A stretch of 64,000 nucleotides of DNA, from positions 10,394 to 74,393 of the forward strand of contig CACJEC010000002.1 of assembly GCA_902592325.1 (NCBI GenBank), read 5' to 3'. Origin of the DNA: an uncultured Pelagibacteraceae bacterium. GTDB taxonomy: Bacteria > Pseudomonadota > Alphaproteobacteria > Pelagibacterales > Pelagibacteraceae. A program made the position numbers and the translations under genes. The notes under the pieces were generated by a model. It ran no database searches and was not told the origin of the DNA. It was given only the letters and a program-made list of their open reading frames with translations. Shown piece after piece: positions 1 to 64,000 of this stretch (position 1 is the first letter of the stretch; each line of letters opens with the position of its first letter).

Positions 1-61
1 AAACATTTCTAATCCTGTCAGTTTAATTAATGCTATAAAATTTTTAGACAAAATTGATTAG
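1..61 (+). CDS. pdxA: 3' end of probable 4-hydroxythreonine-4-phosphate dehydrogenase (partial)
   Basis: Frame 2 reads [19 protein letters not shown] (TAG 59-61), resembling the PdxA C-terminal NPxSLxxAI pattern; it overlaps the rsmA start, matching the conserved pdxA-rsmA order. Confidence 0.65.
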   Translation, partial: NISNPVSLINAIKFLDKID

Positions 62-836
62 AGCAAAAAAAAGTTTAGGTCAAAATTTTTTAATTGATAG
101 TAATATAATCAATAAGATTCTGGATATAATTGACATAAAAAATAGAAATATATTAGAAATTGGTCCTGGTACAGGAAATCTAACATCAAAGATTTTAGAT
201 AAAGCGCCAAAAAAAATGATAGTAATTGAAAAAGATAAAAATTTAGTCAAGATACTTAGAGATGTTTATGGTTCAAAAATTTCAATTATAAATAAAGATG
301 TGCTTACGGTTAATGAAAATTTTCTTGAAAAAGAAAAACTAACAGTATTTGGTAATCTTCCATACAATATATCTACAGAAATATTATGTAAATGGATAAC
401 AAATATTGACGATAACGATCTTTGGTTTGATTATCTAATTCTTATGTTCCAGAAAGAAGTTGCTGATAGAATAGTTTCAAAATTTAACACTAAAAATTAT
501 GGAAGATTATCTATCTTATCAAATTGGAAACTAAATATAAAAAAGATATTTGATGTTAAACCATCATGTTTCTCCCCAAGACCAAAAGTTGATAGTACAG
601 TTTTATTATTTCAACCTAAAAAAAATTTTATTAAATTAGATAATCCTAAAAATTTAGAAAAAGTTACCAAAATTTTTTTTATGCACAGAAGGAAAATGAT
701 AAAAAAACCTTATAATTTTTTATTTAATGGCGATACAAAAGTAGCTGAAAAATTAAGAATTAAATTAGATTTAAGGCCTCAAAATTTAAACTTTGATACT
801 TATTTTAAGCTCGCTAATGAATATGAAAAATTATGA
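54..836 (+). CDS. rsmA: 16S rRNA adenine dimethyltransferase (KsgA)
   Basis: [41 protein letters not shown] motifs; TTG start. Confidence 0.97.
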
Positions 837-1463
837 AGTTAGTTTTTCGATATGATTTCTGATATATTCTGGGTCATAATCTTTCGACCCATCATTAATC
901 TCAGCGTTAATTAAATTATGAATCTTATTATAGCAATCTTGTAAATCATCATTAATTACTACATAATCATAATTGATCCAGTGAAGAACATCTCTCCCAA
1001 ACTGTTTCATTCTTTCTTCAACAATTAATTTGTCTTTCATGTCTCTATTTGACAATCTTTTAAATAAAATTTCTTTACTGGGAGGTAATATAAAGAAAGT
1101 AATCAATCTATAATCTAAGTTTTTATTCTTAATTTGATCAGCTCCTTGCCAATCAATATCAAATAATACATTTTCACCTTTGTTAAGTTTTTCTATAACT
1201 GGTGTCCGTGTTGTGCCATAGTAATTATTAAAAACTTTTGCATACTCTAAAAATTCTTGATTTTTAATTAATCTTTTAAACTCCTCATTGTTGACAAAAT
1301 AATAGTCTTTATCTGGAGTTTCGTTCAGACGTGGTTGTCTAGTAGTATGCGATATTGATATTTTAAAATTATCTTGTTTTGATAAAAGTTTTACCAAAGT
1401 AGTTTTGCCTGCTCCGGAAGGAGAGGACAAAATAACCATTACCCCATCATTAGAAGCGGGCAT
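831..1463 (-). CDS. gmk: Guanylate kinase
   Basis: [11 protein letters not shown]-loop, [19 protein letters not shown]. Confidence 0.97.
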
Positions 1464-1474
1464 CAGAAATTTTA

Positions 1475-1714
1475 TTAGTTTGCTTTGCCTTCAATAAATT
1501 TAACAGCATCTCCTACCGTTAGAATTTTTTCAGCTTCGCTATCAGAAATTTCTGAACCAAACTCCTCTTCAAATGCCATTACTAATTCCACAGTGTCTAG
1601 GCTATCTGCACCTAGATCATCGATAAAACTAGACTCATCTGTAACTTTTGATTCGTCAATTCCTAAATGATCTGCAACTATTTTTTTTACTTTGCTTGAA
1701 ACATCATCTGACAT
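1475..1714 (-). CDS. acpP: Acyl carrier protein
   Basis: [20 protein letters not shown] phosphopantetheine motif; AAGGA SD upstream. Confidence 0.98.
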
Positions 1715-1763
1715 ATAGATCCTTTTTGTTATAAAATTGTTAATAGTTTAATTGATTGTTTTG

Positions 1764-2498
1764 TCAAGCCATATACAAGCCACCATTAACATGTAAAGTT
1801 TCACCATTAATATAATCTGATTGGCTTGAAGCTAAAAAAATAACTGCATTTGCAATATCTTGAGGCTCTCCTAGTCTTGCTGAAGGTATTTTTGAGATAA
1901 TTGTCTCTTTAAACTTTTCATCTATTTTATCAGTCATTGCAGTTTTAATAAATCCAGGAGAAATGCAATTAACATTAATATTTTTTTTAGCATATTCTAT
2001 TGCCAAACTCTTTGACATTGCAACGATACCAGCTTTTGAAGCTGTATAATTTGTCTGACCCAAATTACCTGTATGACCAACAACCGAGGTGATATTAATA
2101 ATTTTACCTTTTTTATTTTTAAGCATTTTTTTTATTGCAAATTTACTCATTAAGAAAGTAGAGGTTAAGTTTATATCTATTACTTTTTTCCATTCTTCAA
2201 TGCTCATTCTAATTGCTAAATTGTCCTGAGTTATTCCTGCATTATTAACAATACAATCTAAACCTCCAAGTTCTTTTGATGCAATTTCAATAAACTCTTC
2301 AATTTTATCACTTTGGGAAATATCAAATTTTAATATTTTTATTTTTTCAAATTTTTTTTTTAATTCTTCAAGTTTTTCTACTCTAGTTCCAGATGCTAAA
2401 ATATTTACACCGCTTTCATATAACTTTTCAACAATCGAGTTTCCAATGCCACCTGAAGCACCAGTAATTATTACATTTTTATTTTCCAAATCTTTCAT
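1764..2498 (-). CDS. fabG: 3-oxoacyl-ACP reductase
   Basis: TGASGGIG, NNAGIT, YTASK, PGFIKT; fabD-fabG-acpP order. Confidence 0.96.
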   Translation of the reverse strand: MKDLENKNVIITGASGGIGNSIVEKLYESGVNILASGTRVEKLEELKKKFEKIKILKFDISQSDKIEEFIEIASKELGGLDCIVNNAGITQDNLAIRMSIEEWKKVIDINLTSTFLMSKFAIKKMLKNKKGKIINITSVVGHTGNLGQTNYTASKAGIVAMSKSLAIEYAKKNINVNCISPGFIKTAMTDKIDEKFKETIISKIPSARLGEPQDIANAVIFLASSQSDYINGETLHVNGGLYMA

Positions 2499-3421
2499 AT
2501 ATTTATATTTTTTATCTCATCTAAATTATTAATAGATACAACTTGAACATCTTTATTAATTCTTTTTACCAAACCAGATAAAATTTTTCCAGGTCCAATT
2601 TCAATAAATTGAGTAATTCCTTTATTAATCATATTAAGGATGCTTTCTCTCCATCTAACTCTATTTTCAATCTGCATTACCAGTAAATCTTTTAATTCAT
2701 TAGCATTAAAGATTTCATCTGCAGTTATATTTGAGATTAAAGGGTTGTTTCCTTTCTCAAATTTTAATTTTCCAAGCTCTTCTTTCATAATAGCGGTAGC
2801 TTTACTCATTAGACTACAATGAAAAGGTGCGCTTACAGGTAATTTTATATTTTTAATTTTATCTTCTTTTAATTTCAAAGTTAATTTTTCAAGATCTTGA
2901 ATTTTTCCACTTAATACAATCTGACCAACTGAATTATCATTAGCAATTTCAGCTATAAAATTTTCTTTATTATTTCTTAAAATATTTTCAATATTTTCGA
3001 CTGTGGTACCTAAAACTGCAACCATTCCACCTTCTCCATTTGGAACAGAATTTTGCATTGCATCACCTCTTATTTTTAAAATCTTAATTGTACTTTGAAA
3101 ATCTAAATATCTAGCACATGCAATTGCTGAATACTCACCTAAAGAATGCCCAGCAAAAAATTTTGCTTTATTCAAATCAATATTAAACTCTTTTTTAATT
3201 ACTTGAAATATTGCATAACTAACTAAAAAAATTGCGGGTTGAGTATTTGTAGTTAAATCTAATTCCTCCTTAGGTCCTTCTAAAATTATCTTAGACAAAG
3301 GTAAATTTAAAACTTCATCAGCCTCTGCAAATAAATTTTTTACTAAATTAAACTTATCATAAAACTCTTTTCCCATACCTACAACTTGAGAGCCTTGACC
3401 TGGAAAAATTACTGAAAACAT
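2495..3421 (-). CDS. fabD: Malonyl-CoA:ACP transacylase
   Basis: FPGQGSQ, GHSLGE, VSAPFH, EIGPG. Start moved from 3490 to the ATG at 3421 (MFSVIFPGQG), where the family N-terminus begins. Confidence 0.95.
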   Translation of the reverse strand: MFSVIFPGQGSQVVGMGKEFYDKFNLVKNLFAEADEVLNLPLSKIILEGPKEELDLTTNTQPAIFLVSYAIFQVIKKEFNIDLNKAKFFAGHSLGEYSAIACARYLDFQSTIKILKIRGDAMQNSVPNGEGGMVAVLGTTVENIENILRNNKENFIAEIANDNSVGQIVLSGKIQDLEKLTLKLKEDKIKNIKLPVSAPFHCSLMSKATAIMKEELGKLKFEKGNNPLISNITADEIFNANELKDLLVMQIENRVRWRESILNMINKGITQFIEIGPGKILSGLVKRINKDVQVVSINNLDEIKNINI

Positions 3422-3509
3422 ATAAGAAATTAATTTAAATTTTGCCCTTTTTACTATTGTAATTGAAGTCTTATAATAGTATATCCTCACGTTTTATTAA
3501 AGAATTTAA

Positions 3510-3872
3510 ATGAATTTATACGAACACACTATAATCGCTAGACAAGACACATCTCCTAGTGAACTAAAACAACTTACAGAAAAGTATTCAAAAATTATTG
3601 AGAAAAATGAGGGTGAGGTTGTAAAAGCAGAAAATTGGGGCTTACTAAACCTGTCTTATTTAATTAAAAAGAACAAAAAAGGGAGCTACATTCATTTTAA
3701 AATTAAAGGTAAAGGTAAAGTTGTAGAAGAATTAGAAAAAAATGAAGCACTTGATAAAAAGTTGATAAGGTATTTGACTGTAAAAGTTAAAGACTTCGAT
3801 TTAAATACAAACTATTTCGCTAAAAAAGATGATAGCGAAAAAACTGAAAAGAAAGAAAAAAAAACTAATTAA
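3510..3872 (+). CDS. rpsF: 30S ribosomal protein S6
   Basis: MNLYEH...ENWG..LSYLIKK pattern; rpsF-rpsR-rplI order. Confidence 0.96.
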
Positions 3873-3874
3873 TT

Positions 3875-4147
3875 ATGCCAAAAAGACAAAGTGGAAACAA
3901 AAAAGGAAAACAAAGTAACTTTGCAAAACTAAGTATTTTTCAACCTAATAAATATAAGTTTAAGAGAAGTTGCCCATTATCTGTAAAAGGTGCTCCTAAA
4001 GTTGATTATAAGAATATTAAACTACTTAAAAAATATATTTCTGAAAATGGCAAAATTTTACCTTCCAGAATTACAAATGTAAGTCAAAAAAAACAAAGAG
4101 AATTATCCTTATCAATTAAAAGAGCTAGAAATTTAGCACTAATATAA
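3875..4147 (+). CDS. rpsR: 30S ribosomal protein S18
   Basis: [22 protein letters not shown]...[16 protein letters not shown]. Confidence 0.97.
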
Positions 4148-4148
4148 A

Positions 4149-4607
4149 ATGAAAGTTATCTTGCTAGAAAATATCAAAAGAATTGGGTCTATTGGTGAAG
4201 TAATTGATGTTAAAAGAGGTTTTGCAAGAAATTTCTTAATTGCTAATAAAAAAGCCTTATACGCCTCAAAAGAAAATATTAAAGAGGTAGAAAAAATTAA
4301 ATCTGAACTCGCTAAAAAGGATAATGATAAAAAAGCTGAAGCACAAAAAATATCTGATCAAATTAATAATAAACTATTTTCAGTTAAAAAACTAAGCACA
4401 GAAAACAACGAACTATATGGTTCAGTCAAACCGACTGAAATTGCAAAACTAATTCAAGAAAAAGATAAAATTGATATAAAACCTTCAATGATACAACCTG
4501 TTAAAGAAATCAAATCTTTAGGAAAACATAAAGTAAAAATCTCTCTACACTCTACAGTTGATGCAGAAATTATGGTAGATGTTAAATCAGCTGAAACAAT
4601 TCAATAA
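4149..4607 (+). CDS. rplI: 50S ribosomal protein L9
   Basis: MKVILLE..GSIGEVIDVKRGFARNFLI; LYGSV. Confidence 0.97.
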   Translation: MKVILLENIKRIGSIGEVIDVKRGFARNFLIANKKALYASKENIKEVEKIKSELAKKDNDKKAEAQKISDQINNKLFSVKKLSTENNELYGSVKPTEIAKLIQEKDKIDIKPSMIQPVKEIKSLGKHKVKISLHSTVDAEIMVDVKSAETIQ

Positions 4608-4617
4608 TTATACAATT

Positions 4618-4626
4618 TCATCCACA
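4618..4626 (+). promoter_or_regulatory. Candidate DnaA box upstream of dnaB
   Basis: TCATCCACA, one mismatch from TTATCCACA, in the 67-bp rplI-dnaB spacer. Confidence 0.4.
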
Positions 4627-4674
4627 GTACTTTTTTTAAATTTTGATTAAATTTTTTTCGTATAAGTTATTCTT

Positions 4675-6093
4675 ATGGAAAATAACCTTAGTATTGTAAA
4701 AGACAAATTTAAAGAACTTCCAAATAATACTGAGGCTGAGCAGTCTGTTATTGGTTCGATTTTGGTAACTAATGAAATCTTTGATGAAATTAGTACAATT
4801 ATTTCAAATAATAATTTTTATGATCCTATGCATCAAAAAATTTATGCTGCTATTGAAAGTTTAATCTACAGAGGAATGTTGGCAAACCCTATTACTCTCA
4901 AAAATTATTTTGAGGAAGAAAAAGATGATTTAGATGTTCCGGAATATTTAGTAAAAATCACAAAATTTTCTACATCAATTAGACAAGCTATTGAATACTC
5001 AAAAATTATTTATGATATGTTTGTTAGACGTGAATTAATTAAAATTTCAGAACAAACTATAGATAGTGCAAAAATAAATGATTTAGATACTAATGGTCAA
5101 AATATTATTGAAAATTCTGAGAAGTTGTTATTTGATTTAGCTGAGAAAGGTTCGTTTAATTCATCTCTTGTTAAGTTTGATGACGCTATGAAACAAACCA
5201 TTGAAATGGCTTCAGCTGCTTACAAAAATGAAGGTGGTATTGTAGGTGTTCCAACTGGTCTTAGAGACTTAGATGATAAACTTGGAGGATTACATCAGTC
5301 AGATTTAATTATTATTGCTGGTCGACCTTCTATGGGTAAAACATCTCTCGCAACAAATATAGCCTTCAATGCTGCAAAACATATTCAAGATAGTGGTAAA
5401 AAATCATCGATTGCTTTTTTCTCTTTAGAAATGTCATCAGAGCAATTATCTACCAGAATTCTATCTGAACAAGCTCGAATAAGTTCAAATGATATAAGGC
5501 GTGGAAGAATTTCTGACGATCAATTTGATCAATTTTTAGAAACTTCAAAAAATGTAGCTGAGCTTCCACTATTTATCGATGAAACACCGGCTATTAGTAT
5601 TGCTGCGATGAGTAATAGAGCAAGAAGAATTAAAAGATTACATGGTCTTGATATGATTGTAGTTGATTATATTCAGTTAATGAGAGGAACAACTTACAAT
5701 AAAGATGGAAGAGTACAGGAAATTTCTCAAATTACTCAAGGTTTAAAAGCTATTGCAAAAGAACTTGGTGTACCAGTTCTTGCGCTATCTCAATTGTCAA
5801 GACAGGTTGAACAGCGTGATAATCATCAGCCTCAATTGGCAGACTTGAGAGAATCGGGTTCAATTGAACAAGATGCAGATGTTGTAATGTTTGTTTATAG
5901 AGAAGGTTACTATCTTGAAAGATTAAAGCCTAGAGAAGCAACTGTAGAACATGCAGAATGGCAAGCCAAAATGAATGAAGTAGCACATTTAGCTGAAATT
6001 ATAATTGGAAAACAACGACACGGTCCAATTGGTAAAGTAACTCTTGAATTTGAAGAAAGATTCACAAAATTTAAAGATACTCAAATTAATTAA
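4675..6093 (+). CDS. dnaB: Replicative DNA helicase
   Basis: AGRPSMGKT, FSLEMS, VDYIQL, LSQLSR, DLRESGSIEQDAD, KQRHGP; no intein. Confidence 0.98.
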   Translation: MENNLSIVKDKFKELPNNTEAEQSVIGSILVTNEIFDEISTIISNNNFYDPMHQKIYAAIESLIYRGMLANPITLKNYFEEEKDDLDVPEYLVKITKFSTSIRQAIEYSKIIYDMFVRRELIKISEQTIDSAKINDLDTNGQNIIENSEKLLFDLAEKGSFNSSLVKFDDAMKQTIEMASAAYKNEGGIVGVPTGLRDLDDKLGGLHQSDLIIIAGRPSMGKTSLATNIAFNAAKHIQDSGKKSSIAFFSLEMSSEQLSTRILSEQARISSNDIRRGRISDDQFDQFLETSKNVAELPLFIDETPAISIAAMSNRARRIKRLHGLDMIVVDYIQLMRGTTYNKDGRVQEISQITQGLKAIAKELGVPVLALSQLSRQVEQRDNHQPQLADLRESGSIEQDADVVMFVYREGYYLERLKPREATVEHAEWQAKMNEVAHLAEIIIGKQRHGPIGKVTLEFEERFTKFKDTQIN

Positions 6094-6113
6094 TTTCCAA
6101 TATAAAAGAGTTT

Positions 6114-8501
6114 ATGTTTGCTCATTTGTATGAAAATGTAGTTTTAAAAAATCCAAAGTCTATTTTTGTAATATTGTTAATTACGTTGCTTAATTTTGGA
6201 TATTTTGCAAAAGATTTTAGGTTAGATGCCTCATCTGAAACCTTATTAATTGAAGGTGATCCAGATCTTGAATATTTAAGAGAGATTACAGACAGATATG
6301 GATCAAAGGAATTTTTGGTTCTTACTTATACTCCAAATGAGGGAATGGTAACAGATGGCTCAATTAATAATCTGTTAAGTTTAAAATATAAAATTCAAAG
6401 TTTAGATTGGGTTCATAGTGTTATAACTCTCTTAGATATTCCTCTATTAAGTAATTCAGACGCACCACTTCATGAAAGATTAGAAGGTTTTAAAACTCTT
6501 AAAGATGAAGATGTTGATAAAGAAAGAGGATTTAAAGAAATTTTAGAAAGTCCTGTTTTTAGAAATTTTGTAATCAGTGAAAATGGAAAAACAAGTGGTA
6601 TCATAGTAAATATCAAACAAAATCCAAAACTAAAAGATTTAGAAAATAAATCTCGAAAAGAAATTGAGGAACATCGTGATAAAATAAAAAAACAAAACCA
6701 TAAAAATATTTTAGAAATTAGAGATGTTATTGAAAGCTATGAAGACATTGGAAAAATATATTTAGGAGGTATTCCAATGATAGCTGATGATATGATGTCA
6801 TTTATCAAAAGTGATATTGTTGTTTTTGGTTTAGGAGTTTTGATATTCATTGTTTTAACCCTTTGGTTTGTGTTTAGAAAATTAATTTGGATCTTAGTTC
6901 CACTAAGTAGTTGTTTTTTTTCTGTTATAATTATGATGGGATTGTTAGGTTTGCTTGGTTGGAAAGTAACTGTCATTTCATCTAATTTTATTGCGCTTAT
7001 GTTAATTTTAACAATGGCAATGAATATTCACATTAGCACAAGATTTTTACAATTAAAAAAACTATATCCATTAAAAACTAATTTGGAAATGTTGACCTTA
7101 ACAATGGGTAAAATGTTTTGGCCAATTCTCTATACTGTTCTAACAACTGTAATTGCTTTTTTATCTTTAATTTTTAGTGAAATTAAACCAATCATTGATT
7201 TCGGTTGGATGATGACCTTTGGATTAGCTACGTCTTTTATTATTACTTTTACACTACTTCCTACTTTATTAAATTTTACACCTACAAAAAAAATTTTTAT
7301 TAAAGAAGATGGAGAATCAAAATTTACCAAATTTCTTGGAAATTTATCTTTAAATTATAAAATTCCTATTTTTGTTATAACTATAGTAATTGTTGGATCA
7401 AGCGTGTTTGGAATAAGTAAATTAGAGGTGGAAAATAGTTTTATTAATTATTTTAGTAAAAAAACTGAAATTTATAAGGGAATGAAATTAATTGATGAAG
7501 AGCTTGGAGGAACTACTCCTCTAGAAGTTATTTTAAAATTTCCAAAAGTAGAAAAAGAGGAAAGTGAAGAAAATGATGATTTTGATGACTGGGATGATGA
7601 AAATGAACAAGATGATGAGAAATATTGGTTTACAAAAGACAAAATTAACACAATTACAAATGTTCATAACTATTTAGATGATCTTCCACAAATAGGAAAG
7701 GTTCTATCTTTTTCATCTATTATTGAAGTTGCAACTCAATTAAATAACAATAAACCCCTCGGTACTTTAGAAATGGGGGTTTTATATACAAAAATTCCTG
7801 AATCTATTAAAACTGAAATTATAGATCCGTATATCTCAATTAAAGATAATGAGGCTCGTATCTCATTGAGAATAATCGACTCACAGGAAAACTTGAGAAG
7901 AAATGATTTAATCAATAAAATTAATTATGATATTCAAAATAAACTTGGTATAGAAAAGGATAATTATAAATTAGCAGGAGTATTAATTTTATTTAATAAC
8001 CTTTTGCAAAGTTTATTTAAATCTCAAATTTTAACTTTAGGGCTAGTGATGATTGGTATTTTCGCGATGTTTATGATTTTATTTAGAAATATTAAATTAT
8101 CATTAATCGGTGTTATTCCAAATTTTATAGCTGCTTTTTTTATTTTAGGAATTATTGGAATGCTAAATATTCCGCTTGATATGATGACAATTACAATAGC
8201 AGCGATTACTATCGGAATAGCAGTTGATAATAGTATTCATTATATTTATCGATTTAGAGAAGAGTTTAATAAGCTTAAAGATTACAAAAAAACTCTACAA
8301 ACCTGTCATTCTACAGTAGGAATTGCAATTTTAAATACTTCAATTACTATAGTTTTTGGTTTTTCAATTTTGGTTTTATCTAAATTCATTCCAACCATTT
8401 ATTTTGGTTTATTTACGGGACTTGCGATGTTACTAGCAATGATTTCAGTATTAACACTTCTACCTTCTTTGATATTACTCATTAAACCTTTTGGTAAGTA
8501 A
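6114..8501 (+). CDS. MMPL/RND-family transporter
   Basis: Two repeats of TM plus large periplasmic domain plus TM bundle; IGIAVDNSIH motif. Confidence 0.88.
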   Translation: MFAHLYENVVLKNPKSIFVILLITLLNFGYFAKDFRLDASSETLLIEGDPDLEYLREITDRYGSKEFLVLTYTPNEGMVTDGSINNLLSLKYKIQSLDWVHSVITLLDIPLLSNSDAPLHERLEGFKTLKDEDVDKERGFKEILESPVFRNFVISENGKTSGIIVNIKQNPKLKDLENKSRKEIEEHRDKIKKQNHKNILEIRDVIESYEDIGKIYLGGIPMIADDMMSFIKSDIVVFGLGVLIFIVLTLWFVFRKLIWILVPLSSCFFSVIIMMGLLGLLGWKVTVISSNFIALMLILTMAMNIHISTRFLQLKKLYPLKTNLEMLTLTMGKMFWPILYTVLTTVIAFLSLIFSEIKPIIDFGWMMTFGLATSFIITFTLLPTLLNFTPTKKIFIKEDGESKFTKFLGNLSLNYKIPIFVITIVIVGSSVFGISKLEVENSFINYFSKKTEIYKGMKLIDEELGGTTPLEVILKFPKVEKEESEENDDFDDWDDENEQDDEKYWFTKDKINTITNVHNYLDDLPQIGKVLSFSSIIEVATQLNNNKPLGTLEMGVLYTKIPESIKTEIIDPYISIKDNEARISLRIIDSQENLRRNDLINKINYDIQNKLGIEKDNYKLAGVLILFNNLLQSLFKSQILTLGLVMIGIFAMFMILFRNIKLSLIGVIPNFIAAFFILGIIGMLNIPLDMMTITIAAITIGIAVDNSIHYIYRFREEFNKLKDYKKTLQTCHSTVGIAILNTSITIVFGFSILVLSKFIPTIYFGLFTGLAMLLAMISVLTLLPSLILLIKPFGK

Positions 8502-8504
8502 TTA

Positions 8505-9050
8505 ATGTTAGAAATTCTTTCTGATTTTTATAATGCTTCGTCAATAATAGATATAATCTATCTTGTGATTACTATCTTATCTCTAATCAAGTGCTATAAA
8601 AAAGGGTTTGTGCTTAGTATTTTATCGATGATGAAATGGCTGCTTGCCTATATTATTACATTAATAATCTTTCCAAGGATAAAACCATTTTTAAAAGACA
8701 TTATTGATAATGAGTATGTTTTAGATATAGGTCTTGGTATTACAATATTTGTTATCGTTATATTTTTGGTCTTAATGATTAACAAGGGAATTAGTAGAGC
8801 TGTTAGATATACAGGAATCGGAAGTTTAGATACATTATTTGGATTCTTTTTTGGATTTTTAAGAGCTTATATAATTTCAGTGTGTGTCTTTTCAGGTATC
8901 CATATCGTATATAATTATGATAAATGGCCAATAAATGTGGATAAATCTTATATCTTTCCATATTTAGAGAAAGGTAGTAATTATTTGTTGAAAGAATTCC
9001 CAGATGAAAAAACATATCAGGACTCTAAAGAAAAAATTGAAGAGCTTTAA
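8505..9050 (+). CDS. cvpA: CvpA (colicin V production) family membrane protein
   Basis: KGFVLS, LDTLFGFFFGFLRA; directly upstream of purF. Confidence 0.88.
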   Translation: MLEILSDFYNASSIIDIIYLVITILSLIKCYKKGFVLSILSMMKWLLAYIITLIIFPRIKPFLKDIIDNEYVLDIGLGITIFVIVIFLVLMINKGISRAVRYTGIGSLDTLFGFFFGFLRAYIISVCVFSGIHIVYNYDKWPINVDKSYIFPYLEKGSNYLLKEFPDEKTYQDSKEKIEEL

Positions 9051-10485
9051 TCCAAAACTTAAAGAAGAATGTGGAGTTTTTGGAATAAGTAATATTGAAG
9101 ATGCGTCTGCTTTAACCGCTCTAGGTCTACATGCCCTTCAACATAGAGGTCAAGAAGGTTGTGGAATTGTAACTTTTGATGGTGAACAATATTACTCAGA
9201 AAAAAGATTTGGTTTAGTTGGAGATAATTTCAATAAGGAAAAAGTTCTTAAAAGACTAAAAGGAAATTATGCAATTGGACATAATCGATATAGCACAACA
9301 GGAAGTAATACTTTAAGAAATATTCAGCCTTTTTTTGCAGATACTAACGCTGGTGGGATCGGGGTTGCTCATAATGGAAATTTAACAAACTCTATTCATC
9401 TAAGAAATAAGCTAGTTGAAGATGGTGCTATTTTCTATACTACTTCAGATACTGAAACAATTGTTCAATTAATTGCTAAATCTAAAAGAGCTAAGACAAT
9501 TGATAAAATAGTCGACGCAATTTTTCAAATTCAAGGTGGTTATGCCTTAGTAATGCTAACACAAAAATCATTAATAGGCGTTAGAGATCCTCATGGAATA
9601 AGACCTCTTGTAATTGGAAAACTTAAAAAAAGTTATGTGCTTACATCTGAAACTTGTGCACTGGATATAATTGGAGCAACTTTTGTCAGAGAAGTCGAAA
9701 ATGGTGAAATTGTATTAATTGAAAATGATAAACTCATGAGCATTATGCCCTTCCCCCCTAAAAAAGTTAAACCGTGCGTTTTTGAATATATTTATTTTGC
9801 AAGACCAGACAGTATTTTGGGAGGTGTAACAGCATATGAACACAGAAAGAATTTAGGAAAAGAACTTGCTAAAGAAAATGATATTGATGCAGATATTATT
9901 GTACCAGTTCCTGATAGTGGAAATGCTGCTGCTTTAGGCTTTGCACAACATTTAGGTAAAAATTATGAACATGGATTAATAAGAAATCACTATGTTGGAA
10001 GGACTTTCATTGAACCAAGCCAACAAATAAGAAGCTTGGGGGTTAAATTAAAACTCAATGCAAATAAAACAACGATAAAAGATAAAAAAATAATTTTAAT
10101 TGATGACTCTCTAGTTAGAGGAACAACATCACATAAAATAGTAAAGATGCTCTATGAAGCAGGTGCTAAAGAAGTACATGTTAAAATTGCTTGCCCTGAG
10201 ATAAAATATCCAGATTTTTATGGAGTTGATACTCCTACAAGAAAAGAATTATTAGCAGCTAATAAAACAAATGACGAAATCTGTGAATATATTGGTGCGA
10301 AATCTTTAAAATTCTTATCAATAAATGGAATGTATAGAGCAATTGGATTTGATAAACGAAATGAAAATTATCCTCAATTAACAGATCATTATTTTACTGG
10401 TGATTACCCAGTTAAACCTATTGATGAATTAGGAGATAATAAAATCACTCAATTATCTTTACTGAGCACTGCTTCAAATAATTAG
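9004..10485 (+). CDS. purF: Amidophosphoribosyltransferase
   Basis: EECGVFG Ntn cysteine, LQHRGQE, GHNRYST, DDSLVRGTTS. The start may be the in-frame TTG at 9037. Confidence 0.97.
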   Translation: MKKHIRTLKKKLKSFNPKLKEECGVFGISNIEDASALTALGLHALQHRGQEGCGIVTFDGEQYYSEKRFGLVGDNFNKEKVLKRLKGNYAIGHNRYSTTGSNTLRNIQPFFADTNAGGIGVAHNGNLTNSIHLRNKLVEDGAIFYTTSDTETIVQLIAKSKRAKTIDKIVDAIFQIQGGYALVMLTQKSLIGVRDPHGIRPLVIGKLKKSYVLTSETCALDIIGATFVREVENGEIVLIENDKLMSIMPFPPKKVKPCVFEYIYFARPDSILGGVTAYEHRKNLGKELAKENDIDADIIVPVPDSGNAAALGFAQHLGKNYEHGLIRNHYVGRTFIEPSQQIRSLGVKLKLNANKTTIKDKKIILIDDSLVRGTTSHKIVKMLYEAGAKEVHVKIACPEIKYPDFYGVDTPTRKELLAANKTNDEICEYIGAKSLKFLSINGMYRAIGFDKRNENYPQLTDHYFTGDYPVKPIDELGDNKITQLSLLSTASNN

Positions 10486-10505
10486 ATTTAAACTTTAGAT
10501 AATTT

Positions 10506-11366
10506 GTGAAAAATTTAACAGATCAACAAAAAGGCTCATTACTAGCTTTTATAGCTGTAATGTTTATTACACCTGACTCTTTATTTATAAGACTTTCCAA
10601 TATTGATACTTGGGGTTTAGTTTTTTATAGAGGAATCATTCCATTTTTTACTGTTTTTTTTGGAATGCTATTAATTTATAAATTAAATTTTTTTAAAATT
10701 CTTTTTACAAGTGGTTATCATGGACTTATTTATGTGGGCACATTTAGTGTAACGAATATTACTTTTGTAGTTTCAATTCAGAATACAAATGTAGCCAATA
10801 CACTTGTAATGATTGCTACCGCTCCAATGCTGTCAGCAATTCTTGGTGCAATTTTTTTAAAAGAACCTCCTGACAAAAAAACTTGGATCTCAATAATCAT
10901 TACTTTTTTAGCAATAATCTATATCTTTTTTGACTCTCTAAAATTAGGTAATTTTTATGGAGATATTTTAGGATTTATTACAGCAGTAGGGTTAGCAGTG
11001 GGTGCTGTAACTATAAGGTCTGCAAAATCAAAAAATCTGGTTCCTGCTGCTGTTATTGGCAAACTATTAGTAGCAACTTTTGCTTTATTATTTATTGAGA
11101 GTTTTGCACTTATTAAAAAAGACCTTATTATAGTTCCTTTGATGTGTATTCTCTGTGTAGCAATACCTTTTGTATTAGTAACCATAGCTCCAAGATTTAT
11201 ACCTGCAGCAGAAGTCAATTTATTTTTCTTATTGGAGACCATTATTGGTCCAATCTGGGTTTGGCTAATAATAAAAGAACAGCCAAGTATTGAAACCCTC
11301 TATGGAGGTGTAGTAATAATTCTTACCATTGCAATCCATTCTTTTTTAAAGCTTAAAAATTCTTGA
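10506..11366 (+). CDS. DMT/EamA-family transporter
   Basis: About 10 TM in two repeats; PAAEVNLFFLLETIIGPIWVW. Confidence 0.88.
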   Translation: MKNLTDQQKGSLLAFIAVMFITPDSLFIRLSNIDTWGLVFYRGIIPFFTVFFGMLLIYKLNFFKILFTSGYHGLIYVGTFSVTNITFVVSIQNTNVANTLVMIATAPMLSAILGAIFLKEPPDKKTWISIIITFLAIIYIFFDSLKLGNFYGDILGFITAVGLAVGAVTIRSAKSKNLVPAAVIGKLLVATFALLFIESFALIKKDLIIVPLMCILCVAIPFVLVTIAPRFIPAAEVNLFFLLETIIGPIWVWLIIKEQPSIETLYGGVVIILTIAIHSFLKLKNS

Positions 11367-11424
11367 GCTTGTCACAATTAAGACTTGATTTAATAATAGA
11401 TCGCGAATAGTTACTGCAAATTTT

Positions 11425-12747
11425 ATGAATAAAGTTTTAAAAAATTCTTGGGCTCTTTTTTTAGGAATGGGGTTCATTATGATGGCTTATGGTTTTCAAG
11501 GCTCCCTGCTGGGTGTTAGAGCGGTACAAGAGGAATTTAGTCTAACTTCTACAGGCTTTATGATGTCTGGTTATTTTGTAGGTTATTTTGTTGGTGCAGC
11601 TACAATTCCAAACATAATTTCGAGGGTAGGTCATATAAGAGTTTTTGCAGCATTTGCTTCATTGGCATCATTAGTTATTTTAGTCCACTCTATTTTAATT
11701 AATCCGTTTATTTGGTTTTTGTTAAGGGTATTAACTGGAATAAGTATGGTTTGTATTTATACAGTAGCTGAAAGTTGGCTTAATGACAGATCAAGTAATA
11801 AAAATAGAGGAAGTGTACTATCTATCTATATGGTTATCCTTTATGGGTCAATGGGTGTAGGTATGTTTTTACTTAATTTTAGTAGTCCTCGAAATTTTCA
11901 ACCTTTTATACTAATATCTGTAATTACATCAGCTGCTCTTATTCCTATTTTGTTAACTAAAAAAAAACCACCTACCTTTAAAAGAATTAAAGCAATGACA
12001 TTAAAAGATCTCTATGAGGCTTCTCCATTTGGAATGGTAAGTTCTTTTTTTTATGGAACAATTCAAGCAGCTTTGTTTACTTTACTAGCAGTTTATGCAA
12101 CTTCAATGAATTTTACGATATTAGAAATATCAATTGTAACATTTTTATTAGCAATTTCTGGAGCTATATCACAATTTCCTGTTGGAAAAATATCTGACAT
12201 ATATGATAGAAGATTGGTTATTGTTGTCTCTACTTTTAGTGCAGCATTATTTGCGCTTTTAGCAATTTTAGTATCAAGACAAATGTATTTACCAGATGGT
12301 TTGGCTACTAGTAAAACTTGGTTTTATATATTTTTGATTCTTTTTTCTTTTTGTAGTTTACCTATGTTCTCTTTAATTTTAGCTCATACAAATGACTATA
12401 TTCCAAAAGAAAAGTTTGTTGCAGCAGGTGCAGGCCTCCAATTTGTATTTGGACTAGGTGCAATGAGTGGACCTTTTTTATGTTCAATATTTATGGATTT
12501 AGTCGGTTCAAACGGATTTTTTATATTTTTATTTTTCTTTCATTCTGTAATTGGAGTTTTTGGAATTTATAGAATGAGAGTGAGACAAACTGTTGATAAT
12601 CCTGACTCACAATTTGTTGCAATGCCTCAAACAATTACTCCAGCTGGAATTGAGTTAAATCCACAAACGGAGCCAATTCAAGAACCAAGTCCAGTAGTAG
12701 GAAATACTGAAAGTGTTATTGAAACCTCAAAAGAAAATAAATATTAA
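11425..12747 (+). CDS. MFS transporter (YcaD-like)
   Basis: About 12 TM; RVGHIR, AESWLN, GKISDIYDRR motif A. Confidence 0.88.
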   Translation: MNKVLKNSWALFLGMGFIMMAYGFQGSLLGVRAVQEEFSLTSTGFMMSGYFVGYFVGAATIPNIISRVGHIRVFAAFASLASLVILVHSILINPFIWFLLRVLTGISMVCIYTVAESWLNDRSSNKNRGSVLSIYMVILYGSMGVGMFLLNFSSPRNFQPFILISVITSAALIPILLTKKKPPTFKRIKAMTLKDLYEASPFGMVSSFFYGTIQAALFTLLAVYATSMNFTILEISIVTFLLAISGAISQFPVGKISDIYDRRLVIVVSTFSAALFALLAILVSRQMYLPDGLATSKTWFYIFLILFSFCSLPMFSLILAHTNDYIPKEKFVAAGAGLQFVFGLGAMSGPFLCSIFMDLVGSNGFFIFLFFFHSVIGVFGIYRMRVRQTVDNPDSQFVAMPQTITPAGIELNPQTEPIQEPSPVVGNTESVIETSKENKY

Positions 12748-13385
12748 CCTCTTAAAACTTTATCAATTGCTTTTGACATTTTAGCTAAAACATCTTTTTT
12801 ATTAAGTTGGTCACTTCTAATTAGAATTGCATCTTTTACTTTTATCAATGGACTATTCTTTCTCTTTTTGTCTAGTAAAGTTCTTTTTTTCAAAGATTTT
12901 CTTACCTCTTTTAAAGGGACTTTCTTTTTTAGATCTTTCCACCTTCTGTAGGCCGCAACCTTTAAATCGCATTTAAAATAAAAAGCTACATCATATTTTG
13001 GATTTGTAGCTAAAATTTTACTTGCTATATCTCTTCCCTCAACACAAATTCTATTATTCATTTTTATAATTTTGATCTGCAGTTTGTTAACAATTTCTCT
13101 TACTTTTTTATTTTTAGCAAGAATTGCAACATGATTTGAAATTTCCTCAGAATGTAGTCTTTGATTTGAAATTGTTTTATATGAAATTTTTTTAAACTTT
13201 TTTTTTAAAAAAGGTATAAAATTTTTTGGCTTATGGAGAATAATCAGTTTACTGCAGTACCTATATAATAATCCTGAGTTAATAAGTAAAAGCTTATATT
13301 TTTTAGAAACTAACTTAGCGGCAGTGCTTTTTCCACTGGCGGACTCACCGTCGCATGCAATAATAAGTTTTTTTAATTTTACCAT
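12744..13385 (-). CDS. cmk: Cytidylate kinase
   Basis: DGESASGKST, SGLLYR, VEGRDI, SPL. Confidence 0.88.
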   Translation of the reverse strand: MVKLKKLIIACDGESASGKSTAAKLVSKKYKLLLINSGLLYRYCSKLIILHKPKNFIPFLKKKFKKISYKTISNQRLHSEEISNHVAILAKNKKVREIVNKLQIKIIKMNNRICVEGRDIASKILATNPKYDVAFYFKCDLKVAAYRRWKDLKKKVPLKEVRKSLKKRTLLDKKRKNSPLIKVKDAILIRSDQLNKKDVLAKMSKAIDKVLRG

Positions 13386-13525
13386 AAATGTTAATAGACT
13401 ATTTTTTAAAGATTAAATAATAAAAAACAATTTTAAGTTGAGCCCAAAATAACCACATTTTTTGATAAAAATTAAAATATTGTTGAAAAAATACAATTTC
13501 TCTGATCAAATTTATTTGAAAAAAA

Positions 13526-14236
13526 ATGATGCCGAAAAAGATTAAAAAAAAAAATAAAATTATTAAAAAAAGAAAGACTGCAATTGGTCTTTCAAAATTT
13601 ACATCATTTACTACTGGTTCTATCTCGAAAGCATTTTCAAAGTATAAAAAGAAACAAGAAATAAAAAAAATTAAGGAAATCAAAATAAAAAAACTTGAAG
13701 AAAATAATCAAATTTTAAAAGACAAAAAAGAACTAAAAATTTGGGAAGAAAAACTTAAAAAAGAGAATAATAAACTCTATCAAAAAGAAGATGAATTAAA
13801 ATTAAAAGAAAAAGAATTAAAGTTAAAGGAAGATGCTCAAAAAATAGAAAATAAAAGATTAATAAAAAAAGATGAAGACTTAGGAGCTATAGATAAAGAT
13901 CTTAGAATGAAAGAAAAAGAACTCAAGTTAAGAGAAGAAGAGCAAAATAGAAAAGATATAGATTTAAAAGCGAGAGAAGAAGAACAACAAAATAAAGAAC
14001 TTAAAGAAAAAAGAAAAAAAGAAAAAGCTTTAAAATTAATTATGGAGGAAGAAGAACGTAAAAAGAATTTTGAGTTTATAAGATTAAAAGAATGGGAAGA
14101 AAATTTTGATAGAGAACAAAAAATTAAAGAAGAAAAAGAATTAAGACGTGAACAAAAAATTAAAGATAAAGAGCTAGAAAAATTAAGATCCTCTACTTTA
14201 GAAAACTTCAATATAGATAAGTCTAAAGAAAATTAA
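13526..14236 (+). CDS. Lys/Glu-rich coiled-coil hypothetical protein
   Basis: 236-aa open frame with a very basic N-terminus and KE-rich heptads; internal duplication REQKIKEEKELR/REQKIKDKELE. Confidence 0.65.
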   Translation: MMPKKIKKKNKIIKKRKTAIGLSKFTSFTTGSISKAFSKYKKKQEIKKIKEIKIKKLEENNQILKDKKELKIWEEKLKKENNKLYQKEDELKLKEKELKLKEDAQKIENKRLIKKDEDLGAIDKDLRMKEKELKLREEEQNRKDIDLKAREEEQQNKELKEKRKKEKALKLIMEEEERKKNFEFIRLKEWEENFDREQKIKEEKELRREQKIKDKELEKLRSSTLENFNIDKSKEN

Positions 14237-15024
14237 TTTGCATCTAAAACTGCATGTAAAAATTGTTTAGTTCTTTCATTTTGTGGATCCCCAAATAATT
14301 GCTCTGGTGGTCCTTGTTCAAAAATCTTTCCTTCATTAAAAAAACATACTCTATCTGAAATTTCTCTAGCAAAACCCATTTGATGAGTTACCATTATCAT
14401 AGTTAAGTTATGTTCTTTATTTAAAGACCTAATTACATTTAAAACTTCTCCTACAACCTCTGGATCCAACGCAGATGTTATTTCATCTAAAAGCATTACT
14501 TTTGGTCTCATTGCAAGTGCTCTTGCAATAGCTACTCGTTGTTGTTGTCCACCTGATAATCTACTTGGATGTTGATCTTTTTTATCTGTTAAACCAACAA
14601 GTTCTAATAATTCTAAGGCTCTTTCCTCCGCCTCTTCTTTTTTCATACCTAATACTTCGACTGGCGCCTCTATACAATTTTGTAATGCTGTCATATGTGG
14701 AAATAAATTAAATTGTTGAAATACCATTCCAATTTTCGACCTTCTTTCTCTTAAATATTTTTCATTAGCTTCAGCTAAACTTCCATTAACGTCCATATGT
14801 GTTAAAGGTTCACCATCTAAATGAATTACTCCTCCATTTATCTTTTCTAAAGTCATCAAAACTCTCAATACAGTTGTTTTTCCTGATCCAGACGGACCTA
14901 TAATTGATACCATTTCATTCTTTTTAATTTCTAGATTAAGTTTGTCTAAAACAACTAAATCAGCATATTGTTTGGTTACATCTTCAAACTTGACTATAAT
15001 TTCATCTGAATTATTTTTTTTCAT
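14233..15024 (-). CDS. ehuA: Ehu-type polar amino acid ABC ATP-binding protein
   Basis: GPSGSGKT, LSGGQQQRV, DEITSALDPE; LMTLE..GG.I segment typical of EhuA. Confidence 0.85.
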   Translation of the reverse strand: MKKNNSDEIIVKFEDVTKQYADLVVLDKLNLEIKKNEMVSIIGPSGSGKTTVLRVLMTLEKINGGVIHLDGEPLTHMDVNGSLAEANEKYLRERRSKIGMVFQQFNLFPHMTALQNCIEAPVEVLGMKKEEAEERALELLELVGLTDKKDQHPSRLSGGQQQRVAIARALAMRPKVMLLDEITSALDPEVVGEVLNVIRSLNKEHNLTMIMVTHQMGFAREISDRVCFFNEGKIFEQGPPEQLFGDPQNERTKQFLHAVLDAN

Positions 15025-15027
15025 AGT

Positions 15028-15705
15028 TTATTTTTTAATTTTACCTTGTGCTATATTAACATCTCTTTCAAGTTTTCTAACCCACATTGCAGCAGGTATT
15101 GATAATGTTAGAAAAATAATACCTACTAAAGTATAAGGTTCTAAATATCTATAATTATAACCACCAACTGCTGTAGCTGCGTGAAATAATTCTGCAACCC
15201 CGATTGTTGATAGCAGAGGTGTATCTTTAAATATACCTACCAAATAATTTCCCATACCTGGAATTGCAATAGGAAATGCTTGTGGAAGAACTATTCTTCT
15301 ATAGGTATAAATTGTTGAAAAATTTAAAGCTCTACAAGCTTCCCATTGTGTTTTTGAAACTCCTTCAAGCGCTCCACGATAAACTTCCGACATGTATGTT
15401 CCAAAGTGAAGACCAATAGTAATCATTCCACATACCCATGCAGATAAAGTAATACCAAACTGTGGGAGTACAAAATATACAAAAAATAACTGTATTAGTA
15501 ATGGAGTTGATCTGATAAACTCAACTATTTCTCTATTAGCCCAATTGAAAATTTTTGAAGGTGTTCTTTGTGCTAATAAAAAAAATAATCCAACAATCAA
15601 TGCGATTGCATAACCTACACCAGCTGCAAGAATAGTATTTAGTGTAGCAATCGCCATTTGTGGCAGTATTTCATAAGTAAAATCCCATCTCCAACCCATT
15701 TCCAT
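15028..15705 (-). CDS. ehuD: Ehu-type ABC permease
   Basis: WRWDF N-terminus, RSTPLLIQL, SEVYR, FKDTPLLS. Confidence 0.82.
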   Translation of the reverse strand: MEMGWRWDFTYEILPQMAIATLNTILAAGVGYAIALIVGLFFLLAQRTPSKIFNWANREIVEFIRSTPLLIQLFFVYFVLPQFGITLSAWVCGMITIGLHFGTYMSEVYRGALEGVSKTQWEACRALNFSTIYTYRRIVLPQAFPIAIPGMGNYLVGIFKDTPLLSTIGVAELFHAATAVGGYNYRYLEPYTLVGIIFLTLSIPAAMWVRKLERDVNIAQGKIKK

Positions 15706-15708
15706 GAT

Positions 15709-16380
15709 TTAAATTTTCTCCCTTCCAACCTTTTTAGCAGCTAAAACTTCTAACCATCTTAAAAATGGAACTAATGCAAATCTAGCCATTATATAATAAA
15801 TAAGTAATGCTGTTCCAAAACATTGAGCTGATAGCCATGTTATAGAGTTAATTTGTTTTGCTTCAAAAGTAAGATCTACCACTGTAACTAATGCTACTAG
15901 TGCTGTAGCTTTTAATAGTTCTACTGTTAAATTTGCTGCTGGTGGCAGTATAATCGGAAATATCTGAGGAATTATAATTCTCTTAATTCTTTTCGCTGGA
16001 GTAAAATTTAGTGAATATGCTGCCTCCCATTGTCCTTTTGGTACCGCAAGGATCCCTGCTCGCACTATTTCGGCTCCATAAGCACCAAAATTCAACCCCA
16101 ATGCTACTACTCCAGCTGTAAAGGCCTCTAAAGATATTCCAAAGAATGGTAATACATAGTAAGCCCAAAATAATTGGACTAAAAGTGATGTTCCTCTAAA
16201 AAATTCTATATATACAGTAGCTATACCTTGTATTGCTGGATTTTTAGACAGTCTCATCAACCCAAATATCATAGAAATAACTACATAAAGAATCATTGAA
16301 CATACAAGAACTTTCACAGTTGTAACTGTCCCAAGTAAAAGTGTTATTCCATGTTCATTTAAAAATTCAAAATAAGTCAA
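15709..16380 (-). CDS. ehuC: Ehu-type ABC permease
   Basis: FRGTSLLVQLFW, GAYGAEIVR, ELLKATAL; TTG start. Confidence 0.82.
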   Translation of the reverse strand: MTYFEFLNEHGITLLLGTVTTVKVLVCSMILYVVISMIFGLMRLSKNPAIQGIATVYIEFFRGTSLLVQLFWAYYVLPFFGISLEAFTAGVVALGLNFGAYGAEIVRAGILAVPKGQWEAAYSLNFTPAKRIKRIIIPQIFPIILPPAANLTVELLKATALVALVTVVDLTFEAKQINSITWLSAQCFGTALLIYYIMARFALVPFLRWLEVLAAKKVGREKI

Positions 16381-16399
16381 TCAAATACCTTTAAATTTT

Positions 16400-16431
16400 A
16401 AAAACCAGGCAACAATTAAGTCGCCTGGTTT
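16400..16431 (-). terminator. Stem-loop between the SBP and permease genes
   Basis: Minus strand AAACCAGGCGAC-loop-GTTGCCTGGTTTTT. Confidence 0.75.
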
Positions 16432-16453
16432 ATCTTAATAATTTCTTATTAAA

Positions 16454-17299
16454 TTATTTAGTTGAACAAGCCCACTCAGTACTCATGTCTGGTGGAGGAA
16501 GTTGAGCTTTATCATACCCATACTCTCCAGCTCTTTTCAACATAGTTGCTGGGTTAGCCATAACTTTAGCTAGAGCTACATTAAATGCTTCTCTAAATTT
16601 GTCATCACCTTTTCTAAATCCAATTCCTACAACGTTTAAAGTTTCTTTAGGCATTAATTTTGGATCAGTAACTTCAAATTTGCCATTAGTTTTTTTCTCA
16701 TGCTCTTTAGCACCAAAGAATGTTTGCACTGCAACGTCAGCTCTTCCAGCTTTCATTGCTGCTAAAATACCAACTTCACCTTCAACTAAAAGCATTTGAC
16801 TGTCAGGCACACCATATTTTTTAGCTGCTTCTACAGTATTAAATCCAGTCCCTGTAACTAATTTAGCTCCAGTTGAAATAACATCTGCATAGTTGTTAAT
16901 GTTTTTTGGATTTCCTTTTGGTACTAGCATTGCATCACCAAATACTCCAATTGGATCTGAAAAGTCCATGTTTGCACATCTACTTTTTAAGATATACATT
17001 CCGCCAGTAATCATATCTGCACGGTCTGCATTTAATCCTGGGATTAATCCTGACCATTCAAAAACTTTTGTTTCATGTTCAGTGATACCCATCTCTTCTA
17101 GAACTGTTAATGCTATCATATTAACAAATCCTAAGGCCTCACCACCATCTCCAGCGTAAGCCCATGGCACTGCTGTTCCAAAACCCAGTCTTAATTTGTG
17201 TCCATCCGCAAGTCTTTCAGTAAGAGTTTTCGCACTTACTGTAGAAATTGAAAAAAGAAGCACAAGTAAAACTGTTAATGACTTAAATATTTTACTCAT
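16454..17299 (-). CDS. ehuB: EhuB-like ABC substrate-binding protein (ligand uncertain)
   Basis: Signal peptide; LIPGL..RADM, RC..DFSDP, VPKGNP, IGFRKGD; GAGGAG SD. Confidence 0.75.
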   Translation of the reverse strand: MSKIFKSLTVLLVLLFSISTVSAKTLTERLADGHKLRLGFGTAVPWAYAGDGGEALGFVNMIALTVLEEMGITEHETKVFEWSGLIPGLNADRADMITGGMYILKSRCANMDFSDPIGVFGDAMLVPKGNPKNINNYADVISTGAKLVTGTGFNTVEAAKKYGVPDSQMLLVEGEVGILAAMKAGRADVAVQTFFGAKEHEKKTNGKFEVTDPKLMPKETLNVVGIGFRKGDDKFREAFNVALAKVMANPATMLKRAGEYGYDKAQLPPPDMSTEWACSTK

Positions 17300-17393
17300 A
17301 TTTATCTCCTCATTATTTTTAATTAAGAAATAAGTAAATCAAAAAAGATTTAAAAAGTATAGTTGAAAAATTACAATCTCAAGTTGATAAAAA

Positions 17394-18182
17394 TTATTTT
17401 ATAGAAACATTATCTCCAATATTTACTTGTCCATCATCGAGTGCAGTAAGATAAAGTCCCATATCAAAATGATTGTAAGTTTTTTTTAATGATTGAAGTA
17501 AATTCAAACTATTATCATCCGTATTTGGCTTTAAATTAATTGCAACACATCTTGGAATATTTTTTTCTACTTTAAATGATATATCATTTATTTTAATTAT
17601 TTTTCCTACCCAGTTTCTCTCTTCCCATGCTTCAATTCCATCCACAAATAAATTGCCTCTAAATCTTTGAGATTCAATTTCTTGGTTGATTTTATCTTTA
17701 AAATCTTCAACACTTTTCTTATTTAGTAGAGATATCGAATGCGTTAATACAGTTTTATTAGAAATTGATGTGTCAAAAAAAGGAGTATCTTTATTTTTCA
17801 TCAAAAAAAGAGGTTTTTGGATAGTATTTTCTAATTCTAATATTTTATTTGTAATTAATTCAAATTCTTCTGTTTCATTACTATTTATTGTTAAAATCTC
17901 GTTCTTATTTTGAGTTAATGTTAATTTATCATCATTTAATACAAAATTATATTTATTTAATGAAGGTGTATTTTTAAGAGTTAAAATTTTGTTCCATTTT
18001 CCTCTCCTCTCCTCGAGCTTTTTTTCAAATAACTGAGCTTGATTAAGATCTAAACTTTTAGAAAATGCAAAAATTCTATCTCCGACTATTCCAATATTTT
18101 TTCTAATTTTACAATTTTTAATAGTTTGAAAAGAAATGGATTTTACTGGGCAATAATTTATTGAAGTAATAGATATGCTCAT
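17394..18182 (-). CDS. MOSC-domain (Moco sulfurase C-terminal/mARC-like) protein
   Basis: PVKS, GDRIFA, RFRGNL, PRCVAIN, G.Y......G.V.IGD. Confidence 0.88.
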   Translation of the reverse strand: MSISITSINYCPVKSISFQTIKNCKIRKNIGIVGDRIFAFSKSLDLNQAQLFEKKLEERRGKWNKILTLKNTPSLNKYNFVLNDDKLTLTQNKNEILTINSNETEEFELITNKILELENTIQKPLFLMKNKDTPFFDTSISNKTVLTHSISLLNKKSVEDFKDKINQEIESQRFRGNLFVDGIEAWEERNWVGKIIKINDISFKVEKNIPRCVAINLKPNTDDNSLNLLQSLKKTYNHFDMGLYLTALDDGQVNIGDNVSIK

Positions 18183-18200
18183 ATAATCTTTTAAAATAAT

Positions 18201-19028
18201 ATGACTTATCTAACCTCAAATCAACTTAAACAATATGAAGATGAAGGTTTTGTTTCACCAATAAATATTTTTTCAAAAGAAAAGGCAAAAGAAATTAGAA
18301 GCGAAATTGAGTTAATTGAAAAAGATATGCCAGAAGAATTAGAAAAATCAGGAAGATATAATGCTCATTTAATATCACCTTTATTAGACGAGGTTACACA
18401 TAACTCTAAAATCTTAGACGCTGTTGAGAGTCTTATTGGAAAAAATATTCTTGTTTGTGGTACTACTTTATTTATCAAAAATCCTAATGAAAAAGGTTTC
18501 GTTAGTTATCACCAAGATGCAAAATATATAGGTTTAGAGCCATATAATTGGGTAACAGCTTGGGTTGCAATTACTGATTCTAATGAGAAAAATGGATGTA
18601 TGAAAATGTGGTCAGGCTCTCATAGAGATAATCTCAAAGATCATGATCAAATGTTTAATGAAGGTAATTTATTAACTAGAGGTCAGACTATCAATAATGT
18701 TCCGAAAGAAAAATTAAAATCCCTAATTTTAAAAGCTGGTCAAATGTCTCTACACCATCCAACCGTAGTTCATGGATCACAATTAAATAAAAGTAATGAT
18801 AGAAGAATAGGATTTGTTATCCAAAGTTATATTGGGACTGATGTTAAACAAGTTTTAGGAAAAAATAGTGTTCAACTAGCAAGAGGTATTGATGATTTTA
18901 AATATCATAAAAAAATCGGAAGACCCAAGTCATTAATGAATGATAATGATTTAAAAATAAAAGAAGAAGAGAATAAAAATCTTCAAGAAATTTTTTATAA
19001 AGGCTCTTCAAAAAAAGGAACTTATTAA
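18201..19028 (+). CDS. PhyH/EctD-family Fe(II)/2-oxoglutarate dioxygenase
   Basis: HQD...H facial triad (YHQDA, VHGS), TAWVAI, NGCM, N.S.DRRIG. Confidence 0.88.
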   Translation: MTYLTSNQLKQYEDEGFVSPINIFSKEKAKEIRSEIELIEKDMPEELEKSGRYNAHLISPLLDEVTHNSKILDAVESLIGKNILVCGTTLFIKNPNEKGFVSYHQDAKYIGLEPYNWVTAWVAITDSNEKNGCMKMWSGSHRDNLKDHDQMFNEGNLLTRGQTINNVPKEKLKSLILKAGQMSLHHPTVVHGSQLNKSNDRRIGFVIQSYIGTDVKQVLGKNSVQLARGIDDFKYHKKIGRPKSLMNDNDLKIKEEENKNLQEIFYKGSSKKGTY

Positions 19029-19053
19029 TTGATAAAATAAAGTTTTAGGTTGT

Positions 19054-19281
19054 ATGAATAAAGAAAATGCAAGTAAACTGTGGAAAATGATGCAGGAAGC
19101 TGGCGATTATTTGGTTGGTCAATTACCAGATCATCCAAACCATCCAAAAGGAAGAAATCCTTATGCACATGTTGCTATATGTGTGAAAAATCATTTTAAT
19201 GCGAGTTATAAAGATATTCCGGATGAAAAATTTAATGAAGTAGTAAAATATATTGAATTTTTAAAAAAAAATCCTAGTTAG
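19054..19281 (+). CDS. Small hypothetical protein (ORF6C-like C-terminus)
   Basis: 75 aa with HP.HPKGRNPYAH and F.ASYKDIPD motifs; AGG upstream. Confidence 0.75.
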   Translation: MNKENASKLWKMMQEAGDYLVGQLPDHPNHPKGRNPYAHVAICVKNHFNASYKDIPDEKFNEVVKYIEFLKKNPS

Positions 19282-19294
19282 AGACTTATACAAT

Positions 19295-20410
19295 TTATTG
19301 TTTTGGAAAATAATCTTTTAAAGTTCCTTCTCGGTAAACATCTGCAGTGCAACAATGTAGTCCACCACCAAATGCATACGCATCCCTAAGTTCAACTGGT
19401 ATTACTTCCATTCCAAGTTTATCTAGTTGATCTGCTTGATAAATTTCACTTTTTTCTACACATACTGTTTTTGGATCTAAAACTAAAACATTCATTGATA
19501 GCCATGTTGATGAATAACATAAAGGTGGTGGCTCATTATGTGCGGGTTGAGCACTGTCAATAATTTCCCAACCATTGTCTTCAAATAACTTTCTTTGTTC
19601 TTTTGGGAGTCTTCTTTGAGGATTATTAATAATTAATCCTTCTTTGATTGGAGTAAAAGTTGCATCTATATGAATTGGGTACGGGTCACCAGGGAAATTA
19701 ACTGCATGAACTCTATGATCTTTGTAATGTCTTTTTAACCAATCAATTCCCTTTAAGTTTGTTGTAAAACCATGTTGTACAACTAAATCTTTACCAAATC
19801 TTAACACATCAGCTGCATCAAATAGTGGTTCTTCTTCTGTAGTTACAAAATATTTTTTTTCTGTCCACTCCAATCTTTTTTGAACACCAATTTTTTCTGA
19901 AAGATAATCTTTTCTATAATCTGCATCAGTTAATCTTGGTTTTGGAGCTGATTCATGTCTCATATTAGGATCAGAATTATAATATTCTTTTAAAAGAGGT
20001 CGGTAACACAGATATTCAAACCAACGACATCGATAACTCATTGTTGCCTCTAAAATTTCATTTCCAACAGTTAGCAGAACGTCTCTAGGAGGCATGCAAC
20101 CAAACATAGTTTCGGCTTCCCAATCAGGTGTTGATGTTTTTTGATTAAAATCTATTGGAGTTGGTCTATCTACCTTAATACCTTTTTTTTCAAGCATATT
20201 TGAAAAATCATTTAAAAGTTGGTTAGCTTTATCAACTGTATCTTTAGTTCTAGGTCCAAATTGACCTCTCATATCACTATCCTCAGGAACTTTTGCATCT
20301 AATGCAGGCTCTGGTGCTGGAATACATGTGCCATCTGCTCGACCAACAATTACATGTTTTAAAGGATCCCATTCGTTCCAACTGTTAACGATTGTTTTAT
20401 TTCCATTCAT
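19295..20410 (-). CDS. Glycine amidinotransferase (AGAT/StrB1-type)
   Basis: NSWNEWDPLK..IVGRA, PRD, FDAAD (Asp), HID (His), GGGLHC (Cys): complete catalytic triad. Confidence 0.92.
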   Translation of the reverse strand: MNGNKTIVNSWNEWDPLKHVIVGRADGTCIPAPEPALDAKVPEDSDMRGQFGPRTKDTVDKANQLLNDFSNMLEKKGIKVDRPTPIDFNQKTSTPDWEAETMFGCMPPRDVLLTVGNEILEATMSYRCRWFEYLCYRPLLKEYYNSDPNMRHESAPKPRLTDADYRKDYLSEKIGVQKRLEWTEKKYFVTTEEEPLFDAADVLRFGKDLVVQHGFTTNLKGIDWLKRHYKDHRVHAVNFPGDPYPIHIDATFTPIKEGLIINNPQRRLPKEQRKLFEDNGWEIIDSAQPAHNEPPPLCYSSTWLSMNVLVLDPKTVCVEKSEIYQADQLDKLGMEVIPVELRDAYAFGGGLHCCTADVYREGTLKDYFPKQ

Positions 20411-20414
20411 AATA

Positions 20415-21632
20415 TCAGTTTCTTATAATATTGTGCTCAGGACCAAAAGGAAATTTTGTAATATTTTCTACACCATCTTTTCCAATCACTAAGATATCAT
20501 GTTCGCGATAACCACCTGCACCAAGATTACCTTCTGGAATCATAATCATTGGTTCCATTGAAACTACCATGTTTTCTTCAAGCACTGTATCAATATCTTC
20601 TCTCAGCTCTAATCCAGCTTCTCTGCCATAAAAATGGGAGAGCATACCAAATGAATGACCATAACCAAAAGTTCTGAATTGAAGAAATCCAAGTTCAGCG
20701 AAAAGTTCATTAAGCTCATGACAAATATCTGAGCATTTAACACCCGGTTTAATAAGTTCTAGGCCTCTTTTGTGAACTTTTACATTTGCTTCCCATGCTT
20801 TTAAAGATGCGTCGTCTGCATGATCAACAAATAAAGTTCTTTCTAAAGCTGTGTAGTAACCTGAAATCATTGGAAAAGTATTTAATGATAAAATATCACC
20901 TTTTAATAATTTTCTGTTCGTTTTTGGATTGTGAGCTCCATCAGTGTTAATTCCAGATTGAAACCAAACCCAAGTGTCCATATACTCTGCATCTGGATAA
21001 GATTTAGCTATTTCTCTTTCCATTTTATCTCTACCAGCTATAGCAATTTCTAACTCAGTATTGCCCTCTCGAATATTTTTTACAATTTCCTCACCTCCGA
21101 TATCAGCTATTCTTGCTCCATTTTTAATAATCTCTATTTCCTCTTTAGATTTTATCATTCTTAACTTCATTAAATCTTTAGAAATATCGCTAAATACTGA
21201 AAAAGTGAATATAGATCCTATTTTTTCTCTCATCTCTAGTGTTACATGATCATTTTCAATACCAACTCTTTTTGGAGGCTCGTCTCTTCCTATAATAGAT
21301 ACAATTGCTCTTAAAAAATTATCTCTTTTCCAGTCAGTATAAATTACATTATCACAGTGCGATCTACGCCAGGGCTGACTTGCATCAATATTTGCTGAAA
21401 TAGTAGAAATTTTATTTTCAGTTATCACGCAACCATATGGTCTTCCAAAAGAACAATAAATAAAACCTGTGTAATAAGCAATATTGTGCATAGATGTTAA
21501 AATAATCATATCTAGATTATTTTTATCCATCAGCGACCTAAGCTTAATTAGTCTTTTACTGTATTCATCGTCTGAAAAAGGAAGTTTTACTTTCTCTCCA
21601 TTTTTTAATTCAAAAAAATCAGGTCTTTCCAT
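20415..21632 (-). CDS. Creatinase (creatine amidinohydrolase, M24 fold)
   Basis: YCSFGR, QPWRR, WFQSGINTDGAHNP, GYYTALERT, GYGHSFG..SH.YGREAGLELRED, GYREHDIL. Confidence 0.93.
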   Translation of the reverse strand: MERPDFFELKNGEKVKLPFSDDEYSKRLIKLRSLMDKNNLDMIILTSMHNIAYYTGFIYCSFGRPYGCVITENKISTISANIDASQPWRRSHCDNVIYTDWKRDNFLRAIVSIIGRDEPPKRVGIENDHVTLEMREKIGSIFTFSVFSDISKDLMKLRMIKSKEEIEIIKNGARIADIGGEEIVKNIREGNTELEIAIAGRDKMEREIAKSYPDAEYMDTWVWFQSGINTDGAHNPKTNRKLLKGDILSLNTFPMISGYYTALERTLFVDHADDASLKAWEANVKVHKRGLELIKPGVKCSDICHELNELFAELGFLQFRTFGYGHSFGMLSHFYGREAGLELREDIDTVLEENMVVSMEPMIMIPEGNLGAGGYREHDILVIGKDGVENITKFPFGPEHNIIRN

Positions 21633-21649
21633 TTAATTCACCTTAGAAA

Positions 21650-22555
21650 TTAATTTAATCCAATATATCGTTTATTCCATCTCATAATCAAACTGTAATA
21701 AAATAAAGATATGAATAAAAAGAAACCACCAATAATAGTATTTGTATCTGGTACCTCATTAATACCAAATAAAGGCAACCATACCCAAAAGATTCCACCA
21801 ATTACTTCTGTTAAAGAAAGTAATGTTAATTCAGCAGCAGGAATTGCTTTAGAGCCAATAGAATATAAAATTAATCCAAGACAAACTAAAGTACCGTGTA
21901 ATGAAAATAATGAACTATTGTAACTGGATGAAAAAAAAACTTGTCCTTTAAATAAAATCATTATTGTAGCAAAAATAAAACAAAAAAATCCTGCAAAAGC
22001 TACTGTTGTAAATTTGGGTGTTTCTTTTCTCCATCTTAGGGTAACTGAAAACACTGAAAAACCTATCGAAGAAGTAATTCCAAACACAAATCCAACAAGT
22101 GAGTTTTCTCCGGTATTTCCAAAAGCCATTATTATTATTCCTACAGTTGCAATAAAAATTGAAATCCAAACATTCAGAGAAATTTGTTCTTTTAAAAAAA
22201 TAAATGCTAAAAGTGCTGTAAAGAAAGGCATTGCAGCTAAACATAACAAAGTAATTGCTGCGGAGGTGTTTGTAATTGAATAAATAAAAGATATCATGGC
22301 AATTCCAAGCCCTGAGCCACCAATAATTCCAGATATTCCTACTTTTAAATAATTTTTCCAAAAAGATAATCCTTCTTCAAAATATAAGTATAGATTAAGT
22401 AAAAGAAAAATTGTTAACCCTCGCCCAAAAATATATTGCCAAGGTACTTGATTAGGATTGTCCATATATCGGACCACTAAAGGTCCAAAAGACCATAAAA
22501 TTCCAGCAAATAAAACAACTGGAACCGCTATTTTGGGATTTTTTAATTCAAGCAT
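21650..22555 (-). CDS. DMT/EamA-family transporter
   Basis: About 10 TM; PAAELTLLSLTEVIGG; 17 bp upstream of the creatinase. Confidence 0.88.
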   Translation of the reverse strand: MLELKNPKIAVPVVLFAGILWSFGPLVVRYMDNPNQVPWQYIFGRGLTIFLLLNLYLYFEEGLSFWKNYLKVGISGIIGGSGLGIAMISFIYSITNTSAAITLLCLAAMPFFTALLAFIFLKEQISLNVWISIFIATVGIIIMAFGNTGENSLVGFVFGITSSIGFSVFSVTLRWRKETPKFTTVAFAGFFCFIFATIMILFKGQVFFSSSYNSSLFSLHGTLVCLGLILYSIGSKAIPAAELTLLSLTEVIGGIFWVWLPLFGINEVPDTNTIIGGFFLFISLFYYSLIMRWNKRYIGLN

Positions 22556-22606
22556 TCGCGTGAGACTAATTCTAAAAATTTAGAACTACAACAAAATTAG
22601 ATATTC

Positions 22607-23854
22607 TTAGTCTAAAATTTTATTTGGATTGTTGGGCAAAAAGCATTCAATAATTTGACCTTTTTTAAATTTAGATTGTCCAGATGGCAGCAAGGCCCAT
22701 ACATTTGATCTAACAAAAGAGTTAATTCTAAAAGACTCTTGACCAGGTAATAATTCTACTTCTAGTTTACCATTTGTGGTTGTGTTTATTTTACTTTTTA
22801 TAAATCTTGTAATTTTTTTATTTTTTTCAAAATTATTCTTCAAAATAGCAAGTATAGGTTTTTCATGCTTAAGATTTAAAATATTTTCAATAAATGGATA
22901 AACAAAAAATCTGAAGCATGCTGCAGAAGAAATTGGATTTCCTGGCAAACCAAATATTATTTTTTGATTAATTTTTGCAAATAATACTGGTTTTCCTGGT
23001 CTAATCATTACATTTTTAAAATAATGCGAGGTCTTAAATTGTTTAACAACACTGGGTATATAATCAAACTTTCCCGCAGAAACAGCACCTGAGGTAATAA
23101 TTATGTCAGTTTTAGATTTAAGCATTTTATTTATCTTTGATTTAAATAATTGTTTATGATGATCTTTTAAAATTCCTCCATCTTTAAAATTGAACAAAAA
23201 ATTATTATTCAAACTTTTAATGTAATGACTATTCGAATTTCTTACTTTCCAACTTGGGATTTTATTAGAATTAGAAATTTCATTACCAGTTGAAAAAAAT
23301 AAAATATTCAATTTCTTTTTAACCTTTATTTTTTTTACCCCTAATGTCTTTAAAGCCAAGATATGATTAGGTTGAATAATCGTACCTTTCTTGATTATCA
23401 ATTGTTTTTTTTTATAATCTGACCCTTTAAAACGAACATTTTCATACTTAATAGCCCTATGATCAATTATAATAAATTTTGGATTTTGTTTGTTGGGAAA
23501 AAAATTAATTTGTTCAATCGGAATAATTGTATTAAATATTTTAGGAATAATCCCCCCAGTCATTATTTCAACAGTTTCAAATTTTTTAATTTTTTTTTTT
23601 AAAGGTTTATTTCCAGCTGCAATGGAACCTATTATTTTAAAACGTTTTGGTTTTTTTTTATTTATATATTTTGTATCATTTGAATTTATAGCAAAACCGT
23701 CAAAAGCAGCATTATCCTCGAGTGGATAATCAGAAGGAGATAAAATATCTTTTGAAATAACTCTGTTTAAAGAGTTCTTAATTAAAATTTTTTCATCTTT
23801 AATATTAATTTTTGCTTTTTTTAAAATTTTTTTTGCTTGATAATAATTAATCAT
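22607..23854 (-). CDS. moeA: Molybdopterin molybdotransferase
   Basis: AAFDGFA, IMTGG, STGNE, SGAVSAG..D, RPGKP, GLPGNP. Confidence 0.95.
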   Translation of the reverse strand: MINYYQAKKILKKAKINIKDEKILIKNSLNRVISKDILSPSDYPLEDNAAFDGFAINSNDTKYINKKKPKRFKIIGSIAAGNKPLKKKIKKFETVEIMTGGIIPKIFNTIIPIEQINFFPNKQNPKFIIIDHRAIKYENVRFKGSDYKKKQLIIKKGTIIQPNHILALKTLGVKKIKVKKKLNILFFSTGNEISNSNKIPSWKVRNSNSHYIKSLNNNFLFNFKDGGILKDHHKQLFKSKINKMLKSKTDIIITSGAVSAGKFDYIPSVVKQFKTSHYFKNVMIRPGKPVLFAKINQKIIFGLPGNPISSAACFRFFVYPFIENILNLKHEKPILAILKNNFEKNKKITRFIKSKINTTTNGKLEVELLPGQESFRINSFVRSNVWALLPSGQSKFKKGQIIECFLPNNPNKILD

Positions 23855-24452
23855 TTAAGATTTTGTTTGCTTTTTTTAAATCCTCTTGAGTATTAATATT
23901 AAAGAAAGGATCTTCTTTTTCAAATGACATATTAATTGTTTTAACTCCAATATTATTAGCCCATTTTTCAACTTTTCTTGATCCATTTTCTAAATCTTTT
24001 TCTAGCTGATCAATTAAACTTGTAGACCATAAACCAAATATATTGTGTCGTTTATTATTAAATGTCATAAAAAATAATTCACTCTCTTTTTCATTAACTT
24101 TTTTAAAAAAGTTATTAAGAATATTCTTTTTAAAGAATGGAGTGTCTGAAGGAAATGATGCAATCCATTTATAAGACTTATTTTTATCTTTTGCCCATTT
24201 CATTGCAGTAAAGATCCCTCCTAATGGCCCAAGATCTTTTCTAAAATCTTTTATTTTTCTAATTTTATTTGATGATAGATGTTTGATGGGGTCATTTGCG
24301 ACAATAAGAATTTCATTAAATTCATCTATCAATTCTGACAAAATATAATCAATAAGGATTTTTCCTCCTAATTTAACTTGAGATTTATCTTCACCAAATC
24401 GTTTAGATTTTCCTCCTGCTAGTACTACGGGTAAAATATTGTTATGATCCAT
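23847..24452 (-). CDS. mobA: Molybdenum cofactor guanylyltransferase
   Basis: LAGGKSKRFGEDK, GPLGGI, PSDTPF, FFNINT.EDL. Confidence 0.95.
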   Translation of the reverse strand: MDHNNILPVVLAGGKSKRFGEDKSQVKLGGKILIDYILSELIDEFNEILIVANDPIKHLSSNKIRKIKDFRKDLGPLGGIFTAMKWAKDKNKSYKWIASFPSDTPFFKKNILNNFFKKVNEKESELFFMTFNNKRHNIFGLWSTSLIDQLEKDLENGSRKVEKWANNIGVKTINMSFEKEDPFFNINTQEDLKKANKILND

Positions 24453-24494
24453 TTACAAAATATAAAACATTAAAATTTGAATTAAAGAAATATA

Positions 24495-24893
24495 ATGGAC
24501 CTCAAAATTTTGGAGATAGCATCACATACAGATAATAATAAGATTATTGAAGACTTTACCCACAAATCAAAACATAAAAACCCTCTGTGTGGAGATGAAA
24601 TGGAAATAAGATTAATAATTGAAGATGATGTAATCAAAGATATGGGTTATCAATGTAAATCTTGTGTTTATTGCCAAGCGTCAGTAAGTTTACTCTCAAG
24701 AAAAATAAAGAATATAAGTATTGAAGAAATAAAGACATTTATAACGCATGGTGAAAAATTATTTGATGATGTAAAGGTTAATATTGATAAACACTGGAAG
24801 GATTTTAAAGAAATTTTTATTAAAAAAAATTTAAATAGAAAAGAATGTTTACTTTTACCGTTAAGAACAATTCTGAAAGCAATTAAAAAATAA
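24495..24893 (+). CDS. IscU/SufU (NifU-N)-like protein
   Basis: NPLCGD, C..C..CQAS.S, R..CLLLP. Confidence 0.8.
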   Translation: MDLKILEIASHTDNNKIIEDFTHKSKHKNPLCGDEMEIRLIIEDDVIKDMGYQCKSCVYCQASVSLLSRKIKNISIEEIKTFITHGEKLFDDVKVNIDKHWKDFKEIFIKKNLNRKECLLLPLRTILKAIKK

Positions 24894-24896
24894 ATT

Positions 24897-25367
24897 ATGA
24901 AAATTTCAAAATCTACTTTACAAAAATCACTTATTGCTGCTCTATTTTCTGTGATGACAATAGCAGCATTAACATTTTTAACTTACAGAACTGAGTTCGG
25001 AGTATTTTTATTAGCCTCATTTGGATCATCAATGGTTCTACTTTATGGATATCCTGAAAGTCCATTTGCCCAACCAAAAAATGTTTTTTTTGGTCATCTG
25101 GTTACAGCTATCGTAGGTTTACTTTTTTTACACTTTGTTCCATTACCAATATTTTTGACAATACCATTAGCAGTAGGATTTGGAGTTGGGTTAATGATAC
25201 TATTAAATGTTACACATCCACCTGCAGGAGGTAATCCCATAATAGTAATTATTGGTAGCGTATCTTTTGATTACTTGTTAAGTCCTGTAATTACAGGATC
25301 AGTTATAATTATTATTTTTGCGATAATTGTTAACAAACTTATTTTGAAAAAGTCTTACCCAAGCTAA
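24897..25367 (+). CDS. HPP-family membrane protein
   Basis: SFGSS..L.Y.YPESPFAQP, GH, HPPAG. Confidence 0.9.
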   Translation: MKISKSTLQKSLIAALFSVMTIAALTFLTYRTEFGVFLLASFGSSMVLLYGYPESPFAQPKNVFFGHLVTAIVGLLFLHFVPLPIFLTIPLAVGFGVGLMILLNVTHPPAGGNPIIVIIGSVSFDYLLSPVITGSVIIIIFAIIVNKLILKKSYPS

Positions 25368-25377
25368 AAATAATTCT

Positions 25378-25461
25378 TTATGAAATTATAAAATTATTTT
25401 CAATAAGCAAACCTATTAATATACCTACAATCAATGCAAAAATTAATTTCTTCTTATTCAC
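25378..25461 (-). CDS. Candidate 27-aa single-TM microprotein (not in ORF track)
   Basis: GTG-start MNKKKLIFALIVGILIGLLIENNFIIS*; overlaps the permease stop by 8 nt (GTGAATAA) and fills the gap before the convergent HPP gene. Confidence 0.55.
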   Translation of the reverse strand: MNKKKLIFALIVGILIGLLIENNFIIS

Positions 25462-26524
25462 TTTTTTGAGCTGAGGATTTTACACTTTTAATACCTGATG
25501 AAGATAATTTTAATCTTATACTTTGCTTAAAATTTTCCCAAAGTTTTGCCATTCCTAATGGCTCATAGATCATGAAAATAATCATTAATAAACCAAATAT
25601 TACTTGTTCGATAGATGATATAATTGTTGCATCAATAGCTCCATGAAATACATTGTTTCCTATAGCGTTTAAAAGAACTGGAAAAAGCAAAATAAATGCT
25701 GCTCCTATAAACGCGCCATTTATAGTGCCAAGTCCACCTAAAATACACATAAATAATATTTTAAAAGATAATTTTATATCAAAAGCAACTGGCTCTAAAG
25801 ATTTAAGATAACAAAATGCAAAAAGTGCACCTGCAACTCCACAATAAAATGCACTAATAGCAAATGCTTGTACTTTTGTTCTTAATAGTGAAACCCCCAT
25901 AGATTCCGCAGCGATATCCATATCTCTAACTGCCATCCAGTTCCTGCCTGTACTACCTCTAGCCATATTCATCGCTAGTAAAGTTAAAATCGTGGTAACA
26001 GCCAAACATACAAAATACATAGCTAATGGAGTTGTAAATGGTTTTCCTAAGATAACTATATCTTGTGCGGTTATAATTCCTGATGAGTCGTAGTTTTTAA
26101 ACCAACCAAATTTATCTATCATCCATATAATAAAAAACTGTGAGGCTAATGTTGCTACCATAAGATAAATTCCTCTTACTTTTAAACTTGGTAGACCAAA
26201 TAAGATTCCAAAAGCAGCAGCAATCAAACCTGACACTATAAGTGAGCCTACAAAACCAAGATCAGGTACTCGCAAAATAAGGTTAAACATAGCAAAAGCA
26301 CCTGCAGCCATAAAGCCAGCTGCACCCAGAGCTAATTGTCCCGTATAGCCCATAACAATTTGTTGTCCAATTGTTGCTAAAGCCAAGCACAGCCAAGGGA
26401 TTAAAATAGATGTGTACCAATACTCTGTTTTTATAAATGTCGGTATTATTAATACACTCAAAACCATACAAACAGCTAAGTTAGTTAGGTCTTTTTTTGT
26501 ATAAGTCATAAAAACTGGTTTCAT
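25454..26524 (-). CDS. livM: Liv-type ABC permease (LivM-like)
   Basis: GYTGQLALG, GIYL..ATLA, GRNWMAVRD.DIAA, ILGGLG. Confidence 0.85.
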   Translation of the reverse strand: MKPVFMTYTKKDLTNLAVCMVLSVLIIPTFIKTEYWYTSILIPWLCLALATIGQQIVMGYTGQLALGAAGFMAAGAFAMFNLILRVPDLGFVGSLIVSGLIAAAFGILFGLPSLKVRGIYLMVATLASQFFIIWMIDKFGWFKNYDSSGIITAQDIVILGKPFTTPLAMYFVCLAVTTILTLLAMNMARGSTGRNWMAVRDMDIAAESMGVSLLRTKVQAFAISAFYCGVAGALFAFCYLKSLEPVAFDIKLSFKILFMCILGGLGTINGAFIGAAFILLFPVLLNAIGNNVFHGAIDATIISSIEQVIFGLLMIIFMIYEPLGMAKLWENFKQSIRLKLSSSGIKSVKSSAQKSE

Positions 26525-26527
26525 AAA

Positions 26528-27436
26528 TTAAACTCTCCTAATAATTTTTTCTCCAAATAGACCCTCTGGTCTATATAATAAAAAGAATATTGCTAATACG
26601 TAAGGGGCCCAACCTTCAATAGCACCACCAAAAAACGGTCCAATATATACCTCTAATATTTTCTCTACCGCACCAATAATTAAGCCACCTACAATAGCTC
26701 CTGGGATAGATGAGAAACCACCAATAATTAAGACTGGTAAAGCTTTTAATGCAAGATCAACAAGGGCAAACTGAACACCAGCTCTAGCTCCCCACATACA
26801 TCCAGCTACCAAAGCAACTACACCTGCAGCAGACCAGACTAATAACATTATATGTTTTAAAGGAATTCCTATTGAGCTCGCTGCTCCTGCATCGTCTGCA
26901 ACAGCTCTTAAACCTAATCCAATTTTTGTATATTTGAACAATAAAAATAGACCGATAATCATTAAAGCTGCAACTAATCCAGCTGTAATATCAAGAGCAC
27001 TAATAAAAAGTTTTAGATTATCTGCAATCCATGGCACCGGGAAGTCTCCTATGCCTAAATCTAATCTTCTTACTTCTACTCCCCATGCTGCTTGAGCAAG
27101 TCCCTCTAAAACATATCCTAAGCCAATTGTGGCCATTAACACTGTATCTTCGCTAGCATTCATCAAAGGTCTTAAAACCAATCTTTCAGTACATAAACCT
27201 ACTACTACCATCAAAAGGGCTGCTAAAATAAATGCGAGCACAAAAGGTATATTAAAGTCTTGCATGAAGCCACAGAATGCAAGAACTGAGAAAAAAACCA
27301 TAGCTCCCTGTGAAAAATTGAATGTTGCTGAAGCTTTAAAAATAAGAACAAATCCTAGAGCAACTAAAGAATACATCGTGCCGGCAAGTAAACCACCAAC
27401 CAGAACTTCCATAAAAAATAATAACTCGTTTGCCAT
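26528..27436 (-). CDS. livH: Liv-type ABC permease (LivH-like)
   Basis: YSLVALGFVLIFKAS..FNFSQG, GLGLRAVADD, RPEGLFG. Confidence 0.87.
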   Translation of the reverse strand: MANELLFFMEVLVGGLLAGTMYSLVALGFVLIFKASATFNFSQGAMVFFSVLAFCGFMQDFNIPFVLAFILAALLMVVVGLCTERLVLRPLMNASEDTVLMATIGLGYVLEGLAQAAWGVEVRRLDLGIGDFPVPWIADNLKLFISALDITAGLVAALMIIGLFLLFKYTKIGLGLRAVADDAGAASSIGIPLKHIMLLVWSAAGVVALVAGCMWGARAGVQFALVDLALKALPVLIIGGFSSIPGAIVGGLIIGAVEKILEVYIGPFFGGAIEGWAPYVLAIFFLLYRPEGLFGEKIIRRV

Positions 27437-27445
27437 ATTTTAATC

Positions 27446-28240
27446 CTAGTGTTCAACTCCTAAGTAAGCATCAATTACTTTTTGATTTGCCATTATTTCA
27501 TCTGGTGTTCCATCACCAATAACTTTACCATAATCAAGTACTACAACTCTATCAGATATATCCATTACCACTCCCATATCATGCTCAATTAAAACCATTG
27601 TTGTACCAAGTTCATCATTTACCTTTAAAATAAATCTACACATGTCTCTTTTTTCTTCGACATTCATTCCAGCCATTGGTTCGTCCAATAAAATTATTGA
27701 AGAGTCAGTCGCAAGAGCTCGACCTAGCTCAACTTTTTTTTGTAATCCATAAGGAAGTTTTCCAACTGGAGTGTCTTTAATGTCTTCTATCTCTAAAAAA
27801 CTTATTATTTCTTCAGATCTTTCTCTATTTAATTTTTCCTCTTTTTTTACTTTAGGAAGTTGTAAAGCTACCTCAAGAAAATTTGTCTTTGTGTGAAGTT
27901 TTCTGCCTACTAGAATATTGTCCAATACTGACATTCTTTTAAAAAGAGCTAAGTTTTGAAATGTTCTAGATAGGCCCATTTGAGCCATAATATTTGGGGT
28001 TATATTAGGTATTTCTTGTCCCCTGAAAGAAACAGTTCCTTTTTGAGGCTTATAAATTCCATTAATACAGTTTAACATTGAGCTTTTTCCAGCTCCATTA
28101 GGTCCAATTATTGCTCTAACCTCGTGCTCAAGTACATCAAAAGAAGTATCGGTAATAGCTTTTACACCTCCAAAAGCGAGTGAAATATTATTCACCTCTA
28201 AAATTGGTTTACCTATTTTAAATTTTCTTTCGTAAGCCAT
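27446..28240 (-). CDS. livG: Liv-type ABC ATP-binding protein (LivG-like)
   Basis: FGGVKA, GPNGAGKS, RTFQN, LPYGLQK, DEPMAGMN, EHDM, AYLG. Confidence 0.88.
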   Translation of the reverse strand: MAYERKFKIGKPILEVNNISLAFGGVKAITDTSFDVLEHEVRAIIGPNGAGKSSMLNCINGIYKPQKGTVSFRGQEIPNITPNIMAQMGLSRTFQNLALFKRMSVLDNILVGRKLHTKTNFLEVALQLPKVKKEEKLNRERSEEIISFLEIEDIKDTPVGKLPYGLQKKVELGRALATDSSIILLDEPMAGMNVEEKRDMCRFILKVNDELGTTMVLIEHDMGVVMDISDRVVVLDYGKVIGDGTPDEIMANQKVIDAYLGVEH

Positions 28241-28242
28241 CT

Positions 28243-29058
28243 TTAATTACTTCTTTTATTTAAACTTTCTTCTTTAAGAACATCTCTAAAGTTTTTTCTA
28301 CCTTTTTTGGATATACCTAAATACAATTCTTTTACTTTATCATCATTTAATAAACTTTGTGCCGTTCCCTCCAGCATGACTTTTCCAGTTTCAATTATAT
28401 AACCATAATCGGAATTTTTTAATGCGATATTAGTATTTTGTTCAGCAAGCAAAATACTTACTCCTTCTTTTTGATTTAATTCTTTTACAATATTAAATAT
28501 CTCAGCAACTAACTGGGGCGCGAGACCCATTGTTGGCTCGTCCAATAACAACATTTTAGGTTTTGCCATCATCGCTCTTGCAACTGCTATCATTTGTTGT
28601 TCTCCGCCTGATGTGAATGCTGCTTGACTTTTTCTTCTTTCTTTAAGTCTTATAAAATATTTGTAAATTTTCTCTAATTCTTGATTAATGTCACCTTTAG
28701 ATAATTTTCTTGAATATGCTCCTGAAATAATATTTTCTTCAACAGTCAGGTGTCCAAAACATCTTCTGCCCTCTAATACTTGAACCATTCCAAGTCCAAC
28801 CATTTGAGATGGGTTTTGTTTATCTATTGAAGTTCCATCATAATCAATTGAGCCTTTTGTAACCTTACCTCTCTCAGAGGCTAACATGGTTGAAACTGCT
28901 TTTAATGTGGTGCTCTTACCTGCTCCATTTGCTCCTAATAATGCAACTACTTTTCCTTTAGGAACTTTCAAAGATACATCGTGTAAAGCTAAAATAACAT
29001 TATCATATCTAACCTCAATATTCTTTATGTCTAGAATGTTTGCTGAAGTGTTACTCAT
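28243..29058 (-). CDS. livF: Liv-type ABC ATP-binding protein (LivF-like)
   Basis: GANGAGKS, EGRR.F, SGGEQQM, DEPTMGLAP, AEQN. Confidence 0.88.
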   Translation of the reverse strand: MSNTSANILDIKNIEVRYDNVILALHDVSLKVPKGKVVALLGANGAGKSTTLKAVSTMLASERGKVTKGSIDYDGTSIDKQNPSQMVGLGMVQVLEGRRCFGHLTVEENIISGAYSRKLSKGDINQELEKIYKYFIRLKERRKSQAAFTSGGEQQMIAVARAMMAKPKMLLLDEPTMGLAPQLVAEIFNIVKELNQKEGVSILLAEQNTNIALKNSDYGYIIETGKVMLEGTAQSLLNDDKVKELYLGISKKGRKNFRDVLKEESLNKRSN

Positions 29059-29094
29059 TAAGCTTTCTTTTATATTAAATTAAATTTCATTTAA

Positions 29095-29133
29095 AGGGGG
29101 AGTTTAAATAATTTGATTATTTAAACTCCCCCT
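29095..29133. terminator. Perfect 18-bp hairpin downstream of the SBP gene
   Basis: AGGGGGAGTTTAAATAAT-TTG-ATTATTTAAACTCCCCCT. Confidence 0.8.
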
Positions 29134-29166
29134 ACACTTAATATTAATTTATTACTAAATTAAGTA

Positions 29167-30504
29167 TTAACATTTTTTTGGTGTAATGTTGTTCTCTTTA
29201 GCAAATTTAGCTGCAGAGTCTTCAACTAGACCTCTAATAAATTTAGGATCTAATGGAGCTTCCCAACCAGTTACCTGATTGAATTTAGTTCCATCCCACT
29301 GCATTACAGCAAATTTACCGGCACCTTCATGGTTTGCACATGAAATAGCGAATGGAGCTAACATTCCTCCAACTCCAAGTTCAGTAAGTCTAGCTTCGGT
29401 CATGTTTAAAGCTTCATAACCATCTCTAAACTCAGCACCATTTACTGCTTTACCAACTTTGTTATGCATCTTTTGAGCATTTCTTAATGCCTCAATCCAC
29501 ATAACTGCAGCACCTAGTCCTCTATTCCAGTAAACTGAACCAATCCTATTTGGATCAGCTAAGTTACCTTTTCCAGCACCATATACTTTTTCTTTGATGT
29601 CTTTAACTAATGGATATTCTCCTGGTAAAGCATTAGCAACAGCATAAGTTCCCTTAGCTGCATCACCTGCTGGATACATATCTTCTTCAGCAGCACCAAA
29701 TGTTACATACATCATTCTATCTCTTGGAAAATTAATTCTAGCAGCATTAGTCATTGCTGTTGAATTCATTCCAGAACCTGCTCCCCAGAAAGTAACCCAA
29801 TCAGGATTTTCTCTTCTGATTTGCAGCCACTGAGATTGCTGTTCTAGACCTGGAGGTGGAATTGAAATTTCAACCAATTTCATTCCCCAGTCAGAAGTTA
29901 TTTTTCTCATTGCTGGTAATGGCTCTCTACCGTAAGCAGAGTCAATATGTAAGTGAACGATTTTTTTACCTTTCATCTTATCAATTCCGCCTTCGATCTC
30001 AGCCATAAATTTTAATTTAACAGCTATTTGTGACCAGTAGTGACTTGCAGCATTAAATACCCAAGGCCATACTCTTCCATCAGCACCATCAGTTCTTCCA
30101 TAACCATATTGAGCTAAAACAACATTGTCTTTTGCCATACGGTTAATAACTGCATATGCTCCTGGTGTTCCCAAAGTATCGAACACAACTATTTTTTGAC
30201 CATCTTTTTCAAGTAGTCTCTGATAACACTCAACTGTTTTTACAGCGTTGTACTCAGTTTCACATTCTTGCCATGTAAGCATGACTCCATTCACTCCGCC
30301 TGTCATATTGACATAATTCATATAGTCAATCTGAGCACCATAGTAACCAGTACCCATCGCCGAATAAGGTCCGACACGACTACTTGCTACAGGAAAGTAT
30401 TGAGTTTCAGCTCCAAATACTTTTTGAGGTAAAGCTAAAGTGGATAGTAAAGCAACCATCATCGTAAATACTGATAGAAACTTTTTTATTGATTTATTAA
30501 TCAT
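29167..30504 (-). CDS. Liv-family (type I PBP) ABC substrate-binding protein, ligand unknown
   Basis: Signal peptide; GGVNGV..ECETEY, DSAYGREP, SCANHEG; GGGG SD. Confidence 0.87.
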   Translation of the reverse strand: MINKSIKKFLSVFTMMVALLSTLALPQKVFGAETQYFPVASSRVGPYSAMGTGYYGAQIDYMNYVNMTGGVNGVMLTWQECETEYNAVKTVECYQRLLEKDGQKIVVFDTLGTPGAYAVINRMAKDNVVLAQYGYGRTDGADGRVWPWVFNAASHYWSQIAVKLKFMAEIEGGIDKMKGKKIVHLHIDSAYGREPLPAMRKITSDWGMKLVEISIPPPGLEQQSQWLQIRRENPDWVTFWGAGSGMNSTAMTNAARINFPRDRMMYVTFGAAEEDMYPAGDAAKGTYAVANALPGEYPLVKDIKEKVYGAGKGNLADPNRIGSVYWNRGLGAAVMWIEALRNAQKMHNKVGKAVNGAEFRDGYEALNMTEARLTELGVGGMLAPFAISCANHEGAGKFAVMQWDGTKFNQVTGWEAPLDPKFIRGLVEDSAAKFAKENNITPKKC

Positions 30505-30553
30505 ATTCCCCCTAGATTGTTTTTAATAAAAAAAAAAGATATCCTTAAATGAG

Positions 30554-30627
30554 AATGATAACTATAATCATTCTATGCTCATATTGCATAGCTGCTATTC
30601 GTTTTGGGAATGATTACTAGTATCATT
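30554..30627. promoter_or_regulatory. Two AATGAT-N7-ATCATT palindromes in the divergent SBP/fdhD promoter region
   Basis: 30554-30572 AATGAT-AACTATA-ATCATT and 30609-30627 AATGAT-TACTAGT-ATCATT, 55 bp apart. Confidence 0.6.
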
Positions 30628-30702
30628 ACAAACTAGCACATACAACTTTAGGTTTAAAGTAATTAAATTTTAAAAAAGAGACGCTCAATCTATAATGATC
30701 TA

Positions 30703-31545
30703 ATGAGTTTTGATTATAAAGTTTCGAAGTTTAAGAATAATGAGTTAAAGCAATCTATAGATCAAGTTTCCATTGAAGAACCATTGGAAATAATAATTAA
30801 ATTTAAAGAAAATAATAACTGGATACAAAATACAATATCGGTGACAATGAGAACGCCGGGGGATGATGAAAATTTAATTACTGGATTTCTTTTTAATGAA
30901 AAGATAATTGAAAATATCAGTCATATTGAAGATATTCAATCAATTGGAAAACCTGTAGGCAAATATAATTTAGATAATAAAATTTTAGTAACCTTAAACA
31001 ATTCAAAAAATATTGATATTGATAAAATAAAAAGAAACTTTTTAACCAATTCATCTTGTGGAGTTTGTGGAAAAACTTCTTTAGATACTTTAGAAATGAT
31101 TAAAAAAGATAAAATTGTAAAATCTTTACCAAAAATAAGCTATAAAATAATAACAAAATCCTCAGAAGTATTAAGAAAGAATCAATTAGAATTTTCAAAA
31201 ACAGGGGGTATTCACGCTAGTGGCCTATTAGATAAAGATGGAAATATTATTGCTTTAAAGGAGGATGTTGGAAGACATAATGCTTTAGATAAATTAATAG
31301 GTTTCGTCCTGAAAAAAAACTTACTTGATGTTACTAAACAATTTCTAGCTTGTTCGGGTAGGTTAAATTTTGATTTAGTTCAAAAAGCTTTAATGGCGAA
31401 TATTAGTGTTTTAACTGGTGTAGGTGCGCCAACCAGTCTCGCTATTGATTTAGCGAATAGATTTGACATGACCTTGATAGGTTTCGTAAAAGAGGATAGT
31501 TTTAACATTTACACAAATAACCAAAGAGTTATTGTGGGGGAATAA
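30703..31545 (+). CDS. fdhD: Formate dehydrogenase sulfurtransferase FdhD
   Basis: EEPLEI, MRTPG.D, SSCGVCG, TGGIHA, EDVGRHNALDKLIG, GAPTSLA. Confidence 0.96.
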   Translation: MSFDYKVSKFKNNELKQSIDQVSIEEPLEIIIKFKENNNWIQNTISVTMRTPGDDENLITGFLFNEKIIENISHIEDIQSIGKPVGKYNLDNKILVTLNNSKNIDIDKIKRNFLTNSSCGVCGKTSLDTLEMIKKDKIVKSLPKISYKIITKSSEVLRKNQLEFSKTGGIHASGLLDKDGNIIALKEDVGRHNALDKLIGFVLKKNLLDVTKQFLACSGRLNFDLVQKALMANISVLTGVGAPTSLAIDLANRFDMTLIGFVKEDSFNIYTNNQRVIVGE

Positions 31546-31573
31546 AATTAAAATTTAAATAGAGACAAATGCG

Positions 31574-33229
31574 GTGTCAAAAAACATAAGTAATTTATCA
31601 GGAAGAATTGGATTAAAAGATAATCTTTTTAAAAAGATGTCTGAAAATGTACTTAACGATTCTCCTAAAGATATAAAGGAAATTGCTAAAGAATATAATT
31701 TAGGGGTTTCTACTATTCATGGAGCAGAGAGTTTTTATGAGTTTCTAAGACCTTCTCATAGAGAAAAAAAAGCCTTTGTTTGTAATGGAAGTGCTTGCAT
31801 GTGTGCTGGTACCCAGGACAAATTAAAAGAAACCTTAAAATCAAAACTTGGAGATAACAAAGTAGGAGAAATGTTTTGCTTAGGCCACTGCTATGAAAAT
31901 CATGCATTCCATTATGATGGTGAAAACTATGCAGGAAAAGATATTGAAAAAATTGACCAAATTTTAAAAGGTGAAGATATCAAGCAAGAAAAATTTTTTT
32001 CGAAGAGTTATGCAACGACTAGCTTTTTAATGGATGATAAACTTTCATCAACAGAACAATTTAAAGAACAATTAAATAAATTTTTAAAAATAGATAAAAA
32101 AGAAATTGTAAAATCATTGTTAGACTCTAATCTTACTGGAAGAGGTGGTGCTGGATTTCCAACAGGAATGAAATGGGATTTTTGTAGTAAAGCAAAAGGT
32201 GATAAAAAATACGTTATATGTAATGCTGATGAAGGAGACTCTGGTGCATTTTCTGATAGATATCTTTTAGAGGATCAACCATTAAAAGTTATTTTTGGAA
32301 TGGTAGTTTGTGGATTAGTTATTGGAAGTGATGAAGGTGTTTTATATATTAGAGGTGAATATCCAAAATCTATAGAAGCAATTAATGGGTGTATTAATGA
32401 GTTGAAAAAATTAAACTTACTAGGTGAAAATATTTTAGGAACTGACTTTTCTTTTGATCTTGGAATTTGTATTGGTCAGGGTGCTTATATATGTGGAGAA
32501 GAAACAGCCTTAATTGCATCAATTGAGGGAAGACGTGCTGAGGTTGATGTAAGACCTCCTTTCCCAGTGACTGAGGGACTTTATAAAAAACCAACTGTAG
32601 TTAACAATGTTGAAACTTTAGCAGCAGCAACTGGTATTTTAATTAATGGTGCAGAAAAATTCTCATCTATTGGAAACAAAAAATCTGCAGGAACAAAGTT
32701 AGTTTGTTTAGATAGTTTTTTTAATAATCCAGGTGTTTATGAAATTGATATGGGAACATCAATGAGTAAAATATTTAATGAAATCGGTGGTGGCTATAAA
32801 GAACCAGTTAAAGCCTTTCAAATTGGTGGTCCGCTCGGTGGTGTTGTTCCTATAAGTGAAATTGAAAATTTAAATTTAGACTTTCAAGAATTTACTGCTA
32901 AAGGTTTTATGCTTGGACATGCAAGTGTTGTTAGTATTCCAAAAGATTTTTCAATGACAGAATATATCCATCATTTATTTGAATTCTCTGCAGAAGAATC
33001 ATGTGGTAAATGTTTCCCTGGAAGATTAGGTTCTTACAGAGGTAAGGAAATGTTTGACCAAGCAAAGAAAAAAACTGCAAAAATTCCTCTTAAATTACTA
33101 AATGAATTGTTAGTAACAATGAAAAAAGGCTGTTTATGTGCCCTTTGTGGTGCAATACCAACTCCTATTCAAAACATCTTAAAATACTTTGGTGATGAAA
33201 TGAAAAATGATATGGTAAAAGATAATTAA
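31574..33229 (+). CDS. NAD-linked formate dehydrogenase beta (NuoF-like) subunit with N-terminal NuoE/FdsG-like [2Fe-2S] domain
   Basis: VCNGSAC...CLGHC N-terminal module; GRGGAGFPTG.KW, CNADEGD, GAYICGEETAL, ESCGKCFPGR, CALC; GTG start. Confidence 0.9.
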   Translation: MSKNISNLSGRIGLKDNLFKKMSENVLNDSPKDIKEIAKEYNLGVSTIHGAESFYEFLRPSHREKKAFVCNGSACMCAGTQDKLKETLKSKLGDNKVGEMFCLGHCYENHAFHYDGENYAGKDIEKIDQILKGEDIKQEKFFSKSYATTSFLMDDKLSSTEQFKEQLNKFLKIDKKEIVKSLLDSNLTGRGGAGFPTGMKWDFCSKAKGDKKYVICNADEGDSGAFSDRYLLEDQPLKVIFGMVVCGLVIGSDEGVLYIRGEYPKSIEAINGCINELKKLNLLGENILGTDFSFDLGICIGQGAYICGEETALIASIEGRRAEVDVRPPFPVTEGLYKKPTVVNNVETLAAATGILINGAEKFSSIGNKKSAGTKLVCLDSFFNNPGVYEIDMGTSMSKIFNEIGGGYKEPVKAFQIGGPLGGVVPISEIENLNLDFQEFTAKGFMLGHASVVSIPKDFSMTEYIHHLFEFSAEESCGKCFPGRLGSYRGKEMFDQAKKKTAKIPLKLLNELLVTMKKGCLCALCGAIPTPIQNILKYFGDEMKNDMVKDN

Positions 33230-36003
33230 TGAGTTCTGAAAAAAGAAAAATTGCTTATATAGATGGAAAACCATATGAAATTGGTGCAAATCACACGTCT
33301 ATATTAAAATTTGTTAAAAGCTATGTTGGAGAAAAAAAAGTTCCAACTCTTTGTGATGACCCAAATTTAGCTCCCTATGGTGCTTGTAGAGTTTGTTCAG
33401 TTGAAGTTGCTCTTGAAAAAGATGGGCCAACAAAAATGGTTGCTTCTTGCCATACACCAGTTGCTGAAAACCAACATATTTTTACATCTAACGAAGCAAT
33501 AACAAATCTTAGAAAAAATATAGTTGAATTAGTATTAACTGACCATCCTATGGAATGTGACAGCTGTGAAGTTAACAACAATTGTGAGCTACAAACAGTT
33601 GCTAATGATCTTGGTGTTTCAGATCATAGATACAACAGCCCTAAACAACATAAGGGAATTCCAAGAGATACTTCTCATGACTATATGAGAATGAATTTAG
33701 ACAACTGTATCAATTGTGGAAGATGTGTAAGAGCTTGTGATGAAATTCAAGGCTCTTTTGTTTTAACAATGTCTGGAAGAGGGTTTGAGTCAAGAATTAC
33801 CACTGACAATGACATGATGTTTGGGGATTCATCTTGTGTTTCTTGTGGAGCTTGCGCACATACTTGCCCAACAGATGCAATTTCAGATGTTTTTCAGTCT
33901 AAATCAGTTGCGGTTGATAAAAAAGTAAGAACGACTTGTTCGTACTGTGGAGTTGGATGTAATTTAGAGGCATCAATTAAAGATGATAAAGTTGTTGCAA
34001 TCGACACTCCAAAAGAAACAGAAGTAAATGCGGGTCATACATGTATTAAAGGTAGATATGCATTCGGTTTTTATGATCATCCCGACAGACTTAAAACTCC
34101 GTTAATTAAGAGAAATGGAAAATTTGAGGAAGCAACATGGGATGAGGCTTATGATTTTATTAAAAAAGAAATGCAAAGAATAACAAAGGATCATGGACCT
34201 GATGCTTTTGCAGGTATTTCTTCTGCAAGATGTACTAATGAGGAAAATTACGTCTTTCAAAAGATGATCAGAGCAGCCGTTGGTACTAACAGTGTAGACT
34301 GTTGTGCCAGAATTTGTCACTCACCAACTGCATGGGGAATGCAACAAACCTTTGGGACAGGTGCCGCAACAAATTCTACTGAAGACATTTATCATGCTGA
34401 TTGTTTTATAGTTATTGGAGCGAACCCTACTAATGCTCATCCAGTAACTGGTGCAAAAATTAAACAACAAGTAATGAAAGGTAAAAAATTAATTGTATTG
34501 GATCCAGTGACAACTGATCTTGCTAAGCTTGCTGACTATCATATTAAATTGAGACCAGGAACTAATGTTGCTGTTCTTAATATGATGTTACATTTTATTG
34601 TTAAATCAAAATTATATAATGCAGATTTTGTTAGAGACAGAACTGAAGGATTTGATAACTTTCTTAAAGAAATTGAAAGACAAGACGTTGATCATTTAGC
34701 TAAAGTTGCTGGTGTCGATAAACAAATGGTTAAAGAAGCAACCATAGCTTATGCAACTGCTAAAAACTCAATGGAATTTCACGGTTTAGGAGTTACAGAA
34801 CAAGAACAAGGATCTAAAACTGTAATGTTAATTGCAGATTTAGCAATGATTACTGGAAACATTGGACGAAAAGGTGTGGGAGTAAATCCTCTTAGAGGAC
34901 AAAATAATGTTCAAGGTGCAGCTGATATGGGATGTCAACCACACCAAGGTGCTGGATATTTTCCTGTGGCTGATGAAAAGCATCAAAAATTCTATACAGA
35001 AAAATATGGAGTAACACACCCAACTAAGCCAGGATTAAAAATACCTCAAATGTTTGAGGCAGCAATTAATAAAGAATTAAAAGGTGTGTGGATTATTGGT
35101 GAAGATATTGTTCAAACAGATCCTAATAGTGCTCATGTAATTGAAGCGATGAATTCCCTTGAACTTTTAGTTGTGCAAGAAATCTTCATGAGTGAAACAG
35201 CTAAATTAGCAACTGTGGTGTTACCAGGTACTACTTTCTTGGAAAAAGATGGTACTTTTACAAATACAGAAAGACGAATTCAAAGGGTGAATAGAGCTGT
35301 ACCTCCACTGCCAGGCACTAAACCTGATGGATTAATTGTAACTGAGATGATGCAGAAATTAGGTTTTGATCAGCCAACTTATGATGCAGATCAAGTTCTT
35401 GGAGAAATTGCTGATATCGTTCCTTTCTTTAAGGGAGTTACTAGAGAGAGACTTGGAAAATTTGGATTACAATGGCCAGTTCAAGAAGATGGAACTGATA
35501 CAAAAATTTTACATACAGAAACATTTAAATTAGGTAAAGGAAGACTTAAAAATTTTGATTGGAAAGAGTCATCTGAAATAGAAGCTAATCAAAAAGACTA
35601 TCCTTTAATTTTAACAACTAGTAGGGTTCTTCAGCATTATAATGCTGCAACTATGACTAGAAGAACAAAAAATATAAATATAGTTGATGAAGATGTTCTT
35701 TTAATTCACCCAAAAGATGCTGCTTATAGAGATCTAAATACTGGAGATATTGGCAGATTGTACTCTGGGAGAGGTGAAGTTGCTTTAAAAGTTGAAGTGA
35801 CTGACAAAGTTAAAGAAGGAATTGTGTTTACAACATTTCATTTCCCAGAACATATGGTTAATATGGTTACAGGGCATGGTAAAGATGAAGAGACTATGTG
35901 TGCAGAATATAAAGTTTCATCTGTTCAAGTTCAAAAAATTTCAAATCAATTCAAAACTGAGATAAATCCTTCAGAAAAACAGGCTGAAGTATTAAGTAAA
36001 TAA
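33229..36003 (+). CDS. fdhF: Mo/W-bis-MGD formate dehydrogenase alpha subunit (FdsA/FdhF type, Cys ligand)
   Basis: [2Fe-2S] C..GACRVC..C, H..EC..C.....C, two CxxCxxCxxxC motifs, CSYCGVGC, CARICH active site, LRGQNNVQGA. Confidence 0.96.
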   Translation: MSSEKRKIAYIDGKPYEIGANHTSILKFVKSYVGEKKVPTLCDDPNLAPYGACRVCSVEVALEKDGPTKMVASCHTPVAENQHIFTSNEAITNLRKNIVELVLTDHPMECDSCEVNNNCELQTVANDLGVSDHRYNSPKQHKGIPRDTSHDYMRMNLDNCINCGRCVRACDEIQGSFVLTMSGRGFESRITTDNDMMFGDSSCVSCGACAHTCPTDAISDVFQSKSVAVDKKVRTTCSYCGVGCNLEASIKDDKVVAIDTPKETEVNAGHTCIKGRYAFGFYDHPDRLKTPLIKRNGKFEEATWDEAYDFIKKEMQRITKDHGPDAFAGISSARCTNEENYVFQKMIRAAVGTNSVDCCARICHSPTAWGMQQTFGTGAATNSTEDIYHADCFIVIGANPTNAHPVTGAKIKQQVMKGKKLIVLDPVTTDLAKLADYHIKLRPGTNVAVLNMMLHFIVKSKLYNADFVRDRTEGFDNFLKEIERQDVDHLAKVAGVDKQMVKEATIAYATAKNSMEFHGLGVTEQEQGSKTVMLIADLAMITGNIGRKGVGVNPLRGQNNVQGAADMGCQPHQGAGYFPVADEKHQKFYTEKYGVTHPTKPGLKIPQMFEAAINKELKGVWIIGEDIVQTDPNSAHVIEAMNSLELLVVQEIFMSETAKLATVVLPGTTFLEKDGTFTNTERRIQRVNRAVPPLPGTKPDGLIVTEMMQKLGFDQPTYDADQVLGEIADIVPFFKGVTRERLGKFGLQWPVQEDGTDTKILHTETFKLGKGRLKNFDWKESSEIEANQKDYPLILTTSRVLQHYNAATMTRRTKNINIVDEDVLLIHPKDAAYRDLNTGDIGRLYSGRGEVALKVEVTDKVKEGIVFTTFHFPEHMVNMVTGHGKDEETMCAEYKVSSVQVQKISNQFKTEINPSEKQAEVLSK

Positions 36004-36094
36004 ATACGTAATTTTTCTAACAAATTATTAATTATAAAAAAAATCCTTTTTTTTTACTAAAAAATAAATATGATGTTTTTAAAATGTTAAGTCA

Positions 36095-36174
36095 TAAAAA
36101 CATTTTGCGGGATATTTTTATACGTAAACATTCAATTAATTAACAAACTAAAAGATTTTGCGGAGATCTTTTTA
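36095..36174 (+). repeat. Two imperfect 26-nt direct repeats, each a hairpin, in the NAD-FDH leader
   Basis: TAAAAACATTTTGCGGGATATTTTTA (36095-36120) and TAAAAGATTTTGCGGAGATCTTTTTA (36149-36174). Confidence 0.65.
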
Positions 36175-36188
36175 AAGAAAGGATCGAC

Positions 36189-37388
36189 ATGAAAATATTG
36201 TGTGTCTTATACGACGACCCTAAAGATGGGATGCCTCAATCTTATCCTCTTGGAGATTTACCAAAGCTTGAAAAATACCCTGATGGTATGACCTTACCGT
36301 CACCAAAAGGAAGGGATTTTAATCCAGGTGAACTTTTAGGATGTGTATCAGGAGAGTTAGGATTAAGAAAATTTTTAGAAAATGCTGGGCATGAATTTAT
36401 TGTTACTTCTGATAAAGACGGTGAAGGATGTGAAGCTGACAAGCATATTATTGACACGGATATAGTTATCTCTCAACCATTTTTTCCTTATTACTTAACG
36501 AAAGAAAAAATTGCTAAAGCTAAGAAATTAAAAATGGCAATTACTGCTGGAATTGGATCTGATCATGTTGATTTACAAGCAGCTATGGACAATAAAATTG
36601 ATGTAGTAGAAGTAACATATTGTAATTCGCGATCAGTAGCAGAGCACATTGTAATGATGATTGTATCAATGGTAAGAGATTATCATACTCAACACAGAAT
36701 AGTTAACGAGGGTGGATGGAATATTGCTGATGCTGTTCATAGAAGTTACGATGTGGAAGGAATGCATATTGGTACAGTTGCAGCAGGTAGAATTGGTCTT
36801 GATGCTTTAAGAAAAATGAAACCATTTGATGTTCATCTTCATTATTTTGATAGACACAAACTTCCTGAATCTGTTGAAAAAGAATTGAACCTTACTTATC
36901 ATTCATCAGTTGAGTCAATGGTCAAAGTTTGTGATGTAGTTACAATTAATTGTCCACTTCATCCTGAAACAGAAAACTTATTTGATAAAACTATGATAAG
37001 TAAAATGAAAAAAGGTGCATATATAGTTAATACTGCTAGAGGAAAAATTTGTAACAGAGAAGCAATTGCAGAGGCTCTTCAGTCAGGTCAACTTAGTGGT
37101 TATGCGGGTGATGTTTGGTTTCCACAACCTGCACCTAATGATCATATTTGGAGATCAATGCCAAATCATGGAATGACACCTCACACTTCCGGAACTTCAT
37201 TATCAGCTCAGGCTAGATATGCAGATGGTGTAAGAGAAATTCTTGAGTGTTTTTTTGATGGATCAGAAATTAGAGATCAGTACTTAATTGTCAAAGATGG
37301 ACAATTAGCTGGTATGGGGGCTCACTCTTATAGTAAAGGTTCTGCTACAAGTGGTTCTGAAGAAGCAGCAAAATACAAAAAACAATAA
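36189..37388 (+). CDS. fdh: Metal-independent NAD-dependent formate dehydrogenase (D-2-hydroxyacid DH family)
   Basis: LLGCVSGELGLR, ISQPF, AGIGSDHVDL, AAGRIG, YFDRH (NAD-type Asp), NTARG, WFPQPAP, TPHTSG; AAGGA SD. Confidence 0.96.
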   Translation: MKILCVLYDDPKDGMPQSYPLGDLPKLEKYPDGMTLPSPKGRDFNPGELLGCVSGELGLRKFLENAGHEFIVTSDKDGEGCEADKHIIDTDIVISQPFFPYYLTKEKIAKAKKLKMAITAGIGSDHVDLQAAMDNKIDVVEVTYCNSRSVAEHIVMMIVSMVRDYHTQHRIVNEGGWNIADAVHRSYDVEGMHIGTVAAGRIGLDALRKMKPFDVHLHYFDRHKLPESVEKELNLTYHSSVESMVKVCDVVTINCPLHPETENLFDKTMISKMKKGAYIVNTARGKICNREAIAEALQSGQLSGYAGDVWFPQPAPNDHIWRSMPNHGMTPHTSGTSLSAQARYADGVREILECFFDGSEIRDQYLIVKDGQLAGMGAHSYSKGSATSGSEEAAKYKKQ

Positions 37389-37396
37389 TAATTTTT

Positions 37397-37435
37397 AAAA
37401 AACCCCAGTTTTAATCGTTTAACTGGGGTTTTTTT
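37397..37435 (+). terminator. Intrinsic terminator after fdh
   Basis: AAAAAACCCCAGTT-loop-AACTGGGGTTTTTTT. Confidence 0.88.
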
Positions 37436-37471
37436 ATTTCTTATCCAAAAAAAATAAATTAATTTATTTTT

Positions 37472-38920
37472 ATGAATATTGGATGGCAATTTGATAACAC
37501 ATACGCAAATCTTTCAGATGCTTTTAAAGAAAAAATTAAACCTACTCCCGTAAATAATCCTGAATTGATAATATTTAACAAAAGTTTAGCCTCTGAATTA
37601 AATCTTGATTTTTCTAAAATTGATAAAAAAGAACTTTCAAAAATTTTTTCAGGAAATGTATTACCAAATGGAAGTAATTCTATAGCACAGGCTTATGCAG
37701 GTCATCAATTTGGTCATTTTACAATGTTGGGAGATGGTAGAGCGGTATTAATTGGTGAACATAAAACTAAAGCAAATAAAAAATATGATATTCAATTTAA
37801 AGGTTCAGGCAAAACTGCATTTTCAAGAAATGGTGACGGTCGTGCAGCCCTGGGTCCCATGCTCAGAGAATATATAATTAGTGAAGCTATGAATGGTTTA
37901 AACATCCCTACTACTCGCAGTTTAGCAGTAGTAAAAACTGGAGAAAATATTCAAAGAGAGACAGCTTTACAGGGTGCGATACTCACTCGTGTTGCTTCTA
38001 GTCATATAAGAGTTGGTACTTTTCAATATATTGCAGCAAGAAAAAAAAAAGATGAATTAAAAACTTTATTGGATTTTACAATTAATAGACATTATCCTGA
38101 AATAAAAGACTCAAATAATCAAGCTTTAGATTTATTAAATCTTTTAATCGACCGGCAATGTAATTTAGTGGTGAACTGGATGAGAGTTGGTTTTATACAT
38201 GGTGTTATGAATACTGATAATATGACTATTTCAGGAGAAACTATTGATTACGGACCTTGTGCATTTATGGATACTTATGATCCAAAAACTGTGTTTAGTT
38301 CAATTGATCAAACAGGCAGATATGCTTATTGCAATCAACCTGTTATTACAAAATGGAACTTAGCTAGATTTGCAGAATGCTTAGTTCCCTTAATTAATAA
38401 AGATCAAGAAAAAGCTATCAAAATAGCTACTGAAAAAATTAATTCTTTTGAAAAAAAATATGAAGAAAAGTGGATAAACATGATGAGAGATAAATTAGGA
38501 TTGTTTGGTTTAGATGATAAGGATAAATTTTTAATTTTAGACCTTTTGACCTGGATGCATGAAAAAAAAGCAGATTACACAAATACTTTTTGTCATTTAA
38601 TGAATCTAAATCCAAAAAAAGATGGCTTATATAGTGATAAAGATTTTATAAATTGGAAAGAAAGATGGGAAGATAGATCATCAAAAAATAATGCTACATC
38701 GAAAAAATCTATGGAATTAATGAGAAAAAACAATCCATTATTTATTCCAAGAAACCATAAAGTTGAAGAAGCTCTAGAAGCTGCAGAGCAAAACGACTTA
38801 AAACCATTCAATAAAATTTTAGAAATTTTAAAGAAACCCTATGATGAACAGATAGGAACTGATGGTTATCAGTCTCCTTCTATATCAGATGAAAAATATC
38901 AAACTTTTTGTGGGACTTAA
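37472..38920 (+). CDS. selO: Protein adenylyltransferase SelO (YdiU)
   Basis: YAGHQFG..LGDGRA, KGSG.T.FSR.GDGRA, HGVMNTDN, IDYGP, C-terminal CGT. Confidence 0.95.
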   Translation: MNIGWQFDNTYANLSDAFKEKIKPTPVNNPELIIFNKSLASELNLDFSKIDKKELSKIFSGNVLPNGSNSIAQAYAGHQFGHFTMLGDGRAVLIGEHKTKANKKYDIQFKGSGKTAFSRNGDGRAALGPMLREYIISEAMNGLNIPTTRSLAVVKTGENIQRETALQGAILTRVASSHIRVGTFQYIAARKKKDELKTLLDFTINRHYPEIKDSNNQALDLLNLLIDRQCNLVVNWMRVGFIHGVMNTDNMTISGETIDYGPCAFMDTYDPKTVFSSIDQTGRYAYCNQPVITKWNLARFAECLVPLINKDQEKAIKIATEKINSFEKKYEEKWINMMRDKLGLFGLDDKDKFLILDLLTWMHEKKADYTNTFCHLMNLNPKKDGLYSDKDFINWKERWEDRSSKNNATSKKSMELMRKNNPLFIPRNHKVEEALEAAEQNDLKPFNKILEILKKPYDEQIGTDGYQSPSISDEKYQTFCGT

Positions 38921-38923
38921 TTA

Positions 38924-40027
38924 TTAAAGAACATAGGGTTCTGGTCTTGCTTTTTTACCCAAAACTCTTTCAACAGCCATATTTGAGATATCAATAGATT
39001 GATATGCGCCTGTGGTAATCAATTCTGTAAGAGCTCTTCCTATTCCTGGAGCTTGCATTAGTCCTCTACCTGTAAATCCAGTAGCTAAATAAACATTTTC
39101 AAACTTAGGATGTTTGCCAACAACTGCATTGTTATCAAGTCTATTACAATCATAATATCCAGCCCAACCACCAGTAAGTTTTAGTTCCTCCATAGCAGGT
39201 ATTCTTTGAGCTAAAGCAGGCCAAACTAATTCTTCAAAATCATCCCATGCTGGCTCTAAATCCTCTGCATCAAAAACAGATTTTGGTGATCCTGCTAAGT
39301 ATTCTTTTCCCTCAGGCCTCCAATATACCCCTGTTGTCAAATCACCAGTCAATGGCATTTCAGGAATGTGTTTTGGGCACTTAACCCTAAACACTGTGTG
39401 TTTTTGAGGTTCGACAGGAATATCTTCCAATAATTCTTTTGTCCAGCATCCAGCAGCAGAAATAATTGTTTTAGCTTTTATTTCAGAAAGTGATTTTACT
39501 TCACCTTTTATAAACTCAGCGCCAAGTTCAGTCGCTTTGCTTTTTAAGGCGCTGTGAAACATAAAAGGATCTATCCATCCTTCACTCTGATTGTCTGTAA
39601 ATGTTGCAGTTTCGATTCCTTCACTATTAATGTATGGAAAATATTTTGTTAACTCTGAGCCTTTAATATTTTTTGTTCCAGCTTCACAAGCTTTATGATT
39701 TTCTAAAGCCTTATACTGTTCTTCAGCATGTTCAGGACCAAACATAAGCAGGTAACCATTTGTTACCATACTGGCAGTTGGATTGGGATTTTTTTCAGTT
39801 TTGAGTAATTCGGGGATTTGAAAAATAAACTCTCTAGCAAATTTACCTAACAAAATATTTTCAGTTTGAAAAAACTGTCTTCTAAAACCTCCAAGTGAAA
39901 GTGGAAAAGATGCATTTTTATAAGTTGGATCTCTTTCAATTACTTTTACTTTTCTACCTTCTTTAGATAAAAAGTAAGCTGAAGCAGCTCCAATTATTCC
40001 ACCACCGACTATTACTACATCATCCAT
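38924..40027 (-). CDS. FAD-dependent oxidoreductase (DAO/sarcosine oxidase beta, FOXRED1-like)
   Basis: GGGIIG, S.GGFRRQF, EGWIDP, WPALAQRIP, WAGYYD, GFTGRGLMQAPG. Confidence 0.87.
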   Translation of the reverse strand: MDDVVIVGGGIIGAASAYFLSKEGRKVKVIERDPTYKNASFPLSLGGFRRQFFQTENILLGKFAREFIFQIPELLKTEKNPNPTASMVTNGYLLMFGPEHAEEQYKALENHKACEAGTKNIKGSELTKYFPYINSEGIETATFTDNQSEGWIDPFMFHSALKSKATELGAEFIKGEVKSLSEIKAKTIISAAGCWTKELLEDIPVEPQKHTVFRVKCPKHIPEMPLTGDLTTGVYWRPEGKEYLAGSPKSVFDAEDLEPAWDDFEELVWPALAQRIPAMEELKLTGGWAGYYDCNRLDNNAVVGKHPKFENVYLATGFTGRGLMQAPGIGRALTELITTGAYQSIDISNMAVERVLGKKARPEPYVL

Positions 40028-40495
40028 TTAATTCAATATAAGTAAGTTAAAATTCAGAAATAGTGCAAAGCAACACCAAAGTAAATAGGGAATCATGAGA
40101 TAATAACTTACAATATTGACACGTTTAAATCTCAACATGAGAATTATTATCATTAATATTAAACCAATTAAAACAAACAGAGCTAGTAATATTTGATGTA
40201 AGCCAAAAAAAACAATACTCCAAGTTGTATTAAATAAAATATGAATGAAATATAAGTATACTGTACTCAAATTTCTTTTTTTACTATGCCAAAAAAACCA
40301 AATAGCTAAAGTCATCATTAGATATAATGTTGTCCAAACAGGTGCAAATATCCAATCAGGGGGATTAAAATTTGATTTAACAAGTTGAGAATACCAAGGA
40401 TCTTTAAAACTGATAGTTACTAAACCCCCAATAAATGATGCTGAAAATGTTATTATAAAAAAAAGTATGAATGATAAAAATTTGTTTTTAAGCAT
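40028..40495 (-). CDS. tspO: TspO/MBR tryptophan-rich sensory protein
   Basis: WY..L.K..FNPPDWIFAPVWT.LY, WS..FFG, PYLLW..FA..LN. Confidence 0.93.
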   Translation of the reverse strand: MLKNKFLSFILFFIITFSASFIGGLVTISFKDPWYSQLVKSNFNPPDWIFAPVWTTLYLMMTLAIWFFWHSKKRNLSTVYLYFIHILFNTTWSIVFFGLHQILLALFVLIGLILMIIILMLRFKRVNIVSYYLMIPYLLWCCFALFLNFNLLILN

Positions 40496-40518
40496 TTAAG
40501 TATTATACATATTAATAA

Positions 40519-41280
40519 ATGAATAAAAAAACTATTTGGATAACTGGTGGAAGCACAGGCATTGGAAAAGCTTTAGCCATAAAATTTGCTAGCGAGGGTT
40601 GGAATGTTGCTATATCTGCAAGAAGAATTGAATTATTAAATGAGCTTTCTAGCAAATATGAAAATATTTCAAGTTTTCAATTAGATGTTACAGATAAATT
40701 AAAATGTAAAGAGGTATTCAGCAATATAAAAGATAAGTACGAAAATGTTGATATTTGTTTTTTTTCTACAGGTACTTGGGACCCTAAAAAAGAGAAAGAT
40801 ATAGATGTAGAACAAATGGAAGAGGTATTCAGAGTAAACTTCTTTGGAACTGTTAATAGCATCAAGGCTGTAGAAAAATACTTTAAGGATAAAAAAAGCG
40901 GTATTATCACTATTGTTTCTTCAATTGCGGGGTATAGAGGATTACCAAATTCAACTGGTTATGGGCCATCAAAATCTGCCTTAAATAATTTAGCTGAAAG
41001 TTTATATTTTGATTTTAAAAGATTTAATGTTCGCGTTTGTTTAGTATCTCCGGGATTTATCAAAACACCAATGACTGATAAGAATGATTTTAAAATGCCT
41101 TTTTTAAAAACTGCAGAATATGCTGCTGAAAAAATTTATGATAGTTTAATTAGCAAAAATGTTTTTGAAATTCATTTTCCTAAATCACTTACATTGATAC
41201 TTAAAATATTAAGCTTATTGCCAAGTAAAATTTATTTTAGCTTGGTTGGTAAAATGACAAAATATCAAAAAAAAAATTAA
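40519..41280 (+). CDS. Short-chain dehydrogenase/reductase
   Basis: ITGGSTGIG, YGPSK, PGFIKTPMT..NDF.MPF. Confidence 0.9.
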   Translation: MNKKTIWITGGSTGIGKALAIKFASEGWNVAISARRIELLNELSSKYENISSFQLDVTDKLKCKEVFSNIKDKYENVDICFFSTGTWDPKKEKDIDVEQMEEVFRVNFFGTVNSIKAVEKYFKDKKSGIITIVSSIAGYRGLPNSTGYGPSKSALNNLAESLYFDFKRFNVRVCLVSPGFIKTPMTDKNDFKMPFLKTAEYAAEKIYDSLISKNVFEIHFPKSLTLILKILSLLPSKIYFSLVGKMTKYQKKN

Positions 41281-41286
41281 TATTTT

Positions 41287-41469
41287 TTAAGCTTTTTGCT
41301 GAGAGCAAACATCTTTAATAACAGGTATATTTGCACAATCTCCACATTTTGTTTGTTGAACAATACATCCGTTATCAAGAACTTTTACATCTACTACTCT
41401 ATCACATTTTGAGCAAATAGATGAAACTGTAAGCCCGCATTTTTTACAACTATAGTTTTGTGTTTCCAT
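41287..41469 (-). CDS. 60-aa Cys-rich putative metal-binding protein
   Basis: 8 Cys with three CxxC pairs (C8/C11, C19/C22, C42/C45); fills an otherwise empty gap. Confidence 0.75.
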   Translation of the reverse strand: METQNYSCKKCGLTVSSICSKCDRVVDVKVLDNGCIVQQTKCGDCANIPVIKDVCSQQKA

Positions 41470-41517
41470 AAAAATAAATTATTAATAATAAATCTAATTT
41501 CAACAAATATATAAGTG

Positions 41518-41564
41518 AATGATAATCATTCTCAAATTTTGTTTTGAGAATGATTATCATTATC
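41518..41564. promoter_or_regulatory. Inverted pair of Fur-type boxes
   Basis: Perfect 19-bp inverted repeat AATGATAATCATTCTCAAA / TTTGAGAATGATTATCATT (41518-41536, 41543-41561). Minus strand 41564-41546 reads GATAATGATAATCATTCTC, 18/19 to the classical Fur consensus. Confidence 0.8.
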
Positions 41565-41590
41565 TCAAAAAAACAAGTAAATAAAAAAAA

Positions 41591-42139
41591 CTAATCTTTA
41601 ACAAACACAACAGTTAATTCAGCTACTTTAAATCCAAATTTAGTCATTGTAGCTCTATTAATTGCAACTCTATCGTCTTGTTTAAAGATCCAGTCATCAA
41701 AAGTGACCTTTAATTCTCTACCTTTTACTGGAACAAGTAAAACATATTCAAATTTAAACGCTGGACCATAAGAGTAGCCAATTGCTTTACCTACTACGTC
41801 ACCTGCGGTTCCTTCATAATTGTTCTCATCTATTTTTGTAATTGTCCATTCTCTATCTTGAATTTCACCATCATCCCAATTAAATTTTTCTTTAAGAATT
41901 AATTGTTTACCATCCCAAGTTCCATCTAGATCAGCAGAAAATTGTCTTGTAACTTTACCAGATCTATTTTGTAAAACTCCCCAAGCTTTTACATTTCCAG
42001 TTAAATATTCTTCAATAACTAGTCTTGGTTCTTTATTTTTAAAATCTTCTGGTTTCATGGCACTATTATTTGAACAACTTGTAAATAAGAATAATAAAAT
42101 TATCAATGAAATTGACTTGATAGTTTTAAAATAACGCAT
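41591..42139 (-). CDS. DUF3833-family lipoprotein
   Basis: Lipobox-like FTSC; AWG..Q.RSG...RQF, FDDW, INRA...KFG. Confidence 0.85.
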   Translation of the reverse strand: MRYFKTIKSISLIILLFLFTSCSNNSAMKPEDFKNKEPRLVIEEYLTGNVKAWGVLQNRSGKVTRQFSADLDGTWDGKQLILKEKFNWDDGEIQDREWTITKIDENNYEGTAGDVVGKAIGYSYGPAFKFEYVLLVPVKGRELKVTFDDWIFKQDDRVAINRATMTKFGFKVAELTVVFVKD

Positions 42140-42156
42140 TTATATCTCCATAATTG

Positions 42157-43335
42157 TTATTTGTTTTGCATTGAAAATTGTATTAAATCTATATTCTTAG
42201 ATTTAAAACCAGCTTCACAATAAGAAAGATAAAATTCCCACATTCTTTTAAATGTTAAGTCAAATCCTTGACTTTTTATCGATTCCCATTTTTTTAAAAA
42301 CTCATTTCTCCATATAGCTAGAGTATTTGCGTAGTGATCTGCATAAGAAATATAAGAATTTATAGTTAATCCGTTATCAGAAACAAATCGATTAATACTA
42401 TTTTTGTTTGGTAAAAAACCTCCTGGAAAAATATATTTTTGAATAAAATCTTGTTTATTTTTATATCTATTAAATAATCTATCATCTATTGTAATTGCCT
42501 GAATAGCAGCTTTTCCGCCATCAGATAAGTTATTTTTTATAGTTTTGAAATAACCTTCTAAATAATTTTGACCAACGGCTTCTATCATCTCTATTGAAGC
42601 TACTGAATTATATTTTCCTTTAAGATCTCTATAATCTTTAATCTCAATATTCACTTTTTCATTTAAACCACACTTAAAAATTCTTTCTTTTGCATATTCA
42701 AATTGTTTTTTTGAAATTGTAATACAATCAAGTTTAACATCATATTTTTTACCTAAATATTCAGCAAAACCACCCCAACCACATCCTATTTCTAAAACTT
42801 TGTCTCCATTGTTTGGTTTAATAAGATTTATTAATTTTTGATATTTATTATTTTGAGCTTCATAAAGATTTTTTGATTTATCATCAAATATAGCGCTGGA
42901 GTAAGTTAGTGAATCATCTAACCAAAGAGAAAAGAAATCGTTACCTAAATCGTAATGTTTAGCAATATTTTCTTTGCTTCGATTTTTTGTATTTCTGATT
43001 ACTTTATTTTTAACAAAATTAATTATTGGAAAGTCAAGAAGTCCTGAGAATTTGTATATCACTTGAATATTTCTAGCAGTTAATTCGATTAGATTTGATA
43101 AATTATCAGTTTCAAATTCACCTCTCATGTAACTTTCAGCAAATCCAATACTGCCACCTCTAATAAGATTGTAACAAAAATTTGGTTTCTTAATTACAAT
43201 GTTTGCTCTCAATTTTTCAACTGAATTTCCAAATTTTAAAATTTTTCCGTCAACAGTTGTTAATTCAAGATATCCATAATTAATATTATTAAGAAATTTA
43301 AAAACTATTTTATCTGCCGTTTTATTTAAAAACAT
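42157..43335 (-). CDS. cfa: Cyclopropane-fatty-acyl-phospholipid synthase family methyltransferase (UfaM-like)
   Basis: HYDLGNDFF..WLD..TYS, LEIGCGWGG, SIEMIEAVG, YIFPGG, RMWEFYL.YCEAGF. Confidence 0.92.
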   Translation of the reverse strand: MFLNKTADKIVFKFLNNINYGYLELTTVDGKILKFGNSVEKLRANIVIKKPNFCYNLIRGGSIGFAESYMRGEFETDNLSNLIELTARNIQVIYKFSGLLDFPIINFVKNKVIRNTKNRSKENIAKHYDLGNDFFSLWLDDSLTYSSAIFDDKSKNLYEAQNNKYQKLINLIKPNNGDKVLEIGCGWGGFAEYLGKKYDVKLDCITISKKQFEYAKERIFKCGLNEKVNIEIKDYRDLKGKYNSVASIEMIEAVGQNYLEGYFKTIKNNLSDGGKAAIQAITIDDRLFNRYKNKQDFIQKYIFPGGFLPNKNSINRFVSDNGLTINSYISYADHYANTLAIWRNEFLKKWESIKSQGFDLTFKRMWEFYLSYCEAGFKSKNIDLIQFSMQNK

Positions 43336-44099
43336 TAATTTTCTACTGTTATATTATTTTTAATTTTTAACTTTTTTTTCACAAATTTAATTCCTTTAAT
43401 CCACAATTTAAACGCTTCAAAATGTATCGCGGAAATTATTTTAAATGTCATTAAAGGGTGTTTTAGGTAAGAATTCATTAAATTTTCACTTGTCAAATCA
43501 GATCTTTTACCATCTTGAGATGCGAAAAGAATTTTTCCTTCTTGATCATACTGATCTATTTTAACTGACAAATTCTCTCCTGGGTTTAATATTCTAAAAA
43601 AATAATTACAATTCATTTCAATAAATGGTGAAACATGAAATTTTTTTGAACAATTATTTTGAATTAACTTATTTTCACTTTCTACTTTAAATACATAAGT
43701 ATGTTGTTCACCAAACGTATTTTTAACTTCATACAAAATAGAGATTAAAGTTTCATCTTTATCATATATAAAAAAGATACTCAGGGGATTAAAAACATAA
43801 CCTAATATTCTTGGATAACATAAAAGTTTAATTTTAATATTTTCAGTGCTTATGTTGTTATTGCTTAAATTCAATTTTACCCAATTTAGAAGAGATGAGC
43901 CGTCACGTTCACCGTGGTCTTTTTCATAAAAACTTATTAAGTTAAACTTATTTAAAGAAAAAAACTTTAAATTGTCATCAAGCTCATTGAGTTCTGAGAG
44001 ATCAATAAATAGTGAGAATACCTTATACTTAAAAAAATGCTCTTTTGGCTTAAATCTTTTATGGATTACCTTTCCATTATAAATACAAGAACTAGTCAT
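43335..44099 (-). CDS. DUF1365 protein (UfaO-like)
   Basis: H.RF.P, PRILGYVFNPLS, EVKNTFGE.H.Y, K.FHVSPF. Confidence 0.9.
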   Translation of the reverse strand: MTSSCIYNGKVIHKRFKPKEHFFKYKVFSLFIDLSELNELDDNLKFFSLNKFNLISFYEKDHGERDGSSLLNWVKLNLSNNNISTENIKIKLLCYPRILGYVFNPLSIFFIYDKDETLISILYEVKNTFGEQHTYVFKVESENKLIQNNCSKKFHVSPFIEMNCNYFFRILNPGENLSVKIDQYDQEGKILFASQDGKRSDLTSENLMNSYLKHPLMTFKIISAIHFEAFKLWIKGIKFVKKKLKIKNNITVEN

Positions 44100-45330
44100 T
44101 GAGGTTTTTTAGCATTTCAATTGATGATTTTATTCCATCTTCATGAAATCCGTAACCAAAATAACTTCCGCAAAAAAGTAAATCTTTTTGATTTTGTATT
44201 TTAACAAGCTCAGATTGAGCGTTTAATGCATTTTGATCATAATAAGGATGTGTAAATTTAACCTTTCTTAATATTTTTTCCTCATCAATTTTAAAATAAG
44301 GGTTTAGTGTTAAGAAAATATTTTTATTACACGTCAAGTTTTGTAATAAATTTAACCAATATGTAATTGAGTTTTTGTCTAAATTTTTATCATCTATTGA
44401 AGAGTTCCAAGAAGACCAAGCTTTTTTATTTTTTGGCATAGCTCGTTGATCCGTATGAATGTAGGCTATATTTTCTTTATAATTAAAATTAGAAAGAATA
44501 TTTCTTTCATCGTTAGTAGGATTTTCAATTAATTTTAAAGCTTCATCTGCATGAGTAGCCAATATTACTTTATCATAATCAAAAAACTCACTTTCTCCCC
44601 CATAGTACAAATCTAAACCTGATGATTTTCTTTTAATTTTTGTAACTTTATAATTTTTATAGTGTTCTCCACTTATTTGAGAAATTATTTTACTAACATA
44701 AGTTCTACTTCTATTGGACACGGTGTACCACTGAGGTCTATTTTTTAATTTAAACAAACCATGATTTTGAAAAAATTTTAGAAAAAAACTAATTGGCATT
44801 TTACTTGCCTCAAAAGGAGGCATAGACCAAATAGCAGATACCATTGGTATAATATGATAATTAATAAATGTTTTGGATAGTTTATTTTTTTCTAAATATT
44901 CTCCTAAAGTAATTTTTTTATCAGAAATAGCTTCTTGATCACTTTTTTTATAAAACTTAATAATGTCAAAAAACATTTTTAAGAAGTCAATATTGAATAA
45001 ATTTGATTTATTAGAAAAAATCCCATTCAAGCCTTTTCCACAATACTCAAAATTTGTATTATCTACTGAAACTGAAAATGACATATTGCTTTTTTCAATT
45101 TGAATACCATTTTCCTCAAAAAAATTTATTAAGTTTGGATAAGTTTTAAAATTAAAAACAATAAACCCAATATCTACTGAAATTTTTTTTTCATCAAAAA
45201 ATAAATCAATTGTATGAGAATGTCCTCCAAAGTGGTCCTCTTTTTCAAAAAGATCTACAGTGTGATTTTTTGATAAATAATATGCTGCACTTAATCCTGA
45301 AATACCTGACCCAACAACAGCAATTTTCAT
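44092..45330 (-). CDS. FAD-dependent oxidoreductase (UfaD-like)
   Basis: GSGISGL, GGHSHT, DIGFIVFN..TYPN, SWN, TYW.N.LQ, HP, G.YFGYGFHEDG. Confidence 0.9.
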   Translation of the reverse strand: MKIAVVGSGISGLSAAYYLSKNHTVDLFEKEDHFGGHSHTIDLFFDEKKISVDIGFIVFNFKTYPNLINFFEENGIQIEKSNMSFSVSVDNTNFEYCGKGLNGIFSNKSNLFNIDFLKMFFDIIKFYKKSDQEAISDKKITLGEYLEKNKLSKTFINYHIIPMVSAIWSMPPFEASKMPISFFLKFFQNHGLFKLKNRPQWYTVSNRSRTYVSKIISQISGEHYKNYKVTKIKRKSSGLDLYYGGESEFFDYDKVILATHADEALKLIENPTNDERNILSNFNYKENIAYIHTDQRAMPKNKKAWSSWNSSIDDKNLDKNSITYWLNLLQNLTCNKNIFLTLNPYFKIDEEKILRKVKFTHPYYDQNALNAQSELVKIQNQKDLLFCGSYFGYGFHEDGIKSSIEMLKNLND

Positions 45331-45336
45331 TAATAA

Positions 45337-48207
45337 TTATGCTGCATCTTCTTTAAACTCATCCATACTCGGACAAGTACAAAAAATATTTTTATCTCCA
45401 TACACATTGTCTACTCTTGCAACTGGAGGCCAAAATTTATTTGATTTTAAAAATTTTGCTGGATAAGCGGCTTGTTCTCTAGAGTATTTATGTTCCCATT
45501 TATCTGAAGCTAATTCCATATCAGTATGTGGTGCATTTTTGATTGGATTATCAACTTTATCAAACTTACCTGACTTAATCATATCTATTTCTGCTTTAAT
45601 GCTAATCAAAGTATCACAAAATCTATCCAGTTCAGATAAACTCTCACTTTCAGTTGGTTCAATCATCATTGTACCTGTTACTGGCCATGACATAGTTGGA
45701 GCATGAAAACCATAATCAATTAATCTTTTAGCTATGTCTTCTTCAGTAATTCCTGTGTCACTTTTTATTAATCGAATATCAATTATACATTCATGAGCTA
45801 CATTGCCGTTTGAACCTTTATAAAGAATTGGATAGTGATCTTTAAGCCTATTTGCAATGTAATTTGCATTTAATATTGCTATTTGCGTAGCAAGTTTTAA
45901 ACCATGAGAACCCATCATTTTAATATACATCCAAGAAATTGATAAAATACTTGAGCTACCCCAAGGTGCTGCCGAAACTGCACCTATTCCTGTAGCAGGT
46001 CCGCAGTCTTTGACTACTGAATGATTAGGCAGATAAACTTGTAAATGTCTTTTACATGCAATTGGTCCCATTCCTGGTCCTCCTCCACCATGTGGAATAC
46101 AGAATGTTTTGTGTAAATTTATGTGACAAACATCTGGACCAAAATTTCCAGGTCTTGCTATACCAACAAGTGCATTTAAATTTGCACCATCCATATAAAC
46201 TTGACCTCCGTGCTTATGAATTAATTCACATATATCTGTTATTTTTTCCTCAAATACACCATGTGTAGATGGATATGTTACCATCAAGGCCCCAAGATTT
46301 TCAGAATGTATTTCTGCTTTTTTCTTTAAGTCCTCAAAGTCAACATTTCCCTCTTTGTCACAATTAACAACTACTACTTTCATTCCAACCATTTGTGCGC
46401 TTGCAGGATTTGTTCCATGTGCTGAACTTGGTATTAAACATATATTTCTATTTTTATTCCCTCTGTCTAGATGATATTTTCTTATTACCATTAAACCTGC
46501 ATATTCACCTTGAGCACCTGCATTAGGCTGAAGTGAAACTCCAGAAAAACCAGTAATTGATCTTAGCCAATTTTTAAGATCAGTAAATAATGCTCTATAT
46601 CCTTCCATCTGCTCAATAGGCACAAACGGATGAGGTTCAGCTAATTCTCTCCAAGAAATAGGTATCATTTCTGCGGTAGCATTTAGTTTCATGGTGCACG
46701 AACCAAGAGCAATCATAGTTCTGTTTAATGCAATATCTTTATCTTCTAATTTCTTAAGATATCTAAGCATTTCTGTTTCTGAATGATATAAATTAAAAAC
46801 TGGATGTTCTAAATACTTTGAAGTCCTTAATAAATTTTTTGGTAGATTAGGTAAACTTACTGTAGGATCCTCTTTTTTAATTGATTCTGCTGCATTAAAA
46901 ATTTTCAATAATTGATTTACCCTATAAACATTTTTCTTTTCGTCAAAAGAAACAGCAAGCATTTCTGAATTTACTTTTCTAATATTCACTTTTTGATCCA
47001 AAGCATTTTTATAAATTTGATTAGTTTTGTCTTTAGTAACAATTGTAACGGTATCAAAAAAATGATCTGAATAAATTTCGTATCCTGATTGTTTTAATTT
47101 ATCGGCAAAGTTTTTAGCCAATTGAGAAACTCTCTCAGCAATAGTTCGTATACCCTCTGGACCGTGATAAATAGCATATGCTGCTGAAACAATTGCTAAT
47201 AAAGCTTGGGCAGTACAAATATTACTTGTGGCTTTATCTCTTCTTATGTGTTGTTCTCTAGTTTGTAATGATAGTCTATATGCTTTGTTTCCATGTCTAT
47301 CAACAGAGACACCTACAATTCTTCCTGGCATAGATCTTTTAAATTCGTCTTTAGTTGCAAAAAAAGCTGCATGTGGTCCACCATAACCCATTGGAATTCC
47401 AAATCTTTGAGAGCTTCCTACAGCTATATCTGCTCCTAGTTCCCTTGGTGTTTTTAACTTAGCAAGAGATAATAAATCACAAGCTAATATCGCTTTACCA
47501 TTTCTTTTATGTATTTTACTTATTGGCTCACTAGGATCTTTTATATCTCCTAAAGTTCCTGGATATTGTAATATACCACAAACTAAATCTTCTTTTAATT
47601 GATCCAACACTTTATCTTCATTACCAACAAGCACTTTTAATCCCATTGGTTCTGCTCTTGTTTGAATTACATCAATTGTTTGTGGATGACAATTTTCCGA
47701 AACAAAAACTAAATTACTATCCTTTTTATTTAATCTATGACTTAATCCCATAGCCTCTGCAGCTGCAGTTCCTTCATCTAATAAAGATGCATTTGCAATA
47801 TCCATTCCTGTAAAATCAACTATCATTTGTTGAAAATTAAGTAGCATTTCCAGTCTTCCTTGAGCTACTTCAGGTTGATAAGGTGTATAGGAAGTGTACC
47901 AGCCTGGATTCTCTAAAATATTTCTTAATATTACATATGGAGTAAAAGTTCCATAGTAACCCATCCCAATAAAATTTGAATAAATTTCATTTTTTTTTGA
48001 TATTACCTTTAGTTTTCTTAGGGCTTCATATTCTGAATTAGACTCACCAATATTAAGTTCATCTTTCAATTGTATTTTTTCTGGAACTGTATTTTTAATT
48101 AAATCTTCTAAAGATTTATAATTAAGTTCCTTTAGCATTTTATTTTGATCTTCGTCTGAAGGTCCAATATGTCTTTTTAAAAAATCTTTTTGGGAATTAT
48201 GTAACAT
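45337..48207 (-). CDS. gcvP: Glycine dehydrogenase (decarboxylating), P protein
   Basis: RHIGP, YTPYQPEVAQGRLE, REQHIRRDKATSNICT, NLHKTFCIPHGGGGPG. Confidence 0.98.
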   Translation of the reverse strand: MLHNSQKDFLKRHIGPSDEDQNKMLKELNYKSLEDLIKNTVPEKIQLKDELNIGESNSEYEALRKLKVISKKNEIYSNFIGMGYYGTFTPYVILRNILENPGWYTSYTPYQPEVAQGRLEMLLNFQQMIVDFTGMDIANASLLDEGTAAAEAMGLSHRLNKKDSNLVFVSENCHPQTIDVIQTRAEPMGLKVLVGNEDKVLDQLKEDLVCGILQYPGTLGDIKDPSEPISKIHKRNGKAILACDLLSLAKLKTPRELGADIAVGSSQRFGIPMGYGGPHAAFFATKDEFKRSMPGRIVGVSVDRHGNKAYRLSLQTREQHIRRDKATSNICTAQALLAIVSAAYAIYHGPEGIRTIAERVSQLAKNFADKLKQSGYEIYSDHFFDTVTIVTKDKTNQIYKNALDQKVNIRKVNSEMLAVSFDEKKNVYRVNQLLKIFNAAESIKKEDPTVSLPNLPKNLLRTSKYLEHPVFNLYHSETEMLRYLKKLEDKDIALNRTMIALGSCTMKLNATAEMIPISWRELAEPHPFVPIEQMEGYRALFTDLKNWLRSITGFSGVSLQPNAGAQGEYAGLMVIRKYHLDRGNKNRNICLIPSSAHGTNPASAQMVGMKVVVVNCDKEGNVDFEDLKKKAEIHSENLGALMVTYPSTHGVFEEKITDICELIHKHGGQVYMDGANLNALVGIARPGNFGPDVCHINLHKTFCIPHGGGGPGMGPIACKRHLQVYLPNHSVVKDCGPATGIGAVSAAPWGSSSILSISWMYIKMMGSHGLKLATQIAILNANYIANRLKDHYPILYKGSNGNVAHECIIDIRLIKSDTGITEEDIAKRLIDYGFHAPTMSWPVTGTMMIEPTESESLSELDRFCDTLISIKAEIDMIKSGKFDKVDNPIKNAPHTDMELASDKWEHKYSREQAAYPAKFLKSNKFWPPVARVDNVYGDKNIFCTCPSMDEFKEDAA

Positions 48208-48587
48208 TAACTAGCACTCTCCTTTGCAAATTTATCGTATTCCTCTCTGTTCATTAGACTATTCATTTCAGACTGATCTTTCATTTTAAGTTTGAAAAAC
48301 CATGCTGAACCTTCTGGATCTTCATTAATTTTAGAAGGATCATCTACAATTGCTTGATTAGTATCTACTACCTCTCCACTTACTGGAGTATAAACATCAC
48401 TAGCTGCTTTTGTAGATTCTACTACCCCTGCAGTCCCATCTTTTTCTACATTAGATCCTTTTTCGGGAAGTTCTGCAAAAACTATATCACCAAGCATTTC
48501 TGTTGCATGTTTTGTAATTCCTATTGTAGCTACATCTCCCTCTAAGGTAATCCACTCATGTTCTTTAGAATATTTTACTTCACTCAT
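48207..48587 (-). CDS. gcvH: Glycine cleavage H protein
   Basis: [21 protein letters not shown] lipoyl-Lys. Confidence 0.97.
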
Positions 48588-49690
48588 TTATTAGCTCCTT
48601 TCACATAACTTTTTTTATAAAATGGTAATCCACAAATATTTGCTGGATGTTTTTTTCCTCTCACTTCTAAAAAAACTTTTGTATTTTTTTTTGAGAATTC
48701 ATTTTCTACATATCCCATAGCAACAGGACCATTAACACTTGGGCCAAATGTTCCACTTGTAATTTCACCAATATAAATATCTGATTGATTGAATATCTTA
48801 GTTTTTTCTCTAGCTATAACTCTTCCTTCTGGCTTAATACCAACTCTAATTTTATTAACACCATCACTTAATTGTTTTGTTATTATTTGAGATCCTATAA
48901 AATTTCCTTGAGATATTCTTTCTTTAGAGATTGCCCATTTTAAATTTGCCTCAACTGGTGTTTTGTTTTTATCAAGTTCATGACCATATAAACACAAGCC
49001 CGCCTCTAATCTTAATGTGTCTCTAGCACCTAAGCCAATCAACTTCGCTCCTTTATCAATTAGTTTCTCTGTAAAATTTTCAGCTAATTCATTAACAATT
49101 GAAATCTCAAAACCATCTTCTCCAGTATATCCTGAACGAGTAACATAAATGTCTTGTTCTTGAAATTTGAACAAGCCACCAGACATAAAATCAAGATCAA
49201 TCACCCCTTTAATAATATAATTTAATATTTCAGCTGATTTAGGTCCTTGTAGAGCAATCAATGATCTTTTCTTATCTAAATCTATTTGGTATTTATCTTT
49301 TAATAATTCACTTATAATTTTAAAATCGTTATCTTTACAGGCAGCGTTAAGGATAATCAGAAAACCTTTTTCAATCTTTGTGATTATTAAATCATCATAT
49401 ATTCCTGCTTCATCATTCATTAAAAAACTGTATTTTGAATGGTTTATTGCTAAGTTTTTTAAATCTAAAGGAAATATTTTTTCTAAATCTTTAACTAAGT
49501 CATCACCTCCATAAATAAATAATTGGCCCATATGAGAAACATCAAATATACCAGCATGATTTCTTGTAAATTTATGCTCTTCAACAATGCCATCTGAATA
49601 CTGAATAGGCATTTGGTAGCCTGCAAACTCTACAAACTTCGCGCTATTTTTTTGATGTAATTGATATAATGATGTTTTTTTTGTTTCCAT
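48584..49690 (-). CDS. gcvT: Glycine cleavage aminomethyltransferase T
   Basis: [31 protein letters not shown]. Confidence 0.97.
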
Positions 49691-49700
49691 ATTAACTCTA

Positions 49701-49858
49701 TTTACCCATCTGTATATTTGCCTGAGAGTTTTGCTCCTTCGGCGAGAATTTAATCTCTTTCCAGAGTTAATACGTTACGGTCCTTTTTGCCTGAGAGATT
49801 CCTGGGTGGTTGCTCCTTCGGCGCTACGGTGTTTTGTAGTCTCTCCCGTATAGTCATA
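49701..49858 (-). ncRNA. Tandem glycine riboswitch
   Basis: Minus strand carries two aptamers, GGAGAGA...CGCCGAAGGAGCAA...CTCTCAGGC and CTGGAAAG...CGCCGAAGGAGCAAAACTCTCAGGC, directly upstream of gcvT. Confidence 0.95.
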
Positions 49859-49880
49859 ATCTTACACATGATTATAAAAG

Positions 49881-50759
49881 TCAATTAGAAACACTTTTTT
49901 TAGACTTATTTAAAAGTGAGTAAAACTGCAATAATACTGCAGAAAGAATTATTGCTCCGCCAATTAATCCAAAAACTGAGGGTCTTTCGCTAACAAATAG
50001 AAAAGCCCATATAGGTCCTAACACAGATTCGGACAACATAATTACGCCAACTATAGCAGAAGGAGTTGTTCTTGCTCCAATTGTAATAAATATAAAACCA
50101 AAACCGACTTGAAAAAAACCAGCTAAGAAACCTAAAAAAATATCATTAGGCGATATCATTAGTTTAGTTGAAAGTAAAAATCCGACTAAACATGAACATA
50201 CTCCAGCTACAAATTGAGCTGGCACCATATCTACATTTGGGTATTTTCTTATTATAATTATTAAAATTGCAAAAACTATAGGCATTGAAAATGCTGCTAG
50301 ATTTCCAGATAATTCACCTGGTGAAAGTGAATTTCCAACCATCAATAAAACACCCATCATTGCTAAAAAAATTGAAATCAGAGTTATAACGCTAATTTTT
50401 TCTTTTAAAAAAAAATATCCAAAAATAGCTAAAAACAATATCTGAAGTGAAATAATAAAGTTTGTATTAGCAACAGTAGTATTATACATGGCAAAAACAT
50501 ATCCACAGAATCCAATAGATAAAATTATTCCACCTAGGAACCCAGGTAAACCCGACACATAAAATGATTTAAAAGTATCTTTTTTATAACTGATTATTAG
50601 AAATGCTAAAACTGTAAGAGTAAAAAAAAATGATCTCCAAAATAATATTTGCCATAAAGTTGCACCTTCAAAGGATTTAACTATTAATCCACCAAAGCTT
50701 AAACTTAAGGCACCTAAAAAAATTAACAATGGACCTGGTAAGTTTCTTATTATATTCAT
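49881..50759 (-). CDS. DMT/EamA-family transporter
   Basis: About 10 TM; LSESVLGPIWA. Confidence 0.88.
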   Translation of the reverse strand: MNIIRNLPGPLLIFLGALSLSFGGLIVKSFEGATLWQILFWRSFFFTLTVLAFLIISYKKDTFKSFYVSGLPGFLGGIILSIGFCGYVFAMYNTTVANTNFIISLQILFLAIFGYFFLKEKISVITLISIFLAMMGVLLMVGNSLSPGELSGNLAAFSMPIVFAILIIIIRKYPNVDMVPAQFVAGVCSCLVGFLLSTKLMISPNDIFLGFLAGFFQVGFGFIFITIGARTTPSAIVGVIMLSESVLGPIWAFLFVSERPSVFGLIGGAIILSAVLLQFYSLLNKSKKSVSN

Positions 50760-51703
50760 TATATTTGTGAAATTAAGTTTTGAGTCTCTAAATCATACAT
50801 TTTAAATAGAGTTAATGCACTCCGTAAATCAACTTCTTTAAATTTTATTTTTGAGCCTGGAGTTAATTGGACTAATTTGTCATAATCAGCACTTATTACT
50901 ACGGCAATTTTTGGATATCCTCCAATTGTTCCATGATCGGAGAGCATAATAATTGGATTTCCATCAGCTGGTACTTGGATTACGCCCTTAACCAAACCCT
51001 CTGATTTAATATTATTCTCAAAAATATTTTCTATTTTTGGACCTTGTAATCTCATTCCCATACGATCAGATAATTTAGAAACAGTAAATTCTTTTTCTAA
51101 AAAAGTTTTTTTTCCTTTTTCAGAGAAATAATCAAAATTTGTTCCTTTAATAATCCTAATTTTTTCTATTTTTGTATTTCTATAATCTAATTTTTTAATT
51201 TCTAAATTCTTTTTTATATTAGAAATACTTATTTTTTGACCAACTTCTAATTTTTTTCCATTATTCGCACCTATATTTGCTTTGGTGTTAGTAGAATAAC
51301 TATACCATTGGTATTCTAAATCAAATTTTGCGCTAACAGCTAGATACCCATAAACAGATTTATTAGTTGAAATAATATCTAATTCATCACCATTTTCTAA
51401 AATCAAAGATTTATAACATGTACCATTAATCAAATTATTATTTTTTTTAATTGTAAAATTTACATCTCCAGTGATAGCAATGATAATCTTATCTCCATGA
51501 TATTTTAATAAAGGACCCTGGTAAGCAAATTCTAATACAGGATAATTTAATTTATTTGCTGTAAGCTTATTTGATAATAAATAATTTCTATTATCCATTG
51601 CACCACTAAAAGGAATTCCTACATGATAAAGATTATTTCTACCTTGATCTTGAAATGTTGAATTAATGCCAGATCTTTTAACTTCAAAATAATTATTATT
51701 CAT
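50759..51703 (-). CDS. pxpC: 5-oxoprolinase subunit C
   Basis: QDQGR, SGAMD, SDRMG.RL, G.IQVP.DG.PII...D..TIGGYPK. Confidence 0.9.
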   Translation of the reverse strand: MNNNYFEVKRSGINSTFQDQGRNNLYHVGIPFSGAMDNRNYLLSNKLTANKLNYPVLEFAYQGPLLKYHGDKIIIAITGDVNFTIKKNNNLINGTCYKSLILENGDELDIISTNKSVYGYLAVSAKFDLEYQWYSYSTNTKANIGANNGKKLEVGQKISISNIKKNLEIKKLDYRNTKIEKIRIIKGTNFDYFSEKGKKTFLEKEFTVSKLSDRMGMRLQGPKIENIFENNIKSEGLVKGVIQVPADGNPIIMLSDHGTIGGYPKIAVVISADYDKLVQLTPGSKIKFKEVDLRSALTLFKMYDLETQNLISQI

Positions 51704-52370
51704 TGTAGTTTAAATATTGATCTTTAGTTATTCTTTTAAAAGTAATTGTGTCTCCTGGATTAATTAAATTTGGATCTATTTCTTTAGAACTATCGAAAAT
51801 ATTTAATGGAGTATTCCCTATAATGTTCCATCCTCCTGGGCTTTCATAGGTATAAATATTTGCAAATTGCTCTGTTAAACCAACAGATCCTTTTGGTACT
51901 TTCACTCGAGGTGTTTCAAGTCTTTCAGCCCTCATATTTTTGTCAAGATCACCAAGAAATGGCATGCCAGCAATAAAACCTGTCATATAACAAAAAAATT
52001 CTTTTTCAAAAAAATTTTTATAAATTTTTTCACGATTAATATTCAATTTTTGCTCTAATCTTTTTATATCAAGTGAAAATTCTTCATCACTACAAACTGG
52101 TATTTCAATTTTTTTGTTTTCTAAATTATCACTTTTTTTAATGTTAAGATTTTCAATTATTTTTTTTACAATTTCAAAGTTTGTTTTTTTTAGGTCATAT
52201 GAAATAATTAATTTGTTATAGGATGGGGCTAAATTATTTACACCATCAATATTTTCTTTTTTAATGCTCTTAAAATATCTTATTACTTGAGTATTGATTT
52301 CTTTATTTACTTCTATTCCAAAATCACAATATAAAGCTGCGTCACCAAGATTTAATATATTTTTTATCAT
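51696..52370 (-). CDS. pxpB: 5-oxoprolinase subunit B
   Basis: GD.A, PSY, GF.AG.PFL, R..PR..VP.GSV, SPGGWNIIG.T. Confidence 0.9.
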   Translation of the reverse strand: MIKNILNLGDAALYCDFGIEVNKEINTQVIRYFKSIKKENIDGVNNLAPSYNKLIISYDLKKTNFEIVKKIIENLNIKKSDNLENKKIEIPVCSDEEFSLDIKRLEQKLNINREKIYKNFFEKEFFCYMTGFIAGMPFLGDLDKNMRAERLETPRVKVPKGSVGLTEQFANIYTYESPGGWNIIGNTPLNIFDSSKEIDPNLINPGDTITFKRITKDQYLNYNE

Positions 52371-52391
52371 GTCATGTTATACTTAACAAAT

Positions 52392-53174
52392 ATGACTATG
52401 GAAATTAATATAAATTGTGATTTAGGTGAAAAATCTAAACATCATTCTAACAAGTATGATCCAGATTTACTTGAGATAGTAAATTCTGCGAATGTTGCTT
52501 GTGGTTTTCATGCCGGAGACAATGAATCAATGAATCAAGTAGTTCAGATATCAAAACAAAACAGCGTAAGTATTGGTGCTCATCCCTCTTTTAATGATCC
52601 AGAAAATTTTGGAAGAAGTAGAATGAATCTTTCTTCTAGTGAAATTAGAAAATTAATAGTTGATCAATATGAAATTTTACAAAAAATTGCAAATAACCAT
52701 GGGGAATCAGTCACACATATTAAGCCTCATGGAGCCCTAAATAATATGGCATGTGAAGATATTGAATTGGCCAATACTTTGGCTAAGGCCATTAATGAGA
52801 TTAGTAAAGATTTGATCTATTTGGTACCGACAGGCTCAAAAATGGAGAAAGCCGCAAAAAAACTAGATATGAAAATTGCGTGTGAAATTTTTGCTGATAG
52901 AAATTATGAGGATGACGGAAATTTAGTTTCTAGAAAAAAACCTCACGCGTTAATAACTGATCCTGAACAAGCAAAAAGACATGTGTTAAGCATGGTCAAA
53001 AATCAGGCTCTCAATTGTCACAGTGGTAAACAAATACCTTGTGAAATAGACTCTGTATGCATACATGGAGATAATGAAAGTTCATTGGCAACAGCAAAAT
53101 CGATTAGAGATAATTTGCAAAATAACGACTTAAAATTAGTAGCTTTAAACAAAATGGAGAAATTTAAAAAATGA
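52392..53174 (+). CDS. pxpA: 5-oxoprolinase subunit A (LamB/YcsF)
   Basis: NCDLGE, SANVACGFHAGD, GAHPS, KPHGAL, E.FADR.Y, CIHGD. Start at ATG 52392 or 52398 rather than 52374. Confidence 0.93.
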   Translation: MTMEININCDLGEKSKHHSNKYDPDLLEIVNSANVACGFHAGDNESMNQVVQISKQNSVSIGAHPSFNDPENFGRSRMNLSSSEIRKLIVDQYEILQKIANNHGESVTHIKPHGALNNMACEDIELANTLAKAINEISKDLIYLVPTGSKMEKAAKKLDMKIACEIFADRNYEDDGNLVSRKKPHALITDPEQAKRHVLSMVKNQALNCHSGKQIPCEIDSVCIHGDNESSLATAKSIRDNLQNNDLKLVALNKMEKFKK

Positions 53175-53668
53175 TTAAAAATTTTTTTGTTACATCAATT
53201 ATTTATATTTTTTTAATTACAAATGGTTTTTCAGCTGGTTCTAGTTCATCTGGTGGAGATGGAGGTGCAATGAAATCTAGTTATGAAAAAGCTGTTTCTT
53301 ACATTAAAAGTGCAAAAAAACTTGAAAAAAAAGGAAAATTAGAAAAAGCTAATAAAAAATACGCAAAAGCGCAAAAACTTCTTTTAAAATCTAACAAAAA
53401 AAAACCGAATAAACCAGATACATTAAATTATCTTGGTTTTACTACCAGAAAATTAGGAGATTTTGAAAATGGTGAAAAATACTACTTACAGGGTTTAGCT
53501 ATCAATCCAACTCATATTGGAATTAATGAATATCTTGGAGAATTGTACGTGGCAACTGGCAGACATAATCTTGCAGTTGAGAGACTGGAAGTGTTAAAAG
53601 GTTGTAACTGTGAAGAATATGAGGAGTTAAAAGCAATAATAGCTGGAGAAAAAGTTTCCAAATACTAA
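53171..53668 (+). CDS. Exported TPR-repeat protein
   Basis: Signal peptide, Ser/Gly linker, NYLGF..RK, EYLGELY TPR helices. Confidence 0.82.
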   Translation: MIKNFFVTSIIYIFLITNGFSAGSSSSGGDGGAMKSSYEKAVSYIKSAKKLEKKGKLEKANKKYAKAQKLLLKSNKKKPNKPDTLNYLGFTTRKLGDFENGEKYYLQGLAINPTHIGINEYLGELYVATGRHNLAVERLEVLKGCNCEEYEELKAIIAGEKVSKY

Positions 53669-54975
53669 TTTAAATTTTGAACCATTTGTTGTGGTAACCA
53701 TAAAGCAATTTCAGGAAATATTACAACAAGTATTACAGCTAACACCATAAGTAAAAATAATGGAAACGCACTTTTCGCAATATAACCCATATCTTTATTT
53801 GCCATTCCTTGAAGAACAAATAAATTAAATCCTACTGGAGGTGTTATTTGAGCCATCTCAACTACGATAACCAAAAAAATACCAAACCAAATCATATCAA
53901 AACCAGCTTGCCTGATCATTGGTTCAATTATTGCCATTGTCAATACGACCGCAGATATTCCATCAAGAAACATTCCTAAGATAATATAAAATATCATTAA
54001 AACTAAAATCAAAACATAAGGAGAAAGGTCCATATTTTGTATCCATATTGCTAAATTTCTAGGTAGTCCGGTAAACCCCATAGCTAAAGATAAAAATGTA
54101 GAGCCTGCTAGTATAAATGCTATCATGCAAGAAGTTTTAGTTGCACCCAATAAAGAGGACTTAAATGTTTTTAATGTTAAACTTTTTTGGAAATAAGATA
54201 AAATTAAAGCTCCTACGACACCCAATGAAGCTGCCTCTGTAGCAGTTGCTATTCCAGTATATATAGATCCTATTACTGCGGAAATCAGTAATATTACTGG
54301 CAAAAGTTGTTTTGATCTTTTAATTTTTTCTAAAAATGAATATTCCTCTAAGATTTTGGGCATTTCTTTTTTATTAATTAATGACCAAATAATTACATAA
54401 GACATAAAAATTAATGCAATCATTATCCCTGGAATAATCCCAGCAATAAATAATTTTGCTATAGATTCTTGGACTGCAACACCATAAATAATTAAAATAA
54501 TTGATGGAGGTATTAACAAACCTAATGTTCCCGAACCAGCTAAACTACCTAATAAGATTTTTTCTGGATAATTTCTTTTTCTCAATTCAGGAATAGACAT
54601 TTTTCCAACCGTAGCGACAGTTGCTGCTGATGAACCAGATATTGCAGCAAATAATGCGCAACCTACAACATTTACATGTATTAATCCCCCGGGTAATTTT
54701 TGCATCCATGGAGACAAACCTTTAAATAAATTTTCTGAAAGTTTAGTTCTAAATAATATTTCACCCATCCAGACAAACAAAGGTAAAGCTGTTAAAGTCC
54801 ATGATGATGAAGTTCCCCATATAGTAGTTGCCATTGCATCACCTACTGGTCTAGAGGTAAATAACATCATTCCAATTGCAGATACCCCTATCATACTTAT
54901 CGCAACCCAAATACCTGTGCCTAAAAAAAACAATAAAACACTTATAAAAAAAATTGTTAAAAATATTTCAGCCAT
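53665..54975 (-). CDS. dctM: TRAP transporter large permease
   Basis: ALPLFVWMGE, SGSSAAT, GTLG.LIPPS, ITPPVG.NLFV. Confidence 0.94.
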   Translation of the reverse strand: MAEIFLTIFFISVLLFFLGTGIWVAISMIGVSAIGMMLFTSRPVGDAMATTIWGTSSSWTLTALPLFVWMGEILFRTKLSENLFKGLSPWMQKLPGGLIHVNVVGCALFAAISGSSAATVATVGKMSIPELRKRNYPEKILLGSLAGSGTLGLLIPPSIILIIYGVAVQESIAKLFIAGIIPGIMIALIFMSYVIIWSLINKKEMPKILEEYSFLEKIKRSKQLLPVILLISAVIGSIYTGIATATEAASLGVVGALILSYFQKSLTLKTFKSSLLGATKTSCMIAFILAGSTFLSLAMGFTGLPRNLAIWIQNMDLSPYVLILVLMIFYIILGMFLDGISAVVLTMAIIEPMIRQAGFDMIWFGIFLVIVVEMAQITPPVGFNLFVLQGMANKDMGYIAKSAFPLFLLMVLAVILVVIFPEIALWLPQQMVQNLN

Positions 54976-55458
54976 TTAATTTTTTTTCATATTCAAAATA
55001 AATTGGTGAAAAACGCTTATAAAAAATATAGTGGATCCAATTGCTACACTAGTTTGGGGAATCCATATTAATATTTCATCTGCCCCCTCGCTTCTTTCTT
55101 GAAATTTGTAAGATATAATAAGCATTTTAATAAAGTAAAATGCTAAATATCCTGAAAATAAACTAGCTATACTTAAACACCAAATTTCCACTATTCGTTT
55201 TTTATTACCTGAAAATTTTTCTAAAAAAAGAGTAATTCGTATATGGCCACCTTCAATAAAAGTATAAGCAAGAGCAAAAAAAGATGCTGAAGCCATACAG
55301 TATCCCGAATATTCTGCTAAGCCTCTTATATAAAAACCAAATATTCTTGATGAAATACCTATAAGAATAAATACTGCAACCAATATTAAAAAAATTGCTG
55401 CAACATAACCTGAAAATTTATAAAGTTTATTTAAATTTTTATCTAAAGATCTTAGCAT
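54976..55458 (-). CDS. dctQ: TRAP transporter small permease
   Basis: 4 TM; GGHIRITL. Confidence 0.9.
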   Translation of the reverse strand: MLRSLDKNLNKLYKFSGYVAAIFLILVAVFILIGISSRIFGFYIRGLAEYSGYCMASASFFALAYTFIEGGHIRITLFLEKFSGNKKRIVEIWCLSIASLFSGYLAFYFIKMLIISYKFQERSEGADEILIWIPQTSVAIGSTIFFISVFHQFILNMKKN

Positions 55459-55464
55459 AATAAT

Positions 55465-55497
55465 TTAAGGCCACTTAAATATATTAAGTGACCTTAA
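55465..55497 (-). terminator. Stem-loop between dctP and dctQ
   Basis: Minus strand TTAAGGTCACTTAA-TATAT-TTAAGTGGCCTTAA, with one G-U pair. Confidence 0.65.
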
Positions 55498-55514
55498 GTA
55501 TAGATTTAATTAAA

Positions 55515-56486
55515 TTACTTATATGCTGATAAAACAGAGGCTCCTCTTGAACCTGCCTTTTGAGACCATTCTTTAGCCATAGTCTCTCCGACTTTTTCAA
55601 AGTGAGCTTGTAAAGATGCATTAACAGTTGAAACTACCATACCCGCATCTGCTAGAGCTTTTTTATCTCCAACATTACCTTGTTTTGATAATTGCCAGCC
55701 TTTTCTCTCAGCTAAAGCTGCTTGTTTCATCACCAAGTCTTGAGTTGCTTTATCTAATTTATTCCAAGCTTCTTTATTAACAATCACCATGTTTTTTGGA
55801 AACCAAGCTGCTATATCATAAAAGTATTTTACACCATTTTCCCAAATCTTAGAATTTTTTCCAGTAGTTGGGGATGTGATCATACTTTCAACAGCGCCAG
55901 TAGAAAATGCTTGGCTTATTTCAGCAGCTTCAATTTTTGTAGGTGCCATTCCTGTTAGTTCGGCGATCCTTATAGTTGCCGAATTATATGCTCTAAATTT
56001 TAAACCTTTTAGATCATTAACAGAACTAATCTCTTTTTTACTATATAAACCTTGTGCAGGCCAAGGAACAGCATATAAAAAAACTAGACCTTTAGCATCT
56101 AGACCTTTTATAATTTCATCTTTTGATGCTTTATATAATTTCATAGCATCTGAATAAGATGTAGCTAAGAATGGTTGAGAGTCGACTTCTAATAATGGAT
56201 CTTCTTTTCCTAAAGCAGACATAAATCTTTCACCGATTTGAGCCTGACCTGTTCTTACAGCTCTAAAGATTTCTCCACCTTTAAATAATGAACCACCTGG
56301 GTGAGTGACTATTGTTAGCTTTCCTCCACTTTTTTCAGTTACATTTTTTGCAAATTCTGTCGCATTTGCAGAATGAAAATTACCAGCTCCATACGCTAAA
56401 GCCATGTCCCATTTCTCTGCAATTGCTAAATTAATCGACAAAATTAATGAAACTAAAATACTTGTTAAATATTTCATGATTTTCAT
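55515..56486 (-). CDS. dctP: TRAP substrate-binding protein, pyroglutamate-binding DctP6/7-like
   Basis: Signal peptide; QIGE..SALG.EDP..E.DS.PFLA, PWP.QG.Y, KFRAY, FSTG...MITS; GGAGG SD. Confidence 0.88.
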   Translation of the reverse strand: MKIMKYLTSILVSLILSINLAIAEKWDMALAYGAGNFHSANATEFAKNVTEKSGGKLTIVTHPGGSLFKGGEIFRAVRTGQAQIGERFMSALGKEDPLLEVDSQPFLATSYSDAMKLYKASKDEIIKGLDAKGLVFLYAVPWPAQGLYSKKEISSVNDLKGLKFRAYNSATIRIAELTGMAPTKIEAAEISQAFSTGAVESMITSPTTGKNSKIWENGVKYFYDIAAWFPKNMVIVNKEAWNKLDKATQDLVMKQAALAERKGWQLSKQGNVGDKKALADAGMVVSTVNASLQAHFEKVGETMAKEWSQKAGSRGASVLSAYK

Positions 56487-56599
56487 TTGTCCTCCATTTA
56501 TATTTTTTACATTTCATTATGTATTAAAAAAATTAGCAATAAAAAAATAATACTACTTTTAATTGAATAATTATGAATATTTAATATTATGTTTATGCT

Positions 56600-57211
56600 T
56601 TGATAGAAGAATTAATTATTTTAACTCAAATTATCTTTATAGATATTATTTTAGCTGCAGATAATGCAATTATCATTGGATTAATTGCGGCGAACTTTGT
56701 TCCAAAAAATCGAAAGAAAATAATTCTATGGGGTGTAGCAGGTGCTTTAATATTCAAAATAATATTTGCTATTTTTGCTACTTATCTATTCCAATTTTAT
56801 TGGATTAAAATTATTGGTGGTCTTTTGCTTATTTGGATTGTTAATGATTTAAGAAAAGATTTATTTGAAATAAAAAAGATTAGATCTCCAAAGACCCAAT
56901 CTAAAGAACCGTCGTTCATAAAGAGTATATATAAAGTTCTATTTGCTGACATTACTATTAGTTTTGACAATGTGATAGGAGTTGTAGGTGCTTCAAAGGG
57001 TAATTTTGGATTTATGATATTTGGATTAGTATTATCTGTTATATTAACTGGAGCTTTAGCAACTTATCTTGCTAACTATGTTCAGAAACATCTTTGGATA
57101 GTTTATGTTGGATTAGCTTTCATATTATTGGTGGCATTACAATTAATCATTGGAGGTTTAAATGATTATGGTGTTTTATCTATTAATGAAACATTTAAAC
57201 AATATTTTTAA
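56600..57211 (+). CDS. TerC-family (YjbE-like) membrane protein
   Basis: DIILAADNA, ADITISFDNV; TTG start. Confidence 0.85.
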   Translation: MIEELIILTQIIFIDIILAADNAIIIGLIAANFVPKNRKKIILWGVAGALIFKIIFAIFATYLFQFYWIKIIGGLLLIWIVNDLRKDLFEIKKIRSPKTQSKEPSFIKSIYKVLFADITISFDNVIGVVGASKGNFGFMIFGLVLSVILTGALATYLANYVQKHLWIVYVGLAFILLVALQLIIGGLNDYGVLSINETFKQYF

Positions 57212-57222
57212 TTTCTAATTAC

Positions 57223-58080
57223 TTGCCGCTTAAACATTTATTAATTTTACTTTTTATCGCTATTGCACATGGTAGTGCATTTCCTTTCACCAAATTGGTT
57301 TTAAATGACTCTGTCCCACCAATTCTTATGGCCTCTCTTAGAATGGGATTAGTTTTAGCAATATTAATACCTTTTTGGAAATTTAAGATACCAGAAAAAA
57401 AATATTTACCTTCGTTAATAGCTTTTTCAATTTCTATGGGTGTCTTAGTTTATGTGTTTATGACTTTATCTTTATACTACTCATCTTTTATTTCACCAAT
57501 AATTGTTGGTTCTCAATTAGCAATACCTTTTGGAATTCTTGCTAGCGCATTTATGCTAAAGGAAAACATAAGTGCAAAAAAATGGTTTTTGATTTTTACA
57601 GCTTTTATTGGTGTGCTAATAATATTTTTTGATCCTAAATTAGTTGATAATTTTTTAGGATTATTCTTTGCGAGTTTAATGGCATTAGCTTTTGCTTTTG
57701 CTCAAGTTTTTTCAAGACAGTTAAGAGATTTAGATATTAGTTTAACTAATGCATTTACTGGTCTATTTGGTTTTGTAATTTTACTAATTGTGTCAAATTT
57801 AATAGAAAGAAATACCGTCTCAACTATTCAATCAATAAGTCTTAATTCTTGGATCTTAATATCTTACCAGGCAATCGTTGTTTCCTTAGGGGCTCACTTA
57901 TTGATGTTTTATTTATATAAATTTTATACTGTGGGTCAAATCTTCCCTTCATATTCTCTGTTTCCTATATTTGGAATAGCATTGAGTTATTTAATTTTTG
58001 GTGAAGTTCCGACTGTTTTATTCTTATTAGGTGGAATAATTGTCATAACTTCAGTCTTTTTACTTCATAAAATAAGATAA
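57223..58080 (+). CDS. DMT/EamA-family transporter
   Basis: About 10 TM; PP..MASLR, P.FG.....IFGE. Confidence 0.83.
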   Translation: MPLKHLLILLFIAIAHGSAFPFTKLVLNDSVPPILMASLRMGLVLAILIPFWKFKIPEKKYLPSLIAFSISMGVLVYVFMTLSLYYSSFISPIIVGSQLAIPFGILASAFMLKENISAKKWFLIFTAFIGVLIIFFDPKLVDNFLGLFFASLMALAFAFAQVFSRQLRDLDISLTNAFTGLFGFVILLIVSNLIERNTVSTIQSISLNSWILISYQAIVVSLGAHLLMFYLYKFYTVGQIFPSYSLFPIFGIALSYLIFGEVPTVLFLLGGIIVITSVFLLHKIR

Positions 58081-58154
58081 TTTATCCATTGAAAAATTTA
58101 ATTAATCATAATTAAATTGGTTTTTATAAATTGTTAACAATAAAAAGGAAAATA

Positions 58155-59336
58155 ATGAAAAAAATATTTATCGCTGCATTTATTTTTGTTTCTACTTTTA
58201 CAACAAATGTTTTTGCAGAAGTAAAAATGGGAGTCATATTAGGATTTACAGGTCCTATTGAGTCTCTAACACCAGCCATGGCAGCCTCAGCTGAGCTAGC
58301 TTTTAAAGAAGCATCAGATTCAGGTTCGTTGCTAGGTGGTGAAACTATTTCAGTAGTAAGAGCAGATTCAACTTGTGTAGACTCAGCTGCAGCAACAGCA
58401 GCAGCTGAAGGTGTTATTTCACAAGGTGTAGCTGCAATTATGGGTGCTGATTGCTCTGGTGTTACTGGAGCGATAGCTTCAAATGTTGCTGTGCCGAATG
58501 GTGTAGTAATGATTTCCCCATCGGCTACATCACCTGGATTAACTACTTTAGATGACAAAGGGTATTTCTTTAGAACTGCTCCATCTGATGCTAGAGGTGG
58601 TCAAATCTTAGCTGATATTACTAAAGACAGAAAAGTTAAAAGTGTTGCTATCACTTATACAAACAATGACTATGGAAAAGGTTTAGCAGATGTTTATAAA
58701 GCAGCTGTTGAAGCTCATGGTATTAAAGTAACTACAGTAACTGCTCATGAAGATGGGAAAGCAGACTACTCTTCTGAAGTAGCAACTCTTGCTTCAGCAG
58801 GTGGTGATGCTGTTGCTGTTATCGGTTACCTAGACCAAGGTGGTAAAGGAATTATACAAGCTTCTTTAGACTCAGGTGCATTTGATAGATTTATTTTATC
58901 AGATGGTATGATTGGTCAATCACTAGTTGATGCATTTGGGAAAGATTTAAAAAAATCTTTCGGTTCAATGCCAGGATCAACTGGAAAAGGTGCTGGAGTA
59001 TTTGCTAAAGTTGCAAGTGCTGCTGGTATAGACAGTTCTGGTCCATATACAGGTGAGTCTTATGATGCTGCTGCATTAATCGTTTTAGCAATGCAAGCAG
59101 GTAATTCAGCTGATAGAGCATCAATTGCAAAAAATGTAATGGATGTTGCTAACGGTCCTGGAACAAAGATTTATCCAGGTGAGCTTAAAAAAGGTTTAGA
59201 TTTATTAGCTAAAGGTAAAAAAGTTGACTACGAAGGTGCAACTGGAGTTACTTTTACTAGCGTCGGAGAAGCTGAAGGTTCTTTCTTAGAACAAGAAGTT
59301 AAAGGCGGAAAATTCAAAACTAAAAAACAAAGATAA
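58155..59336 (+). CDS. LivJ-family ABC substrate-binding protein (candidate pyroglutamate)
   Basis: Signal peptide from ATG 58155 after AAGGA SD; FTGPIES, GADCSG, SPSATSP, FFRTAPSD, NNDYG, YDAA. Confidence 0.88.
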   Translation: MKKIFIAAFIFVSTFTTNVFAEVKMGVILGFTGPIESLTPAMAASAELAFKEASDSGSLLGGETISVVRADSTCVDSAAATAAAEGVISQGVAAIMGADCSGVTGAIASNVAVPNGVVMISPSATSPGLTTLDDKGYFFRTAPSDARGGQILADITKDRKVKSVAITYTNNDYGKGLADVYKAAVEAHGIKVTTVTAHEDGKADYSSEVATLASAGGDAVAVIGYLDQGGKGIIQASLDSGAFDRFILSDGMIGQSLVDAFGKDLKKSFGSMPGSTGKGAGVFAKVASAAGIDSSGPYTGESYDAAALIVLAMQAGNSADRASIAKNVMDVANGPGTKIYPGELKKGLDLLAKGKKVDYEGATGVTFTSVGEAEGSFLEQEVKGGKFKTKKQR

Positions 59337-59351
59337 TTTATCTTAAAATTT

Positions 59352-59387
59352 AAACCCCCAGCATTAATTTGTTGGGGGTTTTTTTTT
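59352..59387. terminator. Terminator between the convergent SBP gene and permease operon (likely bidirectional)
   Basis: AAACCCCCAGCA-TTAATT-TGTTGGGGGTTTTTTTTT. Confidence 0.85.
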
Positions 59388-59457
59388 AAAAGAACAAATA
59401 TTTATCTGCCATATACAAAGCCCAAGCAATAGCAGCACCTGTTATAACATATTTCAT
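59386..59457 (-). CDS. Candidate 23-aa single-TM microprotein (not in ORF track)
   Basis: ATG-start MKYVITGAAIAWALYMADKYLFF*, 4 nt after the livM stop and ending at the terminator; richer in GC than typical spacers here. Confidence 0.65.
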   Translation of the reverse strand: MKYVITGAAIAWALYMADKYLFF

Positions 59458-59461
59458 AATT

Positions 59462-60832
59462 TTATTTTATTTCTATTTTTTCAGGAAGTATACCTTTTGG
59501 TCTGTATCTCATAATTAATAATAGACCTGCACCCATCATTAAAAATCTAAAATACGGTACACTTTCAATTAAATGAACTTTTAAAAAATGAGCATCATCT
59601 AAACCAGCGGTTGTTAAATTTACCAAATATAATCCAATTGGTGCTGACTCAATCCATAAAAACCAAACAACAAAGCCACCAAGAATTGCTCCAAAGTTAT
59701 TTCCACTTCCTCCAACAATAACCATTACCCAAATCAAAAAAGTATATCTCATTGGTCTATAACTTCCTGGAGTAAATAAACCATCTTGTGTTACCAACAT
59801 AGCTCCTGCTATTCCGACTATTGCAGAACCTAAAACAAAAATTAATAGGTGCTGTTTGACCACATTTTTACCCATAGCATTAGCTGCTTCCTCATTATCT
59901 CTTATAGCTCTCATCATTCTTCCCCATGGAGAATAAAGTGCTTTTTGAGTTAAAATTAAAAGAATAATAACAACTATTAAAAATAGTCCAGAGTAACAAA
60001 GTTTTACAAAAACTGATGATCCTTCAATTACAAATTGATTAAGAGCAGCTTGTCTTTCAGCAAAATCTGAAATTAAATTTAATTTACTTGAATTAAATTT
60101 TTCAACTAAATTAATGAACCAATCAGTTTGTTGTAAATTTACCTCGTAAGGTGCAGGACGTTTTAATCCAATTACATTTTTAACTCCCCTAGTCAGCCAA
60201 TCTTCATGTTTTATAATTGCAATGACAATTTCTGATATCAGTAGTGTAGCTATCGCTAAGTAATCAGCTCTCAAACCTAAGGCAACTTTACCTATTACAA
60301 AAGCTAATCCACCAGCAAACAAAGCCCCAACTATCCAAGAAAAAATAATAGGTAAACCGAAACCTCCTAAGAAACCAGTTTTTGCAGGATCTACTTCTTC
60401 AATTGCTTCAATCCCAGGCTCAGATACAAATCTTATTATGATAATTCCAAGGATAATAATTGTAGCAATAGCGTAAGTTCTATTCTTAGATTTTTCATAT
60501 TTTTTTAAAACATATCTAACAGCTAATACCATTCCAATGATCAAGAACAGACTTAACAAAATATTTAAACCTCCTGCGCTCCAGGCCTCTTGAACTGGAT
60601 TGACAGAAATTAAAACTGCCGCTAAACCACCCAATGCCGTGTAACCCATTATTCCAAAGTTAATAAGACCAGCATAACCCCATTGAATATTAGCACCCAT
60701 TGTCATTACAGCTGAAATCAAACAAAGATTAAATATTGATAGAGCGATATTCCAAGACTGGAATATACCCACAAGTATAATTAATCCCATCATAATGCTG
60801 TAAGCTGCAATTACGTTTAAATTTTTTCTCAC
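59462..60832 (-). CDS. livM: Liv-type ABC permease (LivM-like, large insertion)
   Basis: QWGYAGLINFG, LRADYLAIATL, SPWGRMMRAIRDNE, VGGSGNN. Confidence 0.87.
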   Translation of the reverse strand: MRKNLNVIAAYSIMMGLIILVGIFQSWNIALSIFNLCLISAVMTMGANIQWGYAGLINFGIMGYTALGGLAAVLISVNPVQEAWSAGGLNILLSLFLIIGMVLAVRYVLKKYEKSKNRTYAIATIIILGIIIIRFVSEPGIEAIEEVDPAKTGFLGGFGLPIIFSWIVGALFAGGLAFVIGKVALGLRADYLAIATLLISEIVIAIIKHEDWLTRGVKNVIGLKRPAPYEVNLQQTDWFINLVEKFNSSKLNLISDFAERQAALNQFVIEGSSVFVKLCYSGLFLIVVIILLILTQKALYSPWGRMMRAIRDNEEAANAMGKNVVKQHLLIFVLGSAIVGIAGAMLVTQDGLFTPGSYRPMRYTFLIWVMVIVGGSGNNFGAILGGFVVWFLWIESAPIGLYLVNLTTAGLDDAHFLKVHLIESVPYFRFLMMGAGLLLIMRYRPKGILPEKIEIK

Positions 60833-61839
60833 AGTACCTTCCCTTTAAATATTCCAGATGGTCGATATAACAATACAATTACCAATATTGAAAACGACAC
60901 TGCAAATTTGTAATCAGTTGAGAGTAATTGAACTAAACCATCTGGCTCCATACTTTCTGGTAAAACATACATAAAAAATTTCTTATAGGCATATGTTAAA
61001 AGTATTTCTGAAAAGGCAATAACATAACCTCCTAAAAATGCTCCAAAAGGATTTCCTATTCCACCAACAATAGCAGCAGCAAATATTGGGAGCATATTAT
61101 TAAAATATGTAAAAGGCTTGAAACTTTTGTCTAAACCGTAAAGCGCTCCTCCGATTGTTGCTAAAATACCTGCTATAATCCAAGTTATCATCACTATTTT
61201 TTTTGGATCAATTCCAGAAAGTAAAGCTAAATCCTCATTATCAGAGTAAGCTCTCATGCTTTTCCCAGTTTTAGTTTTATTTAAAAACCAAAAAAGAGTT
61301 GATACGAGAACAATAGTCACCAAAATTGTGATAACTTGAGTTGATTTAATAGCCAACCCTTCATTTAATCCAGTCATATCTTTAAACTCACTTGCTTTAA
61401 TTAAAAACTTTTCACCATCAAAGAATCTTCGATCAGAAGGGCCTATTATTATTCTAACTACAGCTTGAGTTACAAACATTACACCAATACTTACCATTGC
61501 TAATTGAACTGGAGGACTTTTATTTACTCTATAATATTTGAAAACAAACTTATCTATTAAAAGCATATAACCAATCATAAAAATTATTGCAAAAGGAATT
61601 GCAATAAGAGCTGTTGGCAAAAATCCAAGACCAATTCCAACAGACTGAAAATACCAAGTAAATAAAATAGTGAACATAGTACCAAAGGACATCATGTCTC
61701 CTGTAGCAAAATTAGCAAATCGTAAAATTCCATAAATCAACGTTACAAAAATTGCACCTAGAGCTAATTGAGATCCATATGCAAGAGCTGGGACAAAGAT
61801 ATAATTTAATAAAAGAATAATTGCATTTAAGAAATCCAT
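60829..61839 (-). CDS. livH: Liv-type ABC permease (LivH-like)
   Basis: TLIYGILRFANFA.GD, GKSMRA.SDN..LA..SGI, RPSG. Start placed at ATG 61839. Confidence 0.87.
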   Translation of the reverse strand: MDFLNAIILLLNYIFVPALAYGSQLALGAIFVTLIYGILRFANFATGDMMSFGTMFTILFTWYFQSVGIGLGFLPTALIAIPFAIIFMIGYMLLIDKFVFKYYRVNKSPPVQLAMVSIGVMFVTQAVVRIIIGPSDRRFFDGEKFLIKASEFKDMTGLNEGLAIKSTQVITILVTIVLVSTLFWFLNKTKTGKSMRAYSDNEDLALLSGIDPKKIVMITWIIAGILATIGGALYGLDKSFKPFTYFNNMLPIFAAAIVGGIGNPFGAFLGGYVIAFSEILLTYAYKKFFMYVLPESMEPDGLVQLLSTDYKFAVSFSILVIVLLYRPSGIFKGKVL

Positions 61840-61840
61840 A

Positions 61841-62548
61841 TTAACCACCTAAAAAAGAGCTTCTTACTCTTGGATCATTTAATAATTCTTTTCCAGTTCC
61901 AGAGTATCGATTTTCACCAGTAACTAAAACATAACCTCTATCAGAAATATTTAATGCCTGTTTTGCATTTTGTTCAACCATTAAAATTGCAACATTTGTT
62001 TCTTTTACTTTTATAATATGATCAAAAAGTTCATCCATTACTATCGGAGAAACTCCAGCAGTTGGTTCATCTAACATGAGTACCGATGGTTTGATCATCA
62101 GAGCTCTTCCTAAAGCAACCTGTTGTCTTTGACCTCCCGACAATTCTCCCACGAATTGTTTTCTTTTTTCAATCAAAATAGGAAAAAGATTATAAATTTC
62201 ATCAATTACCTTTTTGTAATCTTCATTTACTAAAAATGCTCCCATCTCTAAATTTTCCTCAACTGTCATTCCTGCAAATACATTTTTTGTTTGAGGTACA
62301 AATGAAATTCCTTCTTTCACTCTATCTTGTGGAGAAAGTTTTGAGATGTCCTTACCATCAATAATTACAGAGCCTGATTTTAAATTTAATAAACCCAACA
62401 TGGCTTTCATTGCAGTAGATTTTCCAGCCCCATTAGGTCCAAGAATGGACACTATTTCTCCTCTTTCAACATTAACAGAACATGAATTAATTATGTCTGG
62501 GCCCTTACCATATCCACCTGTCATGTTATTTCCCTCAAAAAATGCCAT
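61841..62548 (-). CDS. livF: Liv-type ABC ATP-binding protein (LivF-like)
   Basis: GPNGAGKS, LSGGQRQQ, DEPTAG, VEQNA. Confidence 0.88.
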   Translation of the reverse strand: MAFFEGNNMTGGYGKGPDIINSCSVNVERGEIVSILGPNGAGKSTAMKAMLGLLNLKSGSVIIDGKDISKLSPQDRVKEGISFVPQTKNVFAGMTVEENLEMGAFLVNEDYKKVIDEIYNLFPILIEKRKQFVGELSGGQRQQVALGRALMIKPSVLMLDEPTAGVSPIVMDELFDHIIKVKETNVAILMVEQNAKQALNISDRGYVLVTGENRYSGTGKELLNDPRVRSSFLGG

Positions 62549-62550
62549 AA

Positions 62551-63336
62551 TTAATTATCTTTCAGTTTTGAACCTCTTCCTAAGTAACTTTCAATTACTC
62601 TTTCATCTTTTTTTGCATCTTCTACTGAACCTTCAAAAAGAACTGACCCCTCAGCCATTACAATTACTGGATCACATAATCTACCTATAAAATCCATATC
62701 GTGCTCAATCATACAAAATGTATAACCCTTTTCTTTATTTAATTTTTCTATAGCTGTTCCAAGATCTTTTAATAAAGTTCTATTAACTCCTGCGCCTACT
62801 TCATCTAATAAGACTAATTTAGCATCAACCATCATTGTTCGACCTAGTTCTAATAATTTTTTTTGTCCTCCAGATAAATTTCCTGCAAGTTCATTTTTTA
62901 AATGGCTTAAATTGAGAAAATCTGCAACTTCCATAGCTTTTTCTTTAATTAAACTTTCTTCTTTTGCAACCAATGAAGGTTTTAATAAAGCATTCATTAG
63001 TTTTTCTCCTGATTGATTACCTGGAACCATCATTAAATTTTCTAAAACAGATAAGTTTGTAAATTCATGCGCTATCTGGAAAGTTCTAAGTAATCCTTTT
63101 GAAAACAGTTCATATGAGGGGACATCAGTTATATTTTCATTATTAAATAAAACACTACCCCCAGATGATTTTAGATTACCGGCAATTAAATTAAACAAAG
63201 TTGTTTTACCAGAGCCATTTGGACCAATAATGCCTGTGATTGTCCCTTTTTTTACATTAAGTGAACAATCAGAAACAGCTGCTAATCCTCCAAAATATTT
63301 TGAGAGATTAGTAATTTCTAAAATGTTCTCTGACAT
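62551..63336 (-). CDS. livG: Liv-type ABC ATP-binding protein (LivG-like)
   Basis: FGGLAAV, GPNGSGKTT, RTFQ, LSGGQKK, IEHDM, YLG. Confidence 0.88.
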   Translation of the reverse strand: MSENILEITNLSKYFGGLAAVSDCSLNVKKGTITGIIGPNGSGKTTLFNLIAGNLKSSGGSVLFNNENITDVPSYELFSKGLLRTFQIAHEFTNLSVLENLMMVPGNQSGEKLMNALLKPSLVAKEESLIKEKAMEVADFLNLSHLKNELAGNLSGGQKKLLELGRTMMVDAKLVLLDEVGAGVNRTLLKDLGTAIEKLNKEKGYTFCMIEHDMDFIGRLCDPVIVMAEGSVLFEGSVEDAKKDERVIESYLGRGSKLKDN

Positions 63337-63339
63337 TTA

Positions 63340-64000
63340 TTATTTATTTAATCTTTTTAAAATATTATTAAGCGATTTTTCTAAAGATTTATAATAACCA
63401 GCTTTTCTTAATTCATTTACACCTTGCCAATTTAATCCTCCTGGTGTTTGTGATTCAGCTACAAAATGCTTCAAATCTTTTTTTGAATTTACTGCTGCTA
63501 GTTGAGCTAGAGCAGAATAAAGAGAGGTTATATATTTTTGAGCCTGTAATCTTTTCAGTCCTTTTTTTACTAACCAATCTGATAGAAGTTTTAACATTTC
63601 ATAAAAAGAAGCCATTGTGCCTGAGGTTGCCCAGAAATTTTGAGAAAGTTTTTCACTTTTAATCTCAATAGTATCACCTATTTTATCAAAGAAGAATTTT
63701 ACTTTTCTGTGTGGAGGAAAAATGGCAACCGGTCCTTTACCTAAAGCAATTGGTGGCATAGGGATTGCTCTTACAACATTAGTTTTTTTTTTTAGAATCT
63801 TTTTTAGTTTTGAATAGTTAATTGTAGATACAAAACTTATAACTGTTTGATTTGATCTAAATCTTAACTGAGGAATTATTTTTTCTCCAACTTCAGGTAA
63901 TACTCCTATAAATACCCAATCAGATTTATCAATAACCTCTTGATTTGTTTTAGCTATGTGTATTTTTTTAAATTTCTTTTTTAAATTGTTAGATTTTTTT
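63340..64000 (-). CDS. proC: Pyrroline-5-carboxylate reductase-like protein (5' end beyond window)
   Basis: Frame is open from the window edge (…NQEVIDKSDWVFIGVLP…VISF…VVRAIPMPP) to the C-terminal QTPGGLN.QG dimer motif. Confidence 0.78.
   Translation of the reverse strand, partial: KKSNNLKKKFKKIHIAKTNQEVIDKSDWVFIGVLPEVGEKIIPQLRFRSNQTVISFVSTINYSKLKKILKKKTNVVRAIPMPPIALGKGPVAIFPPHRKVKFFFDKIGDTIEIKSEKLSQNFWATSGTMASFYEMLKLLSDWLVKKGLKRLQAQKYITSLYSALAQLAAVNSKKDLKHFVAESQTPGGLNWQGVNELRKAGYYKSLEKSLNNILKRLNK

Follow-up and report, generated by a model that had tools for sequence, protein, structure and literature searches.

Amidinotransferases of the family that includes human arginine:glycine amidinotransferase (AGAT) work through a Cys-amidino intermediate, and the transfer is reversible. 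A described locus that combines such an enzyme with a creatinase is that of strain HTCC1062 (C134_0686-0689: a gene unnamed in the table, creatinase/pepQ, gatM, and threonine aldolase). Its genes are transcribed, and its three enzymes (creatinase, GatM, and threonine aldolase) were detected as protein (PMC3870248). Our literature search found no functional study of these HTCC1062 genes, which are known by annotation (gatM, creatinase). Many orthologues are wrongly labelled 'serine/threonine protein kinase' at NCBI.

We analysed a window of 64,000 nucleotides from an uncultured Pelagibacteraceae bacterium, which holds an orthologous block by annotation and by order after moeA (Table 1). A sequence-only reading had described three co-directional genes with gaps of 17 and 4 bp, intact catalytic motifs, and neither a biosynthetic cluster nor a guanidinoacetate methyltransferase (GAMT). 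The ORF coordinates bear out this arrangement (all on the minus strand), the GAHNP motif of the creatinase is present, the amidinotransferase triad aligns to that of human AGAT, and neither a methyltransferase nor a secondary-metabolite cluster adjoins the three genes. All three genes are covered by RNA-library contigs, some of which join EamA to creatinase or straight to the amidinotransferase, although contigs cannot prove a single transcript. The promoter scan gave no excess of promoter-like sites at the block (28 vs 36.8 in shuffles), the terminator scan gave 0 hits there, and the Rfam search for a riboswitch yielded only a glycine riboswitch elsewhere in the window (49768-49858). Because moeA and mobA are missing from many related loci, they are context and not part of the pathway.

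Table 1. Features of the block and its flanks in the window.
Feature	Positions	Strand	Remarks
EamA/DMT transporter	21650..22555	-	301 aa; PF00892; HTCC1062 C134_0686 by position
Creatinase (creatine amidinohydrolase)	20415..21632	-	405 aa; optional middle gene; HTCC1062 C134_0687
AGAT-type amidinotransferase	19295..20410	-	371 aa; triad D198/H247/C353; 300-flap DPYPI; HTCC1062 C134_0688, gatM
moeA + mobA	22607..24452	-	co-directional, 51 bp upstream of EamA; possible read-through
75-aa convergent ORF	19054..19281	+	marks downstream end of block

The amidinotransferase is present in 105 of 107 Pelagibacter genomes. Creatinase is found in 69 of the 107, where it adjoins the amidinotransferase in 68 cases (adjacency read by hand), and 36 of the 105 amidinotransferase carriers have no creatinase match. 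Among 80 related loci, the order EamA-creatinase-AGAT occurs in 44 and EamA-AGAT in 31, the remaining 5 having a contig edge or an insertion; an order this consistent exceeds chance. A threonine aldolase, absent from the window, lies directly after the amidinotransferase and before the 75-aa convergent ORF in 47 of the 80. Creatinase underwent at least five gain or loss events on a 72-locus tree, and the EamA-AGAT adjacency survives the losses. The fixed core is EamA plus the amidinotransferase, and creatinase is optional; the carriers without it and its repeated gain and loss led us to reject an obligate creatinase-amidinotransferase pathway. The co-localisation survey proposed by the sequence-only reading upholds the pairing as conserved, but as an optional one. 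The amidinotransferase is mostly single-copy in free-living marine Alphaproteobacteria, and its median identity to the window across 38 loci is 95%, vs 68% for MoeA. Such a near-core, slow-changing gene is as expected of primary metabolism.

Outside the genus, the amidinotransferase occurs in 19 of 20 genomes of family f184, in 53 of 251 genomes of the roseobacter-type family f83, and in 0 of 23 genomes of a third group. The pattern of soxB is similar (107/107, 18/20, and 2/23 in Pelagibacter, f184, and the third group), a match that speaks for the creatine/sarcosine reading given below but amounts to one or two shared lineage events. Creatinase is not associated with the amidinotransferase across f83 (39 of 53 carriers vs 131 of 198 non-carriers, p=0.33). 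It lies within 6.5 kb of the amidinotransferase in 4 of 41 loci of this family, in two separate contexts, and the other 37 loci have mostly unrelated neighbours. We think it very improbable that genome streamlining simply packed together genes with no functional relation. Close spacing and EamA genes are frequent here, moeA is equally close, and the f83 copies mostly stand alone, but this account sits poorly with the near-constant adjacency of creatinase in the Pelagibacter genomes that have it, with an EamA-AGAT pair that outlasts creatinase loss, and with adjacency in two f83 contexts when about 0.1 would be expected for the 31 genomes with both genes (hand estimate: 13 kb of ~3.8 Mb each).

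The transporter has a clear EamA domain (PF00892, E 2e-15, 57.7 bits vs a cut-off of 28.2) and is the fixed neighbour of the amidinotransferase in Pelagibacter, the only group in which the link is strong. Its orthologues elsewhere (45-48% identity) adjoin neither creatinase nor amidinotransferase, and this EamA stands next to other creatinases in 0 of 20 loci; as an independently supported creatine carrier it finds no backing in these orthologues. Several EamA-like genes occur within the window.

The creatinase matches solved creatinases over its full length (3e-161 to 7YTO, 5e-161 to 1CHM, and E 1e-147 to 1e-161 overall, including 1KP0). It keeps H234, R64, E264, R337, E360, F62, and Y260, which we take to be functional residues of creatinase, among them the catalytic His, two Arg, and two Glu. 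The window enzyme is a member of the creatinase family, with creatine hydrolysis as its predicted activity. The sequence-only reading had noticed NIDASQP in place of NIDGGQP and suggested altered specificity. The difference is real (NIDGGQP in 1CHM, GIDGGQP in 7YTO), but the suggestion fails: this position reads DAG, DAA, DAS, or DSS across 53 + 21 aligned homologues, so DGG is no defining creatinase feature. The f83 creatinases read DAG, DAA, or DAS, and a stand-alone creatinase copy (L181) carries NIDASQP exactly, which makes this ordinary family variation and not a SAR11 specificity switch.

The best PDB matches of the amidinotransferase in the sequence search are human AGAT (E 6e-88), and Foldseek with the predicted model (pLDDT 83) gives TM 0.82-0.83 and 42-43% identity to it. 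The fold is nearer to transferases (Foldseek E 1e-31 to 1e-38, TM 0.80-0.83) than to ADI/DDAH (E 1e-10 to 1e-12, TM 0.50-0.61). The triad aligns with human D254/H303/C407; among 283 aligned homologues, D198 and C353 are present in all and H247 in 280 (3 gaps). D110, D249, R266, S300, and S301 are also kept, as equivalents of human D170, D305, R322, S354, and S355, which presumably form the Arg/Orn site; second-copy SAR11 paralogues have Tyr at position 300 of this site. In the 300-flap, Y244 and I246 replace human N300 and M302, as in 267 of the 283 homologues. CyrA (Phe/Ser at the flap) still uses glycine, so the mismatch lowers but does not exclude membership of EC 2.1.4.1. The loop before PRD is one residue longer, as it is in SxtG. 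We found no residue or insertion marking N-methyl (sarcosine) acceptance, and D110 and G348, near the expected N-methyl position, are unchanged. The homologues of the window enzyme group in a tight clade of their own, in which the PGDPYPIHID motif hardly varies; the family tree, which has no named references, does not place this clade relative to animal AGAT.

As to the physiological acceptor, gene context and published isotope data tend towards sarcosine rather than glycine. In the seawater experiments of Boysen et al. 2022 (PMC9321204), labelled betaine raised 13C3,15N1-creatine from 0.04% to 2.2% at 4.5 h and to 8-10% later in the North, and from 0.08% to 5.4% at 6 h and to 6-8% later in the South; this labelling is community-level, and in Table S2 only the North experiment has its 13C3,15N1 trend listed. 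In the same experiments 13C1-creatine stayed flat at 2-3%, labelled glycine was not detected, the unlabelled creatine pool showed no rise, and SAR11 dominated the bhmt transcripts (PMC9321204). The authors postulated an unidentified sarcosine-to-creatine enzyme or a reversible creatinase (PMC9321204). Such labelling is what a reversible arginine:sarcosine (creatine:ornithine) amidinotransferase would produce, since it would turn betaine-derived sarcosine into creatine by amidination or exchange; eukaryotic AGAT and exchange by creatinase are other potential sources.

These data bear on whether the enzyme is a classical arginine:glycine amidinotransferase, restricted to glycine and guanidinoacetate and run in reverse to give arginine and glycine, with creatinase acting separately on creatine. 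We consider this unlikely, if not negligibly so. In its favour, the nearest solved structures are those of human AGAT, and strict glycine use in CyrA is coupled with an aromatic residue where human AGAT has N300 (Phe in CyrA/AoaA, Tyr here; PMC3684758, PMC4887976). Threonine aldolase, another glycine source, is the next gene at many loci. Restriction to glycine would, however, leave unexplained how intact sarcosine enters creatine without a 13C1 or glycine signal, and the analysis turned up neither a source of guanidinoacetate nor a link to GAMT. Moreover, resemblance to AGAT does not settle which acceptor is used, given that AmtA has the flap Met but does not accept glycine.

Our best reading, to which we give slightly less than an even chance, is amidino salvage from creatine, perhaps also from guanidinoacetate, onto ornithine. 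The amidinotransferase of the SAR11 block likely catalyses a reversible amidino transfer with ornithine/arginine as one pair and sarcosine/creatine, perhaps glycine/guanidinoacetate too, as the other. Plankton creatine would enter the cell via EamA or another carrier and react with ornithine to give arginine and sarcosine; this would keep two N that urease-free strains (such as HTCC1062 and HTCC7211; PMC8437039) would lose as urea, and would spare the ArgF/G/H route. Sarcosine oxidase would then turn sarcosine into glycine and C1 units, and creatinase, where present, would hydrolyse surplus creatine to sarcosine and urea, likely as an overflow branch. The earlier proposal of amidino transfer onto ornithine remains the preferred one, and the isotope data point to creatine/sarcosine, not guanidinoacetate/glycine, as its partners. 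In the HTCC1062 proteome, N-limited vs control stationary phase, GatM changed x1.44 (q 0.006), creatinase x0.89, ArgG x0.68, and ArgH x0.63 (PMC3870248); this is a small shift with flat mRNA, and arginine breakdown would account for it just as well. The searched part of the sulfur-limitation proteome supplements shows no rows matching the locus proteins. As to a dedicated creatine-binding protein, the searchable text and supplements of PMC11485210 contain only phosphocreatine, and neither creatine nor sarcosine, so that binding screen is silent on both.

Net flux could instead run forward, from arginine and sarcosine (or glycine) to ornithine and creatine (or guanidinoacetate), with creatinase closing an arginase-substitute cycle or with the product exported by EamA or stored. 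Many EamA proteins export, an ordinary creatinase suffices if sarcosine is the carrier, labelled creatine did form at sea, and the two Pelagibacter ureohydrolases resemble GpuA/GbuA and agmatinase, not arginase. SAR11 also binds arginine at 32 pM (PMC11485210). We nevertheless find this route distinctly unlikely: creatinase is missing from a third or so of Pelagibacter carriers and repeatedly gained or lost, N would be thrown away as urea in urease-free strains, and true arginase occurs in 33 of 53 f83 carriers with no exclusion (p=0.24), which leaves arginase replacement unsupported as a general role in that family. The creatinase-less carriers, the arginase of f83, and the failure of the NIDASQP argument likewise weaken the suggestion of the sequence-only reading that the amidinotransferase and a guanidinoacetate-accepting creatinase substitute for arginase.

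Homologues of the amidinotransferase recur beside creatinase, betaine-demethylation, choline, threonine-aldolase, and arginase genes. One creatinase context (L135) also holds arginase and ornithine cyclodeaminase. Second-copy SAR11 paralogues lie inside a BHMT-like/DMG-dehydrogenase-like operon (L167) and behind a choline dehydrogenase, with EamA genes after the paralogue (L166), and at L119 a homocysteine methyltransferase overlaps the amidinotransferase gene. The methyltransferase after the L167 paralogue was rejected as GAMT (best PDB match METTL27-like, no GAMT match). Other contexts raise the question of whether the partner is another marine guanidine (taurocyamine, guanidinopropionate, guanidinobutyrate, or a diaminobutyrate derivative), or whether the enzyme serves as a broad entry point for guanidino salvage, not tied to creatine in particular. 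The f184 copies have the same active-site motifs beside Lys/Arg/Orn-type ABC genes and DoeA-like hydrolases; ectoine eutABC/doeA-like genes lie near homologues in L098 (a eutABC-type operon), L160, L162, and L146, the last with urease accessory genes; and a GbuA/GpuA-type ureohydrolase has a similar genus pattern (98/107, 16/20, and 0/23, read by hand). A preprint lists gatm as taurine-to-taurocyamine, citing a reference, by annotation only (bioRxiv 2024.12.10.627767). We hold either version to be improbable, as true creatinase is the sole guanidino-hydrolysing gene directly beside the amidinotransferase in more than one lineage, and the main copy had no taurine genes as immediate neighbours. 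At L093, a ureohydrolase lying 5 kb away from the amidinotransferase was dismissed as a partner, being agmatinase-type and a different protein from the GbuA-type one. In G000 (75% complete), argG and argH motifs were found; a GbuA-type gene, urease, ureF/G, argF, and ornithine cyclodeaminase were not found in this assembly.

Returning to amidino exchange with creatine, it is possible, though we would not yet call it probable, that GatM of SAR11 acts as an arginine:sarcosine amidinotransferase, joining arginine and creatine in one SAM-independent step with a secondary amine as acceptor, that it is the enzyme behind the North Pacific sarcosine-to-creatine labelling, and that it lets SAR11 trade guanidino N without urease. 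Should GatM accept sarcosine, the family would gain a new reaction, creatine would have a second route of formation, and guanidino nitrogen could be retained without urease; the question that Boysen et al. 2022 raised in their paper would also be answered. SAR11 are the ocean's most abundant bacteria, and a gene that nearly all Pelagibacter genomes carry at very high identity bears only an automatic label (gatM or 'serine/threonine kinase').

Compared with known systems, the block differs from its HTCC1062 counterpart in having no threonine aldolase. The creatinase resembles that of Pseudomonas putida (1CHM) and its relatives 7YTO and 1KP0 (EC 3.5.3.3) over its full length and in its key residues; at position 49 it carries Met where they have Tyr, and it reads DAS for DGG, two differences also seen in f83 creatinases, and it precedes an amidinotransferase gene and is not accompanied by sarcosine oxidase or creatininase genes. 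CyrA/AoaA, AmtA, SxtG, StrB1, and HsvA share the family and the triad with the window amidinotransferase (34-39% identity to SxtG, HsvA, and StrB1), and CyrA is also aromatic at the N300 position. Unlike these secondary-metabolite and virulence enzymes, it is near-core, mostly single-copy, in a tight clade of its own, and outside any biosynthetic cluster. With human AGAT (EC 2.1.4.1; PDB 1JDW, 4JDW) it shares the fold, the triad, and the Arg/Orn-site equivalents, and it reads DPYPI for DPNPM, QHGF for QRSQ, and LCYSS for LWMSS. Unlike the human enzyme, it has no adjacent GAMT, is paired with a creatine-degrading enzyme, and is proposed to run towards arginine.

The block lies in SAR11-type DNA, the closest named protein records being from Pelagibacter (92–99% identity), and the ORF coordinates bear out the sequence-only reading of three co-directional genes, set 17 and 4 bp apart. 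It is real and conserved; its genes are annotated, and their function is predicted from sequence. A moeA gene on the same strand ends 51 bp upstream. Downstream, a convergent 75-aa ORF recurs close to the amidinotransferase gene in 70 of the 80 loci compared (the best 80 of 587 confirmed). An EhuB-like ABC system, a MOSC protein and a PhyH dioxygenase follow at 1–5 kb; the EhuB-like match (159.7 bits) is under the 190.9 cut-off, and such a gene is near the amidinotransferase in 6 of the 80 loci. Elsewhere in the window, a glycine riboswitch (RF00504, 64.6 bits) stands directly 5' of gcvT-gcvH-gcvP and is preceded by an EamA-like gene.

Features of the block and its surroundings (window positions)
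Feature	Position	Strand	Type
EamA	21650-22555	minus	ORF
Creatinase	20415-21632	minus	ORF
Amidinotransferase	19295-20410	minus	ORF
75-aa ORF	19054-19281	plus	ORF
EhuB-like ABC system, MOSC protein, PhyH dioxygenase	14233-19028		
Glycine riboswitch RF00504	49768-49858	minus	riboswitch
EamA-like gene	49884-50759		gene

The order EamA-creatinase-AGAT occurs in 44 of these 80 loci and EamA-AGAT without creatinase in 31, the other 5 being interrupted or cut at a contig end; threonine aldolase then follows in 47. A survey of 150 genomes from the order finds the amidinotransferase in 105 of 107 Pelagibacter, 19 of 20 from family f184 and 0 of 23 from other genera of the own family, and creatinase in 69, 1 and 0, respectively. 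The Pelagibacter tallies include the unpublished genome G473, without which they are 104 for the amidinotransferase, 68 for creatinase and 106/106 for soxB. By coordinates compared by hand, creatinase adjoins the amidinotransferase in 68 of the 69, the exception (G530) having its genes split over contigs. On a 72-locus tree, creatinase was gained or lost at least 5 times, which leaves EamA and the amidinotransferase as the core. The pairing of the two enzymes stands as adjacency, but creatinase is optional. Incidental packing of the genes, against which the near-constant adjacency speaks, is very improbable. The genus-level pattern that the amidinotransferase has in common with soxB (two copies in genome G000) and a GbuA-type ureohydrolase is weak evidence of a link.

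Beyond the order, 400 class-level genomes gave 10 with a match to the amidinotransferase, of which 7 reach at least 62% identity. In family f83, whose protein names suggest roseobacters, 53 of 251 genomes carry it (69–83% identity). In that family its presence shows no association with creatinase (39/53 carriers vs 131/198 non-carriers, p=0.33) or with arginase (33/53 vs 141/198, p=0.24), kin not being independent in either comparison. EamA orthologues outside Pelagibacter, found in 22 of 240 class genomes (best 45–48% identity), adjoin neither enzyme gene.

The commonest neighbourhood theme is methylated-glycine metabolism, though other themes occur. Among the 41 of 53 f83 loci compared, 4 have a creatinase within 6.5 kb, representing two distinct settings; the remaining 37 lack one over that distance and stand mostly among unrelated genes. 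One locus (L135:846-7111) clusters ornithine cyclodeaminase, arginase, creatinase and amidinotransferase, its genome holding a second arginase elsewhere. In L146 the amidinotransferase has urease accessory genes on one side and an ABC/DoeA-like cluster on the other; it overlaps a homocysteine methyltransferase in L119, is the first gene of a eutABC-like operon in L098 and, in f184, is divergent from a Lys/Arg/Orn-type ABC cluster. Ectoine-type genes flank it in L098, L146, L160 and L162. A paralogue of 75% identity, with Tyr at 300 and a PSRD motif, occurs in three Pelagibacter genomes: after BHMT-like and DMG-dehydrogenase-like genes (L167), with choline dehydrogenase upstream and EamA genes downstream (L166), or preceding oxygenase genes (L165). 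This second clade may use a different acceptor. Separately, a GpuA/GbuA-like ureohydrolase with an aldehyde dehydrogenase (L112:1384-3797) is a candidate guanidino-acid route; the ureohydrolase occurs in most Pelagibacter and f184 genomes, was not found in the other genera, and may be what is annotated as 'arginase speB1' in the cultured SAR11 strain HTCC1062. In two f83 genomes (L175:6119-7090, L176:6233-7207), an agmatinase-type ureohydrolase is convergent with the creatinases closest to that of SAR11 (66%).

The creatinase matches three solved creatinases (E 1e-147 to 1e-161) and, at the sequence level, has all tested features of its family. Its NIDASQP motif is present, but the special status once suspected for it is not sustained: the position reads DAS, DSS, DAG or DAA (53, then 21 aligned homologues), and a stand-alone f83 creatinase also has NIDASQP. 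The amidinotransferase has human AGAT as its top match (E 6e-88), and its AlphaFold model (pLDDT 83) resembles AGAT, SxtG, HsvA and StrB1 (TM 0.80–0.83) more than ADI/DDAH (TM 0.50–0.61). The full Asp-His-Cys triad recognised earlier is D198/H247/C353. The protein belongs to the amidinotransferase family and is predicted to work like AGAT. Many orthologues (P0011, P0027, P0078, P0113 and cluster members) are labelled 'serine/threonine protein kinase' by NCBI/UniRef, a propagated misannotation.

A published isotope experiment bears on the acceptor. As described in PMC9321204, North Pacific communities given 13C5,15N1-betaine formed 13C3,15N1-creatine; the labelled fraction of sarcosine reached 30–78%, and labelled glycine was not detected (up to 5% could escape). 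The authors invoke a sarcosine-to-creatine enzyme they could not name, or reversible creatinase. In Table S3, 13C3,15N1-creatine rises from <0.1% to 2.2% at 4.5 h and 8–10% later in the North, and from <0.1% to 5.4% at 6 h and 6–8% later in the South; 13C1-creatine holds at 2–3%, with no growth of the unlabelled pool. Table S2 lists the 13C3,15N1-creatine trend for the North alone, and an untargeted row in it also gives 13C2,15N1. A glycine-AGAT-GAMT route would be expected to yield glycine-type or single-methyl labels; sarcosine therefore appears to have entered creatine intact. A glycine-only AGAT, in keeping with the human top match, is on these labels unlikely. No sequence feature marks N-methyl acceptance. 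A reversible sarcosine-accepting amidinotransferase would yield 13C3,15N1-creatine by net synthesis or exchange. Since SAR11 dominates bhmt transcripts in the same source, the labelled sarcosine was probably made largely in amidinotransferase-bearing cells. The data are community-level, and the label could also come from eukaryotic AGAT or from creatinase exchange. That sarcosine and creatine are truly a main pair turned over is a tentative proposal.

In the useful direction, the amidinotransferase would convert creatine and ornithine to arginine and sarcosine, and sarcosine oxidase would turn sarcosine into glycine and C1 units; creatinase would be an optional overflow and EamA a possible carrier. 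For this whole reading, amidino salvage from creatine to ornithine, our confidence falls a little short of even. PMC3870248 names HTCC1062 C134_0687-0689 as creatinase, gatM and threonine aldolase and finds all three at both the mRNA and the protein level; C134_0686 shows up solely as mRNA. Relative to the control, N-limited stationary-phase cells had GatM at x1.44 (q 0.006), creatinase at x0.89, ArgF at x0.81, ArgG at x0.68 and ArgH at x0.63; GatM and creatinase were unchanged in exponential phase, and the mRNAs of these genes were flat under N limitation. This shift fits salvage or arginine breakdown, and both model strains (HTCC1062, HTCC7211) are described as without urease in PMC8437039. 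Forward net flux, with which the rising label would agree, seems improbable. In four seawater RNA libraries, drawn from two studies and at most 3 samples, contigs cover each of the three genes; such contigs cannot prove one transcript.

With these results, a near-core SAR11 enzyme can be tied to an open published observation, the labelling of creatine from sarcosine. SAR11 creatinase has been named as an enriched gene (PMC3686209), and creatine use has been proposed for AEGEAN-169 (PMC11366302). A passing remark that guanidinoacetate and creatine are possible AGAT substrates and/or inhibitors (PMC9103764) makes sarcosine/creatine use more plausible and perhaps less novel; searches of the open-access literature found no study of the SAR11 amidinotransferase and no proposal of sarcosine as acceptor. 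Another guanidino donor, or a broad range of them, would suit the listing of gatm as a taurocyamine route (bioRxiv 2024.12.10.627767); we regard it as rather unlikely. We withhold membership of EC 2.1.4.1 because the acceptor is a prediction and the acceptor-shaping flap differs from that of AGAT: it reads DPYPI here, versus DPNPM in human AGAT, DIFPS in CyrA and DMHPM in AmtA (PMC4887976).
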